From assembly GCA_003693705.1 (NCBI GenBank), contig RBZT01000419.1:124001-188000 (forward strand): DNA of 64,000 bases. The letters run 5' to 3'. Every line of letters starts with the position of its first letter. The stretch's first letter is position 1. Under the pieces are notes generated by a model. It saw only the letters and a program-made list of their open reading frames with translations, searched no databases and was not told the DNA's origin. This DNA is from Polymyxa betae A26-41. Lineage: Eukaryota > Protista > Endomyxa: Phytomyxea. Position numbers and translations under genes: made by a program. This document shows, one piece after another, positions 1 through 64,000 of this stretch.

Positions 1-1199
1 TTGGCTCAAAATATGATCTTGCTATACACGCGTTATCTGTTAACCAGCGATTTGGTGAGAACGATGTTCTGTATTTAAAATACGATTTTCTCGGAGAACA
101 AAAAGCGGGAAAGAATATTGCCGAAGTATGCTCTCATCAGAATTTATTCGTCTCTAATGTTTGCAAGGAGATTAAACTGCTGACTGAGGATTATGCTCTA
201 AAGATGGATTTCTTACTACACGATAAAGTTAAGTACTCATTAAACCGTCCAAAAAGAGTCCAAAGAGGTGTTTTCCGAGTGAATTGTAAATCTGATCGTT
301 TTATCAACTGCTTCTGCTAATAGACGAATCCTGGTAGGCATCGACTGTTTGGACCGAACAAATTTTGTACAGTATCGTATCGCACAAAGATGCTTCGCCT
401 CGTTTCTCCAGGCTCTTGGGTTGGGAGCCGACAACGATTGGGAGAACTCCTATCCTAAAATCAGTAATTGTCTCAAAGGTTGCATCCGATACAATTGTCT
501 TGTTCGTTCTGACTTTGTTATTCAGATCTCTTTATGCATCACGGCGATCGCATTGCCAATCAATATGCAGGTCAGATATTACCAGTTTTTTATCTTACGT
601 TCGTCTTAAAAGTGACGTTTCAGGAAGTGGCGCTATGCATAAGCATGCATTTTCATCGACCCAGACCGAGGAGTTGCAAGATCATGAAGAACAAGAACTG
701 GATGTTGATAATCGGCTCACAATGGATCAAGTCAAAGGGAAGGTTATGAGTACATTTGGGAAGTTGAAGTCAAATGCTGCTAACAACAATGCTTTAACGG
801 CTATTAAGCGTTTCTATTCAAATGCTGTAACCGGTAATTGGGTGGCAAACGCTTAGTTTGCTTTCTGATTCCATTCTAGATAGATCGAAAAATCAGGCAA
901 TCCAAGTTTTCTTAGGGCATTTCAAACCGATCAGCATCGGTCCACACATCTGGTATCCAAAAACATGTCTAGGGTATTGAAAACTGACATTGCGTTACAG
1001 GGAATTACCGGCAGAAACAATTCATCAAGAAGAATTAACTTGGAGTGATGCTGATGAAATTCCACTGATATACCCATGGGCTGATCTGAAAGCTGCAAGA
1101 AAGAGCGAATCCAATTCCGATCTGGCAATTTCTGCGAATGATCTGATCGACCTCTCGTTTATCGACAGCAGCTCAGCGCCCGTCACGTTACACAAATGA
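1..1199 (+). CDS. 3' part of a multi-exon hypothetical protein (5' end outside window)
   Basis: Open frames 365-856 and 990-1199 separated by short GT..AG intron-like segments; no recognisable family motif. Confidence 0.4.
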
Positions 1200-1263
1200 T
1201 CGTTCAATGTAAAAAGACAGACAAATAAAGACAAGACTTATGTATCGAATAGATAGTAATGTG

Positions 1264-2656
1264 CTAGTGGACGTATATTGCAGAGAGTCTATCACAGGAA
1301 GTGGTCTTCATATCATGGGCTTCCGATAAAACCGTAGACTGACTTTCACCAAGCATCTATAAGAAATGAGTTATTGCCCAGATTAATAGAAATGTAACAA
1401 AACAAACCCCTTTTGCTCTCGCTATAGCAGCATCGCGATTCTTTTTTTCAATGTCGCAGGACTTTTGTAGATTCTGTATGTGAGCCATTGTAACCAGATG
1501 TTCAATTCGTGCAAGCGCACGTTTGTCATGGCCATACCATTGAGTGAATTGTGGCCGCACGAAATAAATTAAATTATGCTCTGCCGTGCTCCTTTGGATC
1601 ACGAACGCATTGGTCTTTTCTAAAGTAAACACTTCCCCGACGCCGCTATTGATACCAGGACGCCCAGCACCTTCTAACCGTGGGCCACTCCACATAGAGA
1701 ACATCAACAGGAATAAAACTGGAAGGAATTGCATTAGCAGCTGAAACCAAGGCGCAGGTTGCCGCTGTTGTTGAGCTTGCGCATCATGCGATGTGTGATG
1801 TCGGCCCCGCCTGCGTTGAAACTGTGGCATTCGATGTCCACCAGCTGAAAAGAACATGTTTAGAATGTCTTCTGGGGTGACAACATCTTCGTCGCCAGCA
1901 CGGTTTGCATAAGAAGAGTGAGCGCTCTGAGCATTAATGACTTGAGGATCCTCGGTCCCATATCGGTCATATGCAGTTTTTCTAGATCAGGGTGAAAACG
2001 CGATTGTAGAATATGAGACAGAGCTCACCTTTGTTCGTCTGTTAAACACTCGTATGCTTGATTGATTGCCTTGAAAGCGTCGTCACTTGCCGGAGCGTGG
2101 TTCTTATCGGGATGGAATTGAAAAGCACGCTACAATAAATCTTTCATAAAAATGGCACATGGTGATGACAATAAACAAACCTTTTTATAAGCCCGCTTAA
2201 TAATTTCAACATCTTTGCATTTCGCTTCAATATTTAATCGAGCATAATAGCATTTAGTGTTTCTGACTGCAATAGCTGCCTCCTGTTGTTCTCTTTGGTA
2301 GATGTCAATATAGGATAGAGACGTTTACTATAAACTAACTTCGTATAGTTGCCTCTTACTGGCTCGTGATTTCTTACATCTTTTTTCGCAGGGGTTTGAT
2401 GTTCGGGGACAGACTCTCTTCGGGATTGCTCGTGCCCTTGGCGCTCTTCTCTTATTTTGAGAGCTACTAAAAACTATGTATTCTAAGGAAAAGGCAGCAA
2501 AACAACCTACTGACTAACCGTCCTAGCCTCATCTGTCTCATATAGACGAAGGGATTTCTCACAGAGCTGAATTGACCGCTCGAGATCGTTCCGTTTCAAG
2601 GCCTCACGGGCGTTGGCCAGACATTGAAGGCTCGCATCGCGATTGGCGATCGACAT
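1264..2656 (-). CDS. DnaJ homolog subfamily B member 12/14-like ER membrane J-protein (J domain, TM, DUF1977), multi-exon
   Basis: ATG at 2656 gives MSIANRDASLQCLANAREAL (DNAJB12-type N-terminus); RAFQFHPDKN near 2100-2130; LMQFLPVLFLL TM; DUF1977-like region (YFVRPQF...LQKSCDIE); last exon ends SCDRLSAIYVH* at 1264. Confidence 0.85.
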
Positions 2657-3232
2657 GGCAAAGCCTCAAGGTGAGCCCCGCCCAATTAAAGTAGCGGGAT
2701 TGCAATGAAATCGGTGATCTTACTACTGACTATGAGGCCGCCACGGATAACCTCAATCCAAGGATTTGTCGGGGAGATTCTGCCTACCGTCCTCTATCCG
2801 TTGGGTGGCTGGCTGCTCAGGATACCAGTGACAGATAAGCATGTCGCAAGAAATGTCAATGATAGGTACGTGTCTTTGGACAAACTCAATCATTCGCATT
2901 TACGACTCAGGATAATCGTTCAAATTTGATTATTGATTGCCGACAGGTCCATCGAAAGTAATACTGCTGATTTTGTTAACAATTTTTTTCAATGAACATG
3001 ACTCAACATTTTAAGCTAGAAAACAGAACAACCTGCTCGCAGTGCATCGAAAATTTGCAATTTTTGCAGGGATTTCACCGTATTTATACTCATCAGTCAT
3101 AACTACAATCTTTGGTTCTGCAACATGGAATAGCATAAAAACTGCAAAAGTGCAATTAAAAGGTGCGTGCTGCAACATGGTAATATAACGAGTCAGTTTA
3201 TACTGTAATTTCATTTTTTATTATTTCTGAAC

Positions 3233-3703
3233 ATGGGTCTCTCTGCCACCAGCCCGACATTGTCTCCGCAAGACGGCTGCTTCTACACACATGTTGAACA
3301 GCGTGCTTGTGAACCTGACGAGCATGGCCGAATGCGTTGTCGTCAAGTCAGGAAGATCCTGAGGAAATGCCCCGGATTCCCGATCGAGGAACTAGAAAGC
3401 GATCCGCATGTAGGAGTGCTGCGATCGTCTCCCGAAGTTCGAACGGAGCTTGACCTTTTCGATACTATGCGACAAATGATCGATATGTTTGACGATGACA
3501 GCATTTCATCACATCCATTTTATTCTGGAGAGCCAAATCAAAGAAGTCCCGAGCATCAAACGAGGTCTCCATTTGACCTATTTGGGCGCCACAGATTTAA
3601 TAACTCGCCAGGTTCCCAAGATCCAAATGTTTTTCATGAAAGGCGTCCTCCTCAACAATGGAGGACTTACAGCGAATATCAGTCACAGACTCACGAAATT
3701 TAA
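3233..3703 (+). CDS. Single-exon 156-aa protein resembling Mal d 1/Fra a 1-associated protein family
   Basis: Clean ATG-stop ORF; 4-Cys N-terminal pattern CFYTHVEQRAC...RCRQVRKILRKCPGFPIEE recalls that family (from memory of the motif, not a search). Confidence 0.55.
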   Translation: MGLSATSPTLSPQDGCFYTHVEQRACEPDEHGRMRCRQVRKILRKCPGFPIEELESDPHVGVLRSSPEVRTELDLFDTMRQMIDMFDDDSISSHPFYSGEPNQRSPEHQTRSPFDLFGRHRFNNSPGSQDPNVFHERRPPQQWRTYSEYQSQTHEI

Positions 3704-3897
3704 TTTCTAAATTTATTTTTAGCCCGTTTTCTCACATATTGATCATTTTTCATATGATGTCGACCAGCAGAGAGGATTTTCGAATGTTTCAATTTTCAGA
3801 TTTTATCCTTGCTACGAATTGGCGGGGCACATTCAACTGTACCACACGACCCTTTTGATTTAATGCTAGATTCGTCTCGCTTGACAGCTTAATCTGA

Positions 3898-5395
3898 ATG
3901 TTGCAGACCCCGGATGGCGACGGTCGCCAAAGCCATCCGGTGCCGTCTAAACGATATAAATATTTTGTTCACAAAACGAAGCATGGTTCGATGCCTGACA
4001 TATGGACGAAACCGGTTGTTCATAGAGCAGATCGGGTCTCCCTTCCCGATGATCCACAGCTGAGGCGTCTGCAAATTATAGTGCGATTTCAGAGCATCGC
4101 TCTCACTCTTCAACGGCATCATTGTCAAAACGGCAGCGATCAGCCGCCATTGCAATTAATGACCGCATTGATGCAGAAAATTCAGGTCCAACGTGATAAC
4201 ATACGACTAAATAGCTATCATTGGGCCAGGAATTTTCGCTTCGCATTGTTCAAATGCATGAACGATTCGAAATCTTCGAGACTGGCAGCTTTCCTCAACA
4301 TAATAGTTTCTGCAGCAACGTATGCTGATATGATAGTTCCATATTTTTGTAAATTTAAAGCTTTTATATTTTAGGTTGATTTCAGTATCTGTAACTTGTG
4401 CTGAAACAGCGATGAACTCAAAGGATGGACTTCTGCTCGCTGAATTAATCTGCACATTGGTGTTCACTTGTGAATTCCTAGCAAGATTTCTCGCCTGTGC
4501 AACATTCAGAGAATTCTTAACCTGGCTGACGTTTATCGATGTCATCACTATTGGGCCATCATATATCGAATTCCTTTTGCCGCTTTTGGTGAGCAAAGCG
4601 TATATTTAGTATTATCTGTTTCAGCTAAGTTGTCAATGCAGATAAAAGACAATCAGATCGTGACATCAGCAGAGTTTCGAGTATTACGTGCCGTTCGAGT
4701 CTTAAGGATTCTTAAGATCGCTCGCCATTTAAGCTGGGTCCCAATGGTAAAAGAAGTGTTCCATGAGTCCTGGTTACCATTGGCTATGATGGGCTTCATC
4801 GTTGGTATCATCCTAGTGGTACTTTCTAGCATAATGTATTTTATCGAAAAAGATACTCCTGATAGGTGATGGTGCACATTGATTTATTTACTTTGTTTTT
4901 AATGATCGCATCTAGTTTGTTCATCAGTATTCCGACATCAATGTACTGGTGTATGATAACCTTAACGACAGTTGGTTATGGAGACATTGTACCTGTAACG
5001 CTGTTAGGGAAATTTTTTGCTGCCTGCACCAGTATTATTGGTATTTTGCTGCTCGCCATTCCCATATCCATTGTCTCCGACTCATTCTCAACATTATATT
5101 CAAGAAGACAGGATTTATGCGCTTTTGTCGAGACGTAAGGAACTCCCATCTCATGTTGTCAATTTGGTTCAGTCTATTCAGATATCGGAGGAGGAACGAG
5201 TCTGTCCAAAGACACATTTCTCACGAAGATAGGCTAGAATGGGTTATCCATATCGCTCATGAGATGACATCGTTCTCTGTCATCCACAAAATGAATCAGC
5301 AGATGCAACTAGATGATGTCGACGCCGACATCAGCATCCGGAAATTCTTTGCTAAATCTTTGGCCGAGGATGGCGATTTGGTTGTTACCAGATAA
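3898..5395 (+). CDS. Voltage-gated K+ channel (Shaker/Kv-like 6TM), multi-exon; start uncertain
   Basis: S4 FRVLRAVRVLRILKIARH; pore SIPTSMYWCMITLTTVGYGDIVP; S6 GILLLAIPISIV. Confidence 0.9.
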
Positions 5396-5592
5396 GGCCA
5401 TCAGCGTAGGAGTCTTTGCTGTCAGAAATTTAACGATCTGCTGGCCAGCAATTTAGTATTGCATAGCCGTAATACATAAACAGGGTTGCGCTCCTCAGTG
5501 TAGGGACCTTAATGTTAACAAACTAAGATCATTTCGAAACTGTCTTAACAACAAACTAGTCGGCCGTTGCTGGGAAGTGCAGACGGCGGCGG

Positions 5593-8294
5593 ATGAGTGG
5601 CAATGGATCGACGTTCAAAGTAGCGCTCGAACCTTGCGATGATATCCTTATGTCAATGGATTCGCCAAATCATATGTCGGCAAAAGCCGGAGATATCGGC
5701 GCTTTCGGCGAGCCATCATCGGATGTCAAAATGTCACAGATGTCTTCTGATGATGATCGGGATCAGTGGTGGGAAGTCCACGATTGGGACGGTGGTCATG
5801 AATCTGTGAAATTGCTGAGGGGTGAAGTGGCTGTCATGCGGGTTGACAATGTCCATCTCATTCTGGATTCCTCTTTGCCATTGCTAATGGCTCCGTCTGG
5901 GACTTTTGAAATGACAACGTACCGCCTTCGCTTTCTGCCTAAAGACAAGCACTGCGAAGTTGGTAGAATTCTTTCAGATTTCCCTTATATTTTTGCTGGT
6001 TGTGACCATCAAATGAAGTGGATTATGTTGAACTTTGCCGCTTTTAGGCCAGTGGAGTTTCTGCTGCGTTATGCTCCGCTCCTCTTGCGATGGTTGAACG
6101 TATTGAAAAGATTGAAGGCAGATGGGACCGTTCAAATTCAATTGAAATTCACACGAGAGATTACAGATTCTTGAGGTATAACCTTTAAGAAGTAATTGCG
6201 TTTTAATGAAGTTTTTGTTAGGCTCGAATTTCCGCGGGGCGAATCGATGCTCGAGAGGGCATATCAGTGTCTGGTAGGATACGTTTTTCCACAAAAGATC
6301 GATTTCGTAAGCTACAGTCTGGAATGGGCGGGTGTTTTGGACTTAAAGCTAGATAGCTGTTTGGATTTTTCTATTGCAGCCGCAAAACGTCATCAATTCC
6401 GTCGCACTTGGACGGATGGGCTCTGGTTTGTTGTTATACTTGTCAGTTTGGTAAATTTAATCTTCTAGCAGTACGATGGCTTAAAGGAACTTCTTCGACT
6501 TGGGATACCATCCGAGTTACTTCGAATTACTTCTGTTAACAAACAATTCGGTTTGAACGTTTTTCTTCTGAAAGTTGTTCTTAATCTCGTTATATTCAGA
6601 AGTCTGTGATTCATATCCGAGTCTGGTTGCAGTCCCAGCTTTCGTTTCAGATTTTGATATTAAGAAAGGTGCATTTGTTTTTTATGCTTTACAAGTTCAG
6701 CTCAACAATTACATGCAGTTGCTGCTTTTCGCAAAAGGGGAAGGTTTCCTATTCTCTCTTGGAAGCATCCCACAAGTAACGCCTCAATATGGCGATGTAG
6801 GTATGAACAATACACAGTCGGTTCCTCAGTACTGCTCAACTTTTTTCAGTCAGCCTAGGGTTGGCTGGAATCAGTCACGGTCTTCGTACGATGAAGGGTA
6901 AGTGTAAGCAAAACACTTTATTAACCTTGCCCTAACTTCATGTCGAGCTAGAATGTTAAGTGCGATTTTACGAACCAATCCGGGGCAAGAAAGCCTCCCC
7001 ATTTTTGACTGCAGGCCAAAAATGAACGCTGTCGGAAATAAATTGGCTGGGGCCGGTTTCGAGTTATCAGAATTTTATCCAGATTGTATTACAATAGCGT
7101 TGTCCTATTTTTGACTCTAAAAATGGTTAGGCTCCCTTACCTTTTTGAATATACAAAACATCCACTCCGTTCGAGATAGTGCTCAGAAGCTCGCCAAACT
7201 TTGCCGTTATGAAGGAACTGCAAGCAGTATGAATACGTCTCAGTTCATGAGTCGATTGGATGCATCGGCCTGGCTATCACATCAATCAGATTTAGTTCGT
7301 GCCGTCCTAGCCGGAGTCCAATGTTTAAACGAGTATGCCTTTTCGATATTGACACCAGTTGTCTAATTGCCCGAAGCCATCAGCAAACGGTTTTGATTCA
7401 TTGCTCTGACGGTTGGGATCGGACAACACAGATAAGCTCATTGATCATGCTTTGCCTCGATCCTTTTTATCGCACCTACGAAGGGTTTATGATTTTGATC
7501 GAAAAGGAATGGCTTGCATGTGGACATAAATTCGCAGAACGGATCGGGATGGATGCAGATCACTCAAATTCGCAGCGCGCTCCTGTCTTTCTCCAATTTA
7601 TTGAGACGACTTGGTAAAATTAGAGATCAATTTGCTTCTATTATTCTGATAACCGAATAATAGGCAACTATGTGTACAATTTCCTACAGAGTTTGAATTC
7701 AACACGAAGTATCTTTTGAGCTTAATGGATCACGTATGGTCCGGGAGATTCGGAACATTTTTTTGCAATTCTATTCGAGAGAGAATACAGTGCTGTTTGC
7801 GACAGCGAACCGTTTCTCTATGGACGTATATGCGTTCTCCAGAGTCTCGAATGTTATTCACAAACCCGCTTTATGAGGGCGCCGACCATGTGATTTATCC
7901 CAGTGCCAGTACATCCAAAATAAGGCTGTGGGAAGAGTTCTGGTTACGATCTGGCTTAGTTGAATATCCTAGGCCTCTTCGGCTGGACGCATTGCCGCCA
8001 AGAGCAGCACATCCTGTTTCGACATCCACCGAGATGTTGTATCAGTCCACGATATGGAGGTTAAAACAACAAATTCAACATCTGAACCAGATTTGCAAAG
8101 ACTTGCGTTCTGATACAGAGACCGTTGTCGATGATAATGTTGAGGATATATGTGAACAAGCCGATGACAGTGGCTCTCAGCAAACGCAAACCAGACTAGA
8201 GCGAGAGATACCCCAATTGGATCGTTTTAATGCGAAAAATACCATGATAGATTTAAGACAACCTTCTATTAATGCACCCATACAAGAAATTTAA
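5593..8294 (+). CDS. Myotubularin-related phosphoinositide 3-phosphatase (catalytically intact), multi-exon
   Basis: [14 protein letters not shown] catalytic loop; [26 protein letters not shown]; APVFLQF; [10 protein letters not shown]; C-terminal coiled coil. Confidence 0.95.
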
Positions 8295-8374
8295 CTTTAT
8301 CTTTATAGTGTAACAATCAAATATACTGAGATAGCCCCTTACTTATACAGTTATAATAAACGCCTTGAATGATA

Positions 8375-10221
8375 TTAAGATGAAGGTATCGGAGCAGCAA
8401 ATTTCGCTTTGAGCTCATCAAGACCGGCAGCTGTTGATTGTGACAGCTTTTGGAATGCCAATGCCATAACCAGCAAGCCTCGTGCGCGCTGTCGCCTCAA
8501 CTCGATAGAAACGGACGAATCGGAAAAAATTTTCTCGCAAACCGCCCTCAAAGTCGCCTCAACATCCAGAACGGTAACATTCCAACTAATGAATTTAGAT
8601 AAATTATGTGCCAACAACAACGATTGCTTATGGTACATTGTCTCAAGAACGGCGTCAACATTGCCAACAGGAAATGGCACTGATTCAGTTTCTAGTTCAG
8701 GAACCTGGCCATTTGATGCTAATTCCGCTTCGATGTGCTTCCTTTTCTTCTCCTCCTTTTCCTGAGCCTTTTTGGCCGCCTAAACTAAACGTTAGCAACA
8801 GCGACCTTGAAAGGAAGAGGATAATGCCTTGTACGCTTTTGCAGCAGAGCTTAACAATCGGAATTTGGTAGCAATAACATGAGCAGACTTTTTGATCCGA
8901 TTAACACCCATCCCAGCAGAAACGTTGTGATGGAATCCCAGAAAATTCAAAGCTTGTTCTTCATAGACGTACCCTAAAACCCCTAATCTATAATAAGTTC
9001 TATAATGAATATCCTTCTAAAGAGATTACCAAGTAGAGTACCACCAAATGCAGAATTAGAAAGCTCCTTCGCCTCGACCTCAATCGCAGTTTGAAAGGCA
9101 ATATGATCATCGCTTGTATCAGAGATGAACGCTTCTAGCTTGGCAGACAAATTCAACGCGCATTGGACTTCGCGTCGAAGCTGTCGATCTTTCGATTGAG
9201 CTTGGCCAAACGCACGCTCTAGCACTTCCTCTTGCTCATCTTCGTTAGCTTCGGGGTTTACAGTGTTAAGCACATTTTGCATTTGCATCACACGCAACTC
9301 TCCAATATACTCCTCGAATCGCTGAGATCCAAATACCAGCTCGAACAGCTGAGCGCTATCAAGCAGATTCTGCTGTTCCACACCAGCTTTACCGTTGAGA
9401 TCATATGAGGCGCGAAGACTTTCATCGGAGAGAATTTGGTAGGCTGCACCTAATTTCTGAAACTTTTCAGAGGCTTTCTCGTCATCGGGATTCTTATCAG
9501 GGTGCAACTGAATAGCCTTCAAACGGTAGGCTTTCTTTATGTCTTGCTGAGATGCATTCGGAGGTACACTCAGTTCATCATACAGTGAAGTATCAACAAC
9601 AGTTCGAGATGTGGTAACATCAGGGTTGTGGTTCTGCAGAACCCGGGCAGCTTCTTCAGGTAGACTATAATAATACCATTCTCGTGATTCAGGATTCCAA
9701 ACTTGATCACGCATGCCGCTTTTTATGGCGTTTGGTGTTTCATAAATCCCCCTTCCAACTTGGAACACACCGGTTGCTGCACCAGCTACAGTCAGAGCGA
9801 CACCGCTTACAGCACCAGCCAACAAGCCTATAATAATGTTGGAATAATCGGTTTAGACCGGATAGAAAGTGTTCACCTTTGGAAAACCCCTTAACACCAT
9901 CCTCTTTAGCACCTTGGATGGGCAAAGCAACCATTGCAGCGAGACCTCCGGCTAAACCCTGATACAGCAGCATTACAAATGATATCAGTCTCGAATCTGA
10001 TAAACAGGTACCCGCCCAATGTTTTTCAGTCCGCTTGATAAACCAGCAATAGCATGCTTGGGTCGCCTGACCGAGAACAAATCGAATTTCTCTGCTGGCT
10101 CACCCTGCTGATTGCCAGAGCCAGTAGTGGGGACTAAGCTATTGGCTTGGGACGGTTCCGGATGGCAATCAAGCTGAACGGCGGGCCCTGACGCCGGCGA
10201 TGGATGCGAAGGGGCCGCCAT
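8375..10221 (-). CDS. J-domain protein with DnaJ-X domain and N-terminal Gly-rich amphipathic region, multi-exon
   Basis: IKKAYRLKAIQLHPDKNPDD J domain; LFELVFGSQRFEEYIGEL; C-terminal LDVEATLRAVCEKIFSD..RRQRARGL typical of DnaJ-X. Confidence 0.9.
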
Positions 10222-11078
10222 GTGAGATTTCTGGGAACGCTTTTTTAATGAAAAGAAGCGCAGTGAAGGACGGGACATGTAACAGATAGATAAATATGAT
10301 GGATAGATTGCAGGTCAGCGAGTAATTTCTGGCCTTTCTAATCAATTATTTCTGATTGTGATTCAATAAATAACGGCCAGATTAGAACTTGAAGATTAGT
10401 TTATGAAATGATGGGTCTGACTCTGTCGGGTCTAACTAACAACCACGGTCCCTTGGTCGGGCTCTTTCTCCGCACTTCTTTTTCAAACAATCTTGCTTCA
10501 AGACAGCTATTTAGTTCTTATATTGATTATTTGCAATGTCAAGATCGTATTGAGATGCGCGTCTGTTGGTGAATCATGCTCGTATTGAGATGTGTTCTTT
10601 TTGGCGAATCATGCTGCCAAGGTCTCATGTAAAATATGAATTGTCACTTTACGCTATTATGCTAAAGTTATTCATTAATAATGATTCATGGAGTTAGTCG
10701 TGATATCCGTTTCTGTCAACGTCAATAAAATGTGACTTCATCTTCTTCTTTCTCGTTGTACAAAGTGATAAACACTGACCTTGCCTTACGAATCGAAGAT
10801 CAGGTAATTGATGAGTTCGGTTTAGATTGTCTACATTCTTCGTTCTTAGTAGCGGTTTGACTCTGTCTCTCAGCAAGGATGGCCTTGCGGGCGAATAGCT
10901 AGACATTCCCCAAAATTGATGGTTGGATCAGGAATGGTACCTGTTAGTGAACTATTACGTTGTAATACTTACCATATTGACAGAACGATTGTCCATCTGT
11001 AAGCTCATTCTTTACATGCAATTCACATAGAAGTAACAACTACTGACCATATTTGAAACCATACCCATTCTGCGACAA

Positions 11079-14000
11079 ATGGATGATCACCGTCCAAATT
11101 CAAAGAGATCGAGCAGCAGCCGGTATAAAGTTGATCAAGGTCCAAATTGCTGGGCCATCTGTCACCCCATACATGATTGCTGATATTGCTGTTTATAGCA
11201 TCATCATCAAGTGCTACACAACATGATGGTGATTTAGGTGGTAGTGATGGTAATGAACCTGTTATAATGATACCACAACCTGATGAGAGTATCTCTGATA
11301 CTGATAATGTAAGTCCAACTGATAACATTCGATTAAAGACAGTCTCAATATTGTATTAGTCGAGCAAGAGAGCACCAGGCTCTGGTAATAGACAGCAAAT
11401 TTTAAGTCGTTCTAGCAGTGATGGAGATCTCCTTCATGACTTACCTAATCGTCCCGATACAAATGATGATTCACCAATGCCAAAACGCAAGAAGCCCAAG
11501 GTTATTGAACTATCTGTTTGTTTATGTAACCAGACACCTAGAACATATTTTGTAGGGAGCTACAACTGAGCTATCTAAGAAGGAGCTGGCTTTGAGAAAG
11601 AAGAAAAGCAAGAAGAATCCCCAGATTCAACGTCGTGATTCACTTGATCTATTAGATCCTGAGGTTGATGTTATACCTGGTATGACAGAAGCTGAAGCTA
11701 CTGCTAATAGATCTGGAGGTATTACTATCATCTGTAACATGATATATATGTAGTAATATGTTACATTAGATTGGGTTATTGACCCAGATTCACCATTTGT
11801 TACATATTGGTTAGCAATCGTCTATATCATTACTGTCTATAATGTCGTTGTTATTCCCTTCCGAATGTCATTCGGGTCAGTACGCTTCCGAGTAGTTTCG
11901 AGCAAATGCCAATTTTGTGTGGCAGATTGTTGAATAATACCATCGGATTCTGGTTCTTATTCGATTTATTCACGGATCTGTTCTTTCTTGCTGATATCTA
12001 CATCCATCATCATCTAGGTGTCTATGTTAAAGGCAGGAAAGTTCTTAATCTGAAGACCATTGCTGCACGATATCGATCTAGTTGGGGCCTGCCCATTGAT
12101 ATATGTGCTTCAATGCCCTTGGATCTTATTCAGGTTCTCAATTATATGAGCATCTCCGTCAGATCTTTGTACTAACATATACTCCCTCGATTATTACAGA
12201 TTCCAGCACGACAAATATTACCAGCAGCTAGATTACCACGATTACTTCGAGCTATTCACATTTTGGGTCTGTTGCCAAGCTGATATTTTTCGCTTTTTTG
12301 TCTGTTACAAATTTCGGATCGCACTTCTAATATTATTACGTTGCATGGAAAGGCGCTGATTGTACAATCTGTCGTTACAGAAGTAATTAATTCGATTGAG
12401 AATCAGCCCGGTGTTAATATCGTTTATGTTCGACTGATAAAACTGGCCATGTTCACTATGTTCATTAATCATTTCGCTGCCTGTGCTTGGTATGCTTCAG
12501 GTCAGATCTCAGCTATTCACTATAATAGTGATATTCGGGACTAAAATTCTACCACATCTCTTTAGGATATGGACTGGGATCTTTTGGATCCTGGATGTTA
12601 TCAAAATCAATCCAGGATTTGACTACAATTCAGCAATATATTCGTGCTGTATATTGGGCTATGACTCAGATGATAGGCCGTGGCATTGCTTACCCACTAG
12701 CACAAACTGAATATGAGGTATCAAACACATAATTATCACAATAATGTCTTCCTGCCTTGTTTCGGGGTTGTTTAGGTTTTAGGGTTTTCGGGTCCGATTT
12801 ATATAGAAATTGACTCATATATGTTGATTTAGTCGTTCCTGGTTTTATTCTACATCATAATATCAGCTCTATTTTATATATATGTTATGGCTGTAGCCAT
12901 ATCATTAGTTGAGAGCTCCAATACAGTCCAATCTGGATTTCAGGTGACGCTCAAATCATTAGGTTTACAAATAGCCATTAACTGCTTGTTTATCGTGTAG
13001 ACCCATGTCCGATACATCATGACATTTCTACGTGATCAGGGTCTGCCTACCCAACTACAACAAGCTCTTCAGGAATATTTCTCTTATGTTTGGCAATCGC
13101 AGCGTGGTAATGATGCCCGCGCCGTCATGCAACTATTACCATCATCGATATCTCAGGATATTCAGGTGATATTGGATGGCAGGCTGGTGATATCTTATAA
13201 CTAATGCTCGTAGATGTTCTTGGTTAAGGGGATTGTTATACGATGTCGAATGTTTAGCCAGATAGATCAATCTGCTCTAATTGCTGTTGTTAATATGTTA
13301 ATACCACGTGTATGTGCACCTGGTGAATATATTGTACATGCAGGTCACTAATCTTATTACTGCTCTTCTACTTCTATCTGTTAATACTCATGTCTATTTT
13401 TTAGGGATTCTGCAAGCATCCATGTTCTTTATTCAACAAGGAGAGCTGGAAGTATTAAGTACTAAATATAGAAAATCTGGAGAGCCAAGTATTGAGCAGG
13501 TACCTATTTGATGACATCGTAAACCCTAACTGATCTTATATAGGTGATTAGTTCATTAGTAACAGGTGATGCATTTGGTGAGATGCAAGTGTTTCTTGAG
13601 ATTCCAGCACCAACATCAATACGTGCCAAGACGTTCTGTCAGCTGTATGAATTCAATCGAGATCATCTTAAGACCTTAATCGATGTATATCCTGCTGATG
13701 CTCAACTACGTATGTTTATATATACAGGGAGCAGTACTCCCCATCTCATTTTATCTAACTGTCAATTACAGTTGTCAAGACGGCCAAGCAGATGCGAAAT
13801 CTAACTGATGACGACGAAAGTACACATCCGACTGCCAGCGTGACAACCGTTAAGAAACAGACTCCTACCACACCGACTAGCGCCGGTGTATGTTAATTCA
13901 TGCTATTAAAACACATATCTAACTGGTATATTAGGCAGGACGTAAAGATGATGGAACTATGGCTGGTACACCTGTATGGGCACATGACGATAATAGTGCT

Positions 14001-17000
14001 GTTAAAGATGATGACGATGATCTTGAGAAAGGTTTACATAGAATGGGATCTTCACCTTCTGCCAGGTATCTCTTCTCCATTCCATCTTGCAATTCATGTT
14101 TTCTCTTTGTCTGCATTCTGTGCCATGTACTGTTTCCTGCAAGCAACGTTATTATAACATGATCAATACAGGAAGCCATCTGATGCTACCACATCGCAAT
14201 ATGTTGGTAGCCGTAAAAGTAGCCAATCATCACGTAGATCAGTGTTACTTCTGAATACATCAGGTATTAGTGTGGATCTGTCTCTGATCTTTATTTCTAT
14301 CGTTATTCATAACTGAATTCAAACAGGGGATGAACTAGCAGCTCACTTTGTTACTAACTGGGAGCGCTGCCTCATTCTGGTCGTACTCTACGACTTTATA
14401 GTTATACCAATACGTGCTGGTGTGTTACCTTTAACAAAGCAGAACTCGTGGCCTTATCTACTATGTGATGCGATTGCTGACACATTCCTACTAGCAGATA
14501 TTGTACTCAGGTATCGGTATGCGGTTCAGTTCACAGGTAACATTACCAACAACAATGCACACTTGTACTGGCTGATGGGTAGTATCATAGATAAACCGCT
14601 GCTTGGTAAAGATCGATCAATAGATTTAATGACAGTGGCCCGATCACGTTATATACGTCGTTATCTGCCTATATATGGACTTTCATCATTCCCTCTAGAT
14701 TGGACTTTAGTATCTGTTGTTAGCTCTGGCATTCATCTCAATCTCATACTACGTCTTGTTCGATTCTTTCGTCTAGGTATGCTTATGCTATATACAGAGA
14801 TATTACCATTGTCATGTTCATGTTGTATGCAGGGACTGTACAGGAGATTTTATTCCGAAATCAACGCAATCTGAAATCTAATGCTAGGCTAATGTTTATA
14901 TCAACCTTATTACAGTTTGGATTAATATCACATGTACTTATCATATTACATATGTCAACATATGGATCAACATCTAATTCTTTCACTCTAAACTATACCA
15001 ACTCTCTCATACTTATGATTAACTCATTAACCGGTCTAGGACGTACTGGACTAGAACCTATCACTGAGTCACAAATGGTAACTAGACCCCTTACGTTACT
15101 ACTGCTCGAACATATTCGCTGGTTGTAACATTTGCATTATAGGTGACAGCGATATTAACATATCTATGTGGTGTATGGATGATGGCTATGTGTATTGGAT
15201 CATTAGCAGCATATATTACAGAACGTAATTCACTGGAAGGTCGCTTCTCACGTAACATGATCGCCGCACAGCGTTTCCTCGACTTTTGCAATGCTCCGGA
15301 AGTAATATAAAGGCATTTATATCTGTCAGACGTTACATCTCTAATACCTCTCAGGATATACAAGCACGTACCCGGGTATATTTTGAATCAATGTGGTCGA
15401 CAATGCGAGGTGTTGTTCCACAAGAAGCCCTGTCTGCGTTACCGTCTTCGTTACGGACCAAGATCATGATCGAGCTATGTCGTAACGTGATCAAGAACAT
15501 GCCCATATTCCAAGGTGTTTCACATAGATTTGTATATGATTTGGTTCCGAATCTCGAATATGAAGTGAGCTCTCCATTCGTTGGTAACATCACTGGGTAA
15601 CATTTCTATAACAGGTATTCCCAGCTGGTGAATACATATTTAGACGTGGTCAGATGCAGAATGGCAAAATGTACTTTGTTACACGAGGTGTATTATCTAT
15701 CATTTTGGATGAGACTATATCTACAAAACCCTTCAAGGTTCGCGCTTATATCTTTGTTGCCGTTTTCCATCGTATCAACCGAATATATAACTCAATCAGG
15801 TGATCGGAACCGGGTCGTTCTTTGGTGAGTGTGCGCTTCTAACGAACTCACAATTACGTCGGTCTTCAATTAAGACCGAGACATCTTGCCATTTGTTATC
15901 AATTATACGACCACGTTTAATGCAGATGTTTACGTAGGAATGTTAGGGTTTAGGGTTTTAAAGATTTAACTTTCATGATAGACTGTATCCAGTGTTCGGC
16001 GACCGAATGCGAGCTATGGCTGCTCAACGTGTCAAACGTCTGGATAAGACCCAGCAGAATATGCAGCAAATCTTACAAGAGGTGACAATAACAGCTGGAA
16101 ATACTGGCCCAATCAGTTTTCCAATAATGCTGCTGTGGTCAGGTTATGGCAAAAATTGAGGAGTCAAAACTGATCGCCAACCGGACCTATAACTTTATTA
16201 TGTATGAGGCATGCTTTGTTGGAAATGAACTCGTCAATTGGATCATCACCAAGGGTAAAACAGCATAAACCGCAACGATTTGTCACCCTTAAGCAATTGT
16301 TTCAGGTTATGCAGATAATCGTGAAGATGCCATGGCAATATGTGTGGCGCTTCTCGAAAAAGGTCTTCCCAATTATAACCTGAGACCGAATTTTTTTATG
16401 GTTTTTGTGTTGTTGAGTATTGGGCAACGGTATGGACATGTTGATTGAGATTATCTAGGGATGATAAGGTCAGTGGAACATGGCCATGAGGCCAACGACG
16501 AGGAGCCAGAACGTTTTATCGACGGTCTACATTTCTATCGTCTGGGCGCCTATGTCGATAAGATCGCCGTTAATGATCTGATTCTGATCCATCTTAGCCA
16601 AATGGTACATGAAGACACAGACCTGATCACTGACCTCAGACATCGTCTCGTTGCCGACCGCTCCTTTCAGGTATAGGCATCCCCCTTCAGATGATTCAGC
16701 CCTTGATCATCGCATTTATGTATACTTAATACTTAACTCACTATTCTGGTTGCAATTAGATGGAAGCCAATTTGATAAGCGCCCGTGCTCTCATGCATTT
16801 CCTGTTGAATACAAGCAATGTAGCAGCGGATCCCATTGAAATGGCAAACGCTGAATCTCGAGCCGAACAACTGGCTCAACGCCTGATTGACGCCAGCGTC
16901 CTGCAGAACATCAATCATTTTGAACGTTTTGAAAACAATGGCGCCGATTTCTATCGTTTACGTGCGTTGAATCCATCTGATCCACAGAATTCCGGTGGGG

Positions 17001-17546
17001 GCGATTTCTGGTCCAGTCCATTCTATCAAGCTGATGGAACTTTTTGATACAGGACCGGCAGCGACAGCGGTTATGCTGAGTGGGAAGACGCCGGCTTTCA
17101 GCGGGACTTTGCTCATTCGATCCACATACACGTTCTTGACGTATTTCGGGATCATCTCTACCAGCTATCCATCTACTATCTATCTGTATGCCTCAAAGCG
17201 TTCCGACCGTCCGGTTAGGATTCTGCAGACCAATTCCAGGAATATTACAGTTTCCAGAATAGAATTTTCTAATGCCGAACCCAAGTGAGCCTCGTGGTAA
17301 TCGAAAAGATTGAAATCTGACTTAGTGGGTAGATTAAGCTGTATACATCTATCTGTGGTGGAGGCGCCCGAGAAAAACATGATTGTATCGACTGATAAAC
17401 GTTGTGAGCGCGACCTGGTGTTCTGTTTTGATCGACAGAATACGTACCAATCGCTGTTGGAGATTTTGAAGGCGCAGGGATACACACAGAAGATTCGAGC
17501 ATTGTTGGCCACACCGTGGTCTACTGCCAGGGTCTCCAAATCATGA
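11079..17546 (+). CDS. Large multi-exon cyclic-nucleotide-gated/KCNH-like channel: 2x(6TM + C-linker + CNBD), then DEP-DEP-PH-like domains
   Basis: Repeat 1: WVIDPDSPF, YNVVVIPFR, DLFFLADIY, PIDICASMPLD, NHFAACAWY, C-linker LPTQLQQALQEYFSYVW/LPSSISQDI, CNBD SMFFIQQGELEV..GDAFGE. Repeat 2: YDFIVIPIR, DTFLLADI, SSFPLD, LPSSLRTKI, KMYFVTRG..GSFFGECAL. DEP-like CFVGNELVNWI...FYRL twice; PH-like tail. Confidence 0.8.
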
Positions 17547-17699
17547 TAGACGATATATATCGGGCAGATCCTAGACGCATACAATCCAGTAGCCAGCTTC
17601 AACCAATCTGGTCCAGAACATTCTACAGAACAACGGGATAATTCAGAGCCATTGCATAAATGTGCCTATTCATAGAATATGGATAATAATAGTAAACAG

Positions 17700-20600
17700 T
17701 TAGGAGTCGTGGGATAAATCCGAATCCGATGATGATCCCGATTCTGCTACCAGGGATCTCATGATCTTGTTACGGCCGCTTTCCAAAGATTCAAAAACCA
17801 TAGTAGCATCGGCCAGAACATTCTCGAAAGGGTATGAAACGTATTTGCCCCACGCCGGATATTTACACCATTCTTTGTATGGAAATTTCGGAGAGGAAAT
17901 TCCATGCAGAATGCGGGCGACCTGGAGATCATTAGATTTTGCAATGGCATCTATCAAAATGGCGGACCTGTCGCGCCGTCGATATTTTTTTTTGCCAATG
18001 TAAAAGAAGGACCTTGATATCGCCAATGAGATGTTCAGGACGATCCCGTTGTTGACAGAGAGAGTTGATACTCTCATAATCAGGCAATAGCGCCTCGGCT
18101 TCAGCGATTAACTGCTCGTCGCTGTCGCACACGAAGTACGCCGATATCATCTGCTGCAAACGCGGTTGGCATTCTGTTAAGGCGAAATGAGATTACAGTT
18201 CACAAGGCAAAGTTGAGCACCAATTGAACTTAGAAGAGCATTCAGTCAAGGCATTTACCTGGATTTACATCCAAACATCTCTCGGTGGCGACCGATTTCA
18301 GAATTTGCGAAACAATATTCACTTTCCGAAATGTACAGGATTCGTGCCGACTGCAAATAATGATGATAAATTGACAACAAAGACGACGGCATTTACCGAC
18401 AGAACTCCAACAAATGGGTACACAAAGCCTTGGTATCATCAGGACGCCTCAGGACCTCAATACAAAAACTCAAATCCTAATGAGCAGCGTTAAACGTCTT
18501 CACATAGTGACGTTTCAAGTCCAATGACCTTCCACAAAACGGAGATCTGTCCAAGGCTCTTGAGCGTCAATATTGTTCGCTGAACGTCAGCCACAGAAAC
18601 GTTAACAGCGTTGGCCACTTTGACTATGTTCACCTGATTAGACAAAACATTCAATGGATGAATATATTCGTCAATACGGAAACATATCCGTTCTCTCCAC
18701 AAAAATGAATGTAAGAGAGAAGGAGAAAACGTAAATACAACGCATAATTGCTTTTAGGGTTAATTTAGACCCCTTTCTTGATTGTAAGAACCAAAAAACG
18801 CTGATAAGCGTCTGAAAATAAAGAGATAAGATAGTCGTGAAACGCCTACAGAGAATGCCCCAGAATATGATCGACTCTGATTGATGATCTCAGCCAGAAC
18901 TGGGTCGGCACTGGCCAATTGCTGTTCGGGGGTTCGCAGGAACCGGATCGTACAAGTATTGTGCATCATAGGCAGGGCACGAATATATCCAGTGCTGAGA
19001 CCTGATTCAGCACTCAAGCCTGATCACAATCAAGACCGCCCCACCCAGTTTCGAACTCAAGAAATGTCAGAAAGGTTTCGACGACCTCCTCGCGAAGGTC
19101 GTATGCCTGCACCTGCTTGGTGCATGATAATGATACGAAATAGTGCTCTCCATATTCGTCATAATCATCGAATAGCGAACGTAGAAATGTTGAAACCTTA
19201 AATTAATGGCATCAACAGTTTGCGAAATCAGTAGATCGACTGACCTGGATATCGTCAGTTCCGTTCGAGAATGCCAACGACCGAAATCGATCTGCATCGT
19301 CTTCATCGTAAAATACGTGACAGAAGGCAGGCAGTCCATCACGGCCAGCACGACCGATTTCCTGTTTCAATATCAGCAAGATAAAAATCCTCCGAATTTT
19401 AATCCAACTTGAACGTAATGCTCCATCGACTGAGGGGTATTGAAGTGGATTACAGCCCTGACGTCGCTTTTATCCAAACCCATTCCTGTTGTGATTCAGT
19501 TACACCATGTTGCAGATTGAGATTGCAATCGCTTACCGAAGGCAATCGTGGCGCAAATGATTCGGGTCTAACAAACCGATCTCAAAAATGAAGCAATGAA
19601 AAAGCAATTGATATCTGACCTCGTTCGACATAAACTGTTCTTGAATAGTTCGTCGGGTTTTAGCATCTTTACCGGCATGATAGCTGACAGCGTCGATACC
19701 TTGCGCACGCAAACGGAACATCACCTACGACATGCTGATTGTTGGAATCTGAGCGCTAGCAAATCGAGAACTGGTCGCTGACTTCATCTGCTGTTCGCTG
19801 TTGATGAACGTAAATGATAATAGACGACAGGTCCCGAAATCGCTCCGAGTTTAAAAGATGAACTAATGCCGCGAATCTGCAGCACCTCGGTCAAAGAACG
19901 ATAGTCAATCAGAACGCTGCATTCATTGTGCAACCTGTCATTTTCTCTTGAAACCGTTAAAAGCAGGTTGTCACGGCGAACATCGGCCAGTATGACATCC
20001 CCAACGTCCAGCGACAGTTTACAACAGCTGCGTTATCTTTGATTTTCCGCGATAGAAATCAACGGCTGAGCATACGTACACAGAATTTAGAGTCTGTTTG
20101 GTGGCGGTGGCTGTCAGGGCCAGTATGCATTCAACACCAAGCTGATTTCGAAGGATGGTCCCGACTCGAACGAAAGCAGGCCGGAAGTTGTGCGACCTAC
20201 AGAATCTCTGTCGGCAAATGATTGGCAGCAACCTGGGATAGAACTACCATTGTGATACCTGCACATCACATTAGAAATCGATTCAAAAAATGGTGATTCA
20301 CAAAATCAGATAATCACAAAATCAAATTGATGATTTTCGGAATTCCCCACATATATTTCAGGAAAATCCCTGTTTTTTATATGCAAACTTGGATTGGGAT
20401 GAGGTCCCAGATTATAAATTGGCATAAAACAAAAATAACAGAGTCAAAAACGCCAAAAAAAACAGGGCATGTTTATCGTACACAATGAGCTTCATCGATG
20501 CAAGCAAATGAAACAGAGGATGGTGGCAGCGACCTGCAATAATCATGATTAACATCATGAAATAACGACGAGTTTCAGCCCACACACTGAATAACACGTT

Positions 20601-22584
20601 GGAATCCAGCTGTCTGCAAACGCTCCGGTGACAGAAACAAAACCTTGATTTGCCCCGATCGAATTTTTTTTATAAGTTCATGCACTTGTCCTACTGTCTC
20701 ATTGCTAGACCATATCGCACCTGAATCATCGAATAAATTCGTTTAAAGCTACAAAAATAGCCAGAACTGCATCTTCAGAATATGATTTTTGCACGGTTGT
20801 CATCTTACCCGGAATACAAGCAGGTAAATGTTGAAGTTGGTCTTTCATTAGGGATAGGAGAGGTGTAATAACAAGACAAAGACCTGGTAATAAATAGGCT
20901 GGCATCTGATAGAGCAAGGACTTCCCCGCTCCGGTTGGTAGAACTGAAAATACAATCATGACGACGGCATTGAATACAAAAAAGACGACCAGCAAATGTT
21001 GATTCTCGTCGCATGAGACGTTCGATGACTTCAAATTGATTTGAACGAAACGATGCGAAACCGAATACATTCGACAGAACCGTCATAGCGAGGTCGCGAT
21101 TGAATATGCCGCTGAAGTGAGTCACTGTGGAATACGATGTACTCGATGTTTTCGGTTCCTAAACGCTCACGATCAGAAGTCAAAATATAAACTAAGAAGA
21201 AATGTACTTCAAGGCGTCGGCGTTTGAAATCGGGATGGCATTCTTGGGCATCGTCATCGAATTGGCCAACGGCATTCGATCTAGAATGAGCTGTTAATTG
21301 GAAACCATTCGAAAAGTATTTGCATTCTGACTGATTGTTCTGTAGCTGAACAAGAAGCAAGTCATCTTCAAGCAGTTCGGTGTAGAGAGCGGCATTATGT
21401 TCCTAATATTAAGCAATTCACGTCAGGCTCAGGTGGGCGTGCTGGACCACATCACAGACCTCAATCCGCTTCTTCTTCATTTCAAGCGCGAACATCTGGA
21501 CAACATGGATCAAAAGAGGATGACTATCTCGTAAAACCCTTCCGAACCTTTGCTGATTTCCACCTGGATTTCCGTGATGATTTGCCTTTGGATTTCCAGT
21601 CGTGCTTTAGGTCGTATTTGACAAAATTATTGGTCAATGTGAGTCGTTCCTGCGACAATGTTAACAAACTGGGATGTTACGTTCTCGTTTAGCCAATCAA
21701 CTGACAGCTGCCACTCGACGTGATGAACGAATTTTCTGATCGGGTTCGGGCAACGGGACGAGCACAGATTTAACTGGGTCGGAGCCGGAGCTTTCTGGCA
21801 CGAAAACTTCGACAGCGGCGGCAGCCAGGTATTTCTGGGCCAGTTCGCCCAGATCAAGCGATTGCTGTGCAGTTCCAGCGAAGGGAAGTTGTTCCACTTC
21901 AAGAACAGTGTCTTCATCAGATCCGGGCAGCTCAATATTCGAGGCCATCCTTGAAATCGTGGTTAATGGCGAAATTAAGCTCTACAGATTAATTTGAGAT
22001 TGTCTGAAGGTTCGGGTTCAATCCAAACCTCGGTCCGAGACAAAGTCGAAGCGCGACGAAAGCGTATCGTTGATGGAGGTTTCGGCTGTGAAGCGTCATC
22101 AGTTGACAATGACGGAGGTGAGTTCTCATTTGAGATGCGCGACGTTTCCATGCATGGCGTCTCCATATTGGATGTTGCTGAATCTGAATGCAACGTTCGT
22201 TCCGACAAGTTCTGGTTCGAAGCGGCAGGGTCGGCGGACGATGAGGTCGATGGAATTGGGATAGTCTGGTTCAGAAAACTGAACCCCTTACGAATACGAT
22301 CGAGATGATGCTTGGAAACGGATCCCTTCGAAATACTCTGTGAACGATTTAGAGTCGATAAAGGTTTATTTGAAGGCGCCGTCGCTTTCTTGAGATTTTC
22401 ATATTTCCGGTACAGTTTCGCTGTAATGAATCAGCGCAAGATTGTGTGGCATTGAGTACTCCAAACCAATTGGATGCAAAGCGATATCGGCGGGGATCGG
22501 GCGGCGGCCATGCTCAGAAAAGAACGCCGATTCCCAGAGTTTCAACTCGTGTCTAAGGGCGGATTGCTTTTCATCGGCCTGCAT
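17700..22584 (-). CDS. RECQL4: RecQ4-type ATP-dependent DNA helicase with Sld2-like N-terminus, multi-exon
   Basis: N-terminal [20 protein letters not shown] (Sld2-like); [10 protein letters not shown]; [16 protein letters not shown]; DEAHC|VSQW|SHNFRP; LALTATAT; SYHAGK; C-terminal [15 protein letters not shown]...P.WGKY. Confidence 0.93.
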
Positions 22585-23146
22585 GTATGGCTGGACTGTT
22601 CCGTTCAATGGCAGTGTTATTGATTATGAAGAGTATTATAGATGAGTAATTAGTATAGTAATAAGACTGTATAAATGATGATGACGTATCCCGCAACTTC
22701 ATCAACGTAGAGCAGCCCTCATACTATACTACTCCATCATGGGTCCATTTCAACCTCTTTACCTTGTTGTATAGCTGACCATCACCTGTCCTTATGATCT
22801 GGCATTGAACTTTTTTCGAACCATTCAAGTTGCTGTGAGGCCAGATCAAATTATCGTGGTGTTCGGTCAAAATGTTGTTTCAAGATCTATTGGCTACACA
22901 TCGATTCAATTAATATTGCTTGACTGACATTCTTCCACGTTATTCCAATCATAAGCAGTATACATGTGACTAGTAAGGTTGATATACATGTTTATTTGAG
23001 ATCTGCAATCCCTAATGGAAAATATCGCATACAATAGATTAATTTAGTTCTTACTTCCTGAGTTCGCAGAACCCTACAGTAGAAGCTGAAAGATCTACCA
23101 AAAACTGGCAAAGGCGAGCGAAATGACCAAAGTCTTTTATGGAATT

Positions 23147-24818
23147 TTAAGCTACAGCACTTGTCGAAACATCAAGGATTGGACACTGCAGCAAATCGGG
23201 ATCGAATCGAATCGTGGCAGGCATACCTACATGATCATATCAATGCTAGTTTCCATTAAGTAGTCACTAATTCTGACCAATTGACCGATAGCGCTTAACA
23301 TGAGCCAGGATTGTTTTGATTTCTATAATAATCATCAGATTATCAAGGATGCTCGATAATAGTCATAGATACCTTTATCTGGAGAATCCAAAGCCGATAC
23401 GTGCTTCTGACAAGTAATCAGATCAGAGCTTGTCGCCAAAGTCGTGGCCAGATCTTCACGGATCAAACGGCAGAGATTTTCAAACGAATCTGGAGATCTC
23501 AGGGTAATTGACACCATGTAGGTAAAAGGCTCATTGCAGGCAGGTTTCTGCTCTATCATCGATCTTAAGCCTAAGCAAACGTTTTAGTCCTGTGTGATTA
23601 CAAATTTTGCAGCCGTACATGAGAGGTTTTCGCCTCCTAATAACGCCACCGGAATTGCTGAAGCGCAGCATCCAGCACGATGGACTAAAGATTCCAATGC
23701 AGATCGACATTGTGGATTGGCGCAAGCGTTAGCCCTCCGGCATGGTTGCAATGTGGCGTAGTTATCGAATGTGGCGTCGGGAATGTTGCTGATGTTGTTC
23801 GATTTCATCAAATCATCAACAACGCGATTGATACAAGCATTGCCATTGCCGTCATCATAACACGCCCTGATAATCAGACAGAATTAGATAGGTTAGGATA
23901 TTGAGATGGTATATACCGTAATAGCAAATCAGAATCAGATTTGACCCCTTGAAGGCGATCCAGTGACAACTTTTTGGCGACAGATCGCTGATAGCATGGC
24001 TCACAGATACGTTTTGGTAGCGGTTCGTGACTCTGGATGCAGTATTTGTCATTGATCTATTCAAAACGATAATGAGCATAGGTTGTATGCAAAATAATCA
24101 AGATGATGCCGACCTTGTTACACTGAGTCTTAGCATAGATTTCTGGATGGTTGGAGCTGCCATTTCTCAATGACATTCGCCCAAAACTCTTTTAGAAAGA
24201 ATTAGAAACATATTAGTGACATGAGACATAATGATGAACCTTCTTGACGCAGGAAGTACAAGCAAGGTTTCGAAACTCAGCCTGATCAGAATTTATTAAC
24301 ATCATATCGTTGACGAGAGCTGCTTGAGCATCACAAGATTCAATAGTCTCAGGACATGCCATTTGGGTTGTGTACAAGATTTGATTTACGGTCTGAATGG
24401 CTCCCGCTCGAAGTCTGTCATCTGGCTTGCAAGCCAAGGCAACATTTCGGATTGGAGCTCGTAGCGTCTCACGACAACCAAGCCGATCTTGGCAAAAAAA
24501 CTGATTCGAAGAAGTTTGTGTTGACATTGAGACATTTCCTGAATAATCATCAAACAATGAAATATCCTGTGCTGTAACGTATTTACCAAGGCATGAGCGT
24601 GCCATTGTCAGAAGAACATTGACCTGATCAGCACAGGTGGAGTTTTCAGTTGGGAACACGAACTGGTCCAATGCTAGTTTCTGGCGCTGAATAGCAGGGA
24701 TTTGTTCGGGTTTTAGTACAGCGATCACTTGTGGCGGTTGCTGTGCATTTTTGGGAACTGTGTTAGCCGATGTGATGGCCAGAATATAGACAATGAACTT
24801 GAGAGATTGGTTCAGCAT
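23147..24818 (-). CDS. Secreted cysteine-rich protein, multi-exon
   Basis: ATG 24818 followed by signal-peptide-like MLNQSLKFIVYILAITSA; Cys-rich exons at 24240-24818, ~23610-23865 (CINRVV..PCRRANACANPQCRSAL..GCCA) and ~23370-23580; probable stop 23147-23149. Confidence 0.65.
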
Positions 24819-25321
24819 CTTGTGATTTGTGATCGTGTTCCAACTGGCAACCCGTTTCTCGTCTGACGGAACATGATGTGAATCATGATGAAATGAAATC
24901 TGGATTGTTGAATCGCTAACCCAAGGTGACTCACGTCTCATTCCTTATCCTTGGTATAAATCAGCTGAGAGTCAGTTGAAGGAGTGCATCAAGATTCTGA
25001 TCTCCATGCGATACAACTGTATGGCGTCCCATAAACTATGATAAATATGTTGTAGAAAGTTCCCTTCCGGTACACCATACTGATGCATATTCAGGCTAAT
25101 TGGGCAAGGCTGCCTTAAATAAGACAGCGAGACACCTTCGGCAAGTTTCGCAGTAAACCGTTAACATGATGTATGTCTCATTACTGCTCTGTAGAGGCTT
25201 GAAACACTGAAAAAATTTCAAGGTGAAGTTAATGGGTTTTTCAATAGAGCAGAAAACGGATCTCTTAGATCGAATTCTAGAGATAAATATATATTATGAA
25301 TTTGTTACAGCTTTCATTGCT

Positions 25322-26173
25322 TTAAACTTTGCCAAAGACTGTAATCATGGCAAAGCAGGTGTACAGTAAAAATGTTGGATATGCGATTAGCCAACGCTGT
25401 TCTTGCATTTTAAAAACCAATTCAATAAACCGAACCGCAGACCATGTACACCAAGATATAGTAGCGAAAGCGATCCCAAGCCCGACTTGACCAGATAGAT
25501 CAAAACCGACGGAAATCAATGCCAGCAATACAATAGGTAGCAAACAGTAACCCAGAATGCTCATAATGCGATGGAAATCGAGATCGTTTTCGCACATTAG
25601 ATTCAAGACTGTGTAAATACCGATGCATCCAACGATTCCGAATCCATAAATATAGCCAAAGTAAAGTTTTCCAGACTAGGATAAATATGAATGATCTGAG
25701 GATAAGCAGCAAATAGATTACCAGCAGAAGAAAGGCCCCAAGTAGGATGCAATAAACTAGTGGACCTGCAAGATCGCCTTCTTCCATTGACTTTGAATCG
25801 ATTTTTATTGGTACCAAGACATATTTAGTTTTACTCCAAATGTCGTTGAAATCAATTCCTAATTCTGGCGACACGACAAATGAGTATAGCGCTCACCTGG
25901 AAAGTTATAAAACGAAAAATATGTCGTCATCAATTGCCCAAAATCGTCATAAAAGAGAATTGACCACTGAACGTTGTGCATACCTTCTAGAAGCGGTGGT
26001 TCGGTAAATTCGTCAAACTCTGTGCCACCCGGGCTGAATGCCGCTCTAGCATTGGCCGCCATAGGCCTCATCTGGCCCGAAATAGAGCCATGCATTGAAG
26101 AATGATCGGCCTGATACCTAGCAGCACCTTGATAGAACTGCAAGGTGTCATTCTGCTCAGATTTTGGCAGCAT
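25322..26173 (-). CDS. YIP1: Yip1/YIPF5-like Golgi membrane trafficking protein, multi-exon
   Basis: EPPLLE|ELGIDF; DLAGPL; GKLYFGYIYG; SILGYCLLP; QRWLIAYP. Confidence 0.92.
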
Positions 26174-26710
26174 TGCTTTTAATGTCTGAAGAAATTTGCG
26201 AATACTGCACAAAGGACTTGAAACCTACGCAATAATTAACAGTATAAACTCGACTGTCGACTCCATATCCCTATCTTACTGTACAAGGAATCATTCTATT
26301 ACAATTTGCAAGCGATCAGACTAGTGTTAGTGCTGGAATTTTATCTTTTGAGAATCTCTTTTGCAAAGTGCAGTAGGTGCCAGAATCAATGCGTTTTATC
26401 AAAAGCAGATCGTTGCCATCAATCTTGACTAAGAAATCAGAGCTAGCAGTTAGCACCAGCAGTAATATGAAAATTGGAGAAGTTTCAACCTCACAAGTGA
26501 TGTCCTGGAATGAATTCGTTCCGACTTGTCTGCTGAATTATTCGGCCAGTGTTACTCTATCTAACGTTCAGGCATTTTTAAATGCTCGTACTTGCAATTG
26601 CTCTCCCAAATAGTCGTTAGAAATCTATTACTCTATTCAAGTCTATTCAGTGTAAAGTTGGATCAATCTACGATCAAATCGCTCTACAGTCGTCACAGAA
26701 TCTTGGATTC

Positions 26711-29031
26711 ATGTCTTCGCTGGAGTTATCAGCTGTTATCGGATTCGCTGGTGATGTTAATTCTGGTCTACTATTACAAGATGATGACGAGCATTTGATC
26801 TATCCTTTGGGCTCTAATGTTGTCATTAAGAATCTCCTAAAGAATACTCAGAGATTCTTAAACAAAGATGGACATGATCATGCTGTATCATGCTTATCAA
26901 TGTCACATGATGGCACAATGTTAGCTACAGGACAGATAACACATATGGGATTTCCAGCTGTAGCAATAATATGGCATCTACCTACTGGTCATATTCGTCA
27001 GAAATTATCTCTTCATAAGGGGAAAATTCAAGCCTTGGCATTCTCTCATGATGATCGATATTTGGCCACATTGGGTGGTGAAGATGATAACAAATTAGTA
27101 ATCTGGTCTGTTGAGACTGGAGATCCAGGCAAGTTTCTCTCATTCTGTTCTCAATAATCGTTAATGATTATTGAGAAATAGTTTGTGGTGCACCTGCTTC
27201 CAATGATACAGCTCTAAGCGTGAAATTTTTCAATACTCAGCTACGCTTAATCACAGCTGGCAAATATAATCTTCGAATATGGGATTTCGATCTGGCTAAT
27301 AGAAAAATTCGCCCAACTGATTGTCGTCTTGGGTCCATTAAGCGAGTAGCCAATGTAGTTCAGATCGATGCAAGTGATCAGTTTATTTATGTCGGGACAA
27401 GCTCTGGAGATTTACTTCGCGTTAATGTTAAAGTATAATGCAATTATCATGAATGCAGGTTTCTGGTGTGCTCATTGTTTATACTGTAGGCACATCTGTT
27501 TAAAGATGCAGGACCGAGAAAGAAACCAATGGCTAATGGAATCCGAATTGTAACTCTTATTGATAATGGTGATGTTCTAATTGGTGCTGGAGATGGTACT
27601 GTTGCTTTATTACGTGCGTCTGATCTATCAATTATAAGATCACATCAATTTGATGGAGCTATATCCAGTATCACATTGAACAAAGCTCGTGTATAATATT
27701 CTAATCATTATGGTTGGGATAGATCTAATCTATGGTTTAGGATCATTTCTTTGTTGGAACTACAAAGTCAAATATCCATCTAGTTCATTTACAATCGTTT
27801 GATAATGAGCTACGTTCAACATGTCATTTCGGTCGAATTAATGATGTCTGCTTTCCAGATGGATATTCCGAGTTATTCGTCACAGTATGGATTTCGTATT
27901 TTACACGAAAATAATTCCTGAACAGCCTGCAGGCATCTGTTAATGATATTCGTGTATGGAATGCTCGACTTCGAAATGAATTATTACGAATTCATATCAA
28001 AGGATTAGAATCACTCTGTGTCACATTAACTAGAGATGGGAAATCAATTATCAGTGGATGGAATGATGGGAAGATTCGGGCATTCCGACCTCAATCAGGA
28101 AAGTTAATGTATATTATTCATGATGCACATGAAGATGGTGTAACTGCTATTACAACAACAAGTGATGGTAAACGTATTATTAGTGGTGGTGGTGATGGTC
28201 GTGTTCGTGTATGGGCCATTGGTATATCATAATATTATTTACTTAATCATTACTCAATCATAATATCAGGTGAACATAGACATGTAATGGTTGCAAGTCT
28301 TAAAGAGCATAAAGCTAAAGTAACATTCATACGAGTTAAGAGCGATGATACTGAATGTGTATCATCGTCCTTTGATGGTTCATGCATTGTTTGGGATTTA
28401 GTTAGCTATTTACGTCTTAATGCCATGTTTGCATCAACACAGTTTAATGCAATTATTTACCATCCTGATGATAGTCAGTTGTTAACAACCGGAACTGACA
28501 GAAAGGTTTTTAGAAGTTTTCACTCAATGATTTGTGCTGACTTTAATATATGAAGATTACTTATTGGGATGCCGTTGATGGTAATGCTATTCGGATTGTA
28601 GATGGCTCAAACGCAGGCGAAATTACCTCATTGGATGTCTCTGCTGATGGAGAGATGTTCATTACAGGCAGTGCTGATAAACTTGTTAAGGTTATTTATT
28701 ACATGCTATTGCCAATTTAATTCAACTGAATACTGTCTAGCTATGGGGATATGATGAAGGACATTGCTACTTTTATGGTCTTGGCCATAGTGGTGCTATT
28801 AAACGTGTTGCTATTTCACCTGATCAGAAATCTATTGTTTCTGTTGGAGAAGAAGGTGCTGTCTTCGTCTGGAATATGCCAGCTGCAGGATTCTTGAAGA
28901 TTCCGACCCTTGAAGGATTATCAAATCCAACAGCTGTTGAATCACTGACTTCTAAGCAAATTCCTAAATCTGCTCAATCAGCTCCAGGTGCTACTACTGC
29001 TGCTACTGCTCTCCATCCTACTCATTTATAA
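26711..29031 (+). CDS. CFAP52: Cilia- and flagella-associated protein 52 (WDR16), multi-exon
   Basis: LELSAVIGFAG..LIYPLG; LHKGKIQALAFS; LGGEDD; RKIRPTDCRLG; SGWNDGKIRAF; LKEHK; GTDRKITYWD; LWGYDEG. Confidence 0.93.
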
Positions 29032-29342
29032 CACATCACAATCTTCTATCTGTTCTTAATATTTGTAAGAAACCATTGTGAAGATGCCATGATTGCACAA
29101 ATAAAGTTCAAGCATTGAATAACACCCGTTGGAGGTCAAACAGGTTTGATGCCTCTCGAGATTCTATCGTTTGATATTTCATTTTAACTTATCTTTGGAA
29201 GACTATTACCTATTTTGTATTCGTACTTGGAAAGATATCGCATTGTTGTAGTTGTTGTAATGTGATTAATAATGATGATAGACAGATTGGTTTATTATTA
29301 GAGAAATAGTTCAGATAGCTGGTACAGTCATATTGGTTTAAT

Positions 29343-29747
29343 ATGAAGATCCATAGCCATGTTCGTGATAAACAAATTACAATTGAATGTGGTCCTGGAA
29401 CACAATCAATCAAATGGCTGAGTATTGGACCTTCCTCCTGGGATTCTTTTCTCATCTCTCATGTGAACAGGCGATGTCAGTGTCTGTCGTTATGATAACA
29501 ATCTGGGCATCAGTTTAGGAGTGCCTCAAGCTGTGATTAATGACGCCCGCCAGCGTCTTAACATGAACGACTCGATCATCTCTTGCTTAAATGATGGTGC
29601 CAATGTCTGGATCCAGCTCTGTAATCGTGATAATACATCTATTCAATTGCAATAACAATCGAAATCCTATCAATACTAGTACTTGGTATAAGTAGTGAGT
29701 TGGCAAGGAAAGGATTCGATGAGTCTCGATTAGTGAATAACAGGTAA
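29343..29747 (+). CDS. Small protein with Par3/HAL N-terminal-like (ubiquitin-like fold) domain, 3 exons
   Basis: MKIHSHVRDKQITIECGPGTQSIKWL|GDVSVCRYD..LNMNDSIISCLNDGANVWIQL, joined across short GT-AG introns. Confidence 0.6.
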
Positions 29748-30079
29748 TCGCCTCATGCTCTAAGTTTCAAACCCTATCCAACAGTATAATCAATGTTAAT
29801 GATCTCACGATGGTATAACTGCTGCCATAATGGACAATCATGAACTGCCTGAATATCGCCTTCCTGTATAGCTAAAGGATCAATTAGGACTTTGAAGAAA
29901 ACCAGTTTAAATAAGATACCGATAACGATAATGTGAGAATGTCCAACAATGAATATCAACAGGTCGTTGAGTAATTTCTAATCGTCTGCTAGCAAGTTAA
30001 TGTCAATGTTGATCCTCATCACGTCGAAAACATATCCCTACTCAAGTTTGTATTCAATAATCGAGACCGATAAAACTAT

Positions 30080-30390
30080 ACTTCGTTGCTCATGGTTAAA
30101 ATGGTTATTCGGTGCTTTAAGGAAAAATCAGCCGTTTGCTGCATACAAAATTGCAGCTTGTCAAAACCTGTCTTCGAGTTTGACACTTTCATGAAAATTG
30201 TACGTATCTTGGAATGTATCCTGGTTCTGAAAGCACTTCGTTGCTCATGGTTAAAATGGTTATTCGGTGCTTTAAGGAAAAATCAGCCGTTTGCTGCATA
30301 CAAAATTGCAGCTTGTCAAAACCTGTCTTCGAGTTTGACACTTTCATGAAAATTGTACGTATCTTGGAATGTATCCTAGTTCTGAAAGCA
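30080..30390. repeat. Tandem duplication, 155 bp x2
   Basis: cttcgttgctcatggttaaaatgg...tctgaaagca begins at 30081 and again at 30236; one mismatch seen (ctggtt/ctagtt). Confidence 0.95.
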
Positions 30391-30563
30391 TATTTTGGCT
30401 CTGATTAACACGGTTGCAATAATACGTGTCTTTCACACATTGTATTACGATAGAACCCTGCTGGAACATACAGAAAAACAGATATCATTTAGGCAGTGGA
30501 AAACCCCAGTTGAAGTATTATATTATCGAATAAATGCATTTAAAGAGATTATTAAATGATGAA

Positions 30564-30713
30564 TGATTGTTAGGCTATCCTTCATTGGTGATTGTTAGGC
30601 TATCCTTCATTGGTGATTGTTAGGCTATCCTTCATTGGTGATTGTTAGGCTATCCTTCATTGGTGATTGTTAGGCTATCCTTCATTGGTGATTGTTAGGC
30701 TATCCTTCATTGG
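30564..30713. repeat. Perfect minisatellite, 25 bp x6 (tgattgttaggctatccttcattgg)
   Basis: Identical units at 30564, 30589, 30614, 30639, 30664, 30689 with no spacers. Confidence 0.97.
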
Positions 30714-33700
30714 CTATACTTGTGGACTTTTAGAGCGGCAACAAGCGTCTGAGGATCAATGCCAAGATCGATGAGCTCTTTCTCACAATCTTTAAGAGTT
30801 TGGGGTAGCTGTGAATAAGCCAAACTGTGCAGAACAGACACTATCTGCTCATGAATCCACCGACGATGTGAATCTCTCCAAACTTCAACGCTGACATAAA
30901 CATTTGCAGTTGGGTTGAACTTGCAGCTAGCAACATGAACATGAGCGTCGTCGCCACAATCGTGCAGGCAAAAGGCGCAGAACCGACATGGGCAGTTGTG
31001 ACAGGTCAACGCTGCACAACCATCGAAATCGATGAAGGCGGCGTGACAGCGAGGACAGGCTGGTGTTAAGAACTCGATGATCTTGCGACGAACTAGAACC
31101 GGAGCCTCTTCAGCTCGACGTTTAATCTCCAACTCAAGTCGAGCAGGGAAGTTCTGCTCGAATTCCTCGTTGATAGTCTTCTCCAGGACCTTCTCCTTTG
31201 ACTTCATATATTGCTCAAATACAGGTGCCGATACCCATTTAGCGATAGTGGCGTCACTGAAGGCAGGTGATACACATTCGGCAGCGCGAGTGTATGGGCA
31301 GATGATCATGCCGCCATGCAGAGACAGGATGCGAAGATCGCCATCAGATTCATGGATGACCAGCTGACTGAAACAATCTCGACAGAAGAAATGGAGCTGA
31401 TCGGGCCGGGAGTCGATTGATGGGCAAGCAACACAATCGGAACGTTTGTAGTCCTCAAAGCAGATGCCGCACGTGACATTCATGGACATATTACGAAGAT
31501 CTTCAGCAAGGCGAAGAGTCTCGCGAATACGAGCTGCTTCTTTATCGCGATCAGCCTCAAGGGTAGCGACTTCCTCCAGAGCCACTTCTTGAGAATGCTG
31601 AATGATGGCTTCATGGGCGGCCTTTAACGTTGCTGATGTTCGCTGTGCCTCTTTAACTAATCTGTCGATGCGAGCTTGCTCATCAAGGCGGCGCCTTTCA
31701 GCGTCTTCGTGGCATTTGCGGATCTCGCAAGCGACGTCGGAAGCAATTTTTTGGCAAGTCTGAAGAGCGTCCAGCTCGGCCTTCTTTTTGTCAGCCATCG
31801 CCTTGTGAAGAAGCACATCGGCATTCTGCTCGGTTTTTTTGATAGCCATATCGCTGGCAAGACGGGCATTCTCCATCTCGATATCTAACAGCTTCTTGGC
31901 CTGCACCTCCATCATGGCAGCAAATTTGTTGACCTTCTCCGTTTCGATCTGCAAAAGAGAACGTTTACGATTGGCTTCGATCTCGCAATTGAAACATTTC
32001 GCTTCGTAGATGGGAACGTAGCACTTTCGAACGATTTGCATGTTGCATTCCGAACAGATATCAACAACTTGCTGGCGACATTTCGGTATTCTGCTTTCTT
32101 CACGACATGGCCGCATAATCTTGTGCCCATCAGGGCATTTATCAGGAAATCGCACAGAGCATTTCGCATGCGGGATGATGGCTGGATCGTGACAGGGTGA
32201 TTGACATCTATGACCACATGGAAGCTCTGCTTCACATAAGGTGGAACAACCACCATGAGGAGTCAATGTCACGAAATCAACATGATCGCGAACCAACATC
32301 TCAATATCGTGTCGAGGACAGACTGCTGGAATACCATCGGTTACACGGAATGATTCGAGGACTTTCTCCCAAACAGGACAGGCGTCTGCAAGACAGCTTC
32401 GATTACCGAACAGAATCAAGCCATGTCGTGATCTTGTCAATAAGACATTGATACGTTCCGGCTGTTTCAGGAAACCAATGCGTCCATTTGGGTTATTTCG
32501 AACCAATGATACTAAGATGATGTCTGCTTGCTGACCCTGAAAGTTATCAACTGTTGATACACGAATCGAACAATGACTTTCAGTACGTCTGGGCGATCTA
32601 GTCGTCATCGGTGCATTCGAGTCGAAATAAACTTCATCTAGAGCGCTCTGGTCGGACTCGCCCAAAATTACTTCAATCTTGGCACGACTGAGGACTTCGC
32701 GAATCTCTAACAGCTGTCCGAGATAAGGAGTGAGGATGACAATTTGGTCAGTTCGATAGCCTTGCTGGCAGAGGTAAAGCGCTGTACCCACCAAAAGCTT
32801 AGCCTCAAGAGGGTTGATCTTTGATGTTGATGTCACCAGACGACTGTTAGTTGAGAGTGTCTTTTCGGTCCGTTCTAGACCAAGATGATTCACGAAGATC
32901 AAGTCGTTTTTCAATCCTTTTAGGTGTGGGTAGCCCAATACTGATGCTCCATCAAGCAGGTCGTGATAAGTGATGCGGCGAATCACCGCCGAGATTTCTG
33001 GGCGCATACGATGCTGCGTTCGAAGAGTGACGAACGGATGACCGTTTATAATGAGCCGCTCGAAGGTTGATCGATTCAGATCGAGACCATTTTCAGATTC
33101 GACCGACAATCGGTGATTGTTGATTTTTGGTCGGAGCTGCATATGATCACCAATCATGACGACTTTTTCTGTAAAAACATTGATAGAACCGAGGACATTG
33201 GCGTCGAGTAATTCGGCAGCTTCCTCCACTATCATCACATCGCATTTGACATCGTTTAATAGGGCACGATACTTAGCAGCACCCGTTGCTGTGCAACCGA
33301 TAACTTTAGCCTTCATCAAGATCGGTAATTCGTTCTTTTGGTTAATGGAAAGGCGTTCCTCAAGGAGCTGTTTGTACTGAACGAATTTTGAGGCAAGAAT
33401 AGTCATCTGTTCAGCGCGGATCTCTTCCTGCCATGTCTTAAGTAATGCTAATCGCTCCTGATGGTTCAATGTCCAAAGGAAATACTTCTGCCGGGATGGA
33501 TGACTCGTTGCATGACCTAATCGCCAATTCCGCCATAGATCAGCTGAAGAGCGAATAACTTGACCATCATAGGCCAACTCCAACGAATCATCACCGAAAT
33601 CCTCAAGATCGAATTGTGAAGACATTTCAGGATCTAAATGAGCACCAAAGAAAGGCCAATCGATGATAGGGCGTGAGACGACGGCTGTCAGTTCTTCAAT

Positions 33701-35756
33701 ATCGTTCTCGAGTTCTTTTAGCAATTGGTAAACATCGTGTAACCTGCCGCGGTAATGACCTTCCAGGGTTGGTGGACGTGAACGCCCATTTCGATGGCTG
33801 AGAACGTACTTTGATAGACGATCGCTGCAGCAGCGGCCGCCAATCCGAACAATATCGGTTAAACCCGCATCCAAAAGAGCCTCCAGGAATTGATCTAATT
33901 GATGATTCGTATAACAGACGCAGAGAATTCGGGTGAAAGGCTTCTTCGACAAGGCCAATGCAATCAGAACACCGATGAGGGTTTTACCAGTTCCAGGCGG
34001 ACCCTAAAGACAGATTTCAGGTCGATAAATGAGAAATGCAATATTCTCTCGTTACCTGAATTAATGCAAGTTTTTCATTGTTGTCAACACCGAAAGCAAA
34101 AGCACGTCGTTGCGCTTCATCAAGTGAAACCGCTTTCTCAAAAGTTTCTTCACCGAACTCTTTCAAAGCAGAATACATCGAATCGTCATCAATAGCGACA
34201 GAAGATGGATCGAACTTGGACGGGATTACCAGATGTTGATAGAACGGGAAATCCGACGAGCACTGAAGCGCTTCGAGAGCCGGTTTATAAGAGAAGAAAT
34301 TGAAGCAGCCTTGGAGAAGTTCGAACTCATCGATGGAAGATTGAATATCAGCAAGGAGCTTAAACGACTTCTCATTCTCTACGGCGATTCCAACGACATA
34401 GCGTTTCTCAGCCGCTTCGTCAATGTTGTAATCGCCGTCATCGCCTTGGCGATCATTCCAGTCGTAATTACGATCAGAAGCAAATTGGCGATGGATAACT
34501 TCGCCAAATACAATTGGATGGCGATCTTTGGCGATACAGACTAAAGATCCGATCGACAACCATCGTGATTTGCGCCAGAATTCCTTTTTATGCAAAGGTG
34601 ACATTCTCTGGACAGCCACAGGAGCATCGAATGAGAGAATTGCACATGGCTGAGGACGAAGTTCGAATTCTTCGACACAGACGTTAGAGAAGACAATGGG
34701 GCATGGTTTGGCGAGATTATCACGAAGCATGCTGACCATATCTTCACGAAGCAAACGGAAAGAACGATCAACCATACGCAAAGCAGGTTCGTCAAGAAGG
34801 AATCCATCTTCGCCATTCGCCATTGGCAAAAACGTATTATCGGAGCTTTTGGATAGGTCGATTTCATCAGGGATGGGTGTGATCTGTATCCGTTTGAAAT
34901 CGTAAAAATCATTGGCATGGCGCCCACCAGGTTGGTTTTCGATGGCACATAGTGATAAATCATTGGAGTCGCTTTCGCCTGGTTTGCGTTGAATGAGTGT
35001 AGAGATACGCTCGGCTCTGCTAACGCCTTGAAGAAGAAGGGACTCTACCAGACTCTGCAGATGGTTCCAATTATCGGACATCTCACTTCTGACAACATCC
35101 AGATAGACGGAGCATAATAAGAATAGAACTAAAGATTCGGTATCTTCCAACTTTCTAACACTAAGAACCTCTAGTAATCGCTGCATGAGGAACGGTACCG
35201 CCCAAATAGCGTTAAGAAGTGCTTGCAAAGAGGTCCGAGCAGCTGGATCATAACGAGCTGGAGTGTTAACGATTGATCTTAAAATCGGCATGACAAGCGT
35301 ATTGACGATTTCGATATTATCGTTGGTGAATAGATTGACCTGACTAATCATGAGTATCTGCCGTAGGCGCTGCATGCCGAACTGGGAAGGCGAAACCAGT
35401 CGCCAGATGACTTCTAATGGTTCGATCTCACTCATACAGACTAAGGCATTCACGAACCGGACAGCACACTGATAACCACCCAGATCGGCATGCGGATTCG
35501 TCATCAGTTTCTCTAACATCGGTCGATCTAATGCCAAAGGTCGACGTGCCCGATGGGCAGCTAAATTCGAGTTCATCGAAGGCCATCCACATTCGCCCGA
35601 TTTCTGCTTCTGTGCATCTCGCCTACCTAGATATGGATGAACGTGAGCAATTACTTACAAAGTGAATACGTGCAACGAACCAGAATGTTTGGACCAAGAA
35701 GAGCGAGAAATGGATGGATTAGGGATCCAGTTATGATTCTGACTGGCAGCCCTCAT
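30707..35756 (-). CDS. ZNFX1/NFX1-type zinc-finger SF1 (UPF1-like) RNA helicase with C-terminal coiled coil and RING + IBR/Rcat-like fingers
   Basis: PGGRHANDFYDFKRIQITP; FRLLREDM; LIQ|GPPGTGKT across a short intron near 34004-34055; CYTNHQLDQFLE; IVEEAAE; IGDHMQLRP; LRTQHRMRPEIS; TVDNFQG; RINVLLTRSRHG; NFX1-like Cys/His repeats. Start at 35756 is tentative. Confidence 0.9.
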
Positions 35757-36465
35757 CTGTTTTGCGAGAAACAATCTGTTGAAGCTCGCTAATGTATGCT
35801 ATAGCACACTAGATGTGCAGAGGTAATGATTATCATAACAATGGGACAGGTCAAAAGAAGGACACTATAACGGAGAACGGCGTAGCCTCCTTCAATGTCA
35901 CACGGACTGCGTAGACGCAACTTGATACTGGCCTCTGTATCATTTCATGGAAACAAAGTACAAACTGTATCGCACTAAGTTTAAGAAGTGATATTCTGTG
36001 CGTGTGTGCGGCCAGGCCATTTAATTAACGTATTATTACAGGGTATCAAATGATATAGTCAGCAGTACGTGAGTTTGACAGGGATGTCGTTCTGTGCAGT
36101 AAAACTTGGCAGTAAACCAATATTATTAAGCACGACACCCGTCTATAGACAATGATTAAAATGACACGATATGCAATCTGAGATCATGTTTTGGTCACGA
36201 TTATTCATTATCAAAAATGAACATACACCGGGAACCCAATTACGGAAAATAGACTCATAGAAGCTGCGTTTACTCTAGTTAATGCTATGCGACGAGGTTC
36301 TTCCTTCCTGCATTAAACAATGCTCACGATGATGCTATATTTCCACAGCGTCAGAAAAAACTCTTGCTGTAGAGAGAAATATAATGGTGGAAGGATCGAG
36401 TCGATCAGAGTACATGTATGTAATAATCAAGGATCAGTTAGACGGCGACCATATCAATCCAAATC

Positions 36466-39400
36466 ATGTCTCATGCCATGTTTGATCGGAAATGGCAGTC
36501 TGCAATGGAACAGCTTTCTGATTTAGTTTATGTTGAGAATCCTGATGGCACTTGGGACGAGACCGGCGCTCCGATCACAAATCCAAATCTATCTCAGCCT
36601 GGATCATCAGCCCCGAATGTCGTCACGAGAGAATTTGCGTTTCGACATTTTGCCATTCTTTATATTCGATATGCGCAAGTGTATAAAGATTTGCAATTAG
36701 CATATGATCAAATCGTAGGATTAACATATGCACTTAAATATAAACTTTTGAAACTCCAGAATTTAAGGTGCATCCTCAAAAGAGACGAGATATTCGAATT
36801 GCTCTTGATGCTGCTATGACTCGACTTTTACAGGTGGCTTAATACTGCAGAGATTGCACATTTAACCTTATAACAGAAATAGGTTAAGAGTCAGTTATCA
36901 GGATTTAACTTAGCTGCACCTGGAAGTGATTATGTCAATCTGAACGCCCTCGTAGAGGAGCTCAAGATGACCCCATACGATCTCGAATTACCAACACCAT
37001 TGTTCTTTCGTGAATTGGAGCCTTCATCCCAGTCCGCTCAGTGCAGATGTAAATAACTCTAATTGATACTGAGATCTTATTATGATATGATTTGGTTATA
37101 GCATTACTGGCTGCATCTCTTGAGCAATATGGTCTATCAAGTACTGCTGAAGAAGTCACATCTCCCATCGAGGTTCTCTCTCTCTTCTTCAACTTTGCTA
37201 ACATTTGATGAAATTTAATAGATCACATTGCCAACAATGACGCTAGACGACGCTATTCGAATAATACAAAAGAACGAGCGTGGACGTCAAGGTCTGGCCC
37301 GAGGTCGAATGCTTAAAGCGTTAGCTTTGGAGCACAAGAAGCGACGTGCTGTGCAAACTGGAGATATTGATCCGGTTGGTTTCGATAGCTTATTAAGATG
37401 GTTTCACTCATATCATGAACAGGTATCAGCTGTATTAACATTGCAGCGGTGGTTTCGAGGAATGCTGGCCCGAATTCGAGCCAGATCTGAAAATAGTCGC
37501 GAGCTGAAATTCTTAAAAATGGTTCCGAATAATGGGAGCAGTCATGGTATCGTATTAGATCAGAATTCGGCCATAGAACACCATCAAACTCTACGAGCTG
37601 TTCGTGATGTTCATGAAACTCGAGTTCAGCTCAGACGTGATTATGAGCTTGAATATCTCGATCAAATCGAACAGACTAAGAAAACAGGCACGTGATCGGT
37701 CTGGAAAGCTCAAACATTTGTTTGATTCAAATTTAGTCGAATCTGTACGAGGACCTCAGTTCCGAGAAAAAATGTGGATCGAACGTTATGAATGGTGGAT
37801 TGAGCAAAAGGAGAAGCTGGGCGTCGAGCATGAGAACTTTGATGAATTTTACGCCATGAAGAACCCACCAGCTGCTCCAGAAAATGTTGATCCTGAAGAG
37901 GAACAGGTGACGAAGATGATTCAGCTCTGGCTGTAGCCTAATTATAGTCTGTGTTAGGCTGACTCCAAAAGAGGAGGAAAAGGCAAAAAGGAGAAGGATG
38001 GCAAGAAAGGTGCAAAGAAAGACGGGAAGAAGGGCAAGAAAGGTGAAAGTGAATCAGGAGGCAGCGATGATTCTCTGCCATATTCAGTTCTGATTGGACC
38101 AACGCCTACGATTGGAGATTTATATCGTTGCGTTAAGAGATACACCGATTTTTGGGCAAAACTTGATGAATCGAAAAATTTCAAACAGGCAGCAGATCCC
38201 GATATCACAGCTGAGAAGGTCGAACGCCTCATACGTATGGATGGTTATTTATACGTTTTTAGGTGACACCTGAAATTGTAGAAAAGATCAGAAGAAATGT
38301 GGATACAGAGCTCATTGCTGTGTTAGATAATCTGAAACTTCAGGTTCCGAATCCGATTTCATGAGGCTTTTGTATAATATCTTTTAGGTTCAAATGAGGC
38401 TAGAAGAAGAAAATGCTAAAAGTGGAAAAAAGGGCAAAAAAGGAGCAAAAGGAAAAGCAGGCAAATCCAAGGTTGAAACGGCTCCTGAGTCAACCTGAAT
38501 TTATCTAAAGAAGTAGTTTAGGCAAGTAAGAAAGGCGGTAAGGGCAAGAAAGGTGACACAACAGCCAAACTGAAGAAATGCTGTGATGGAGAGAAAGCTC
38601 TGGGTGATATGACATTAGCTCAATGTATTGATGAACTTGTTCGACTTGGAATCGCCCAAATGTTGCCTGAAAACACCAAAACAATTCAAGATTTCGTTGG
38701 AGATTACAACTATCTTGGTGATCAATATTGAAGTAATGGAATGGATCTATTTCCTGACTTGTTGATAGGAGCTGAATATGAAAATGCTGGGATCTCACCT
38801 GATCCATCATTTGCACAAATAAGATCTTTAGTGACCGAATCGCTTATTATACCTCTTGGTAGTCCTTGTGTTAAACAGAACTCACCAATGTCATTCATAT
38901 CTCTTCAATGTGTCTTCATTTGCTGAATGCTAAATTAGATGCAATGCTGCATTGTTCTATGGGCCTGAAGGATCTGGAAAGACCATGCTGTCAAAGGTTT
39001 GTGAACTTTTTCCAGCTTCCCACAAACGAAAGTTAAAATTGCTGTATGCAGGCTGTTGCCTGGCATACCAATTCATTGTGGTTGGATTTGTCACCAAAAA
39101 CGCTCGATAAAAAGCTGGGCAGCACTAAACAGGAAATTGGCCGATTGGTTCATATGCTGTTTCATGTTGCCAAACAATCAGCTCCATCTGTGATCTATAT
39201 TGATCAAGTCAGTATCAAAAGAGGTCATTGAAGCTATCATCTTGATCGTAGATTTAGATAGAGCAAATGTTTACTGCTGTGTCAAAGAAGAAATCTAGCA
39301 GCGCCAATGCTGGGAAGTTGGAAACACCTGGTGCTGAAGAGATTATCAAAATTAAGAAAGAGTTTCTAGCACATCGCGATGGTTTGACAGAATCAGACCG

Positions 39401-40115
39401 GATTCTGATCATAGGTCGGTTTTGGCTAAAAAATTAGTTTTGAAATGTTTAGCAATGTGCAGGAAACAGTTCGAATCCGTTCGGCGATAATGTAGATCAA
39501 GCGGAAATGAAATCCTTCTTCAAAGAAAAAGGGAAAATGATATTTACACCATTTCCTGATTATGGAACAAGATTTCGTCTCTGGAAAACATTTATTCTAA
39601 AGGTTTGAATGTTGCGCTTGTGACCAAATTCTATATATGAAGTTCGATCATAACAGGCTGGAGTCAATATATTTGCTTTAACACAAACTAAGACCAGATT
39701 CGATCTTGGAACTTTGGTTTATGTATCACATGGATATAGCGCTGGAAGCATTCAAGCTGCTGTTCAGTCCGTTTTATCAACTAGACGAGTTGCCAAAGTA
39801 GATCCCTTCGTATATTCTCACAACTTTAGATTTACTAATTCACTATTAGCTGGACGAGAAATGTAAATCGACGATAACGATAGACGAGTTTATCACTGCT
39901 CTGTCCAAGATGCCTTATACTTACAAAGATCAGCACGGAAATTTTAAGGATTTCACTGAGGTGCAATAATTTGCTTGCTGATGGACTTTACTCTTATCAT
40001 GTTATTGCAGGATATCACAGGTGTGAAGCAGCGCAAGGCCCTAGCAGCAGCTAGCGCTGCTGCCGAAGAAAAGGCAGCCAGTGAATCCAAAGATTCCAAA
40101 AAGAAAAAGAAATGA
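36466..40115 (+). CDS. IQCA1: Dynein regulatory complex subunit 11 (IQ and AAA domain-containing protein), multi-exon
   Basis: MSHAMFDRKW; LYIRYAQVYKDLQLAYDQ|VHPQKR; IIQKNERGRQG; IQ motif LQRWFRGMLAR; Lys/Gly-rich linkers; LFYGPEGSGKT Walker A; PSVIYID. Confidence 0.92.
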
Positions 40116-40358
40116 GTTAAATGAAGGGATAGTCTCATTGTATACTTTAGCAGATTCTTGCATTGAACGGCAGAATTCTTCCAATAATCACATATTTGTT
40201 CTAAAATCAATCGAAATTCTGACTAGCCATACGCCCAGTTGTACAGAGATCAGCCAGAGAGGGCTTTAGACTTATGGAAGATGCAAGCAAGGAATCGATC
40301 CAAGCTGATAACGAATATACTACAAGAATATGAAATGTGAGTAGATGGTTTTTATTAT

Positions 40359-41659
40359 TCAGAGATCAATTATTTGAAGATATCCATCAGTAGTTGCACA
40401 TATAATAGTTCTATTGGTAGTCCATGACAATTTCAATATACCACTATTATGAACTCGAATCTTTCTCAGTAATCGACCTGATGATATTCGGAAGATGGAG
40501 ATACAATTATCAAAGGATCCTGTAGCCACCATTGATTCATCTGGCGATATCTGCAGAGTTCGAATCCATTCTCTACTCTTCAGATCACGTTCTGATTGAC
40601 CATTGACCATGTTCCAGACCTATAGTTAGGGTTTACAAGAACAGCCTCTCATTGGTTCCTATTTCCAACCTTTACAGTTTGATCCTTGGAGCATGTTATT
40701 AGCAAGGCTTGTGATGGGCATGTAGCCAGATCCAGGATGAAATCTTTATGTGAATGTATGGTGTGTTTAATCTGAGCTGTTGATGTGTTTGTTAGAACCC
40801 AGATATGAACCTGTCTCATAAATCAGAACATGTTATTGACAAGATGAAGAATGTGCAGAACTTTGTTATCTAGACCACCAGTAACAACTTGATGTCCATA
40901 ATTACTAAATGCTACACATTTCACCCATCCTTGATGTCCATGTAATACATGGGTACATTTACCAGTTCGGGTCTCCCAGATACGAACTGTACAATCCATG
41001 CTGGCAGAAGCTAAACGTCGGAAATCATTGCTAATAGCACCATGAAGGATGGCGTCATGATGTCCTGTTAGAACAGCCTCACACATTGCTGTTCGACTAT
41101 TCCAGATCCTTGCGAATCGTCATATTTCTATGCAAGCGAATATGATGGTATTGGACGAACCTGAGTGTTCCATCGAAGCTTGTAGAATAGATATGAAGAT
41201 CATATTGTGAGAATGAGCACCATGTTATACATGATTTATGTCCAACTAATTGTCCATGACATGATCCTGTCTTTGTATCCCAAATACGACATAATCCATC
41301 AGCACCTCCAGTTACTATATAATCACTATTTAATTGACCACATCCGATGGCTTTAATTCCTCCATCATGAGCTGCTATACGAGATGGTAATACAAGGATA
41401 TCAAGACCAGCTAGAATATCATCTGATCAATCGCTTACAATGCTGAAAAACAGGGTCCAGATCAGAGTCTACCTAGCAACGATGTTTTACGAATTAATTG
41501 TCGAGCTGGTTGCCAGTATGGACCTCGGGCAATTCCAACAAACGACAATGAGAAGATGTTGTCTTTGACGAACGAGGTACAGACAGAACCAAACAATTGA
41601 TCAAGTAATGGAAGCCCTAATCTAACTAGTTGTGATGACATATTGATCATAGCTGCCAT
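40359..41659 (-). CDS. WD40-repeat protein, multi-exon
   Basis: VTGGADGLCRIWD; LASASMDCTVRIWE; GHQGWVKCVAFS; ATGSFDNCISIF. Confidence 0.85.
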
Positions 41660-41739
41660 AGCACTTGCATATACTCTACACATTCAATTAATCAATGAAT
41701 TGTATCAACCAGGATAATCATGACCTTGACTGTTCCATT

Positions 41740-42645
41740 AATTCAGATATAGCTAAAGCAACTAATTGACATTGACTTGCTAATAAATACAAATCCATGA
41801 TATCAGAAGCTCCAGATATGCAGAGACGAAACTGTTCCAGCCATTCCATCAACTGATTTACTGAATATGTCTCAGTTGTTGCTCGCTTCTAGAATATCAT
41901 TAGCGGTCTGTCTCTGCTTTGTTAGCAGCGAGCTACAGACCTCCGACTCAGAAAATGGATCTATTGCAACTGGTGCACGAAGTGCTTCAACTGGATCAGA
42001 TATTCCTCCAGGTTTAGCATTCTACAAGATTGTTAAATCGATCAGAATTTAACAATAATAACAGAGTAGCACCTCTTGATCATCACCAATAATTTCATCA
42101 TATTCTACACTAAAACCATAATCTTCACTTTCATTTTCATTGAAATTTCGGAGCACTTTTTCCAACATCTCCAAATGATGTTTGTTTTTCAAATTCAGAT
42201 TTGGCACCTTCTTCCGCTTCTCAATAAATGTTTCTTGTAAGGCAAATGCTGGCTTTAACTGTCGAAAAATTTGCATATGCAGCTTGGCACTGCTCCCTAA
42301 GATCTTTCGACCAAGTTTCGCTTCGTCGCTCAATGACAATTTCAATACGGTTTGGGTGGCACCTTGAGTACTTCGTTTAATTCCCTCAACAAACTCAATC
42401 AAGTCATCTTCTAAGAGATCAACTTTACTGCATGCATAGCTATTCGGACGAGGAGTCGACCACAGAAATCTTCCTCGCCTATCTTCGGGTCCGGGTACTC
42501 GACGAAATATTTGTTGTAAGAAACTTGAACCTGTGACCTCGCCTAAAGCACGAAGTTGTGCCAGAAGTCCAAACAGATATCTTGATCTAACAGCACCTTC
42601 TAAGGCACGCTGGCGACGCTGTAATAGACGACGACGTACTGCCAT
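41740..42645 (-). CDS. Hypothetical protein, multi-exon; 3' end approximate
   Basis: Long first exon (ORF 42049-42648) followed by spliceable exons NAKPGGISDPVEAL.. and KRATTETYSVNQLMEWLEQF. Confidence 0.55.
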
Positions 42646-42728
42646 CAAGATATTTGGGATTAAAGATCTAGGTAGTATATAATGGTTTAATAATCAGATC
42701 GGGTAGATCAATGTTGCTATCATGAATA

Positions 42729-43990
42729 TTACGATGGCTTGGAAGGATGCAACTTGTACCGTTGTGCAATCAATAGAAATAGAGCAGTGAATAATAAAAC
42801 CCCAGAAACCAAGACATATATCCAGGCTATGATACTATTCTTAGCACCCATCCAAGACACGGTTGATAATACAATCCATTTCTGTCCATCCGCTATAGGA
42901 TGAATGAAATTATTGTCAATGATAAAAGTTATATTATCTCCAGTTTGCAAGGAAACGTTCAATAACTAAAGATACATTTGATTGATACACTGAGTATGAC
43001 AACGACTGAATCCATCCAATACCTTATAAAGCTTTCGGAATGTGGAATGAGCAGCTGGTTTCATCCAGTTTTGGATGAGAGGGTCTTTTAATAGGGGCAA
43101 CGAGATGGTCTCATTATCTCTCCTTATTTGTCGAGTTTCCTTTATGGACAAACGGCGGATACTGTACTGTGCAAACTTGAAATCAAGAATCAAATAGATT
43201 AAGGTAAAATACCTTGTCCATTTCATTGTCCCAGATAAGAGGTCCAATCCAATAGGAAGATCCAACAATAAATCCAGTATCTGATCTTGATACACTCAGA
43301 TTGAATTGATCATTGAAGAATGAATAAGGTAATAGACCACATGGATAGGGAACCAAACCATCAACTGGAGATCTCGAAAATTTTCCACCGCATGTTGACG
43401 GATCATATGATGTCTACATCCATGTTTTAGACAATCGATTCTGTTAAGAATCTGACAGAGCTCTGACCTGCTCATCAGACTGAACTTGTGATGTACTATA
43501 AGCACTTGAATATGCCCTTGTGTTCTGATTAAAATCTGTTAACCTATAGTACAACGCGATCGGACTCGGCATTGGTTTGTTTACAGTTTGAGATAAGACG
43601 CAAGATGCTTCTGAGCATTTGTCATCATATCGAATCATGATCTAGGTATATCCAGTGAAGATCATAAAGCATATTAGAAAATTACTACCTCTACAATACG
43701 ACCAGATTCAATAAATATAATAGTAGCAATAGCAGCGCATATTAAGCTAAATATCAGCAACGTGGCACTCAGCGTCCGAACCGTAAATTTCGGTTGCCAA
43801 TCGCTGAGAAGCCAAATAACAATTGGCTGATTGATATGATGGGATTGCATGGAATCAGCATGAGTTTGCAGGTGGGCTGGGCCGGTGGCCTGCCCGTTCG
43901 GATTTTCAGTGGGCGCCGTTGCGAATTGGATGAATGGCGTCGGCCGATAATGTTGGATGTCACGGTGAGTGTGGTGAAGATCACGAATGT
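42729..43990 (-). CDS. CDC50/LEM3 family P4-ATPase flippase beta subunit, multi-exon; start approximate
   Basis: WQPKFT..TM1; IRYDDKC; LYYRLTDFNQNTRAY; WMKPAAHSTFRKLY; KWIVLSTVSWMGAKN; C-terminal TM. Confidence 0.9.
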
Positions 43991-44248
43991 CTATCTAACT
44001 GCCCTTCACAATATGAAATGAAAGCGTGATATAGACATGCCCCTCACACATCATCATTGATACATTTATATAATGTTACATTCTCTATCAATATATAACA
44101 TGCAAGATGACGAGTGTTGTCGTATAACGGAGTAGTTTAGTAAAGCCTTATTAGGCTATTACGCAGTATCTGATAATGCGTCTATCACATTATTGTCATC
44201 CAATACTCTCTTCTTCCTTACCTACACCTTCAGTAATCGTCATATCCA

Positions 44249-44841
44249 ATGTCAGATCAGACCGACTTTTATCTACGTTATTAGTATGGCAGCGCTCAAT
44301 TCCTGCTTGAAGACATGCTGAACTTGTTCATAGTGTGGGTCATAAAGGCAAGTTTGGCCACGAATTTCTGGAATTTGAATTCGGTTCTGATGGCAAGCTG
44401 CGATATGCCAATAATTCCAATTATAAGAATGATCGTATGATTCGTAAAGAAGGTATGATACATCGATTACTTTCTGTCTGCTCCTCATGTTTACTGTTCA
44501 GTTTATGTATCACCCAGTGTTCTGAAAGAATTAGCCCGAATCGTTGACAGCTCGGAGATCATGAAGTAAGTGACCACTTTTTTCACACAATACAGAGTGT
44601 AAGACTTTACAGAGAAGATGATTCTAAATGGCCAGTTCCTGATCGTGTCGGTTCCCAGCAGCTGGAAATCGTCATGAATAACGAACATATCTCATTTGAG
44701 ACAGCCAAAATTGGATCATTGATGGATGTTGAAAAATGCAAAGATCCAGAAGGATTCAAGGCGTTCTATTTCTTAGTCCAAGATCTGAAATGTTTAGTAT
44801 TCTCTCTGGTTGGTTTACATTTCAAGATTAAACCCATCTAA
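44249..44841 (+). CDS. MAGOH: Mago nashi, exon junction complex core protein, 4 exons
   Basis: DFYLRYY|[30 protein letters not shown]; ends [11 protein letters not shown]. Confidence 0.98.
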
Positions 44842-45104
44842 TATACTAACTGTTTGTATGTTATATAAAGTTCTCTATCATATTCTCTCTCAATTATTCG
44901 CTTGTAATCTGCCAATATCTGATCTCTTCTCTACAAACATTAATTAATGTAGTCTCACATGAACTATACAGATATGATAACTGTATTTTACTTACTTATA
45001 ACATTGTTCGATAAACATGCTCTTATCAAGTATAGAGGACGGCGCGTGCTTCACTAATACCAGCAGGTTAGTGATGTAGATAATCTTATAGCAATCCTGA
45101 TTCT

Positions 45105-46436
45105 ATGAGAAGGTTCGATTTCATTTCGATTATCGGTTCAGGATCCTATGGTCAAGTACTGAAATGTCGAAATAAAGAGACAGGTCAGATTGTGGCTATA
45201 AAACGTATTCGGCAGAACGGACGAGATCGACGAACACGACAAATAATCGCTGCTGAAGTACAACATGTTTATGAGATCAACTGATTAAATGAGCTTGATA
45301 TTATAGATACGAACATTGAGATCAATAGCTCATAAAAATATCATCAAACTCTTAGATGTATTCCAATCACAACATCATATATCTCTCGTATTTCCATATA
45401 TATCATGTGATCTATTGAATTATCTGCAAAAGTATCCCCAAGGTTTACCACCAAATCAGGTAAAAATGTACATTGACGATATTGTCATAATTTGATGTGT
45501 TGCTTCAAGGTCGAGCATTATATATTTCAGATCTGTGAAGCTGTTGCCTACTGTCATTCAAAGAACATTCTCCATCGAGATATCAAACTGGAGAATCTAC
45601 TTGTGGATAATGATCATGGGCTAAATCCCGTCTTGAAACTCTGCGATTTTGGTTTCGCCAGGTCCTTTCTATAATCGCCTTTTAGAGTAGCAAATATTGA
45701 TGAATGTACAGAAGATTGAATTCAGTTGATGATGATCTGACAAGTTATGTAGCCACACGATGGTATAGAGCTCCTGAACTGTTATTGAGAAGTCGGCATT
45801 ATTCTGCAGCTATTGATGTATTTGCTATCGGATGTATTCTGGTGGAATTAGCTACTGGACAGCCACTGTTTCCTGGACAAAATGATATCCATCAACTGTA
45901 TTAAAATCTGCATTTTATTGGTTTACGATAAACTGAAATTTGAACAGATATCTGCTAAGGAAACATCTGGGACCTTTCACAGCTTCACAATGTGCTCAGC
46001 TACAACAGAATCCCGATCTAATCGCCTTTATTGATAATGATATGAAGTCTGTTGCACTAAATGATTATTTGAATGGAATATTACCACCATTAGCTATATC
46101 ATTTATTAATTCAGTTGTGACTATGGATCCAGAACTTCGTTTGACATCATCACAATGCTTACAACATCCATATTTCAACCAGATCCGATCTCGATCTCAT
46201 TCATCATCACAATCTGTAGTATTAATTCGACCACCTGAAATCTATAATGGCCCTACTGTTAACTCCACAACCAAGTTCGCTTATCACATTAAGAAACCAT
46301 TTCTCAAACATGTTCACAACAAATCAACAGGAAAGTTGCCTGAACTGAAACAACAACGAACTGATTTGGGAAATGTACGAGTGATATCCAGATGATATGG
46401 TAATATATGTCCATGAGTTTCCAGATGATCATCTAG
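45105..46436 (+). CDS. CDKL-family (CMGC) Ser/Thr kinase, multi-exon; 3' end 46395 or ~46436
   Basis: [24 protein letters not shown]; [10 protein letters not shown]; KLCDFGFAR; [16 protein letters not shown]; GQPLFPG. Confidence 0.9.
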
Positions 46437-46479
46437 ATTGTATAGATATCATATTAATAAATATATAAGCAGAGGCGAT

Positions 46480-47385
46480 TCAGAAATCGAGCCATTGTGT
46501 GTAATATTGACAAGATGTTGGTGAGATCTGCCCATTTTGTACACAAGCATGTGATACAACACAGACTGAACATGGTACATGGGCGTACGAAGTCGTCGCC
46601 GGGCCAGTACGGGACAATCGGTACAGCTGTTCATCACGTTTGCGTTTAGTGCCAGAAGATGAGAATGTAGCGCCATGGCTGAGATCTGGAACTTTCTCTA
46701 TAGTAAGATCATAAAGTAATGAATTAATAACCTGTTGGACATCATTGCTTTCTAGTTGTACATTGGAGATTTTAGATGAAGAGATGAAATCACCGATCTC
46801 ATCAGCACTAGCAGCGTCATGTTTCTCAATATATTTCAGACATGCCCGTCTGAGAATTTTCACGAATTCATCATCAAGATCAGCACCGAATGATAATGCA
46901 CCTCCAGTAAGATCTCGACATGGTTCCACATCAAACTTCAGATACACCTTACGATTGTTTTGAACCGATTTAATCTCTTTGACAAGTCGTTTCTGGATTA
47001 AAGCCTTGATTATCTTGGCTACGGCAGGCTGATTTAAGCCAGATTTCGCTCGAAGATCTCGAATCCATATCCCACGATCATGAGACTGCTCAATAAGTCG
47101 ATAGATAAGAACACCTTCGTGATCTAAACCGCTGAATTTCTCGGCCATCTCAACTGAGATGACTTTGTAGAGAATTTCGGTACCTTGCTGAAGCAATACA
47201 AGACGTCCACGGCCGAGCAGAGAATTGATGAGTTCAGCTCGCGTCTCTATTGGAATATTCTCCAGACGTGATTGTAAGACAGAATCTGGCAATCCATCTG
47301 GATGTTCTTCACATAATCGAAGGAATTTGTTCTCTGCCTTAGTGAGCAATGTCTGAGCTACCGATCTATTATCATTGCTGCTCAT
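46480..47385 (-). CDS. POLR3F: RNA polymerase III subunit RPC34/RPC6, single exon
   Basis: Winged-helix repeats (IYRLIEQS..GIWIRDL..KEIKSV..RKVY); C-terminal Fe-S motif PCSVCVV..C....ISP.SCQYY..WL. Confidence 0.93.
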   Translation of the reverse strand: MSSNDNRSVAQTLLTKAENKFLRLCEEHPDGLPDSVLQSRLENIPIETRAELINSLLGRGRLVLLQQGTEILYKVISVEMAEKFSGLDHEGVLIYRLIEQSHDRGIWIRDLRAKSGLNQPAVAKIIKALIQKRLVKEIKSVQNNRKVYLKFDVEPCRDLTGGALSFGADLDDEFVKILRRACLKYIEKHDAASADEIGDFISSSKISNVQLESNDVQQVINSLLYDLTIEKVPDLSHGATFSSSGTKRKRDEQLYRLSRTGPATTSYAHVPCSVCVVSHACVQNGQISPTSCQYYTQWLDF

Positions 47386-47745
47386 AGTCAATAATCAGGA
47401 TGTGATTCAGTACTAACAACGGACTCCGTCACGGCCTTCAATAATACAATAAAAATTTCATCAAATTAGATAAATTATGTTCACAGATCATGATTTCCAG
47501 TAATTATATTGAAATTGAACTATCAGATAACTCGTGGTTATTGTAAACCATGTTTTTGTGGAATATTTCAGTTCTGATTTACTAAGGACGGTTTGTATTT
47601 TAGACAATCGCAACTAACTGTACTTGAATGAGCATGTTCCAGATCGAGTGGTAGTATATGCTGATGTCATTGATATTGTAATCTTTTACTTCTAATCAAA
47701 GTACTATTGATTTAGTGGAATTTATATACGGAGGTGTTTGATCAA

Positions 47746-48153
47746 ATGATGGCGAGCCGGACCTCGTCTAGTCGGACCAACCGAGGTGTATTTACTGGCA
47801 TTCGAGCTCTGGGTCAATGTCAGGGTAGATTAGGTTTAGATGCTAAGCCAAGGAAGTGGACCAAGAAGCCGAAACAGGTCAGCACCATGGTCTTGATGAG
47901 ATGGCAGCCAGAGACCGAGCAGCAGGAGCCTCAAGGTCAACAACGATGGCATCGTCTGAATCGGCCTTTGCAGCCGGCATCCTCAAGACCAAGTCGGCAA
48001 CCGAGAAGTCCCGAAAGAAGTGATCAGGGCCTGGTTATTGATAGCGATGTAAATCAAGACGAGCCTCCTAATCAAGAACTAATTGCATTGGAGACTGATG
48101 TACCTATATCAACACCATTTACTGCTATTACTGATAATAGCACTGTATCTTGA
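47746..48153 (+). CDS. Possible low-complexity hypothetical protein
   Basis: ORF of about 135 aa between AT-rich flanks; no motif. Confidence 0.3.
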   Translation: MMASRTSSSRTNRGVFTGIRALGQCQGRLGLDAKPRKWTKKPKQVSTMVLMRWQPETEQQEPQGQQRWHRLNRPLQPASSRPSRQPRSPERSDQGLVIDSDVNQDEPPNQELIALETDVPISTPFTAITDNSTVS

Positions 48154-48467
48154 CATAACAACAATCAAATTTAATATATATTCATATACAACACTTCTTG
48201 TAAAACATAATCAATTTTCAGTTAGAAGCTGTTTAAGCGACGCCGCATGATGATAGATTGATGAAGACGACCTTCAACATGATCTTTGAATGAGACAAAC
48301 ACATTTTGAGGATATTGTCATACGAGAATGATGCCTAAATTGCATAATAATGTGTTCAATTAAAGGCACAAAAAATATTTGTAACATGTTGAATATGTAG
48401 GACATGATGCATTCCTCTCTGCTCAACATTTTTATAGTTAAGGTGATCTTCATTCATAAGCATCGTC

Positions 48468-49145
48468 ATGGCTGAGGTGCGGTCTCGGCTGGCTTCTATC
48501 CATGGCATATGCAGACTGATTATCAACCACCTAGCTACGTTGGCAGTCCTAGTTTATGGATTCGTAGGTACCCGTCAATGGCAAATTTGAATACGAATCT
48601 TAGCTGAGACCGAATTTTCAGCGGCGTCAATATTTTGTGCCATTTTACCAATAGTGTTGCTTGTATCTTGGATGCTGTCTACATTGTGGAGAAGGCCGAA
48701 GAAATGGAATGCTTCTTCTAAAGTGTCAATATGGCATCGAATGTCGACAAGTAATGCCAATTCGAGCATGTGCCTGAGAGATTATCTACAGTTCCCTTTC
48801 CATTATTACTCCAAAGTATCTGAAATGATCTGGTAAGAGCAATGATTTATTAAACTTTCCAGGTTCAAAAAATTCTCGTACAAAATGCTTTCCACAGGCG
48901 GAGTCCATTGGCTGCTAATCATAAACGTGTTCGATTCGCGCTGGAAAGGAATGAATTCTGGGCAGATAGAGACAGATCTCCCTCTGTCGCCAGCAGTACA
49001 AGTGATATCAGCTATAACAGTGATGATGATTGGGCTTTATCTAATTCAAATCTCCCTCTTTCCTTTTTTTAAAAGATATTCTAAAATCATCTATTTATCA
49101 ATATATTCACCGATAGCTTCAAACCAAATTATGAAAGAAACTTAG
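48468..49145 (+). CDS. Hypothetical multi-pass membrane protein, about 3 exons
   Basis: Hydrophobic exons (HLATLAVLVYGF; SIFCAILPIVLLVSWML; VISAITVMMIGLYLIQISLF) linked by short GT-AG introns. Confidence 0.5.
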
Positions 49146-49242
49146 CTATTAGTCACATGGAGAAACAGTTTTTTATAACTTATGTAGGTCTATAGACTAC
49201 TAGTTAGATTATATATAGTTGTTGATGATAGTTAAGTATATA

Positions 49243-50650
49243 TCAGTAAGGGACACCAAGCGAAACTGTTATAAGAGACTCCAAGAATGAATCAAGGCAA
49301 TATTTTCTGATTGCCTCCATAAACAAGATCATGGTGAATGCAACAGGCAAAGGTTTGATATCCAGTTGAAAAATAGGACACATCATTATCGTAACCACAA
49401 TAGCGAAGAATCCAGTCAGCGTGGCTGAAGCGAGACCCACCACCGATGCCTCGGGAATTGATATCAGCAATCCATACCAGAGAAAGTCGAACATTCTCAT
49501 CTCAATATCACCTGCCTGAATTTTCCAAACATTCAGCCAAGAGCGAAAAAAGAAACAAGAGATACCTGATATGAAAGACGAGGGATCCATTCAGCAGGGA
49601 CAGATAAAACAGGGCGATCATGCTGAGGATCGACATGACGATTATCATCCTCTAAATCAGATCAATGAATTTGAAGCACAAAAGAGAAACTTATCCCAAC
49701 CATGTTGGATGTGCATAAGGGGGTTATGCAACTCCAAATCGAGGCCCTCAGGATGATCTTCATTCCTTCTGTACACGAGCAATGGAACAATAACATTGCG
49801 TTGCCGAGAAAACTGAGCATATAGATCGAAAAAAATAGGAACCGTTAATAGAATGATAATCAATGCCGAGTTTAAGGTGAGTAGCACCACAATTGCCATC
49901 ATACAGTTCAAAGAAAACTTTATGGAAGTGAGAAACTGACATAACAAACTAAGTACATACCATACTGAATCTTCGAAGATTGGGTGGTACACCACGAAAA
50001 TACAGCCCTACGATGTTCAGAGCGGCGAAATTATAGGATATAATCCCCAAAGAAATCAGATCGAAGACGGCACCAAGACGTTCAATAATCAGGCTCAAGG
50101 AGACAATGGCCCCGAAAACAAAAATCATGAAAAAATCCACAACCAGAATCTTTCGAAACAGACTCAGGCATTGCTCTCTAACGGAATATAAGAACGAGAA
50201 TGAAACACAGACTAGACCTGGATAGGACTCACCTATATCTGCGAAGACAAATGTGGACAATACAGAACGTTGCAAAGAAGCAGATGGCTAATATAAGAAG
50301 CTGTTGGGTCTCAACTGAATCATCTCGTGATTGTGATAAGGAGGCAGCTGTGGTTTGTGTTGATGTGATTTCCGAAACGATAACTAAGAAATTCGTTATA
50401 AAGCAGATGGGAAACAGAAGGTATTACCGTTGAGAGTTCTTGCAAAGTACGACAAAATTGTCATCATCGCTGCGATCGGATAGAGGACCATAAAGGCATT
50501 GCTCCAGAGTGCAATGCAGGTCTCAAGTAAAACCTGAGGTCATCCAATCACCAATGAGCACAGAAATAACAAAATATAAAGGATACTTGGCCTTCAGGTC
50601 CCTTCACAATGCTTTCTTGATCGGCCCATATTCGCAGATTGCTCGCATGA
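49243..50650 (-). CDS. Divergent presenilin-like polytopic membrane protein, multi-exon; start uncertain
   Basis: Presenilin TM order: DLISLGIISYNFAAL (TM4-like), IFFDLYA (YD site), hydrophilic loop, EMRMFDFLWYGLL (GLGDF.FY..L site), DIKPLPVAF (PALP site). Confidence 0.7.
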
Positions 50651-50872
50651 CGAGCGACTAAAATACTGCAACGTCAACCAATCTTCATCAGCTATGTAAG
50701 CTCGAAGCCAACAAAAATAGAGCTATCTACCGCTTAAAGTCACTTAATGCTGGATCTATTAAACATTCATTCAGACTAGGCTCAGCCAATCTTTCATATT
50801 TAAGAGATTGATGAAGATTTTTGCGGTCCAACAACTAAGAAGCTTGTTAAAGTGTTGATCACCCCGTAATCT

Positions 50873-52158
50873 TTAACAAACCTCGCCCGGAACCCTATCT
50901 GGGTCGTTGAGAAAATTGTGAACTGCTTCCGGATCCGATGAAGTCCAGTTCTTAACATTTCTTAATAATTTGCGGTCATGACAAACTCGACAATGCATGA
51001 TATCAGCCATTGAAAAGGCAGCGAAAATCCCCGAACAGTTAGAACATTGACCGAAATCTCCTACAGCCCGGCTTAAAATGTCATCATTAAAAAGCAAAAG
51101 GGAGTAATACCGCCAATAAGGTTCTCTTCAAGGTCTGAATGTGTTACGCACGAATAAAGGACACGTGCTGGAAGGTTCCCATGAACATTCAAATTCAAGT
51201 TCCTGTATGAGGTTACAGATCCAAACCAGAATAAACAATAAGCCTACGACATACGAGTAAATTATATGTCCAGAGATGGGACCCCAACAAGCCCTCGCGT
51301 GAAAATTAGATTCCTGAGCCAGTCGACATGGGTATGGGTTCCCATTTTCGTCTAATCCAGTCACTGAGGACCATTGTAATTGCAGTAGACCCTAAAAATA
51401 ATGAGCAAAAACATTCCAATGCAGTACAAGCGTTGCAACAAACAAGGTCTAAATGGGCTTTGATCTCTCTCAGCCTTTTAACAATCTCTCGAACTGCAGA
51501 TACAGGGTAGCACCCATATAATTCCAGCATTTTCAGTCGATCTAACTTGAGGACTAAATCCTGCAAAGAAAGAAAATTGTCGGGCCTCTCTAATGAGAGC
51601 TGCCTGCATCGAAGCAGACTAAGATTATTTAACTGGCGACACGAGGATGTTATAGAGCGTAAACAAGATATATCCAAAGCACGACAATCGTCCAATCGAA
51701 GGGTCCGCAACAAGGAAAATCGGCGATTCGCAATTAACTGGCTAAGAAGGCATGGGCTGACTAAATCCCATTTTAGAACCAATAGAAAGATTAACTGGGT
51801 GGAAAATGGGACCTTTATATCGGAATCCATACAGATCAAGTTTGTTCCACATATAGGGGGAATATATTACATTTTTCCAAGAAGATCGTACTTGGCAAAC
51901 ACGGGACAATTCAAACACTTCCAGAAAGGAAAAGATCTATCCACAGTTACATTTAGACCGAAATCAATGACAAAGCAGACTGACATGCCAAAATATATCC
52001 TCAGGAAGAGCTGATTGGAAGCCGAGCGAGATATAAAGCCCATGTTCGAAATCATCAATAGGAACGACACAAGTGCCCATCTGGGTGTCCTGAGGGTTCA
52101 TTGAGAGTAGATAGGTTGATTCTGGATGATTTCGATCTACTGAATGACGGCTGCCCAT
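50873..52158 (-). CDS. F-box/leucine-rich-repeat protein with Cys-rich C-terminus, multi-exon
   Basis: F-box LPEDIFWH|IFSFLEVFELSRVCQV; LRRs LRTLRLDDCRAL, LNNLSLLRC, LKMLELYGC. Confidence 0.8.
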
Positions 52159-52380
52159 GCAAAACCCAGATAGACAATAAGATTAGATGTGGCATGCAGG
52201 CGCAGTGCAGTAGTGGGTCTCTTATCAGTTCAAAAGTGGGTTGCAGACTTGCTGTCCGTGAATCTACAGTATTCTAACTATAAACGTTCGAGTAACTATT
52301 TACGGGCAGATATAAGTATTGTGACAAGCGTCTGCTGGATACAAAAAATACTTTTTTAGGGAAATATATATGTATGAATG

Positions 52381-54450
52381 TCATTGGGGCAAAGCCATAC
52401 ATTGAAGTAGGGGCACGACATTGCCCACAGCATCTTCTACTCTGAATCTGGCCTCAAAGACATCAACTTCGATGTCAGCACAAAGTACAGTAATGTCTTC
52501 ATCGTATTCATCGCTTGATGAACAAATTTGTCGTGCAATTTCGATGCTGGAAGATATAATCAACTTGGATTTTTGTTGGAAAATAATGAGAAATCTTCTC
52601 AAAACACTCGCAAAACCCAGAGCACTTTTAGAATCGACATTCAGTTGCTGTACAGAGTGCAACAAAAAATGAATAGTCCTTGCAGCCAAAATGGCAGCTG
52701 TCCTTCTGCAATATACTTGGATCTGATCGAATAGGGCAAACATATCAGGCTGTGGGTTGTTTTGAGCATAAACCTTGAGAACAACAACGTGCCAATTTAG
52801 AACTTCTCCTATTAACTTTTCGATATTGGAGACCATAGAACAACTGATGGCCTGTTTACTTTCACCTTGACGAATTATAGTGCCGATCTCATCAACTGTA
52901 TCTAATAAACTGGAATCGTAAAGAGCAACATTTCTTTCAAGATAAATCGATCTTTCACGGCCAATTTGTTCCAGCTGGTCAGCTACTTCAGCACCACCGT
53001 AAAGATTAAATAAGGCATCGAAATCAGCTGATGAACATTCTTCTTCAGAATCAGGAAGTCGGGGATAACTGGCAAAAAACTGGGTCATTTCAGCACAAGG
53101 ATGGTGTTCGACATCCTCTGGATGCTGACTTGGTCTTAGGGTCATTTCTTCTTGATGAAAGATCTCGACTTCAGAGTCGTCTCCCTCTTCTGGAGATTCT
53201 CTATCAGATGCAGACAGCATTTGTGCAGACGAAAACATTTCATTGAGTGTATGCGGCGATGAAGGAGGAGAAAGCGAAACAGGTTTTCTTCCAGGTAAAT
53301 CGTTGAATACAGATTCTTGTGGTACGCTGATGTTCGGTACGATACTTTTGGCTTTATCAAGCACTTCTGAAGTTAAGACACCACTAGCCTGCAACAACTC
53401 TTGGCCTGATTGAGCTGCTGTAATTCGAACACCCTCGAATACATCCTGAAGCCAGCCTGTACTCACATTCTCATTCCGCGTTGAAGACGGGGACAAAACC
53501 GGTGACAATCTGTTGCTATAGCTGCTATGAAAAGACTTATTGGAAGGCGGATGTTTCTCGTCAGCCTCCCATTCATCATTCCAGGACGCTGAGTCCATTG
53601 GAATATGGGGGATTTGATGTAGTGTACCGGGCGCACTCGGGTGGAAAGCAGCTGGCGAGGAGGATCTGGACACAGAATGAGAGAGAACATGTGGTAAAAT
53701 TTGGCCTGTATGTGGGCTATGCATTTGTGATGATTGCGAGTCAAAAGATTGAACTTGAACAGAGTTTGATGGGATTTTGGTACTTTGAGCCTGGGTATGA
53801 TGATCTTGAAACAATTCAAAGAAATCTTGTTCAGTACGAAACGAAGTTTGCGGCGAGCTGACAGGAGCATCTGCAGATGAATTAGATAGCACGCCTGGCT
53901 TTTTCACAAGAGCCTCAGTGGCAACTTGAATCAGCTCACGTCCTGACTGACCAGCTGAGGCTTTCACGTTTTCCAAAACAGATCCAAGCGATTCAAACCA
54001 TTTAGATCTCGATCCGCTACGAGTCCTATTCCTATTAGGAGAAAGCTGCTGACTTTCAGAGAGCTGTAGAGAAGCCTGTTGCCCTTGCTGACCATCTTCG
54101 GGCATTAGGATAAGATCAGCAGCCGATGAGGTAACCTTAGCAGCGAACGAACCCCAACCCCATCCTTCCGATAATGTATCATCTGGAGATAAAACCCTAT
54201 GGTCTGTAATGCGGGATTCAAGGGATGATACAGACTTAGCATTATCCACAAATAAATTCAAAGCTGCAGAATGTGGGATATCTGATATAGGACTAGGCAA
54301 TTCAATAGATGGCAAATCGGGTGGATTTGCATCAGAGCCAAGCTCTTCCAAATTGACGTATTCAGTTCGAGGGTCAGGGACAGGTTCAGACACAGCCTTA
54401 ATCTCTTCAGCTTCTTGATCACTCCAGAAATCGTCATCCCAATTGGACAT
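52381..54450 (-). CDS. Single-exon ~690-aa Ser-rich protein, FAM114A/DUF719-like
   Basis: Uninterrupted ORF; GWGWGSFAAKV and DFDALFNLYGGAEVADQLEQI resemble FAM114-family motifs. Confidence 0.6.
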   Translation of the reverse strand: MSNWDDDFWSDQEAEEIKAVSEPVPDPRTEYVNLEELGSDANPPDLPSIELPSPISDIPHSAALNLFVDNAKSVSSLESRITDHRVLSPDDTLSEGWGWGSFAAKVTSSAADLILMPEDGQQGQQASLQLSESQQLSPNRNRTRSGSRSKWFESLGSVLENVKASAGQSGRELIQVATEALVKKPGVLSNSSADAPVSSPQTSFRTEQDFFELFQDHHTQAQSTKIPSNSVQVQSFDSQSSQMHSPHTGQILPHVLSHSVSRSSSPAAFHPSAPGTLHQIPHIPMDSASWNDEWEADEKHPPSNKSFHSSYSNRLSPVLSPSSTRNENVSTGWLQDVFEGVRITAAQSGQELLQASGVLTSEVLDKAKSIVPNISVPQESVFNDLPGRKPVSLSPPSSPHTLNEMFSSAQMLSASDRESPEEGDDSEVEIFHQEEMTLRPSQHPEDVEHHPCAEMTQFFASYPRLPDSEEECSSADFDALFNLYGGAEVADQLEQIGRERSIYLERNVALYDSSLLDTVDEIGTIIRQGESKQAISCSMVSNIEKLIGEVLNWHVVVLKVYAQNNPQPDMFALFDQIQVYCRRTAAILAARTIHFLLHSVQQLNVDSKSALGFASVLRRFLIIFQQKSKLIISSSIEIARQICSSSDEYDEDITVLCADIEVDVFEARFRVEDAVGNVVPLLQCMALPQ

Positions 54451-54841
54451 AGTATATAGCGTAATCCAATCCAATCAGTGGCGAAATGTTCTAATCGAGC
54501 ACAAAAACGAAAAATGGGCTCTTTCCTGTACAGGCGTCAGCAAAGCATGATGAGCCAGAAACAATAAGCAGATGTGATTCACCAAATGCTGTTTGTGAGA
54601 AGGGTGGGCTGCGCAAACCTGTAGTATTGCAAATGCAGTGCCTTGCTGAATAATCATTATCAGCGATTTACGATTTACGTCGAATTGAATTCATACCAAT
54701 TCAGTTACTAATACCAACATTTTTTCGAGTTTCAAAATCTTACGTTTAATTCTGTTTTTATCGTATGTTTGCCTAAGTAATTCAAGAGTTCCGTCGTTCT
54801 TATCAGAGAACGGCTGGCTAATCCATGTGATAATCTTGCGA

Positions 54842-56737
54842 ATGAGGATAATGATCCGGATTGCAATTAAACAAATGGGTATGCATTTGTAATTATTGCA
54901 ATTATGTGGACTTAGTGATTCTAAGGAGAACTAACATGATAATCATCGCTCTTATTTTTCAATGTGATTTTGGATTGCGCCTGTTCATATACATATGTTA
55001 ACCTGGCTTTCTCTTCTAATAGGTCAACAGATCCTATCCCGATCTGCTACATTCGTCCTCAATGTCGCCATTACTCGTTATCTCAAAGTCGAGCAGTTTG
55101 GTGCCACAATGATTTTGTCTCTTCTTGAATCCACTGTTTGTACTTATTCGATTATATTCGGATCCCTCTGATTTAGGATGCAAAGGTGCTTTTTATCTGT
55201 AGAGAGCCGCTTCGTCGTATTGTGATTCGTAGCGGAACGCCTGAACATGTCCAATCTTGTATCAATTCTGCATGGATGATATCTCTACCAGGTTCGCTCT
55301 TATTCACAATAACTATTCTTTATTATCGGTCAGCTGACCTCACTAATGATATGTTTTCTTGTCTCGTGCTGTACTGTCTGGGGATTATTGTCGACTTGAT
55401 GACAGAACCCTTTTATTTGAGTACAACTGCCTCTGGCCGTATTCCATCCCGAGTTGCAATTGAATCTCTTAGTGGCATATTGAGGATTGTAATTACTTTC
55501 ATATTACTGATGCCTCCACTATCCTTTGGCTTATCTGCATATGCATGGGCTCTATTAGGCTATGCTATCGCTAAATTAATGTTGTTTTCAATGGATTTTC
55601 GAAAATGGTCGTCTGCACTACCACTACCTGTTCGCTTAAAAAGTGGGTTGTGGATTGAAAGATCAGCATCAGACCTTGGAGGCAAATTTGCTTTGCAATC
55701 AATCGAGAAATATCTCCTGACGGAAGGCGAGAGCCTTGCATTGGTCATGATTGGCAGAGATTTGCATGCGCAAGGTCATTAATTGCTGCCAGGAAATCAG
55801 TTCTAATCCAAACACAGGCGTTTATGCAATGGTTCAGAATTTAGGTTCCTTAATTGCAAGGTTCATATTTCAGCCGGTAGAAGAGATAGCATCGCTCTAT
55901 TTTTCTTCCAAGGTTTGAGGCCATGAATATTTTAACAATGTTGTTTTAAAATATCAGAAATAGGATCATAAATCCATTTCTGAACTTCACTCTGCAATCT
56001 CAACCTTGATGAAACTCATGCTTTTAATTGGTCTTCTGGGAATTTCATTCGGCCCGTTCTATTCGTTCTCGGCTATTCACTTACTGTATGGATCAGCATG
56101 GAGTTTGAAAACCGATGTAGCATATGTCTTATCGCTCTACTGCTTCTACGTTCTCTTCATGGCTCTCAACGGAGTTACTGAAGCATTCCTATTATCAACT
56201 ATATCCTCCGATCAGTTAAACACGTATAATTTGGTTCTAATTCCTTTCTCTTGTAGGTTTTTGCTATTCTAATTTTCGAAAGACTGAAATGTAATTATCG
56301 GTAGTGCTTCATGTACTTTTATCTTCCTTACTTGTTCCTTTTGGCAACCAGGGATTGATTTTTGCAAATTGCGTCTCCATGGCACTTCGCACAACATATA
56401 GTTTTTATTTTATGACTAATTATTTCAACACGAGTTGGAAAGATCTGCTCTGGGCAAATTTACCTCATAAAATGGTCGTTTCGGTGCTTGTGCTAACCTC
56501 TTTTTTGCTGAACAGAAGCCAGATCTTTTTACAGGTACGTTGCTTAAAACCAAACTATTGCTATTGATAATCTATTGCAAGATTTGCACGGAACCCTCTC
56601 ATACGTCGCTCGCCGCACACGCCTTAATCGGATGTTTTTGCTTGGTCATTCTATGTTTAACCATTTTCATCTATGAGAAACAGTTTCTTATAGATCTTAT
56701 TGGTCTCGTGAGAGAAAGAAAATTGGCAACTGAGTAA
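54842..56737 (+). CDS. RFT1: RFT1, Man5GlcNAc2-PP-dolichol translocation-associated protein, multi-exon
   Basis: QILSRSATFVLN; LFICREPLRR; KYLLTEGE; GVYAMVQNLGSLIARFIFQPVEE; YCFYVLFMALNGVTEAF; GLIFANC. Confidence 0.93.
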
Positions 56738-56787
56738 ATCCATAATAATCAAAAGATTGTAAATATCGTGTCAACTTTTCAAAATAA

Positions 56788-58010
56788 ATGAGCAACACGG
56801 AGACCTTTGAGGTTACAGACTTGCAGTCCGTGCCGGTGTTAAATATCGTCTTTGTTTCAAGTCTCTTTACTTCTCTATCCATCCATGATCTTGCAGCAAA
56901 CCTTTCATCTTATCTAATGTTCTTAATTCCATCGATTCAGTATCAGGACCTAGCATTCAATTTCACATATTTACGGCAGCAAATCGTCTCCACTGGACAT
57001 GCGGTCACTCACGTAATTCTATACTTTTGAGTTTGCTGTCAAATTAATTTGTATCTGCAGAATTTGGCACCATATGGTGCTCAAATTAAGCAGTTTTTGG
57101 ATGAATATGCAGTTCCCTTATTCCAATTTAATGCTGATTCTCAGACTTTCGGTCTGTTAGCTGCTATTGCTGTGGGATTAATTCTTGCAGCAACATCTAG
57201 ACGGTTGGCATCGCGTCGAAATCGTCACCAAGGTGATAAGAATGCTGTGTTGGAAGAAACAAAACCCTCGGTGTGCAGCGATTCAGATATCTTAAAAACC
57301 CTATGCAATGAAATATGCCATCTACCTGCTGTGAAGGTTAAATACCGTTTTCAGAAATGTCGGCTTCCTTATTAACCATCCTGAACTAGCATGATAGGAA
57401 GCTCTCTAGTATACTTACTCAGGCAATTTTGTCTTTCAAGTCAGCTAGAAATGAGCCCGAGATGGAAGCTCGGAAAGAACAGTTCGGCAAGATCTCTGAA
57501 AGGCATGAAAAAATGGAATATGTTATTACTCAGTCTGTTAAAGGTATGATACATTTCAAAAGTATTTTTGTAATCGATTGATCATCTTCAAAGAGATTGA
57601 GTTCTTAAACTCCGAGGTTGCAAGGTTGATGTCGGATCTGGAATCCTTAGAAGCATTGAGGGACGAAAATACGAAACTTCGTCGTAAATGCAATCAGTTG
57701 TTAGGTGAAGTTGCTGAACTAAGGAAAAAGTTAGCAACAGCATCTCAGATCGTCAGTAATGAGGATGAAATCAGGGATCTGGAATTTCAGTTACTGTAAG
57801 TTTCTGGGTTATCATCCTGTTCCCATATCTAACAACTGATTTCCTAGCTATGGCAATACTGAAAAAGACAAGTTGATAGCATCGCTGCAAAAAGAATTAT
57901 CTGAAAAGGACAAGATTTTACGAGACGGTGCGGTTAGAAGCGGATCGTCTGCTGAGGAGTCCATAAACAAATGGCTGTTTGAGGATTGTGATACAGAATA
58001 CGCGTTGTGA
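56788..58010 (+). CDS. Hypothetical protein with one TM and C-terminal coiled coil, multi-exon
   Basis: TFGLLAAIAVGLILAA TM; heptad-rich EIEFLNSEVARLMSDLESLEALRDEN; short introns link the frames. Confidence 0.55.
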
Positions 58011-58182
58011 TTGTTTCATCGAATAAATATGAATATGCTGAGCTGAGCGCCTTGCTAAAACTCTATGCACAATGACAGATTTATGTAAAAAATTGTGCGA
58101 CTGCAGGAGGAGTGGTTGTTACATGATTTTGCTGTCTGTGTCTAATATTATTGCAGACTGAGGGACACCATCATATATCTCT

Positions 58183-58866
58183 ATGTCGTTCTCTCTCGCC
58201 GATAGCACGTTCGGCGCTGCATCAGGGCCTGAGCCCACCTTCTCCGAGCGCTTGCTTGGCGAACTTTCCAGAAAGTTCCAGAGGTATTCTCTTCACAATT
58301 CTGCCCTTTACCGCTTCTTAAAATGATGAAGGTATTTGGACGCGTCGGTTCCACATACAGGTGCTCGATGGATAACGTTTGCAGTCTGTTTCTTTACCAT
58401 TGCTGCTCGTATCTTCTTTCTGCAGGGATTTTACATTGTTGCATATGCATACGGAATTTACCTCCTACATCTGTTTATCGGGTTTCTGTCACCTCAAGAT
58501 GATCCAGATTTAGATTCCGATGGACTAGCTCTACCAACCTGGGACACAGATGAATTCAAACCTTTCGTAAGGCGTCTACCTGAATTCAAATTCTGGTACG
58601 CAGCGTTCAAAGCTTCGGTTCTTTCGCTGTTATGTACATTCTTCACTTTCTGTGATATTGTAAGCGGTTTTTGCTGAGGTTTTGCTGGATTATTTCTAAC
58701 TCTTTCGTAGCCGGTGTTCTGGCCGATCCTGTTAATGTATTTTATCGCATTGGTGTTTCTTACAATGAAAAGGCAAATTAAGCATATGATTAAGCACAAG
58801 TATGTGCCTTTTTCTATCGGCAAGAAAAAATTTGGAACTTCCCAGTCTCGAAGTGGATCCCGATAA
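58183..58866 (+). CDS. RER1: RER1 Golgi-to-ER retrieval receptor, 3 exons
   Basis: YLDAS; [24 protein letters not shown]; [16 protein letters not shown]; PVFWPILL; [17 protein letters not shown]. Confidence 0.97.
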
Positions 58867-59074
58867 TTTCTTATTCGTAATAAAAATAACTCCAACGATG
58901 TCAATAAAGACGTTTTTATTACATTGTCTAGCACTCCTGAACTGACGAAATTGCATCTGTTGACATGTCCTGGATGAAGTCATGTTGTTGACATCGATGT
59001 TCGGCTTGTATCACAAGCTAGAAGCCATCCGTAGTTTTCTGAACAGTTAATGGCCATTCCTAATGATGTTCAGT

Positions 59075-59582
59075 AGGGGGTATCAAAGTTAGGTTAAGAA
59101 TCGATTCTCCGGGGGTCGGCGGGATAATCGATTCTCCGGGAGGGGGTATCAAAGTTGAACAGTTGGAATGGCCGTTTTTCCTTCTAACAAGTCAAAATTT
59201 CAAGTATTTCGATGCAATAAACCATTGCAAGAAATTCCTTCTTGCTGGAACGGCGACTTTCATCGTTACCGTCATCTGCATTATAGGTCGTAAAATTGGG
59301 CATTGTCTTAGCAGAAGGGCGGCGTGCAGGCGTACGCGTCTGGGGTGCAGGCGTCCTCATTCGTTTTTTGAAAACTGTTATGCAGAACAGAGAAAATTAT
59401 TTATTCCAAGTCGAGGGGTGATTTAATACGACGAATTATAACACGCAAAATTAGCTCCGTGATTCTCCCGTGATAATCGATTCTCCCGTAAGAATCAGGA
59501 AAATCGACGATTCTCGTTTAATAATCCACCCCCGGAGAATCGATTCTTAAAATGCGTGAAGATCCTAACTTTAATACCACCT
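59075..59582. mobile_element. MITE-like non-autonomous DNA transposon (~508 bp)
   Basis: 19-bp terminal inverted repeat (AGGGGGTATCAAAGTTAGG vs reverse complement AGGTGGTATTAAAGTTAGG, 2 mismatches); perfect 22-bp subterminal inverted repeat TTAAGAATCGATTCTCCGGGGG; several AATCGATTCTCC subterminal motifs; no credible coding. Confidence 0.8.
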
Positions 59583-60273
59583 TAGTAAAAGCCAGAACCA
59601 GAACGCATCATTATTGGTAGGCAGTTCCGTTCGGTGTACAGAATCTTGATTCGAATATTTGCCGATAGCTGACCATATGATTGTTAATTTTTAATGCCAT
59701 GAAATCGATCATAAAACAAGGACATTTTGACAATAATTGCCCATGCGATCCAGGTATTCCCCAGGACCCAGGTCCAATACTGGTCCAGTTACAACTTTCG
59801 GACGAACAGCAGAGACAGCAGCCAAATAGATTGGCATATCAATTACTCAACATATAATGGCATATAATAAGCTTTGGGAGGGATAATCAAATCAATATTC
59901 CACATTAGCAAAGAGCAGAGAAACCCTGGGAAAAGATTTCATTTGATAACTGCAACCACACTACCAAAATCGTACCTACCTTACCGAACGAGCTCTATTT
60001 GAGCATGATCGAACGACATCGATTGTGCAGGCCAATACAAACGGCTGCGATAAGATTTGATGAGCGATATACTAGCAACCAGCTAACTTAGGGACTGTTG
60101 TAGAAGAATAGTTGCAGCAAAGAGTCCCAAGACCCAAATTGCCTGCAGACAGAGAGATAATTAGTACATAAATATGTTTCATGTGTACATACATCTGTAA
60201 CATGTTATTATTATGTAAATTGTATTACTAATAGACAGACAACAACCACATGGGGATTCCATTTTCAGTATTT

Positions 60274-60761
60274 TCAGCTCCGATCAATCTCAACTTGAAT
60301 CATCTCGTTATTGTCGGTGCCAGATCCTGGAACCGGTGAAACTTTTTCCAGATCGATATGTTCCCTTTCGTCTCGACTTATTTCTCCTCTCCTGCTCTCT
60401 CCATCACGCTGATGTTGCCGTTCGATGCCGATTTGTATCATTCTGAAATCAGTATGATTTAGTTTTAAATAATGAAAGAAGAAATAATATCGACCGTTCT
60501 TCTTCCTCGATTTCACTCATATGTCGTTCATATGCATCAAGAACATACTGATAGCGAGAACTGGTGATACCCAGAAAATCAGCTGCTGTCTCACCGATAT
60601 AATCGACAGCTGCAAAGCAGGCTAATGTAAGGTCATGCAATTAGACAGGATAATGTGCTGCTATTGACCAGACCGGTTAAAAAGGCAGTGGCTGCCTTAA
60701 CGCCATAGCTGAAATACGATTCCTGCTCTTGTTCCGGTGACGTCTGACCTTCAGTCTGCAT
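60274..60761 (-). CDS. FAM177-family small protein, 3 exons
   Basis: FAAVDYIGETAADFLGITSSRYQYVLDAYER matches the FAM177 motif (CDFLGEK.A..LGI..PKYQY.IDEY). Confidence 0.75.
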
Positions 60762-61085
60762 CAGCTTAATGGAAATGATGTGAGGAATTGATCGCTGCCC
60801 GGCATTGCTAATGTCTCAGGCAGCGCCCAGATGTACAGTATTTTGTGATTCTTGTCACTCATGCCCAGCTTGATCACACGGTTTCATCGATAAAAGTACC
60901 ATTCTTTTGGGTTGTTACAACGACTTCAGACTTTCCGGAGCAGTCATCAGGAAAATGGAGCTTATTTATGCTGTTTTTAAAGACAGAGGTCCTAATCTTG
61001 ATGACAAGTGACAACTGAAGCTTTCAAATTGTCGGAGAGTTGGGCGGAACCTGGAGTCTTATCATTCTTGAGTAATATAATAATT

Positions 61086-62351
61086 TTACTTTAATATAAG
61101 TGAACTATTTTCAGACATGTGCATATGTCTTCTGAGATTCAATACGCGATTAGTAAATGTACTTTGAGGAGATCCTAAAAATAAATCTGATCTTGCACAG
61201 ATCTGTTGCTCAATAGCAGCTCTCATATTCTCGCTGTTCTTGCAAGGGGCAATTCTTTCGTGATCACATCCGATTTCTATATTAATGTTAATGCCAGATC
61301 GCAATTGTTCTAATTCTACATTAGCAGCATCGGTTATGATTATGACATGATGAGCAGAAGAGCTATTGATCAAATCATTTGCAGATTGAATATATGTTGA
61401 TAATGGGATCAGGCTAAGATCTGTTCTTCGAATGTGCATACAGAGAACTGGTTTAAGACGATCGGATATGACGGTACTAGCGATAGATTCAATATGGAGA
61501 CTTGGTGGTAGATCTGGAGCTGATAAAGCATTGCAATGGAACATGGCATCTCCTGTCATGAGAATTAGTTTATCGTTTAGCGATGTCACTGTAGGAACCG
61601 GGTCAAATCCAGCTTCTACAATATGGTGATGATGCTCTAGAGGAAACTTTCCGCATGAGCCATTGCCTGGGAAATTGAACTCGGCGTGATTTACTTTAGT
61701 TGTGACAAGAGGGATTGAATCATTGGTGATAGAAGCAATATAAGGTGTTAGAGACCACGGTAGAAGATAGCAATCGGTTGACCAAGAATTAGGATCTCGC
61801 AGTTGCCATGGAGCATCGTTTATGCTCTCATCACATTGATTTCGAGCATTTACCAAAGTGCCATTATATATATATTCGAGGACATCTGGATCTGGTTCTC
61901 CATAATTAAATCCACGAATAAGGCAGGGACGCTGTGCAGGGTTCAACTGCGAGCTGATAGCATTAATATTTAGAAGTTGCAACCATGATAAGCTAAAGTG
62001 ATTATCTCCTAAAACAGTTGATGGGGGATAAACCAGAACTTTTCGCCCTGTTAGTTGGGATAATTTTATAGCATAACCTAGCATGACAAGATTATTTGAT
62101 AGTCGGCCATACCCAGAATAAGCTATATATTTGTCAGCTGGTGATAAGCCAAACTGATGAGAATCTTGTACAATACGCAGAGGCTTATGTTCATGATCCA
62201 TATTATGATGATGATCTTCATGCTTGGGTTGATTTTGAATGAGTAAAATAATGGAGGACGAATATGGGTCGATATTAACAATAGACGTAATAAGAGCTAA
62301 GACAAGGACCAGCGAGATAACTAAGGTGGTAACCGTAGATGAGAGCTTCAT
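61086..62351 (-). CDS. GDP-fucose O-fucosyltransferase-like (GT-B) type II membrane protein, single exon
   Basis: N-terminal signal anchor; GRLSNNL; MHIRRTD; IITDA; EQQICARSDLFLGSPQSTFT. Confidence 0.85.
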   Translation of the reverse strand: MKLSSTVTTLVISLVLVLALITSIVNIDPYSSSIILLIQNQPKHEDHHHNMDHEHKPLRIVQDSHQFGLSPADKYIAYSGYGRLSNNLVMLGYAIKLSQLTGRKVLVYPPSTVLGDNHFSLSWLQLLNINAISSQLNPAQRPCLIRGFNYGEPDPDVLEYIYNGTLVNARNQCDESINDAPWQLRDPNSWSTDCYLLPWSLTPYIASITNDSIPLVTTKVNHAEFNFPGNGSCGKFPLEHHHHIVEAGFDPVPTVTSLNDKLILMTGDAMFHCNALSAPDLPPSLHIESIASTVISDRLKPVLCMHIRRTDLSLIPLSTYIQSANDLINSSSAHHVIIITDAANVELEQLRSGININIEIGCDHERIAPCKNSENMRAAIEQQICARSDLFLGSPQSTFTNRVLNLRRHMHMSENSSLILK

Positions 62352-62484
62352 CAGCAATAAAGCAAGTGGTGAAATGATAGGAAGAGAGGTGAAGATTTGG
62401 GGATATTTTCACCTTAGTTTATATCCATGTTAATATACCTACAACGTACAGTATCAGAGATAAGAAAAACGAAATTTGTGACAT

Positions 62485-62860
62485 AGGGCGATAGGGAACC
62501 CACTTCTCACTTATCTCCTTCATATATGTATATTGTATGGGTGATAAGGAGCTCATGTCTCACTTATCTCCTATATTTATGAGCTCATTTCTCACTTATC
62601 TCCTTCATAATGTATGGTTGATAGGGAGCTCATTTCCCACTTATCTCCTTCATATATGTATGGATGATAGAGCTCATTTCTCACTTATCTCCTTCATATA
62701 TGTATATTGTATGGGTGATAAGGAGCTCATTTCTCACTTATCTCCTATATTTATGAGCTCATTTCTCACTTATCCCCTTCATATATGTATACATGATAGG
62801 AAGCTCATTTCTCACTTATCTCCTCCATATATGTATGGATGATAGGGAGCTCATTCTCTC
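62485..62860. repeat. Compound minisatellite (core gagctcatttctcacttatctcc, about 8-9 copies, with a ~174-bp higher-order duplication)
   Basis: Cores near 62500, 62548, 62581, 62626, 62670, 62724, 62755, 62802; tattgtatgggtgataaggagctcat at 62531 and 62705. Confidence 0.9.
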
Positions 62861-63129
62861 TTGTCTGCTTCCATCATAAAAAACATCTTCATCTATGCAT
62901 ACTATTGTCAGTTTCCCGTAAGATCGCCCAAATGATCATCTGCAGAGCGCTTCAAATTCGGCAAACAAATAGGAAGCTGCATTCTGAGTAGTGAAAGCTT
63001 CCACCTGCACAGCATACTCGTTCAATTATAGAACTAGTATAGAGAAGTAATTGGAACTGAAGTAAAATTCTTTTAAATCAATATCATAACAGTTCAATGC
63101 TGATACATCCTAGCGCCTGCTTTTTTAAT

Positions 63130-64000
63130 GCCAGGTACTGTATCTCAGAATTTTATGCAGTAGTGCTGATTAAGTGCTGATATCTGAGAATTATAGAAGA
63201 GAAGTTAACCAGATCGACTAAATCGTACCATAAGCAAAGGTCCAGAACTATGCTGTCATCTGACGACAACGAACATAAACCAATAGAATCCGAAGTTGCA
63301 TTTCTGCAAAGGGCTATCGATGATCGGATAATACTTTCTGTTCGTGATCTGGAAGTAGTCAAGAATGAAATGAGAAATCGAATCCAAGAATACCGGAAAA
63401 AACTAGTTAAAGTGAAATCGTTTGGCTGAATTATAATGCAACTAAGTATTTTAAATGGGTTGTTCAGCAAACAGACTTGATCGGCAAATTACAAAATGAG
63501 AACAAGAAGTTGCAAGGTCTAGTTCAAGAATTAACAGAAGCCAAGAATACACCAGCTATGAACGATACGTATGCAGTATTGAAATTACTACCTGCATTAA
63601 ATCAAGACCAAACTACACCTGACGTTGAGGGCGAAAGAAGACGAGCTGAATTAAGTATGCACACATATGAATAAGGTCATAATGATAAGTGCCTACTGAA
63701 TTAATCACTGTAGGGAAGGAGCTTCTAGCTGGCTTAGAACTAATTGCAGAAGATGATGACGTCCAACTTAATGATGATGCAGGCAGACACACAAATGAAT
63801 CTTTAATCAACAGAATTGTTGCTCGAGTTAATGTCATCATCGACTTGCTGGATCCATTTCGTCGTGATCTTAGGTCGTCTTGTATTTAAATTGGACTCAT
63901 GTCTGAACTGAGTATGTATGCAGCTTTGTATGGTCACGATATGGATCAGGAGTCAGCTCAGTCTTCAGTCTGCTGAAATCGGCATGTCTAACTTGCCTGA
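63130..64000 (+). CDS. Partial coiled-coil hypothetical protein, multi-exon; boundaries uncertain
   Basis: Spliceable frames DLEVVKNEMRNRIQEYRKKL, LIGKLQNENKKLQGLVQEL, GKELLAGLELIAED. Confidence 0.4.

Follow-up and report, generated by a model that had tools for sequence, protein, structure and literature searches.

The gene described here occupies positions 11079..17546 on the forward strand of the window, the stretch of 64,000 nucleotides of Polymyxa betae DNA that was analysed. Its model comprises 30 exons with a CDS of 4617 nt, encodes 1538 aa and ends with a stop codon at 17544-17546. The 29 introns, assembled by script from the window, are all of the GT-AG type and 44-115 nt long, and the script-built frame contains no internal stop over its whole length. 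A CTAAC-like branch motif is found in 24 of the 29 introns compared to 30% of exon stretches, and the in-frame codon statistic is above zero for nearly all exons. Along the gene follow two modules, each consisting of 6TM, C-linker and CNBD. Behind them come one DEP domain, another region with weak similarity to DEP and, at the C-terminus, a beta-rich tail of about 150 aa. Database searches and folding were performed exon by exon. The joined CDS served to check that the frame is continuous, to calculate codon statistics and hydropathy and to run local tblastn searches against loci of the same genome. For intron 18 the first choice (14838-14887) was dropped with PWM scores of -1.7 and -0.2, and the intron was set to 14777-14832, which scores 4.9 and 5.9. 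Exons 1-4 (11079..11718) encode an N-terminal region of about 160 aa, which is charged and of low complexity and for which no family match was found. Its frame is open through the introns 11140-11198, 11309-11359 and 11501-11555, and the start codon was tentatively placed at 11079. A neighbouring gene on the opposite strand stops 150 nt beyond the end of the channel/DEP gene; the genome is compact.

The first channel module extends over approximately 11772-13709 on the forward strand. Its segments S1-S6 are encoded by exons 5-10 (11770..12943) and were located by PDB matches, by hydropathy, which peaks at S1, S2, S5 and S6, and by tblastn with repeat 1 of P0001, a metagenomic relative of 1285 aa with two Ion_trans and two cNMP_binding domains. 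The exon for S2-S3 (11927-12133) matches CNGA4, HCN3 and CNGA1 in the PDB at 6e-6, and S4 is translated as RLPRLLRAIH. The pore loop M-I-G-R-G (12670..12684) was read from the sequence and aligned to the pore region of P0001. It occupies the position of the filter CIGYG in HCN and TGIG in P0001, an Arg replacing the Tyr of GYG. The C-linker and the first CNBD are encoded by exons 11-14 (13001..13709), and Pfam cNMP_binding matches 13544-13801 with 30.6 bits (3e-7). The translated phosphate-binding cassette of this CNBD, FGEMQVFLEIPAPTSIRA, contains ...APTS..., in which the conserved Arg is replaced and Pro-Thr stands instead of Arg-Thr.

The second module covers approximately 14327-16081 of the same strand, with S1-S6 on exons 18-20 (14327..15301), as indicated by hydropathy and by a tblastn match to repeat 2 of P0001 at 1e-6. 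Its S4 reads LRLVRFFRL, so that in both modules three Arg are in register per S4. The pore loop L-T-G-L-G-R (15027..15044), again read from the sequence and the alignment to P0001, resembles LTGVGK of repeat 2 of that protein, SLTGLGRTGLEPIT being aligned with ILTGIGSTEPPT. Exons 21-24 (15355..16081) encode the C-linker and the second CNBD. The C-linker exon (15355-15564) matches SthK, CNGB3 and KAT1 at 1e-9, and Pfam cNMP_binding is found on exon 22 (15615-15737, 1e-4) and exon 23 (15800-15931, 7e-6). Here the translated cassette, FGECALLTNSQLRRSS, contains ...LRRSS... with the conserved Arg present. P0001 aligns exon by exon with both modules in tblastn, and the Pfam Ion_trans model stayed below threshold on the single exons of both. 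Judged by the sequences of the channel core and of the C-linker and CNBD, both modules are members of the CNBD-channel superfamily (HCN/CNG/KCNH/SthK type), and exon-wise matches and hydropathy place them where the earlier note had seen them.

The DEP domain following the second module is encoded by exons 25-27 (16143..16544, forward strand), which are separated by introns at 16255-16305 and 16363-16458. Pfam DEP (PF00610) matches 16173-16367, read across intron 25, and the score of 33.2 bits exceeds the gathering cut-off, which lies at 32.7; exon 25 alone reaches 25.1 bits. In the PDB exon 25 matches the first DEP domain of DEPTOR at 1.9e-6 and also the DEP domains of IML1, P-Rex and Epac. 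These profile and structure matches confirm a genuine DEP domain. The second domain, at 16600..16960 on the end of exon 27 and on exon 28 (intron 16671-16759), gave a Pfam DEP match of 14.7 bits (E 0.029), below the cut-off and confined to profile positions 32-71, the N-terminal half lying on another exon; it also shows a weak match (E 0.58) to helix 3 of the second DEP domain of DEPTOR. Two DEP-like domains had been proposed, for which all quoted peptides, as well as those of the tail, are present in the sequence. The first is well founded, whereas the second stays a weakly supported DEP-like region.

Exons 29-30 (17053..17546, forward strand; intron 17285-17332) encode the tail, which had been described as PH-like. 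PH domains are seven-stranded sandwiches closed by a C-terminal helix with an invariant Trp. AlphaFold, run on the single exons, predicts four strands (pLDDT 44) followed by three strands and a helix (pLDDT 53), and a PH-like topology is thus possible as a low-confidence model. No other result agrees with it: Pfam PH (PF00169) did not match exons 29 and 30 at E up to 10, the locus is not among the 65 PH matches in the genome, and hhalign, comparing the tail with 14 PH domains encoded by the P. betae genome, gave a probability of 0.2%. The tail helix TYQSLLEILK contains no Trp, which is invariant in the PH alignment (A2). The coding statistic of these last two exons is near zero and they show no recognisable family; a protein-atlas feature search with exon 29 returned beta-helix noise, and Pfam scans of the tail exons revealed no RasGEF match.

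The DEP part lies directly 3' of the channel on the same strand, as the earlier note had it. That both form one protein, which was claimed as well, we infer from the gene model with a probability of about 60%, since the sole link is intron 24 (16082..16142, 61 nt), a mediocre intron for which a credible rival with separate genes exists. Its donor GAG/GTGACA is strong (score 5.3, top 1% of exon decoys) and correct in phase. The acceptor is weak with a score of 0.8, which 36% of the decoys equal, no branch-like motif is present and the GC content of 0.44 is exon-like. When the intron is retained, the channel frame continues for 25 codons to a stop at 16157-16159 and ends with ...SGYGKN. Splicing would create the junction ...QQNMQQILQE/VMAKIEES..., which in the alignment would complete the first helix of the DEP domain, compare residues 11-31 of DEPTOR.

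The strongest alternative is two genes arranged head to tail, one for a channel ending at 16157-16159 and one for an independent soluble protein, about 350 aa long, with the DEP, DEP-like and beta-rich regions, the fusion being an artefact of frames joined over a chance GT...AG pair. The soluble protein would start from the ATG at 16146, three bases past the proposed acceptor and immediately upstream of the DEP domain. The two-gene reading agrees with the poor acceptor and with the missing branch-like motif, which most other introns of the gene possess, and with a channel frame that is not only open but coding-like through the putative intron (0.21 per codon). The junction is also not beyond chance, because 172 of 300 shuffles (57%) were joinable as well. 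The compact genome with the next stop codon 150 nt away on the other strand and the absence of DEP from all 45 related channels point in the same direction. However, nothing intergenic separates the two parts: the DEP frame is open from 15 nt upstream of the acceptor, alongside the last codons of the unspliced channel frame. As separate genes, the two same-strand reading frames would share 14 nt, and neither a terminator nor a promoter would fit between them. A start at 16146 would moreover leave only seven residues before the point where the first helix of DEPTOR is already well under way, and the strong, in-phase donor at 16082 also speaks against separate genes. We consider two genes unlikely, yet as a serious competitor of the fusion.

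A further possibility is that both forms are made, spliced intron 24 yielding a DEP-tailed channel and retained intron 24 a tail-less channel ending at 16157, so that the tail would be regulated. Intron retention is common at weak acceptor sites, the acceptor of intron 24 is of this type, and retention gives 25 more open codons before a clean stop. This is a refinement of the one-gene fusion and not independent of it, and it is regarded as improbable.

The two channel modules are connected by a linker of about 110 aa, rich in Ser, Thr and Asp, on exons 15-17 (13772..14263). Its four introns (13710-13771, 13888-13934, 14066-14171 and 14264-14326, forward strand) are of the GT-AG type, each with a (C/A)TAAC motif placed 13-15 nt before its 3' end, and the codon statistic of the linker exons is coding-like in frame. 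Among 300 dinucleotide shuffles of the linker 21 (7%) could be spliced in frame, and five (1.7%) when exons of at least 80 nt were required. The uninterrupted 1538 aa and a module junction beyond chance in the shuffles thus bear out that both modules can be spliced into one frame, as had been proposed. The predicted placement of both modules on one polypeptide is supported by this rarity of in-frame splicing among shuffles (2-7%) and by P0001, two paralogues and published tandem CNBD channels, which share the layout. Three separate genes for the first module, the second module and the DEP part, with an in-frame ATG (MAGTPVW...) at about 13959 in linker exon 16 as start of the second module and the stop of the unspliced first frame at 13802-13804, are highly improbable in view of the four well-formed introns, the rare in-frame splicing of shuffles, the two-repeat relatives and the N-terminal region before S1 of the second module, which would be this linker alone.

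Tandem two-repeat CNBD channels have been described from oomycetes and dinoflagellates (Pozdnyakov et al. 2020, PMC7576140). Two further two-repeat CNBD paralogues without DEP are encoded by the P. betae genome. The layout of the channel part is thus well supported and already known, in contrast to the earlier note, in which a two-repeat CNBD channel with DEP-DEP-PH was not recognised; for the combination of channel and DEP, itself subject to the reservation about intron 24, no precedent was found. No paper describing a two-repeat CNBD channel with DEP or PH was found in the literature, and the architecture comparison suggested earlier revealed neither domain in any of 45 related multi-repeat channels. 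A HMMER search of protein libraries with the S1-S4 exon of the second module returned two weak matches and no more; with an exon of the C-linker or the CNBD as query, such a search would have extended further. A profile built from P0001 and single exons, which were badly aligned, retrieved P0001 only.

The published tandem channels and P0001 likewise contain two non-identical 6TM + C-linker + CNBD modules. The pore loops of P0001 are TG(I/V)G; in repeat 2 the second Gly is followed by Lys in P0001 and by Arg in the P. betae protein. Identity between the P. betae protein and the two-repeat channels is about 25-35% over the matched stretches, and the species belongs to a different supergroup (Rhizaria). 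In contrast to the P. betae model, none of the two-repeat channels, including P0001, carries a DEP or another folded C-terminal domain. The CNGK channels of sperm and choanoflagellates also concatenate CNBD repeats into a pseudo-tetramer and have a proposed signalling role in flagellated cells. However, they contain four repeats with the K+-selective GYG, whereas the P. betae protein has two repeats with MIGRG and LTGLGR and is not assigned to them. Of the four repeats of CNGK one binds cGMP; in P. betae the second CNBD looks competent by sequence and the first does not. CNGK channels also lack a DEP domain, unlike the P. betae model. SthK, HCN and CNG channels share the fold and the order S1-S6, C-linker and CNBD, but each of their chains carries a single module and four chains make up a channel, whereas the modelled P. 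betae chain carries two modules.

Epac (RAPGEF3/4) is the only family well known to combine DEP and CNBD in one chain, and the DEP domain of Epac2 matches exon 25. In contrast to the P. betae model, in which DEP follows two channel CNBDs and no GEF is present, Epac is a soluble GEF with DEP in front of the CNBD. Tandem DEP domains back to back are found in DEPTOR and P-Rex1/2, which gave the best matches of solved structures to the first DEP domain (1.9e-6), and both DEP domains of DEPTOR align to the two DEP regions of the P. betae gene. These proteins are not membrane proteins and carry PDZ domains after the DEPs, while the P. betae tail is not PDZ-like.

Returning to the one-gene fusion, the gene would encode a membrane protein of 1538 aa with two non-identical CNBD-channel modules, a tandem of DEP and DEP-like domains and a beta-rich domain. 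By analogy to other tandem channels, two chains would form a pseudo-tetrameric pore in which the two pore loops alternate. This pore is expected to be non-selective for cations or permeable to Ca2+ and not to be a K+ channel, as neither MIGRG nor LTGLGR is a K+-type GYG filter. Because the phosphate-binding Arg is kept in the second CNBD only, two of the four cAMP/cGMP sites in a dimer would be competent and the other two degenerate. With three Arg in register per S4, the channel probably responds weakly to voltage and in this would resemble CNG or HCN channels. The DEP tail most likely would tether the cytoplasmic end of the channel to acidic phospholipids or to a receptor/G-protein partner, as suggested by Epac, DEPTOR, P-Rex and Dishevelled, and might in this way set the cellular location of the channel or its readiness for gating. 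The roles put forward earlier, namely dimer formation, integration of lipid and GPCR signals and zoospore taxis, are reasonable conjectures.

P. betae is a plasmodiophorid parasite of sugar-beet roots, which forms zoospores and is the vector of the beet rhizomania virus. Plasmodiophorid zoospores locate roots by chemotaxis. For Spongospora published work indicates that chemotaxis depends on Ca2+ signalling (PMC8921600). If the fusion is true, the P. betae protein would be a concrete candidate channel for zoospore chemotaxis, with its own domains for docking to membranes or receptors, and might be relevant to the way in which the virus vector reaches its host. Within the CNBD-channel family, KCNH channels have PAS and CNG channels have calmodulin sites as accessory elements; DEP would, again if the fusion is true, add a new type of accessory domain. 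As a tentative proposal, held with less than even confidence, this may be the first channel with DEP in the pore-forming chain, in which binding of DEP to lipid, receptor or G-protein sets position or gating and so couples chemoreception to cation/Ca2+ entry in zoospores.

The genome of P. betae itself was searched with the exons of the gene, which retrieved the gene itself only. The loci C824, C804, C728, C916 and C307 and the second stretch of C596 were rejected as relatives of the tail, and C613 encodes a DEP protein which is not a channel. Contig C316, whose DEP reading frame had no protein matches at 1e-10, contains an uninterrupted ORF of 1176 aa in which DEP domains are joined to the C-terminal portion of a P4-ATPase; as a point in favour of the proposed one-gene fusion, a DEP domain fused to a polytopic membrane protein therefore exists in P. 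betae without any assumption about splicing.

Polymyxa betae, a plasmodiophorid (Rhizaria) with zoospores, lives as an obligate parasite of roots and transmits beet necrotic yellow vein virus. The genome searched comprises 27,085,814 bases in 1001 contigs, with the window on contig C818; the published draft has 27,085,946 bp, 1,001 contigs and a GC content of 45.1% (PMC6328671).

Between 11079 and 17546 the plus strand shows numerous short open stretches that switch frame, the usual picture for an intron-dense gene of a eukaryote. The DNA was read and the exons were assembled by script into a gene model with 30 exons and 29 GT-AG introns (44-115 nt), which encodes 1538 aa without internal stops. 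A CTAAC-like motif lies 10-35 nt from the 3' end in 24 of the 29 introns, compared to 30% of exon stretches of equal length. For a codon statistic trained on the transmembrane and CNBD exons, almost all other exons, including those of the linker and the first DEP exons, give positive values in their reading frame and negative values in the other frames; exons 27, 29 and 30 lie close to zero. The intron 14838-14887 of the first model scored poorly with position-weight matrices built from the remaining introns and was dropped; its substitute, 14777-14832, has a good matrix score, and an odd Cys-rich stretch disappears with it. Family searches and folding were run exon by exon. Degenerate telomere-like tracts of the TTTAGGG type occur on the plus strand at 12758-12796 (intron 9) and 15941-15962 (intron 23). 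Each tract lies in the intron after an exon that encodes a pore or a CNBD, and may be a telo-box-like element or a remnant. The frame of the neighbouring minus-strand gene stops at 17700, about 150 nt from the stop of the channel-DEP gene (17547-17700); 3' ends are very closely packed in the P. betae genome.

The gene belongs to the CNBD-channel superfamily, very probably to its two-repeat tandem branch, and would work like these channels. Hydropathy peaks for S1, S2, S5 and S6 are as expected in both halves. CNBD1 matches Pfam cNMP_binding with 30.6 bits, the two exons of CNBD2 with 22.3 and 26.3 bits; in the translation the arginine of the phosphate-binding cassette is present in CNBD2 and absent from CNBD1. 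The S2-S3 exon of module 1 (about 11772-13709) matches CNGA4, HCN3 and CNGA1. In module 2 (about 14327-16081) the C-linker exon is most similar to bacterial SthK (1e-9), followed by CNGB3, KAT1, plant CNGCs and KCNH, and the S1-S4 exon found only two weak matches among 1.8 billion representatives (HMMER). One of these is P0001, a metagenomic protein of 1285 aa from another organism with two Ion_trans and two cNMP_binding domains, which can be aligned exon by exon with both modules. The pore loops, MIGRG in module 1 and LTGLGR in module 2, both differ from the K+ type. A TG-x-G loop followed by a basic residue is a family trait and not a peculiarity of this gene, since the loops of P0001 read LTGIG and LTGVGK. 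Searches of protein libraries with the module 2 S1-S4 exon, with a profile of P0001 and the exons, and with an open reading frame on contig C316 returned no protein from a close relative of P. betae. A second Ion_trans gene, not related to this one, is located on the same strand 6 kb upstream (4364-5111; three exon-wise Pfam matches, the best with 53 bits).

The two-repeat layout is very probably real, because the linker is spliceable in a way that is rare in shuffled sequence and because the genome holds two paralogous loci. The 620 nt from CNBD1 to S1 of module 2 are bridgeable by four introns, and in each of them a (C/A)TAAC motif precedes the acceptor by 13-15 nt. Of 300 dinucleotide shuffles of this stretch, 21 gave a frame-preserving chain of such introns, and 5 did so when exons had to be at least 80 nt long. 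The proposal of the earlier note that both modules can be spliced into one frame is borne out by the open frame of 1538 aa. The paralogue on contig C839 (191001-200900, locus at about 5400-9900 therein, minus strand) carries TTVGYGD in both repeats, has a coiled-coil-like end and lacks DEP; it is probably K+-selective, and its design amounts to half a CNGK. The gene at 11079-17546 is not a CNGK. In the third two-repeat CNBD channel, on contig C596 (198501-208400, locus at about 4400-8200, minus strand), both pores are non-GYG and the frame closes after CNBD2 with a basic, Glu-rich stretch; neither Pfam nor tblastn with the tail exons found a DEP domain there. The layout is not new, since tandem two-repeat CNBD channels have been reported from oomycetes and dinoflagellates (Pozdnyakov et al. 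2020, PMC7576140). Among the relatives of P0001 are long proteins with several repeats from Phytophthora, Aphanomyces and Saprolegnia.

Of the two DEP domains proposed for the region behind the channel, the first is solid by sequence, because its Pfam score exceeds the cut-off and it matches DEPTOR. Read across intron 25 (16173-16367) it reaches 33.2 bits, just above that cut-off; exon 25 alone scores 25.1 bits and matches the first DEP domain of DEPTOR (1.9e-6), then IML1, P-Rex1/2 and Epac2. The second region is a probable DEP domain, with 14.7 bits for the C-terminal half of the profile only and a weak alignment to helix 3 of the second DEP domain of DEPTOR. The DEP-DEP unit is similar to those of DEPTOR and P-Rex, and Epac is a known precedent for DEP and CNBD in one chain. 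When the whole genome was scanned with Pfam in six frames, DEP turned up at only two further sites. In the 251-aa frame on contig C613 (L004:7198-7950, plus strand), one DEP domain exceeds the cut-off with 38.7 bits and another is weak; this frame is the sole other DEP-DEP candidate, has no channel nearby and may be related to the tail. On contig C316 (L012:5114-8644, minus strand) an uninterrupted frame of 1176 aa comprises the C-terminal part of a P4-ATPase and two to three DEP domains; a search with this frame in a library of 5.8 billion returned no protein at E 1e-10, and the contig has no Guanylate_cyc match.

The channel and the DEP part are linked solely by intron 24 (16082-16142). We put the probability that both are on the same protein, including the case that both forms are made, at about 0.6-0.7. 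With its opening only 15 nt upstream of the proposed acceptor, the DEP frame overlaps the end of the channel frame as read without splicing, and no intergenic space is left. The donor GAG|GTGACA at 16082 has the correct phase and a score of 5.3, which beats 99% of exonic GT decoys and exceeds the average of the other donors. Once joined, DEP1 has a long first helix like that of DEPTOR, and the C316 frame, which unites DEP domains with a P4-ATPase part without interruption, was counted for a fusion. Two separate, overlapping genes, a channel and then a DEP protein, are less likely; the missing intergenic space and the strong donor speak against them, but the acceptor scores only 0.8, a value equalled by 36% of decoys, and the intron lacks a branch-like motif, has an exon-like GC content and resembles coding sequence in its in-frame codon statistic. 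Moreover, some GT...AG pair joins module 2 and DEP in 57% of shuffles, an ATG follows three bases downstream of the acceptor, at the very place that a separate gene would require, and with the intron retained the channel would end at 16157.

No DEP-bearing channel was found among 45 relatives, and a literature search found the relevant channel and DEP terms together in no paper. If the fusion is true, the protein would be a known kind of channel in a new variant, marked by its accessory domains, in a parasite with zoospore chemotaxis, for which published work on the plasmodiophorid Spongospora indicates a dependence on Ca2+ signalling (PMC8921600).

The PH domain that had been proposed for the tail (exons 29 and 30) finds no support in the sequence. 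Neither exon matched Pfam PH at E values up to 10, none of the 65 PH matches in the genome falls at this locus, a comparison of profiles against 14 P. betae PH domains gave a probability of 0.2%, and the C-terminal helix lacks the Trp that is invariant in their alignment. Folded separately by AlphaFold, the exons gave four strands (pLDDT 44), then three strands and a helix (pLDDT 53); this succession is the PH order of elements, at confidences too low for a fold search, and a language-model search with exon 29 returned beta-helix noise. We describe the tail as a beta-rich domain of unassigned fold, for which a PH-like fold is possible from the predicted models. Elsewhere in the genome, matches to guanylate/adenylate-cyclase domains adjoin PH matches on the same strand at three loci, all on the minus strand (C720:144670-145852, C621:168916-170617 and C941:192590-196416), and cyclase-PH proteins may be a theme in P. 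betae.
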